Of a stretch of 64,000 nt of DNA, positions 1 to 64,000 are shown piece after piece. Each line of letters opens with the position of its first letter. Position 1 is the first letter of the stretch. Source of the DNA: Clostridia bacterium (GTDB lineage Bacteria > Bacillota > Clostridia > TANB77 > CAG-508); assembly GCA_022797215.1 (NCBI GenBank), contig JAAWKD010000005.1, forward strand, positions 2,198 through 66,197, in the 5' to 3' direction. The notes below the pieces were generated by a model that was not told where the DNA came from, did not search any database, and saw only the letters and a list, made by a program, of their open reading frames with translations. The position numbers and the translations under genes were made by a program.

Positions 1-858
1 CAGATTTTATATTGGTTTCTTTATCATATTTTCCACTTCTCAAAATATCAGCATATCCTATAATAGAAGTCATTGGGTTCTTTAATTCATGTGTAAAATT
101 GGTAATAAACTCTTCTTTTTGCTTTACCGAAAGTTCTAACTCATTTATTTTATTTTCAATTGTTTCTATCATTTGGTTAAAACTGATAGCAAGTTCCCCA
201 ATCTCATCATTTGACTTGATACTTACTCTCTCATGATAAGAACCTTTTGTTATTTTTTTGCTCATTTCATTTAATTTTCTAATTGGTTTCGTTAAAAATA
301 TCGCTAATACACATATAACAATAGACACAGTTATAATAACTGCTATATCCACTTTGTAAAAAAATGCAATTTGTCTATCCCTTTCTGTAAAAATATCTGT
401 TATATCATATCTACTGATTAGGATTACCCTTTGATTATTAATTTCCACACTAGAAGATACTAGCATATATTTTAGGCTATCTATCTCTTTTATTATATAT
501 TTAACTTCTTTTGCATTACTTAAAAATGCTAGACTTTCTTCATCTATATCAATATTTGAATATATCTTTTCATTTTCAATATAAATTGATATTTTTTTAC
601 TATTAGCTAAATAGGAAACAAAACTTATGGCATAACTACTCAATTTTTCCCTTGATATGTTTCCATTTTTATCAATATTGCTATCTATATTATTCTCTAT
701 TCCATATCTTTCTAAGTTATGAGACTCTACATTTTGATTCATCATTTTTTCTAATGAATGTTCAAAATTACTTTTTATAATGATTATACCTGCAAGCGAA
801 AAAATAATTGAAATAATTGCTATCACAGATATAACTATTTTTACTCCAAATTTCATTT
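1..858 (-). CDS. sensor histidine kinase (partial: N-terminal ~285 aa; the window edge truncates the C-terminus)
   Basis: The minus-strand translation that starts at the ATG at 856-858 (MKFGVKIVISVIAI...) contains a TM segment and a HisKA H-box (NFTHELKNPMTSIIGYADIL). Its start overlaps the stop of the upstream RR gene by 4 nt and it runs off the window start. The + strand ORF at 12..236 is spurious. Confidence 0.8.
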
Positions 859-1500
859 ACTTCTCCTAAATATATATCCTACTCCATGAATTGTCTTAAT
901 TCTCTCATTTAAGTCTAACTTTTTTCTTATTCTTTGTATATGGAGTGTTAATGTTTGAGAATCCAATTCTTCATCATTCCATACTTTCTGTAGTATCTCT
1001 TCTCTTTTTAGTGCTTTATCTTGGTTTTCATATAAATACAAGAATAAATCAAATTCTTTTGGTGTTAATTTTATTTCTTTTCCTTGACGTTTTATAATTC
1101 TACTTTCTAAATTAATTTGTATATCTCCTAGTTCTATCTTCTTATGACACCTTCTAATAACTGCATTTACCCTTGAAATTAGTTCCTCTACTTCAAAAGG
1201 TTTTACAATATAATCATCTGCTCCCATATCCAATCCTTTTATTCTATCTTTAAGTTGACCTTTGGCTGTTATAAATATAATTGGAAGTTCCATAGTTTTT
1301 GCATAATCTAGTAGTTCATATCCATTGAATTTTGGTAGCATAATATCTAGCAAAGCTAAATCATATTTTCCTGTTTCTATCAAATTTGCTCCTTTTTCTC
1401 CGTCTAAAGCATAGTCTACTTCATATCCTACATTTTTTAATGCAATACTTATCAAATCTACTATTGGAAATTCATCTTCAACTACCAAAATTTTAGTCAT
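853..1500 (-). CDS. OmpR-family two-component response regulator
   Basis: 215 aa. Receiver domain (VVEDE...LLDIMLP) plus winged-helix trans_reg_C (GYIFRRS). Confidence 0.9.
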   Translation of the reverse strand: MTKILVVEDEFPIVDLISIALKNVGYEVDYALDGEKGANLIETGKYDLALLDIMLPKFNGYELLDYAKTMELPIIFITAKGQLKDRIKGLDMGADDYIVKPFEVEELISRVNAVIRRCHKKIELGDIQINLESRIIKRQGKEIKLTPKEFDLFLYLYENQDKALKREEILQKVWNDEELDSQTLTLHIQRIRKKLDLNERIKTIHGVGYIFRRSK

Positions 1501-1537
1501 AATGATAACTTACTCCCTTCTAAATAACTTCTTATAG

Positions 1538-3923
1538 CTATAGATACCGTACTATAATTGGTATTATGATATAGAGCCATTTCAATTTTCCATCCATTAG
1601 TATTATTTTGCTTAAATTTAGTATCTTATTTATACTTAACACATTTAAAAATTTTATCCCCATTTGTGTTGCTAGCATAGGTATTAGCAAGATACTACTA
1701 GCAACTAATATGGTATAAGTTGTATTTTTTAGTTTTAATGAAATCCATAATATGAATAATACTATACTAATGAACATTATAAATCTTGTTAAATAGTTAA
1801 GAATGATAAATCCTATTATACTAATTCCAGGATACAAATTACTAAAATTAGGTATGCTTGTTATACTTGCTGTAATATTATCAAACCCATATATTTGTCC
1901 TATTTCAATAATTTCTGGTATGATACTAATTGCAAAAATAATCATACTTGTGATGAAACAAACTCCTATTTTTACTTTTGTAGTAATGTCTTTCCCCTTT
2001 GGTGTTGTGTTTAATATCTTGTTCATTCCATTTTTATATTCCATTACAAAAATTGCCGAAAAGACTATTTCTGCCATAACAATTAAATAAATATCACTTT
2101 CCAAAAAAGCATTTTTATTCATTCGCAATAATTGCTTATATCCTGTATCATAAACAAATTCTGCTTTTGGATTTTCCTTAATATGCTCATATTGCTTCAT
2201 TATTCTCAAAAATATGTCTTCTGTATTTAAAACTTCCTGATATGGTTCTTTATATTGAACCGCTTCTTCTCTACTTATTTCTCCCTTTTGTACTTTCTCT
2301 TCAATGTTTGCTATGGCAAGACTTGCCTTTTCAAACCTTTCTTGTTCTTCGTTTATTCTTTTCTCTTTTTCGGCTGTTAGTTCTCCACTAAATGTCTTCA
2401 TATAATTTCTATACATATTTTCACTAAAAGAAATATTTTTATTTACATGACTTAAACTGTATATTTGAAATATGGTAAAGAGTAGAAGAAGCATCCACAC
2501 TTTATTTATCACCATTAGCTTATATAATTCACACCAAAATATTTTGGTAAATATTCTAGGTTTGAGGATTGTAATATTTCTTAGCTTTTTCAATAAGCGA
2601 CTTTCTGTAAGTCCTAAGTCTTTTCTCTTGGTAAAAATCCATATATTTGCAAGTCCCAATAGAACTAGTAATATTATAGCAAAAAATAGACTTAATTGTA
2701 ATACATTTTGCATATTTCCCATAATATTCAAATTCATATGTGTTTTATAGATACCATTTACTTCTACTAGATTGATAAGGTTAACTACTCTAAATACATT
2801 ATATTTTGAAATTGGATCTATTGTTGTATATCCGTAAAAAGCTAATACCAAAAATTAAAATTAAAGCCATATAATTTGAAACATTATTTTTTGCTAGATT
2901 AGAGATGAGTAATATAATAAGTGATATGATAAAAAATACAGCTATTTTGGTAATGAAGAATAAGGCAATATATCCTCCAATGCTTATTGGTAAAGTAGAA
3001 TAGAGAAATGTATTGATCGATTGTAAATTTGCACTTAAGTTTCCATATCCTATTGTTATAGCATAATAAATAAAGTTTATGCTATATAAGATTAGTGAGA
3101 TAGCAAAAATCAAAATAAACATTACAAAAATTTTAGCTAAAATAGTTTTGCCTCTTCCATTTTTTGTACTTTTTATCAGTGGAAATAAATTCTTTTCTCT
3201 TTCTTCATATATGATTATAGTAGATATTACAAATATTAAAAGAATTATGAGAATATCGGTTATTCCCATTTTGGTAAAACTATTTATCCCTTTGGCAGGA
3301 ATAAATTCTAACTCCGTATCAAGCATTTTTTCATAATTTTGGGCTGTATCTTTAATGTTCTTATTAGAAAAATCATCTTGTGTTTCTTGGAAGATTGAAA
3401 TTGTTTCTAAGTTTTCTGCTTTTTCTAAAATTTCACTGATAATTTGTTTATAGTTTTTACATTCCTCATATTCTCTTTTTATTTCCTTCAAAAAAGCAAG
3501 TTCTTTTGCTTCATCTCCAGTATATTTATAACCTCCAGTTGGATATTCATTTATGTATTTATCATAAAGTTCTTTGTTCTCGTTTTTTAAAGTTTCTGCA
3601 AATTCTCTTATATACGCATCATCACTATTTTTATTGTTTACTATATTACTTATTATACTAAAGGCATTATTTTTTTCATATTCTTTGCTTATTAGTTCTT
3701 GCTTTTCTAGTTCTGATAAATCCTTTATTTCTTCGTTTAAGATTTTATAGGCTGAATATGGGATTTCATCCTTTTTTGCAATATTTTGTGTATAAATCAA
3801 TAGTACAATATTTGCTAATATAAATACCATTAATGTATATAAAAATAGTTTACTTGTGAATATTTTTAAGAATTCATGTTTTATTATTTTACCCAATTGA
3901 TTTCTCCCTCCTTTATTCTCCAA
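1538..3923 (-). pseudogene. large duplicated ABC-type permease (~790 aa) split by a +1 frameshift at 2831-2834
   Basis: ORFs 2799..3923 (374 aa) and 1538..2851 (437 aa) each show N-terminal TM, a large extracytoplasmic loop and 5 TMs. Deleting one base in TTA-C-GGA-TAT (plus tccg at 2831-2834) joins ...GISFL to GYTTIDPISKY... in frame. Confidence 0.7.
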
Positions 3924-4627
3924 AAATATTCATATATACATCTTCCAAATCGCCATTTTCAGCATACTTCCTTATCAATTCTTCTGGTGTATTTTTTTCT
4001 CTTAAAATTCCGTCTTTCAAAATAATAATCTCATTTGCAATGTTTTCTATATCTGGAACTATATGTGTTGCAATAATGACAATTTTGCCTTTTGCAAGTT
4101 CACTCATTATTTTTTTCACTCTAATTCTTTCTTTTGGATCTAGTCCTGCTGTAGGCTCGTCAAATATAAGTAACTTTGGATTTCCTATAATAGTTGCTGC
4201 AATTAGCAATCTTTGTTTCATTCCTCCTGAATACATCCCAATTTTTTTGCCTAGTTCATCTTGTAAGTTAACACTTTTACTCACTTTTTGAATTTGCATT
4301 TCTATTTCTTCTTTTGGGACCTCTTTTAATACTGCAATATAATTTAAAAATCTTTTTGCTGTAAATCCATTGTATAATCCTTGCCCTTGTGGCATGTATC
4401 CTAATATTTCTCTATATTTTGCACCTAGTGACTTACTTTCTTGTCCATTCCATAGTATTTTTCCACTGTCTAGTTTTAAGTTATCTGTTATAATATTCAT
4501 TAAGGTACTCTTTCCTGCTCCATTTGGTCCGAAGTAGTCCATATAATCCATTTTCTAGTTTTAAATTTATATTATCTAGCACCTTTTTTTCCTTGTAGCT
4601 TTTGCTTAAATTAACTATTTCTAACAT
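3913..4627 (-). pseudogene. ABC transporter ATP-binding protein, +1 frameshift at 4528-4531
   Basis: N-terminus MLEIVNLSKSYKEKKVLDNINLKLENGLYGLL sits in the frame of ORF 4481..4756, with the ATG at 4625-4627 and an RBS GGAGAA. Walker A GPNGAGKST and the rest are in the frame of ORF 3913..4551. The junction is CTT-C-GGA-CCA. Confidence 0.8.
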
Positions 4628-4647
4628 AGTTTGTTCTCCTTGTTCTT

Positions 4648-6001
4648 TTATGTATTTTTTATGTCTATATATTTTGGTTTTGAACTCCAGTAATCTTCTT
4701 TTTTCATTAATGCATAGTTTATTCTTTCTATATCTTGCTGTTTTGTTCCTGCCCAAGTTGTGTATTCAGCTCCTAACTCATAACCTTTTCTTACAAAGTA
4801 AAATTCTTTGTTTTCCGCTAATATTTCTACTAAATATCCATTTTTATCAAATAGTTTCATTTCTTTACTCTCTTTTGTTTCTAAATCGATATAGTATGCT
4901 TTATCCACTTTTCCTTCACTTCCTGTATAGTAGATGTACTGCAATTTATTATCATATATTCCATTTAGAGTTACCCCTTCTTTTGGTAACTTACATAATG
5001 TTTGTTTTTGTTTTGTTTCTAAATCTATATACTCTATTTTTTGACCTTTGTGTGCTATAAAATAAACCTTTCCATTTTCATATTGTATATCCTCTATATT
5101 TTGGTAAATATCTTGATAAATTTCTTTTTCTGTTTTACTAGATACATCAAATAGTTTTATTTTTTTAGTAGAATTTCTTAAATTATTGATATAGGCATTA
5201 TCATTATTTAAAAATTCCTCTGGATCTTGTTTATATACAATTTCTTCTAGCACTATCTTTTTATTATATACTCCGAATCATTTTTCTATTTTTACTGTCT
5301 AATAGTTCTTCATATTTTTTGGTTTCTAAATTTATTTTGACTAATTCTCTGTCTGTTTCTATGGATGTATAAGAATTTTTGGATAATTCTACTGTTTTAT
5401 TTTTGGAAAAGAAGGTATATAAATTGTTTCCTTCAAATATAAAACTGGAACCGAGTTCTACTCCTGATGGACATTCAAATAATTTAGTTTTATTGGTACC
5501 ATCTAAATTCATTCTATATATACTTGGTGTTTTCCCTCCTCCTTCTGATATAGAGGTACCCTCTTCACCCATTGTGGCACTCATTATTGTAGTACTTCCA
5601 GAACCTGATATTAAATATAAGTAGTTATTATATACAAATAAATCATTTGCTTCTGCTATATCTAAATAGGAACTACATTCTTTTGTGTCATGTTTACAAT
5701 TTGGTTTGTTACATAAATAAATTTCTTTTTTAGCAGAATAATCGAAGAATTTTATATTGTTTCCGTCATCCCCATTATCAATATAATAATAGCCTTTATC
5801 AAAATTGCTTATTTGCCCTGGTTCGATATATACCATTTTTTCATTTTTGTCTTTTGCGTTAGAAGATACTTTTGAATTACCTTTTAAACTTTCTAAATTT
5901 TCATCTCCTATTTTGGATTTATCTTCCTTAGGAATTAAAAGAATTCCTATTCCTCCTAATAGAACGACTACCATAATTACTAAACCTACCTTTTTTAACA
6001 T
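4648..6001 (-). pseudogene. secreted DUF5050-like beta-propeller protein (~446 aa), +1 frameshift at 5272-5275
   Basis: N-terminal signal/TM, then repeated YY.D / IYRMNLDGTNKTKL propeller-type motifs. ORFs 5264..6001 and 4648..5253 join in frame if one base is removed from ATT-C-GGA-GTA. Confidence 0.6.
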
Positions 6002-6261
6002 GTTTTTTCCTCCTCAAATCTATAAAATAGCATAAAAAATATTTCAATGCTAAGTTTATTTTAGCATTGAAATATATCTAAAATATATCTATTATCTTTG
6101 TTGGAATAAATAATATAATAATATTTTATTATATCATCCTTTTTTTGCTTAATTTGATATAAATTTCATCTTAAAAATTAAGCAGTATTATAGAGTTTCT
6201 ATCACTTTGTATAATAAGAACTTGTAAGTTCTCGTTTAGTTAATATTTTTTTTAATTATAA

Positions 6262-6305
6262 AAAACTTCAGTATTGTTTAAATTATTACTACAACACTGA
6301 AGTTT
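6262..6305 (-). terminator. rho-independent terminator (bidirectional hairpin)
   Basis: aacttcagtattg...caacactgaagtt forms a 12-bp stem flanked by A/T runs, downstream of the small gene at 6336..6514. Confidence 0.6.
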
Positions 6306-6335
6306 CTTGTTCATTTGAACCTCTTATGGAATATA

Positions 6336-6514
6336 TTACTTTTTAGTAAATACCAGTATAGAGTCTGTGAATGCAGCAGGATTATTGTCCTTACTTTGAA
6401 TTGCTACAAAAGTAAGCTCAAAGCCCTCTGCATTCAATTCTTCCGTAATCTTTTTAATATTCTCTGCACAAATAGGAACATCTGCTCCTCCTGTACTCGC
6501 TATTCTTTGTTCCA
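6336..6514 (-). CDS. small hypothetical protein (59 aa)
   Basis: MEQRIASTGGADVPICAENIKKITEELNAEGFEL... is preceded by the RBS AAGGAGG. The longer 88-aa ORF in the track is probably an N-terminal over-extension. Confidence 0.5.
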
Positions 6515-6613
6515 TAAGATAATCCTCCTTAAAATTCTTTAATTTTCTTAGAGGTTCAAATCGCAATGTCATTATTATACTAGTTTTATAACAAAAAAGC
6601 AAATTGCTCTATC

Positions 6614-8515
6614 CTAGTCTTCTAACAAAGTACTTAGTTCTTCCCATTCTGTCATTTTTTCTTCTATTACTTGCTCTATTTCAATAATTTGGTCTTGTAT
6701 CTCTTTTAGCTTTACATAGTCTGTACAAATCTCTTCCTTTTGCATTTCTTGCTTTAGTTCTTCTATTTCTTGCTCTTTTTGCTCTATTTCATTTTCTAAC
6801 TTCTTAATCCTATTTTTTCTCTTTGTCATCTCTTTATTTTGCAAATACTGATTGTTACTACTGCTTTTCACTTTTGTAACAACTTCCTTTACCTTTTCCT
6901 CTTGTTGTTGGCTCTCTTTGTATTCACAATATTGCTCATAGTTACCATTAAAGTAGAATACTCCCTCTGGTTCAAAGGCTAATATACAGTTCGCTATTTT
7001 GTTGACAAAGTATCTATCATGTGAAACAAATACTAAAGTTCCTTGATATTCTTTTAAGATATTTTCTAAACTTTCTTTTCCCACAATATCCATATGGTTA
7101 GTAGGCTCATCTAAGAATAGCAAGTTAGCCTCTTTCTTGAAAATCTTGCACAATTGCAAACGTACCTTTTCTCCTCCAGATAGCACCTTTATTTCCTTAA
7201 AAACATCTTCTCCTGAAAAAAGAAAAGTACCTAGAATCTGTCTAGTTTTAGTTGTTCCTAAGTCTGGGAATTCTTTACTAAAATCGTCAAAAATGGTAGC
7301 TTCTGGATCTAAAAATTCCATTTGCTGGTCAAAATATTCCTTTTTCACATGATAGCCGTATTCATATTCTCCACTTATTTTTGGAATATATCCCATTAGA
7401 GTTTTTAATAAGGTAGACTTTCCTTTTCCATTTTCTCCAATAATACCAAGCTTTTGTCCTTTATATAGTTCAAAAGATACTTCAGCTAATGGCTTATCAT
7501 ACCCTACTTGTAACTTTTTAGCAGATAACACTAAACTACCACTTTCTACTGGAATATGGAAATTGGTATGAAATGTCCTTAAATCATATTTACTTGGCTC
7601 ATCTATGATTTTCATATGCTCAATTTGCTTTAGTTTTGACATTGCCATTTTCGCCTTTGATGGCTTATATCGAAATCTGTCTGCAATAGTTTGTAAACGT
7701 TTAATTTCTTTTTGTTGGTATTCATAATCCTTTAACTGCTTTTCATAATCTTCTCTTTTTTTCTTCTCAAAAAAGGTATAGTTACCTGAATATTCTGTCA
7801 TAGTTGCATATTCTATTTCATACACTTTGTTCACAATTTTATCTAAAAACATTCTATCATGTGATACAATCACAACTGCTTTATTATAGTTTCTTAAATA
7901 CCCTTCTAACCATTCTATTGTTGAAATGTCTAAATGATTAGTAGGTTCGTCTAATAGCAAAATATCTGGATTGCTTAGTAATAATTTGATAAATGCAATT
8001 TTCGTTCTTTGACCACCTGAAAATTCACTAATCTTTTTTTCTTTATCTTGCTTGGTAAAACCAAATTTTTGTATAGCTGTTTCATATTCTTTTCGATAAG
8101 TATATCCACCTTGTATCTCATATCTTTCTAAAGCATTTGTATATTCTTTAATCAATTTATCATCTGTTTGAGTTTGTAATTTTTTTTGCAAATCATTGAT
8201 TTTTTTCTCTAAGCTAATGATATCTTGATAGGATTTTAAAACCTCTTGCAAAAAGGTACTGTTAGGATCTTCAAATTCAATTTGTTTTAAATACCCAATT
8301 GTTGGTGCACCTTGCTTATATACTCCAAATTTATCTTCTCCAATGCCTTCTTCTAGCATTTCGTTATCTACAATGGATTTTAACAAAGTCGTTTTTCCAC
8401 ATCCGTTTTTTCCTACAATTGCAATTTTATCTTTTTCTTTTATTTCAAAATTAATTTCCTCTAGTATGGTATCTGCTCCATATGATATTGCTCCGTTTAT
8501 AATTCTGTAATTCAT
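6614..8515 (-). CDS. ABC-F family ATPase (Uup/EttA-like, two ABC domains plus C-terminal coiled coil)
   Basis: 633 aa. Two Walker A motifs (GKNGCGKTT, GENGKGKST), two LSGG signatures, no TM, and a charged coiled-coil C-terminal domain. Confidence 0.85.
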   Translation of the reverse strand: MNYRIINGAISYGADTILEEINFEIKEKDKIAIVGKNGCGKTTLLKSIVDNEMLEEGIGEDKFGVYKQGAPTIGYLKQIEFEDPNSTFLQEVLKSYQDIISLEKKINDLQKKLQTQTDDKLIKEYTNALERYEIQGGYTYRKEYETAIQKFGFTKQDKEKKISEFSGGQRTKIAFIKLLLSNPDILLLDEPTNHLDISTIEWLEGYLRNYNKAVVIVSHDRMFLDKIVNKVYEIEYATMTEYSGNYTFFEKKKREDYEKQLKDYEYQQKEIKRLQTIADRFRYKPSKAKMAMSKLKQIEHMKIIDEPSKYDLRTFHTNFHIPVESGSLVLSAKKLQVGYDKPLAEVSFELYKGQKLGIIGENGKGKSTLLKTLMGYIPKISGEYEYGYHVKKEYFDQQMEFLDPEATIFDDFSKEFPDLGTTKTRQILGTFLFSGEDVFKEIKVLSGGEKVRLQLCKIFKKEANLLFLDEPTNHMDIVGKESLENILKEYQGTLVFVSHDRYFVNKIANCILAFEPEGVFYFNGNYEQYCEYKESQQQEEKVKEVVTKVKSSSNNQYLQNKEMTKRKNRIKKLENEIEQKEQEIEELKQEMQKEEICTDYVKLKEIQDQIIEIEQVIEEKMTEWEELSTLLED

Positions 8516-8603
8516 AGTTTGCTCCTTGTTTTATCTTTTGCACTATTATATCCTTTTTTATCTAAAAAAACAATGCTATGAATTTTCTAGCATTGTTTCT
8601 ATT

Positions 8604-9152
8604 TTAATTAAATACAGGTTGTTTCTTTCTAAAATAATCCTGTAGTTTTCCTTGATATATTGGCTTTACATTCTTTAATTTTGTAAAATCTTCTGGTTTA
8701 ATAAGTTCTGGTAAATTCGTTTCTATTTCTTGGCTTTCAATCACATATTTCACAAATTCAGCACAATAAAAGGAGTTTCTTCGTTGTATCTTTTTGTGAA
8801 TCGCTACTGAAAATAGTCCTAAAATATTAAATTTATATTGTTCTTTATTTACTGCAAACTTTTCAATTAATTCTTTCATACCTTCATATTGCTCATCTGT
8901 TACTTGAAAAGTATATATCATAGCTTCTGCCTCTTGAAATCTTTTGAAAAATCCTTCCTTTGAACTTTCTTCTACAAATCCTGCAAAAAATGGATTATAT
9001 GGATTTCTTCTACCAAAAGAATACATTTTATCACTATCAATATCCAAAGCAATTGACACATGTGAATATCTTTTTTTGGTATAAAATTTAATAATCCTAG
9101 ATAATACTGTTCCTGAATGTGTTAACACAATATAGATATCTTTCATTTTCAT
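8604..9152 (-). CDS. YiiX-like permuted papain-fold (DUF830) protein
   Basis: His-before-Cys order: SHVSIAL ... FYCAEFV (CSEFV-type motif). 182 aa. Confidence 0.45.
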   Translation of the reverse strand: MKMKDIYIVLTHSGTVLSRIIKFYTKKRYSHVSIALDIDSDKMYSFGRRNPYNPFFAGFVEESSKEGFFKRFQEAEAMIYTFQVTDEQYEGMKELIEKFAVNKEQYKFNILGLFSVAIHKKIQRRNSFYCAEFVKYVIESQEIETNLPELIKPEDFTKLKNVKPIYQGKLQDYFRKKQPVFN

Positions 9153-9247
9153 TCTTCTTTCTTTTGCATATTTCCCCTTATATATTCACTATACTCATTT
9201 TTTATGGCAAAGTCAAGACTTCTATATAAAAATCCAGTTTTTGACAA

Positions 9248-10012
9248 TTATAACTCTAATAAATAATTCTTTCTTTCAAAAGTATAGATTGGTACTGTTC
9301 TTCTTTTATGTTTAGAAACCTGATATCTTCTTATAATCTCCTGTTTTGCCGTTTCATCTGTTGTTCCTGTTTCTATCATTTCTGCTACTTGGCTATATTG
9401 GATTCCCATTTTTTCCTCATCTGTTTGTCCACCTAAGCCATCACTTGGTACTTTTTGTAATATCTTTTCTGGAACTCCTAACATTTTTCCAATTGCAAAA
9501 ACTTCTTCTACTGTAAAATTTCCAATTGGATTAAAATCAGAACTATTATCTCCCCATTTTGTAGTATATCCAACCATTGCTTCACAAAGATTACCTGTTC
9601 CAATTACCAAATATCCTAAAGTTTGTGCAATACTATATAAGGTAGTCATCCTTAATCTTGGTTTTATGTTGATCATTGCTTCTTGTGTTAAGCTTTGAGG
9701 AATTTGGCAATTTATTTCATTTTCCATTTCTTGATATGTATTACTTAAATCTACTTTTAGAATCGGTACTTCAAAAGCTTCTGCCACAAGCTTTGCGTCT
9801 TCTAAGTCTGTTTGTTTAGAAAAACATGGCATTGCTACTGAAAGTACTTTTTCTTTTCCAATTGCTTCTACAGCCATAGCCAAGACAGTAGCGGAGTCTT
9901 TGCCTCCGCTATTTCCTATTACAATTCCATTTGCACCTATTTTTTCTACATATTTCCTAATCCACTCAATAGCATTTTGAGTTTCCTGCTCTAATGTTGA
10001 TTTATCTAACAT
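9248..10012 (-). CDS. nadE: NH3-dependent NAD+ synthetase
   Basis: PP-loop SGGKDS, 254 aa, NadE-like throughout. Confidence 0.9.
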   Translation of the reverse strand: MLDKSTLEQETQNAIEWIRKYVEKIGANGIVIGNSGGKDSATVLAMAVEAIGKEKVLSVAMPCFSKQTDLEDAKLVAEAFEVPILKVDLSNTYQEMENEINCQIPQSLTQEAMINIKPRLRMTTLYSIAQTLGYLVIGTGNLCEAMVGYTTKWGDNSSDFNPIGNFTVEEVFAIGKMLGVPEKILQKVPSDGLGGQTDEEKMGIQYSQVAEMIETGTTDETAKQEIIRRYQVSKHKRRTVPIYTFERKNYLLEL

Positions 10013-10024
10013 GTTTTCTCCTCT

Positions 10025-10631
10025 TTATTGATATAGCTTATTTTCTAAAATATAGGTAACAACTTCAGGTGGAGTTAAGTATGTAATGCTTTTTCCTTCT
10101 TTTATTTTATTCCTTACATAAGTAGAACTTAGATTGCTCGTGACTTCTTTAGATAGAGTATAGAAAGCCTTACTGTGTGCTTCTAATATTGGATTGCTTT
10201 GTATAATATCCTTTATGCTATCCTTGTCTCTTTTTAGCACATATATTTTATAATTTTTCAGTAATGTTTGTACTTCTTTCCATGTATCCAGAGTTTTTAG
10301 ATTGTCACTTCCGTATCATAAATGCAATTTCATAGTTTGGATATTGTTCTTGTAATCTTTGTAATGTTTCAATTGTATACAACGGCCTTTGGCTATCTAT
10401 TTCTATAGTAGATACTTCAAACTCCTCATTTTTATCACATACCATCTTTAACATTTGATATCTATGCTTATTACTAATTAATTCTGCTTTTTCATATAAA
10501 CTATTTTCTGGAACAAATACTACCTTTTCTACTTCTTCATTTTCATTTATTATTTGCTCAGCTAATGAAAAATGCGAATTAAGTGGTGGATTAAATGCTC
10601 CTCCAAACATAACAATCTGCTTTTTTTGCAT
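10025..10631 (-). pseudogene. nadD: nicotinate-nucleotide adenylyltransferase, +1 frameshift at 10310-10313
   Basis: N-terminal fragment 10305..10631 (FGGAFNPPLNSH) stops after FMIRK. A 1-base deletion in ATA-C-GGA-AGT restores FMIGSDNLKTLDTWKEV... into the C-terminal fragment 10025..10240 (SSTYVRNKIKEGKS). Confidence 0.85.
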
Positions 10632-10645
10632 ATTTTCTTCCTCTA

Positions 10646-11269
10646 CTAGTCTTGTGAAAATATTAATGAATTAATGATAAATGCTCCTACTTCTTGCCAT
10701 TCTTCTTGTAATTCTTTTGTACAATTAAAACTTACTACTCTAAACTTTTCATTACATGAGAATATCATCATATGATTATAGATATCCGTATCTGGTGCCT
10801 TTGAAATAAATTGTATTTGTCCAATGGTATGTCCTTCTTTTTCTTTTGTTCCACTTTCTAACACTTCATATTGAGCACCTAATTGTGCTTTCATACTTTC
10901 TAGAAACGTTCCAATTGCTTCATTGCTCATTTGTGTATTTGTAATACTTATAGCCACATTTACTGTAGTTTCTTCATTTGTATATGCAAAAGTTGGTGGA
11001 TTCTCATTAACATATTTTTTCTTAAGAGTTTTTGCATCCATTAGTTTAAATTCTTTTGGTAGCTTTAAATAAAACTCTCCATTTTCAAAATTCATATATC
11101 CTAATTCTATTGCCTTTCCGCTTTTCGTAGTAAGGTCAAAAGTATTTAATATTTCTTCTTCCTTTTTCAATTCCTCAGCCTTTTTATTAAAATGGTTTTG
11201 GACTACTAATAATGTAGCAACTATAGCAATTGCTAAAATAATGATACTCATAAATATTACTTTTTTCAT
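10646..11269 (-). CDS. hypothetical membrane-anchored extracytoplasmic protein
   Basis: N-terminal signal anchor MKKVIFMSIIILAIAIVATLLVV. No recognisable domain. Confidence 0.5.
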   Translation of the reverse strand: MKKVIFMSIIILAIAIVATLLVVQNHFNKKAEELKKEEEILNTFDLTTKSGKAIELGYMNFENGEFYLKLPKEFKLMDAKTLKKKYVNENPPTFAYTNEETTVNVAISITNTQMSNEAIGTFLESMKAQLGAQYEVLESGTKEKEGHTIGQIQFISKAPDTDIYNHMMIFSCNEKFRVVSFNCTKELQEEWQEVGAFIINSLIFSQD

Positions 11270-11404
11270 TTGCTTTTTTCTCCTTTTTATTTATCCTATT
11301 TCATATTTTGAATATACCATAAAAGAAACAAGTTGTCCATATCCTTTATATTAAAAATAAGCTAAAATTAGTAGAATACAACTACTTTTTAGCCTATTTT
11401 TCTT

Positions 11405-12203
11405 TTACCCTAAAGCTACATCTAATACCATCATTAATACAAAGCCTGCAATTAGCCCTAAAGTTGCTAAATTCTTGTTTTCTTGTATAGATTCTGGCAA
11501 CAGTTCTCTTGCAGCTACTGCTATCATAGCACCTGCTGCAAAGGCTAGTAAAAATGGTAACACACTTCTTACTGTTAGCACTAATACTACACCTATTACT
11601 GCTGCAATAGGTTCTACTAATCCTGATGCCTGACCATACATAAAGCTTTTAAATCTTGAAAATCCTTCACTTCTTAGTGGCAATGATACAGCTGCACCTT
11701 CTGGGAAATTTTGAATTCCTATTCCAACTGCAAGCATTAACGCTGCAACCAAACTCATTCCTGGTGTTCCACTTGCAATTCCTCCAAATGCTACCCCTAT
11801 TGCCATTCCTTCTGGTATGTTGTGGATAGTAATAGCTGATATTAGAAGAATACTCTTTTTTAAAGAAGCGGCACTTCTTAAGTTGGTTCTTCCCTTTAGT
11901 ACCTTGTCTAAAAATTTATCAGATAATAATACAAATAAACCTCCTATGGTAAATCCAAGTGCTGGAAGTAACCATGCTATGTATCCGAAGTTCCTCTGAC
12001 AATTCTATGGCAGGTGCTAGTAATGACCAAAAAGATGCTGCAACCATAACTCCTGCACTAAATCCCAAAATAGTGTTTAATACTTTACGATTAACTTCTT
12101 TAAAGAAACATACTGTAAGTGACCCTAATGCAGTTACACCCCATGTGAATATTGTTGCTAGTAACGCTTGAATGGCAGGATTTAACTCTTCAAACCAATT
12201 CAC
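11405..12203 (-). pseudogene. zupT: ZIP-family zinc transporter ZupT, +1 frameshift at 11984-11987
   Basis: N-terminal fragment 11919..12203 (MNWFEELNPAIQALL...SLLAPAIELSEEL) and C-terminal fragment 11405..11806 (MAIGVAFGG...) join as ...EELGYIAWLPALGFTIGG... when one base is removed from CTT-C-GGA-TAC. Confidence 0.85.
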
Positions 12204-51727: not shown

Positions 51728-52552
51728 TTAATTAATAATTATACTTTCAAAAAATCTTTCTTGAAACTCTGTCAATACTCTAATTTCATCATTTGTATAT
51801 TTTTTATCTTTTGGTACTAAAATTAATTTATCATCATTATCATTTAATCTATGTATTATCGCTATACATTCTCCAGTAAAACTTTCTATTGGTTCAAAAA
51901 CTCCTAAAACATAGCAATCTAGTTCTTCTCTATCTCCACTTATTGTATTTGGTATATATCCATAATTAATAGGATATATAAATCCATATTCTGGATGCTT
52001 TGAACCCATTTGCCTATCAATTTTTGCTGTAATTATTTTCCCTATGTATGAGTTTATATCAATTTTGTTTATATCTTTTAAATATAAAGTATATTCACAA
52101 GAATCAAATTCATCTCCATGTCCTTTATCTATTGCATTCGTAAATCCTAGTTTAAAATATATATGCTTTGCTATTTTATTGTCATCTTCTACACCTATTG
52201 TAAATTCTATATATCCTATATTAGTTAAATAATCTATGCAATAATTTATTAATTTTTGTCCTAAATCTCGTCCTTGATATTTTTTATCTACTCTAAATGC
52301 TTCTAAATATACTCTTTTATTTGGTATTGTTTCTGTTTCTAATTGATGGCTTTTATAATTGACAGTTAATTCTCCAATAATATCTTTGTTATCTTCAATC
52401 ACAAATACATCTATTTCTTGTTTTTGAAATTGTTGTAATCTCTTATTTTTATACTTAAGCCACATTTCTTCATTATCTGGAAACAACTTTTTTAATTTTT
52501 CAAATTCTTCTATTTTTATTTTTTTTAATTCCATTATTTCTCCAATCTTCAC
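51728..52552 (-). CDS. GNAT N-acetyltransferase fused to a family-I inorganic pyrophosphatase-like domain
   Basis: GNAT motif A (VDKKYQGRDLGQKLINY) in the N-terminal half. C-terminal YPINYGYIPNTISGDREELDCYVLG resembles the PPase signature YPHNYGFIPQT..DGDP.DVLVL. Confidence 0.55.
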   Translation of the reverse strand: MKIGEIMELKKIKIEEFEKLKKLFPDNEEMWLKYKNKRLQQFQKQEIDVFVIEDNKDIIGELTVNYKSHQLETETIPNKRVYLEAFRVDKKYQGRDLGQKLINYCIDYLTNIGYIEFTIGVEDDNKIAKHIYFKLGFTNAIDKGHGDEFDSCEYTLYLKDINKIDINSYIGKIITAKIDRQMGSKHPEYGFIYPINYGYIPNTISGDREELDCYVLGVFEPIESFTGECIAIIHRLNDNDDKLILVPKDKKYTNDEIRVLTEFQERFFESIIIN

Positions 52553-52654
52553 TATATCTAGTAATTCACTTTATTTATATCACAAATTAACATTTTTTCA
52601 TAGTGTTTTGCTAATATTTACAAAACATATTTATCCTTACATTTGCTTAATTGC

Positions 52655-52735
52655 ACACAAAATCTCCAATAGAAATAATGTCAAGAGCGAACAAAGTGAG
52701 TTTATTTTACTCTTGATATTATTTCTATTGGAGAT
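52655..52735. repeat. long hairpin: 25-bp inverted repeat (1 mismatch) with a 27-nt loop
   Basis: tctccaatagaaataatgtcaagag ... ctcttgatattatttctattggaga, inside a ~600-bp non-coding stretch between the 5.7-kb module and the prophage lysogeny region. Confidence 0.6.
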
Positions 52736-53160
52736 TAAAATTGGTATGCAAATGTATGACACGGATTTTTTTGAATTTTCGTGATATAAAAATTCATAGC
52801 ACGAATTTCCTCAATTTTTCGTTCTATAAAAAATAAGCATCAGCACATATCTACTGACACCCATTTAATAAAGATTCTCTATAACTCATTTTAATAAATT
52901 CTTTCTAACACTTGAAATACTTAACTTTTCTTTGTATCTACTTACCAGTACAACCTATACCTGTTATGCCTACCATAGACACAATCGTAACTTATCTAGT
53001 ATTTCAAACACTTTGCTCAATTTTCCAAAAATTAATTTATGTGTTTCCACTTACCACCTAAGCAACTACTTTAACTTTCACACCCAAATTTTGATGTTTT
53101 TCTTTCCCAAATCTGCCTTTCTCCTCAAAAGTTATAATCTCTGAAACTATATCAAAATCA

Positions 53161-53213
53161 AGTATTACATATCTTATTTTAGTTGTAGCACTGCTACACA
53201 CTCCACGTGACTT
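53161..53213. repeat. 53-bp repeat copy B (candidate attachment site) with the dyad TGTAGC-ACT-GCTACA
   Basis: Direct repeat of 47535..47587. The mismatches include the central base of the dyad. Confidence 0.6.
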
Positions 53214-53340
53214 GTAAATTAGACTAATTTAACTTACTTTATTTTATCATATCTTATCATATCGTTGTATAACAATAATATCAGCATCTTGCAAGAAACT
53301 GTTTATTATATTTTATTTTAATTTAACTTTTTATATTTTA

Positions 53341-53513
53341 TTATAACTTATGTATAGTTGACAAATCGTTGACATTGTCAACATTGCTGTTATAATTAAA
53401 ACCTTCCAATATCCCTCTTCTATAAACTTCACAGGAATACTTATTTAATATTTTTGCAATTATCCTATATAGCAATTTGTCCTCTTTATAAAATATAGTT
53501 ATTTTGCATCTCA
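53341..53513 (-). CDS. small hypothetical phage ORF (57 aa)
   Basis: Strong RBS AGGAGG 7 nt before the ATG. Its 3' end overlaps the operator-like palindrome GTTGACAttgTCAAC and an apparent TTGACA-16 nt-TATAAT promoter on the + strand (53360-53400). Confidence 0.3.
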
Positions 53514-53662
53514 TAAATATTTCCTCCTAATTATATTTCAGAGATATCTCTTATCTATATTTTACCATATTATGTAAATAAAAATAACTATACGCAAAGT
53601 TAGGTACAAAGTTTCATTCCTATTGATATATCTATAATACAAAATTCGACATTTTTTGACTT

Positions 53663-53848
53663 TCAAGTTAAATCTTTAATCAATTTGTCCATATATTCAC
53701 TTGTTGGATCTACTATACTATTTATCTCTGCTTTTTTTGTTCTTATATACTCTGCTGCTTCCATATATTCTTCTTTGTCTAAATAATTGCTTATTTCATT
53801 CAATATATTTAGTACATCTGCATTTTTCATTACTATACCCTCTTCCAC
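53663..53848 (-). CDS. small hypothetical phage protein (61 aa)
   Basis: ORF with the RBS GGAAGAGGG. No domain. Confidence 0.4.
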   Translation of the reverse strand: MEEGIVMKNADVLNILNEISNYLDKEEYMEAAEYIRTKKAEINSIVDPTSEYMDKLIKDLT

Positions 53849-53979
53849 CTTAATCTAAATATATTATAACACAAATATCTCTATTTCAATATAGTTATTT
53901 GCATTTTAAGTCAAATTGCGGAGAGTTAATTTTTTTGTTGCTTTACTATAAAATAGTTATATTATAAGGAGGTGGTAAC

Positions 53980-54198
53980 ATGATTCAAGTAAATGTTAAA
54001 GAATTATTAAAAAAACAAAAGAGAAGTAAGTATTGGTTTGTGAAAAATATGGAGGGTGGTTATCAGGCTCTTACACGACTAATGGAAAATCAAACAAGTA
54101 GCATTCGTTTCGACACTCTTGAAAAAATGTGTGATTTGTTTGATTGTGAGATTGGCGAAATTATTGTTAGAAAGAAAGGAAATAAAAAACATGAGTAA
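53980..54198 (+). CDS. XRE/Cro-type HTH regulator (72 aa)
   Basis: RBS AAGGAGG. ...SKYWFVKNMEGGYQALTRLMENQTSSIRFDTLEKMCDLFDCEIGEI helix-turn-helix. Confidence 0.7.
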   Translation: MIQVNVKELLKKQKRSKYWFVKNMEGGYQALTRLMENQTSSIRFDTLEKMCDLFDCEIGEIIVRKKGNKKHE

Positions 54199-54574
54199 AC
54201 TAATGAAGCAATATGAAGAACTAAAGAAAAAGGATCCTGAAAAAATATACATATTCAAAGTAGGGATTTTTTATAATATATTAAACGAAGATGCAAGATT
54301 AGTTTCTAAAGAAATTGGTTTGAAGCTAACCGATTTAAGTCCTGAAATAGTTAAGTGTGGTTTCCCACTTTCTACCCTTGGGAAATACACCGAATTACTA
54401 TCAGAGCATAACATTAATTTTGAGGTTGTTCCTAATCTAACACCTTCTAATCAAAATACTTCTTATGATCAAATTATCAAAAAAATTAAAAGTATTGATT
54501 TGAATAATACAACTTGTAAGGAAGCATTTGATATACTTTATAATATACAACAAAAATTGAATAATATGCAATAG
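54192..54574 (+). CDS. MutS domain-I (mismatch-binding domain)-like small protein (127 aa)
   Basis: MSKLMKQYEELKKKDPEKIYIFKVGIFYNILNEDARLVSKEIGLKLTDL...PEIVKCGFPLSTLGKYTELL aligns with the MutS N-terminus ([31 protein letters not shown]...GVPYHA..YL.KL). It stops after domain I. RBS AAGGAAA. Confidence 0.6.
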
Positions 54575-54596
54575 AGGAGTTTTGCTCCTCTATTTT

Positions 54597-55571
54597 CTAT
54601 TGTACATCTGACTTATATACCCAAGACATGATTTCTTTTAGTAATACTCCATTAGGATGTGTATTTCCACTTCCTACTTGCATAATCGTATATGTCTTGC
54701 CTTTTACATAGTTTGGTATTGTTTGTCCTGTGCAATATTTATTTGCACTTGCCTTTAATGTTACTCTCTGACCTTTACTAAAACTAGTAGCTGTATTTGT
54801 TGTACTTGGTTGAGCTGTTCCACTTACTCTGCTTGTATAATCTAAGCAAATCCATCCTGCCCCTGACTTTAATTTTCCCCAATTTCCATATGTTTCTACT
54901 ATTGTATATGTACCTTTATCTCTAATACATCCTACAATTGGATTATTGGTTCCTGCTCCACTTCTAATGTTTAATGCATCTGCAGTAACTTTTACAAGAT
55001 AACTATTTGTTGTATTAGCTACTACATTTTCATTGTTAGAACTTCCTTGACCATTTATTTTATTGGCCTGTTCTACAATATAATCCATTTTTGATAATAA
55101 ATATCTGCCTGGACAATTTGTATTAGCATACATAGAGTGCCATACTACATTCTTTCCTTTTACAAGGGTTCCTAGTCCATTTCTTCTTGCTATATCTGCT
55201 ACTAATTCTATGAGTTTATTCAATACTTTATCTGAAACAGGATAATCTCCACCAATAGAACTATTTGATGTTTCTATGGTTACTGATTTACAATTACTAT
55301 CCCAATTTGAATTACACCATGATGTATTTGCTTCATCTACATATAATCCAACATCGGCATCTTTTCCTATTCCATAATTACTTGAGCCTTTTCTTCCTAC
55401 TCTTTGGAATATTCCTCCGCATTGTTTTGCAGTCAATACTCCTGCCATGTGGTGTATAGCAATCATTTCAATTTTTCTTCCGCTTCTTCCTACACTATAA
55501 TTACTAGAATGTGCAGGTACATTTACAGTTACTAAATTTGAATTACTCATCGCTTTCTTCTCCTTTCCCAT
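54597..55571 (-). CDS. phage endolysin: N-acetylmuramoyl-L-alanine amidase (Amidase_2/PGRP) with two SH3b cell-wall-binding domains
   Basis: IHHMAG...(Zn ligands), CPGRYLL, then repeats YLVKVTADALNIRSGAG / TYTIMQVGSGNT. Confidence 0.85.
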   Translation of the reverse strand: MGKEKKAMSNSNLVTVNVPAHSSNYSVGRSGRKIEMIAIHHMAGVLTAKQCGGIFQRVGRKGSSNYGIGKDADVGLYVDEANTSWCNSNWDSNCKSVTIETSNSSIGGDYPVSDKVLNKLIELVADIARRNGLGTLVKGKNVVWHSMYANTNCPGRYLLSKMDYIVEQANKINGQGSSNNENVVANTTNSYLVKVTADALNIRSGAGTNNPIVGCIRDKGTYTIVETYGNWGKLKSGAGWICLDYTSRVSGTAQPSTTNTATSFSKGQRVTLKASANKYCTGQTIPNYVKGKTYTIMQVGSGNTHPNGVLLKEIMSWVYKSDVQ

Positions 55572-55724
55572 TTGAAAATTCTTCTTCCATTTCTGGTGTT
55601 AATACAATTTCTTCTTCGTTTTCTTCCATGCTTGAAAACCTCCTTATAAAAAAATTAATACTGGAAGATTTTTTATTTTTCTTCTAGCATCTAAGAAATA
55701 CAAGAATTTGTTTCTTGTATTAAA

Positions 55725-55979
55725 TTATTGATTTTTTGCATCATATAATACAGTAGCAGTTCCAACTCCACCAATAGCAGTTATAACGGCTTGTATTATA
55801 CTATTAGCATCTAGTCCTTCAATGTGAATTAATATTCCTATTCCTGCTGCTATAAATCCTATTATAATGTTTTGTATTGGGATAGGTAATGTATAATTCC
55901 ATTCAAAGTGTTTTGATATTATTCCCATTATGTAAGTAAAGAATGTTGTAATAATATAAACTAATACTTGTATTGTCAT
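55725..55979 (-). CDS. phage holin (84 aa, 2-3 TM)
   Basis: Small, hydrophobic, with a charged C-terminus, directly upstream of the endolysin. Confidence 0.7.
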   Translation of the reverse strand: MTIQVLVYIITTFFTYIMGIISKHFEWNYTLPIPIQNIIIGFIAAGIGILIHIEGLDANSIIQAVITAIGGVGTATVLYDAKNQ

Positions 55980-56344
55980 GACTTATTTCCTCCTTTCATA
56001 TATTTTTCCCAACTATCATGTATGTAGGTGTTTAAATGCAAATCATTTCGATAATGGTCATATACTTCTGTGGCTCTTTGAATTTGTATATCACTTTTAG
56101 GGATTCCATTTTTAACATCTTCTAGAAATTCTGTTAGGTAATTTTTACATTGATTCTTATCTAATTTATCTATTCTATCATCGATAGTTCCTAGTTTATC
56201 ATTAATTGGTTTTAGTACTTCTTTGAATTTTTTATCTACTGTGGCATCAATAGGCTTTTTAACCTTAGTAATAAAACTTGCTATTGCTATTAATGCATTT
56301 AGAAAAGTTGCTACCGAAATAACAATTACTGATATATATTCCAC
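55976..56344 (-). CDS. XhlA-like phage membrane/lysis-associated protein
   Basis: N-terminal TM then coiled coil, 122 aa. Overlaps the holin start. Confidence 0.45.
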   Translation of the reverse strand: MEYISVIVISVATFLNALIAIASFITKVKKPIDATVDKKFKEVLKPINDKLGTIDDRIDKLDKNQCKNYLTEFLEDVKNGIPKSDIQIQRATEVYDHYRNDLHLNTYIHDSWEKYMKGGNKS

Positions 56345-56445
56345 TTGTTTTCCTCCTCTCTTGTAAATTATTCATATTTAACGCAAAAAAATAACGCCTT
56401 AGAGCGTTTTATTTTTGTATTATACATTCTTTATCATTAGAATTA

Positions 56446-56596
56446 TTTAAGGCTTAGAAACTGAATTATAAACTTCTCCTGTTATCTCTTTGTATTCCTC
56501 TTCTGTTATCCATTTACCAACTGCATTATATACTCTTGCTTGGTTCCATACTTGCGTATCGTAATATTTTTTGACTTTTTCAAAATTTTTACTCAT
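56446..56596 (-). CDS. XkdX-family phage protein (about 50 aa)
   Basis: MSKNFEKVKKYYDTQVWNQARVYNAVGKWITEEEYKEITGE matches the XkdX consensus. It is followed by the terminator hairpin at 56345-56390. Confidence 0.65.
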
Positions 56597-56599
56597 GAT

Positions 56600-56926
56600 C
56601 TATTCCTCCTCCATATCAATGTCTGCCATCATTGCTAGATATTCTATATCTGCTCTTGTTTTCATCTTTTCTAGTTCTTCTTGTGATACTTCTCTTAATA
56701 CGAAGTAATATCCATCTTCATAATGGGCTACTTGTACTAATTCCATTTGGTTGCATTCTTGATTAAATGTATTTCCATTTACTTCTCCTTCAAACTTTAC
56801 CTTTGATAATTTTCCTTTGAAAATATCCTCTGTAATTTCTGTTTCTGATACAAAATTGTTACCATTTAATCTAAGATCTGTAAGTTGCGTTCCATCAGAT
56901 AGCGTAATTTTCCATGATTTTTCCAT
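56600..56926 (-). CDS. XkdW-like phage protein
   Basis: 108 aa. Strong RBS AGGAGGAAGG. Its start overlaps the RT 3' end by 61 nt. Confidence 0.5.
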   Translation of the reverse strand: MEKSWKITLSDGTQLTDLRLNGNNFVSETEITEDIFKGKLSKVKFEGEVNGNTFNQECNQMELVQVAHYEDGYYFVLREVSQEELEKMKTRADIEYLAMMADIDMEEE

Positions 56927-57990
56927 GTTACCTTCCTCCTAAATAAATTATAATATAATTGTGACATATTTGTTATTTGTTGCATTGACATATTTTTATA
57001 ATTACTAGACATCCATGATTTGAATATATTTTCTATTTCTTCATAAGTTAACCTTTTTTGTTCTAGTAATCTTTTATATGCTTTTAGCTTTCTGCGTTCT
57101 CGAGTAATTGATTTTGGATGTATTTTTCTAACTACTCGACCTGTTTCTGTTAGTTTATATTGTAACTGTAAAATCCTAAATGTTTGAGATAATTTACATA
57201 GATGTGTTTTTTTAGGGTTTATTATTAATCCTAATTCATTTGCAATTTGTTGTATTTCTTTTAGTAATTGTTTTAGGAATTCTTTGCTTTCATGAATTAT
57301 ATACATATCATCTGTATATCTTCCATAATGTTTAACTCCCTTAACTATTTTTATATAGTTATCTATTCTTGCTGGGTATGCAATTCCTATATTTTGACTC
57401 GGTTGGCTTCCTATGTCTACTCCTCTTCTATTTTTATTATCTATATTAAATATTTCAAATATATTTTTTAGGATCCACAATGTAATTTGTGCCTCTTCTT
57501 TATCAGCTTTTTTCAAAAATTGTTGTAAATTTTCCAGACACAAATCATGAGGAATACTTGCGTAATAACCGCTAAAATCTATTAGCAGTATGTATCCCTC
57601 ATTATTTTTATGTTGTCTATAATATTGGTGTAAATGTATTTCTAATCTTTTTCTATGAAATGCTACACCTTTTCCTGTTTGACTTGCTCCATTATCATAT
57701 ATAAGGTAAGGTTTAATAGCTGGACTTAAAACATTATCACACATCAAATGATTTACTGTTTTGTCAATCATATTATTAGTAGTAATATGTCTTATTTTTC
57801 CTCTCTCTTTTATTGTAAATTTTCTACCCTTTGTTGGTTTATATGTTTTTTCTTTCATTGCTTTTTGTAATTCTGCAGTTAATAACAATTGGTTCATTTC
57901 AAAAAGCTGTGTTTGTTGTTTAAAAGGTGCCGCTTTTATTGACTTTGTTCCAGCTTCATATATTTTATTAGCATCACAAAAAATATTCAT
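56866..57990 (-). CDS. diversity-generating retroelement reverse transcriptase
   Basis: RT motifs LLIDFSGYYASIPHD (motif A), GVDIGSQPSQNIGIAY (DGR IGxxxSQ signature) and GRYTDDMYIIH (YxDD). 374 aa. A cognate TR lies immediately upstream. Confidence 0.9.
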   Translation of the reverse strand: MNIFCDANKIYEAGTKSIKAAPFKQQTQLFEMNQLLLTAELQKAMKEKTYKPTKGRKFTIKERGKIRHITTNNMIDKTVNHLMCDNVLSPAIKPYLIYDNGASQTGKGVAFHRKRLEIHLHQYYRQHKNNEGYILLIDFSGYYASIPHDLCLENLQQFLKKADKEEAQITLWILKNIFEIFNIDNKNRRGVDIGSQPSQNIGIAYPARIDNYIKIVKGVKHYGRYTDDMYIIHESKEFLKQLLKEIQQIANELGLIINPKKTHLCKLSQTFRILQLQYKLTETGRVVRKIHPKSITRERRKLKAYKRLLEQKRLTYEEIENIFKSWMSSNYKNMSMQQITNMSQLYYNLFRRKVTWKNHGKLRYLMERNLQILD

Positions 57991-58138
57991 AAATCACTTT
58001 TATAGTATTACTGATCGTAATCAAATACATAATGATTATCATTTATCAATTTTCACAAATTGAAGGGATAGTCTTTCCTTTCCTTTTCCCATTGCCATAC
58101 TTGTGGAAACTTAGCCCACTTTATTGTTGCATGGTTGT

Positions 58139-58233
58139 GAAATCAGGGCGAACGCCGTTCGAGTTGGAAGCACTGTTACTGTTCGCATTACCGTTGTTGT
58201 TCACATTAGCGAAGTTCGAAGAAGAAACAACAT
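58139..58233 (-). repeat. DGR template repeat (TR), 95 bp
   Basis: Identical to the VR except at 15 positions, all of which are A on the coding (minus) strand. In the VR frame it encodes ...NFANVNNNGNANSNSASNSNGVRPDF, an AAC-rich stretch. Confidence 0.9.
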
Positions 58234-58247
58234 ACAAAGAATACCCA

Positions 58248-58760
58248 CTATTTTTTTATATTTTTAAGAAATCTATTGTCAGATTGTCTGAGAGCCTTTA
58301 TCATATTGAATTCTTTTTGAATTCCTAATACTAAATTCGTATATTTATTAAGATCAGCATATAAACATTCTCCAATATATTGTAATTCGTCTTGCAAAGC
58401 ATTACAGCAAGCCATGGCTCTATCCATCTCTATTCTTCTTTCTTCAAATTCAGACATATAGGTAGGAAATATCGTATTTGCTATTCGCAAATGCTCACTT
58501 ATTCCACAAGCAAGTTCAATTACTCTATTTGTTGAACGATTTATTTGCTGCTTAAAGTAATCATAGGTTCTTTCCTTAATTCTTTTCTTATCATCATCTG
58601 GAAACAATTTTATTTTTTCTGCAATAATATTTTCTATCTTTGCTTCACTTATATAAAAATTATTTTCTGCTAATTTTGTTACCGCCCTTCTTATTGCATA
58701 TGCGTTGTGTATCGTTTCTAATTTTGATTCTTTTCTATTACTCTTTTTTATATCTGACAT
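58248..58760 (-). CDS. DGR accessory variability determinant (Avd)-like protein
   Basis: 170-aa basic helical protein sitting between the VR and the TR, the canonical Avd position. Confidence 0.55.
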   Translation of the reverse strand: MSDIKKSNRKESKLETIHNAYAIRRAVTKLAENNFYISEAKIENIIAEKIKLFPDDDKKRIKERTYDYFKQQINRSTNRVIELACGISEHLRIANTIFPTYMSEFEERRIEMDRAMACCNALQDELQYIGECLYADLNKYTNLVLGIQKEFNMIKALRQSDNRFLKNIKK

Positions 58761-58807
58761 TAGCTAATAATACTATTTTTCTCCTTCCTTATGTTCTCTA
58801 TTCTTTT

Positions 58808-58832
58808 CCTCAGGGCATAAAGCCCTGAGGAT
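58808..58832 (-). other. hairpin immediately downstream of the VR/IMH (DGR homing-enhancing stem-loop)
   Basis: cctcagggc-ataaa-gccctgagg, a 9-bp GC-rich perfect stem 7 nt past the target-gene stop. Confidence 0.6.
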
Positions 58833-58838
58833 GTATGA

Positions 58839-59681
58839 TTAATGGATTAGGAAAGCAGGGCGAACGCCGCCCGAGTCGGAAGCACTGCCACTGGACGCAT
58901 AACCGCCGTTGCCCACACCAGCGAAGTTCGAAGAAGAAACAACATCTCTTAACCAATACCAATATCTTTGCCCTGCATCGTTTAATACAATTATTGTTTC
59001 TGGTTTTAATTTGAATAAAGATAATTGTGATTTGTTATTTCCTGTCTCATATCCATGATGAGCTCCCCATGCATTGTGTCCATAAACCATACTTTCACTC
59101 ATTAACTCTACAGTCGTTTCATACCATGCCCACGCACTTGACTTGCCATCTGTAACTGCATTTGTCAATACATCTTGATGACTAAGAATATGATTTGTTT
59201 CAAAATCATTTTGTATTATTGTTTTAAATGGTATCAAATATTCCGTATGCATCTTACTTCCCTCATAAGCCCCTGTTGTAATATTAGTATCATTCATTTT
59301 AGCTGTTCCCATTATTCTTTCTGGTACCATCAAAACATGAGGTGTGGTACATTCTATGTCTCCACAATGTAGCCTATAATTAAGGTCAGCTACTATGTAT
59401 TTTCTATTGCTTACCTTTCCTATAATATAATCTCCTATGAAGATATCATCGAATGTTCCTGCTGCAATTTGTTCTGATAGTGTGCCATCATAAAACAAGC
59501 TAGTTATGTTCTTTCCTCTGTATATCCCATTATGTGCTGCTGCACTTTTAGGAATAATACTCTTAAGTAATGTTCCAAATGTGATTTTTTTAGTTTCTCC
59601 ATTTCCTAAATCGACCATACAGACTATGTCTGTTTCTTTAGCATCTGTTGCTTCTGTTAAGTCCGATATTTTCTTAATCAT
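58839..59681 (-). CDS. DGR target protein (phage receptor-binding/tail-fibre-like protein with C-terminal variable CLec-like region)
   Basis: 280 aa. The C-terminal ...NFAGVGNGGYASSGSASDSGGVRPAFLIH is encoded by the VR, and the VR ends 10 nt before the stop. Confidence 0.8.
   Translation of the reverse strand: MIKKISDLTEATDAKETDIVCMVDLGNGETKKITFGTLLKSIIPKSAAAHNGIYRGKNITSLFYDGTLSEQIAAGTFDDIFIGDYIIGKVSNRKYIVADLNYRLHCGDIECTTPHVLMVPERIMGTAKMNDTNITTGAYEGSKMHTEYLIPFKTIIQNDFETNHILSHQDVLTNAVTDGKSSAWAWYETTVELMSESMVYGHNAWGAHHGYETGNNKSQLSLFKLKPETIIVLNDAGQRYWYWLRDVVSSSNFAGVGNGGYASSGSASDSGGVRPAFLIH
58851..58945 (-). repeat. DGR variable repeat (VR), 95 bp
   Basis: 80/95 identical to the TR. TR A becomes G/C/T at 15 sites (AAC codons become GGC, GGT, TAT, TCC, GAC, GCT). 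The GC-rich 3' end CGGCGTTCGCCCTGC is conserved (IMH-like). Confidence 0.9.
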
Positions 59682-59768
59682 ACTTTTTTCCTCCTATAAA
59701 ATAACATATTTTTCAAAATAAAATAACTTTCTTGAAGTATAGCTTCTTTCTAGTACATTTATTTTCAT

Positions 59769-60614
59769 TTATAACCCTGTTACTATGTATTCTCCTGATT
59801 CTGTTGCTAGTATTTCTCCATTTTGTGTCATAATTGGTCTAATTGCTTCCATTAGTAATTGGTTTAAGTTGTCTACTTCAAGTTGTAATTTTCCTGCAGC
59901 GTCCTCCGATAATTGATCCTTCATTTGATTGAACCATGTTCCAAATGCTTGCTCTTCTTGAGCAAAGAAACTTGCCATTGTATTTTTGAATTCTTCAAAA
60001 TACTCATCATGTTCCGCTTCTTGATCATCATAATATTTTTGGTATGCTGCTTGCCATTGTGCATATAATGTTGATGTGTCTACTTGATATATTAAACTTG
60101 TAATCCAAGGACACTCATTGCTTCCTCTGTAGTCTGTTATTAAGTCTTGTGTAACTTTTACACATGAAGGGCTTATTCTAATATCGGCAATTCTCAATTC
60201 GAATATATCTTCATCTGTGTTAATCTCTGGATGCACAGGATTACTTGAAGCAGAACCTTGCCTATACACTATACTTCCTACTCTTCCTGCTTGTGTTCTA
60301 TCAACTTGTGCGATTATACTGTCTATTCTAGGCAAGACCTCTGAATTTTGTGATATAGTTATTGTCAAATCGCTTGGATTTTCGAACCACTTATCCCCAA
60401 TAATAGCATCGCCCTTTGAAACGATTATATTCATTCCGTTATTTGCTGTAAAAACTTGCAAATCATCTGATGCTGTTCCTTTTGGAGTTGCAAAAACACC
60501 ATTACTGATCAGTTTCCTGTATGGTCTATTCATATCATCTGCTGAATATGCCCTGTCCTCATTAATTGCATTAAAAAATCCAGCATTTACTGGATATTTT
60601 ACATCATCTGCCAT
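59769..60614 (-). CDS. phage tail/receptor-binding associated protein
   Basis: 281 aa, between the Gp37-like tail protein and the DGR target. No named domain. Confidence 0.5.
   Translation of the reverse strand: MADDVKYPVNAGFFNAINEDRAYSADDMNRPYRKLISNGVFATPKGTASDDLQVFTANNGMNIIVSKGDAIIGDKWFENPSDLTITISQNSEVLPRIDSIIAQVDRTQAGRVGSIVYRQGSASSNPVHPEINTDEDIFELRIADIRISPSCVKVTQDLITDYRGSNECPWITSLIYQVDTSTLYAQWQAAYQKYYDDQEAEHDEYFEEFKNTMASFFAQEEQAFGTWFNQMKDQLSEDAAGKLQLEVDNLNQLLMEAIRPIMTQNGEILATESGEYIVTGL

Positions 60615-64000: not shown

Follow-up and report, generated by a model that had tools for sequence, protein, structure and literature searches.

In prokaryotes, no natural system for the targeted hypermutation of proteins is known other than diversity-generating retroelements (DGRs), whose richest habitat is the gut. 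[quoted passage not shown] DUF6273 has been described both as a C-type-lectin-like (CLec-like) domain and as a DGR target domain (PMC11792537, PMC10743442, bioRxiv 10.1101/2024.10.15.618418). Among the accessory genes of DGRs, the Msl (MutS-like) class encodes proteins of 112-283 aa with a pI of 7.2 ± 1.7, and the CH1 class encodes acidic proteins (pI ~4.7) of 160-169 aa in DGRs without avd, HRDC, and MSL (PMC5758913). In Bacteroides, deletion of the host mutS gene raises retrohoming 5- to 10-fold (bioRxiv 10.1101/2024.11.15.621889).

The window analyzed here, the whole stretch of 64,000 nucleotides, very probably carries a complete and currently active DGR, situated in the tail module of a prophage of siphovirus type whose host is an uncultured Clostridia bacterium of the gut. 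The genes and the template repeat (TR) and variable repeat (VR) of the cassette are as follows.

56866-57990, minus strand: DGR reverse transcriptase (RT), 374 aa (RVT_1, 2.3e-17; PHROG 1423 "reverse transcriptase," 4e-56)
58139-58233, minus strand: TR, 95 nt, intergenic, with 24 A and with 10 AAY and 2 AGT codons in its variable core
58248-58760, minus strand: Avd-like accessory protein, 170 aa, basic, four-helix bundle with an extra helical insert
58839-59681, minus strand: DGR target gene, 280 aa, tail-fiber-like receptor-binding protein with a C-terminal DUF6273
58851-58945, minus strand: VR, with its diversified core at 58870-58928 (TR positions 18-76)

Every gene of the element is at present annotated as hypothetical.

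All cassette open reading frames (ORFs) are intact, and target, Avd-like accessory gene, TR, and RT follow one another in the BPP-1-like order that a first-pass annotation had recognized, with the TR lying upstream of the RT and 148 nt separating its end from the RT start. The RT bears the motifs IGSQPSQ and YTDD, which align with IGSLTSQ and YMDD of the BPP-1 RT (bRT); the IGxxxSQ and YxDD motifs ascribed to it earlier are thus both present, catalytic residues included. Its best match in the PDB is 8ub7_A, the bRT of the BPP-1 DGR ribonucleoprotein, and counterparts of bRT R74 and I181 are retained. The related proteins found among phage records are DGR RTs from phages of Acutalibacter, Roseburia, Faecalibacterium, and Bordetella.

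Comparison of repeats within the window recovered a 95-nt pair of 84% identity at exactly the positions first proposed for TR and VR. When the two were realigned on the minus (coding) strand, all 15 differences fell on an A of the TR (A>G 11, A>T 2, A>C 2) and none on any other base, as had been claimed. Because only 24 of the 95 TR positions are A, the chance that 15 random mismatches would all fall on A is 1.2e-11. Nine of the 24 TR adenines are the same in the VR of the window. The codon table gives the TR peptide as N-V-N-N-N-G-N-A-N-S-N-S-A-S-N-S-N versus G-V-G-N-G-G-Y-A-S-S-G-S-A-S-D-S-G for the VR, in agreement with the diversification of AAC codons reported before. The variable adenines sit in AAY and AGT codons, from which a stop codon cannot arise, and the 10 AAY and 2 AGT codons permit about 1e13 tip variants free of stop codons. 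The same specificity is found in 56 unique related TR/VR pairs, whose 731 mismatches include 714 at an adenine of the TR (A>G 395, A>T 174, A>C 145) and 17 elsewhere (for example, TG>GT at positions 31-32 in loci L001 and L002 and T>G at position 66 in locus L004), and in a second Msl-linked DGR lineage, where the count is 331 of 333.

The VR occupies codons 246-277 of the 280-codon target ORF and is in frame, so that it lies inside the coding region and, as originally described, at the C terminus of a tail-fiber-like protein. The tail genes that precede the target gene encode Dit, Sipho_Gp37, and a protein of 281 aa. Residues 215-279 match DUF6273 (PF19789) with 25.2 bits against the Pfam cutoff of 23.5, and the domain is matched in all 50 of the 50 target family members; homologs of 418 aa have an N-terminal phage tail-collar fiber domain (PF12571). 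An AF2 model of the target was poor (pLDDT 47); a CLec-like fold is ascribed to it from the literature on DUF6273. Two elements mark the 3' side of the VR.

58851-58869, minus strand: IMH-like VR 3' end, CGGCGTTCGCCCTG-C-TTTC, GC-rich, matching the TR save for a fixed A/C difference
58807-58831, minus strand: GC-rich hairpin, CCTCAGGGC-TTTAT-GCCCTGAGG, without a U-tract

The 15th mismatch, at TR position 91, is an A-to-C difference (GAT versus GCT) whose VR counterpart is the C at 58855, and it is invariant in all type-1 loci (51 pairs). Since this position is the same in every related element, we regard it as a fixed boundary marker (IMH/IMH*) and not as a product of mutagenesis. The initial description of 15 adenine mismatches therefore stands as to their position, but not as to the origin of the 15th; likewise, the GC-rich IMH-like end is conserved between TR and VR, as was claimed, in its CGGCGTTCGCCCTG portion but not at the fixed A/C site. 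The hairpin, first described as a 9-bp GC hairpin 7 nt beyond the stop, has a stem of 9-10 bp that begins 7-8 nt past the target stop codon (z = -3.15 against shuffles). In relatives, a hairpin occurs at a similar place just past the stop codon with compensatory changes in its stem (GACAGGGC/GCCCTGTC, GTCAGGGC/GCCCTGAC, and GCTAGGG/CCCTAGC), and we consider it a candidate target-recognition hairpin or cruciform.

The RNA surrounding the TR was analyzed with an alignment of 17 relatives, from consensus and single-sequence folds.

58236-58246, minus strand: 5' arm of a TR-enclosing RNA duplex (cPRT-Stop-like), directly after the avd stop codon
57991-58138, minus strand: spacer (Sp) RNA, from TR to RT
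58119-58103, minus strand: inner stem of an Sp stem-loop directly 3' of the TR
58076-58066, minus strand: 3' arm of the enclosing duplex, within Sp
58063-58046, minus strand: short Sp stem-loop, followed by adenosines
58037-57993, minus strand: long 3' Sp hairpin

The enclosing duplex corresponds to RNAalifold helix 1, which comprises 11 bp with 4 compensatory pairs and has 98.9% of cells paired. The consensus fold of the 17 relatives contains 14 compensatory pairs, compared with 5.7 ± 1.7 in shuffles, none of 500 of which reached 14, and with 0-4 in slid controls. As in the BPP-1 cPRT Stop, the region before the TR pairs with Sp, here over 11 bp, and a stem-loop and adenosines come next; this RNA architecture has thus been kept in a distant low-GC lineage.

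A small operon beyond the lysis genes, at the end of the prophage, accompanies the element.

53980-54198, plus strand: Cro/C1-type HTH protein, 72 aa (PF13443 HTH_26, 3.1e-9)
54191-54574, plus strand: Msl accessory protein, 127 aa, MutS domain I only, convergent with the lysin gene
54570-54594, bidirectional: terminator-like hairpin between the convergent Msl and lysin genes

The Msl protein (pI ~7.7; calculated value, 7.68) matches PF01624 MutS_I (1.2e-13) and Taq MutS (1ewq, 4.7e-6). Its GIFYNILNEDA motif is invariant; the Phe of the Phe-x-Glu motif is kept and the Glu, which contacts the mismatch, is always Asn. The first-pass annotation had noted a MutS domain I fragment 2.3 kb away, and the distance is indeed 2292 nt from the end of the Msl gene to the RT stop, but the protein is an intact, conserved member of the Msl class and not a fragment. 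In related loci the HTH gene and Msl invariably form a pair, and the 8-nt overlap between the HTH gene and the start of Msl suggests that the two are cotranscribed. The HTH-Msl operon, transcribed separately from the cassette, is most plausibly an accessory module, linked to the DGR yet dispensable, that would modulate host mismatch repair of the heavily mismatched cDNA:VR heteroduplex, a role that we infer for Msl here. One may go further and assume a dedicated remote control module, in which the Phe wedge of Msl (GIFYN, with Asn instead of the catalytic-signalling Glu) would cover the dense A-site mismatches of the heteroduplex, so that host MutS would be kept away from them and retrohoming would become more productive, and the HTH protein would set the timing; we offer this version as a tentative possibility. 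If it were true, natural variants with truncated Msl would be of lower efficiency, and the phage family would be a tractable system for studying Msl function and the escape of DGRs from mismatch repair.

It is also possible, though in our view somewhat doubtful, that the HTH and Msl genes have nothing to do with the DGR and form a moron or immunity pair at the prophage end, for instance one interfering with mismatch repair in general recombination, their association with the DGR being due to shared ancestry and synteny. The operon lies outside the cassette on the opposite strand, separated from it by XkdW/XkdX-like, holin-like, and lysin genes, and ends in a terminator of its own. Moreover, in four related loci (L137, L139, L140, and L143) Msl is cut to a 57-aa remnant from which MutS_I has been deleted, while DGRs are present with diversified VRs; L137 and L139 even have a TR in common and different VRs. 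No Msl homolog was detected in the syntenic Acutalibacter phage Fontainebleau, the closest isolated phage, and no close one in deposited phage genomes. The remnants in DGR-positive genomes and the result for Fontainebleau indicate that Msl is dispensable for diversification and that its linkage could partly reflect shared ancestry. Against an unrelated pair, however, Msl and a DGR RT occur together in 43/43 and 12/12 loci with adequate flanking sequence, Msl lying 2.1-3.2 kb from the RT and past the lysis genes in related loci. These loci span two RT lineages of only 23-33% mutual identity, the second of which has another TR length and no avd gene between VR and TR. The linkage of Msl and RT holds although the lysin between Msl and the DGR has been swapped repeatedly, and 16 phage loci that bear Gp37 and are distantly related lack both the DGR and Msl. 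Small MutS-like proteins are, in addition, an independently described class of DGR accessory proteins (PMC5758913), and host MutS suppresses retrohoming (bioRxiv 10.1101/2024.11.15.621889). An accessory module that is linked but dispensable thus remains our preferred reading, and these loci suggest that the gene for an Msl-type MutS domain I protein may stay in close linkage with a DGR from a place outside the cassette.

The "Avd" label previously given to the 170-aa protein is borne out by its fold, charge, and position but not by its sequence. The protein is small and basic (pI 9.08), has an Avd-like four-helix-bundle fold, and is encoded between target and TR; searches of Pfam, NCBIfam, and PDB with the single sequence and with profiles (A3, A6) gave no Avd match, a 45-member profile (~33% mean identity) matched neither the Avd models nor the Avd sequences of the PDB significantly, and one of the 45 relatives matches PF05635 at a nonsignificant E value of 0.015. 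Four-helix bundles are a common fold, and the fold match is therefore only moderately specific. That the protein is not an Avd homolog at all, but another accessory factor, such as a CH1 protein, or some helical protein of unrelated origin at the avd position, seems to us improbable, even though convergence repeatedly yields helical bundles and a length of 170 aa is near that of CH1 (160-169 aa) and unlike the ~110-130 aa usual for Avd. Assignment to CH1 was rejected, as the basic pI differs from that of the acidic CH1 proteins and Msl is present. An Avd-like protein is thus the favored identification, and Avd may diverge past sequence recognition yet keep its fold.

Near-identical prophages from other samples point to recent diversification. 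The window and loci L001-L004, five copies in all, have one and the same TR but different VRs. Between L004 and the window there are 14 differences in 2816 cassette bases, 13 of them within the 95-nt VR; outside the VR, a single difference was found in 2721 cassette bases, and 2151 flanking bases are 100% identical. Within the 90%-identity cluster of the target (12 members), variation is almost confined to VR codons whose TR counterparts are AAY or AGT, and in a second target cluster (380 members) all VRs are different among the 15 members listed. DGR activity is evidently ongoing, to judge from these differences between metagenomic samples, and the description of the element as functional-looking is strengthened, because in near-identical prophages the TR is kept and differences between the VRs are nearly confined to positions with an adenine in the TR. 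That the cassette is a fossil, once active and now inert, with purely historical TR/VR differences, is most improbable: many catalogued DGRs are inactive under laboratory conditions and the window VR leaves 9 of the 24 TR adenines unchanged, but the ORFs and RT catalytic motifs are intact, the TR has been preserved across five independent copies, the RNA scaffold is under purifying selection with covariation, and the 13 VR differences between otherwise near-identical prophages require very recent, VR-specific change.

By analogy with the BPP-1 DGR, the following mechanism may be proposed. The avd-TR-Sp-RT region would be transcribed, and the RNA flanking the TR would fold into the 11-bp duplex, the short stem-loop with its adenosines, and the further hairpins. 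This scaffold would be bound by the RT together with the basic helical-bundle Avd-like protein, and the RT would copy the TR into cDNA, misincorporating opposite template adenines. The cDNA would then replace the VR at the 3' end of the tail fiber gene, probably guided by the GC-rich IMH-like boundary and the hairpin past the stop codon. The resulting variants of the DUF6273 (putatively C-type-lectin-like) ligand-binding tip could let the phage switch receptor specificity.

The element adds a well-documented, apparently active example from uncultured Clostridia prophages, with a comparative data set of ~80 TR/VR pairs and a natural series of Msl states (full-length, truncated, and absent) for the study of Msl function. 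It leaves the current picture of DGR biology unchanged, and the gain is mainly one of annotation; the DGR is a well-supported but ordinary addition to a known class.

With BPP-1 (mtd-avd-TR-brt), the element shares the gene order target-accessory-TR-RT, a VR at the 3' end of a tail fiber receptor-binding gene, adenine-specific mismatches mainly in AAY codons, a GC-rich IMH-like boundary at which a marker position distinguishes TR from VR, and a GC hairpin shortly beyond the VR. Both RTs have IGxxxSQ and YxDD and the R74 and I181 residues or their counterparts, and the accessory protein has the Avd fold. In contrast, the RT matches bRT weakly (phmmer E value, 4.8e-7), the accessory protein, at 170 aa and with an extra helical insert, shows no detectable resemblance to Avd in sequence, a DUF6273 protein of 280 aa takes the place of Mtd as target, the host is a low-GC Clostridia bacterium, and there is an accompanying Msl-HTH operon. 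The TR has 95 nt, against 134 nt in BPP-1.

The DUF6273-target DGRs of Faecalibacterium prophages (Lelie, Roos, Pioen, Toutatisvirus) and of phages nd4/nd12, together with the DGR of Acutalibacter phage Fontainebleau, have in common with the present one the gut setting and a VR at the C terminus of DUF6273. Their RTs are 30-47% identical to the RT described here, and Fontainebleau is syntenic in its tail genes, target, accessory protein, RT, holin, and amidase. A nucleotide search of 50,697 phage records gave no match, and the prophage represents another lineage, with a single target and without a tentaclin or Ig-domain target. To the Msl DGRs (Architecture D of Wu et al. 2018; Bacteroides Bfr, Bth, and Bun; Legionella) the element is likened by class description: here too, a small protein with the MutS mismatch recognition domain and a near-neutral pI occurs with an avd-type gene. 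Unlike in that class, the Msl gene is located outside the cassette, past the lysis genes and on the opposite strand, is translationally coupled to a Cro/C1-type HTH gene, and encodes Asn in place of Glu.

The diversity-generating retroelement (DGR) lies in a minus-strand cassette whose target gene, accessory gene, template repeat (TR), spacer, and reverse transcriptase (RT) are arranged as follows.

59681-58839, minus strand: target ORF, 280 codons
58760-58248, minus strand: 170-aa ORF
58233-58139, minus strand: TR, intergenic
between TR and RT, minus strand: spacer, 148 nt
57990-56866, minus strand: reverse transcriptase, 374 aa (RVT_1, 2.3e-17; PHROG 1423 "reverse transcriptase," 4e-56)

The TR and the variable repeat (VR) form a 95-nt direct repeat of 84% identity (58139-58233 and 58851-58945), and a search for extra VRs in the window found no copies beyond this pair. 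The first-pass annotation held that all 15 differences between them fall on TR adenines, and realignment on the minus strand with tabulation by TR base bore this out: 15 of 15 mismatches are at an A of the 58233-58139 copy (11 A>G, 2 A>T, and 2 A>C). With 24 A per 95 nt in the TR, 15 random mismatches would all fall on A with a chance of 1.2e-11; the repeat pattern is real and far beyond chance. Also as annotated, the VR is at the C terminus of the 280-aa protein, in frame at codons 246 to 277, and the TR AAY codons are read there as G, G, G, Y, S, G, D, and G. The adenine bias extends to 714 of the 731 mismatches in 56 unique TR/VR pairs of this lineage and to 331 of 333 in a second, distantly related Msl-linked DGR lineage, Msl being the MutS-like protein described below.

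While all 15 differences are at TR adenines, one of them should not be counted as mutagenesis. At TR position 91, GAT in the TR faces GCT in the VR; the same A/C difference is found in all related elements (51 pairs), however the remaining VR varies, and the Ala that it encodes (column A276) is nearly invariant, being kept in at least 90% of 50 relatives. Because the difference is fixed and the Ala nearly invariant, position 91 must lie past the limit of cDNA information transfer; it serves as a TR/VR marker of the IMH*/IMH type adjoining the GC-rich CGGCGTTCGCCCTG. The diversified core comprises TR positions 18 to 76 and holds 10 AAY and 2 AGT codons, which could encode ~15^10 x 4^2 (roughly 1e13) different proteins without ever producing a stop codon. 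Non-adenine mismatches (17 of 731 in the lineage) include a TG>GT change at TR positions 31 and 32, common to the near-identical prophage copies L001 (10767-10768) and L002 (1636-1637), and a T>G change at TR position 66 in a further copy, L004 (9844); such rare differences might have arisen by ordinary mutation or through errors of the RT at bases other than A.

Natural populations provide the record of diversification. The target family comprises at least 1,503 cluster representatives, which are invariant over most of their length and hypervariable at fixed C-terminal columns (FAxVxxxGxAxxGxASxxxGVRPAFLI). Among the 12 sequences in the 90%-identity cluster to which the window's target belongs, variation is almost confined to TR AAY/AGT codons, and in a second cluster of 380 sequences all 15 of the members listed have different VRs. 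At the DNA level, four copies of the same prophage (L001 to L004), from different samples, share a TR identical to that of the window and carry four different VRs. Of the 2816 cassette bases, L004 and the window disagree at 14, and 13 of these fall within the 95-nt VR; the flanks of L004 are 100% identical to the window over 2151 bases. The pattern in these comparisons requires that change has been recent and repeated, confined to the VR, and templated at adenines, which amounts to mutagenic retrohoming. The initial description of a functional-looking DGR is upheld by the identical TRs with differing VRs in these near-identical prophages, and its overall interpretation is supported: the element is a complete and evidently active DGR with the classical architecture of BPP-1, carried by a prophage of uncultured Clostridia from the gut.

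[quoted passage not shown] The closest solved relative of the RT is 8ub7 chain A, the RT of the Bordetella phage DGR ribonucleoprotein. The IGxxxSQ and YxDD motifs reported at first reading are present as IGSQPSQ and YTDD, aligned with IGSLTSQ and YMDD of 8ub7, and the equivalents of bRT R74 and I181 are conserved. Upstream of the cassette are tail genes (SPP1_Dit/Sipho_tail, Sipho_Gp37, and a 281-aa virion protein) and downstream a 108-aa acidic ORF, XkdX, two small membrane-like ORFs, and an amidase-SH3 lysin; the cassette is therefore at the tail-fiber position of the prophage, whose end is near 53.2 kb. The GC content of the window is 26 to 33%. The target protein is identical to MCI9038676.1 of a "Clostridia bacterium" MAG, and 22 of 22 related genomic loci were recovered in MAGs of uncultured Clostridia living in mouse, human, and roe-deer gut. 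No match to the cassette turned up in a megablast search of 50,697 phage records.

Several features of the neighborhood were also recorded. The 108-aa ORF (pI 4.4; 56600-56926, minus strand) shares 61 nt with the 3' end of the RT gene and is followed by XkdX (56447-56596). Every related locus has this ORF, in the place occupied by XkdW in PBSX-like phages, and domain and family searches gave no family match for it. The lysin between the DGR and Msl has been swapped repeatedly among otherwise similar prophages (identities of 27 to 87% elsewhere), being Amidase_2+SH3 in the window (54597-55571) and Amidase_2+LysM+CW_7 in L003 (8332-9414), with the RT, XkdW-like, Msl, and HTH genes keeping their place. 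A 53-nt direct repeat, 94% identical, is found at 47525-47577 and 53160-53212 (spacing, 5635 nt). Its right copy coincides with the end of homology to L003, that is, the prophage end or att site, and its left copy falls at the 3' end of the gene (47498-49270) for a large serine recombinase of 590 aa. The intervening 5.6 kb, with an Mrr_N-like gene, a SAM methyltransferase, and a GNAT-pyrophosphatase fusion, may be a second element integrated in tandem at the same site.

Pfam DUF6273 matches target residues 215 to 279 just above threshold and matches 50 of 50 relatives tested; some relatives have a tail-collar fiber domain at the N terminus. Three papers describe DUF6273 as a domain of DGR targets, with the VR located C-terminally in it and a C-type-lectin-like fold in models (PMC11792537, PMC10743442, bioRxiv 10.1101/2024.10.15.618418). 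Our own predicted target structure (pLDDT 47) is too poor for fold assignment, and sequence and profile searches against the PDB returned nothing useful.

The naming of the 170-aa protein as Avd stands in part. Sequence and profile searches of Pfam, NCBIfam, and PDB sequences, the profiles being built from a family of 530 representatives by exhaustive HMM search, found no significant match and no link to Avd. The protein is basic (pI 9.1), as are Avd proteins (pI 9.5 ± 0.7); the CH1 class, of similar length, is acidic (PMC5758913), and a CH1 identity was ruled out by charge and by co-occurrence with Msl. We class the protein as Avd-like by fold, charge, and position between target and TR.

As annotated at first (9 bp, 7 nt past the stop), a GC-rich hairpin follows the target gene; we find 9 to 10 bp (58831-58807) beginning 7 to 8 nt past the stop codon, with no U-tract. 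Relatives have a hairpin at a similar position just 3' of the stop codon, with compensatory stem changes. BPP-1 target recognition requires a VR-proximal hairpin or cruciform, and by analogy the window hairpin would fit this role. For the RNA scaffold, the region from the avd stop to the RT start was aligned for 17 relatives and a consensus fold was computed with RNAalifold.

58246-58236 (just 5' of TR) with 58076-58066 (spacer), minus strand: TR-enclosing duplex, 11 bp, four compensatory pairs
58063-58046, minus strand: short stem-loop, then adenosines (RNAalifold prediction)
just 3' of TR, minus strand: small hairpin (RNAalifold prediction)
58037-57993, minus strand: long 3' hairpin, six compensatory pairs

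The predicted fold has 14 compensatory pairs, compared with 5.7 ± 1.7 in column shuffles (0 of 500 reach 14) and 0 to 4 in slid controls. Just 3' of the TR, RNAalifold gave only an inner 5-bp stem owing to alignment register shifts; single-sequence folds suggest a longer outer stem, without statistical support. The predicted layout is that of BPP-1, in which an 11-bp avd:Sp "cPRT Stop" duplex, a stem-loop, A-minor adenosines, and an Avd-binding stem-loop after the TR are found; a further 207 DGRs are predicted to share it (bioRxiv 10.1101/2023.10.23.563531). An Rfam scan of 53.5 to 60.5 kb found no known RNA families; its single hit, a sub-threshold DUF805b RNA match inside the lysin gene (55394-55420, minus strand; 19.6 bits versus a gathering score of 35.6; E, 0.068) is most likely due to chance. 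A promoter scan was uninformative (35 sites versus 38.7 expected).

What had been called a MutS domain-I fragment is instead a conserved, complete ORF.

54191-54574 from ATG, plus strand: Msl, 127 aa, MutS domain I (Pfam, 1.2e-13; Taq MutS, 4.7e-6)

Its start overlaps by 8 nt an upstream 72-aa Cro/C1-type HTH gene, and it converges with the lysin gene across a bidirectional terminator-like hairpin. At least 478 cluster representatives match it in length. Its GIFYNILNEDA motif is invariant; the mismatch-stacking Phe is kept there and the Glu of Phe-x-Glu is Asn. The idea that prophage insertion had split a host mutS and left its 5' part here was rejected because the 127-aa ORF is conserved intact, and always next to the HTH gene, across hundreds of contigs from prophages and viruses. 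MSL/Msl accessory proteins of DGRs have 112 to 283 aa and a pI of 7.2 ± 1.7 and co-occur with avd (PMC5758913); the window's protein (pI 7.7) matches this class, as compared by its published description. The class was noted in Bacteroides DGRs, where host mutS deletion raises retrohoming 5- to 10-fold (bioRxiv 10.1101/2024.11.15.621889).

Among IMG/VR loci with enough flanking sequence (at least 4.5 kb around Msl and at least 3.6 kb around the RT), 43 of 43 Msl loci have an RT 2.1 to 3.2 kb away, and 12 of 12 RT loci have Msl. The linkage recurs in the second DGR lineage (RT 23 to 33% identical; TR of 111 to 117 nt), which has no avd between VR and TR, the spacing of only ~260 nt leaving no room for one. 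Its RT appears on many independent contigs as two overlapping ORFs of ~200 and ~175 aa (IMG/VR loci L013, L014, L024, L027, L039-L041, L048-L051, L053, L057, L058, L063, L065, and L066; in L013, 3354-3944 and 2864-3388), which may mean that the RT is frameshifted or split, or that an assembly artifact recurs. Neither DGR nor Msl was found in 16 distant Gp37-bearing phage loci. Four GTDB genomes (L137, L139, L140, and L143) have lost the MutS_I domain and retain a 57-aa Msl remnant with an intact HTH partner.

L137 9535-9708 and L139 9557-9730: Msl remnant ORF, 57 aa, C-terminal tail only (…IKNIDLLNTS…NNIQQKLNNMQ)

L137 and L139 share one TR and have different VRs; thus, the MutS_I domain is not needed for diversification. 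Acutalibacter phage Fontainebleau, the closest isolated phage, is syntenic with the window element and has an RT 47% identical to it, but a homologue search detected no Msl there. Given the truncated forms with diversified VRs and the Msl-less Fontainebleau, Msl is tightly linked to the DGR yet dispensable. Msl may protect the cDNA:VR heteroduplex from mismatch repair. A further reading, tentative and in our view rather unlikely, makes HTH-Msl a control module dedicated to the DGR and directed against mismatch repair.

Tens of thousands of DGRs have been catalogued, with gut phages as their main reservoir, and both DUF6273 targets and Msl accessories have been described already. Three details are slightly beyond routine: the Avd is recognizable by fold only; covariation clearly supports the cPRT-Stop RNA architecture in a low-GC lineage; and the Msl operon, coupled to an HTH gene, lies remote from the cassette and has naturally truncated variants.
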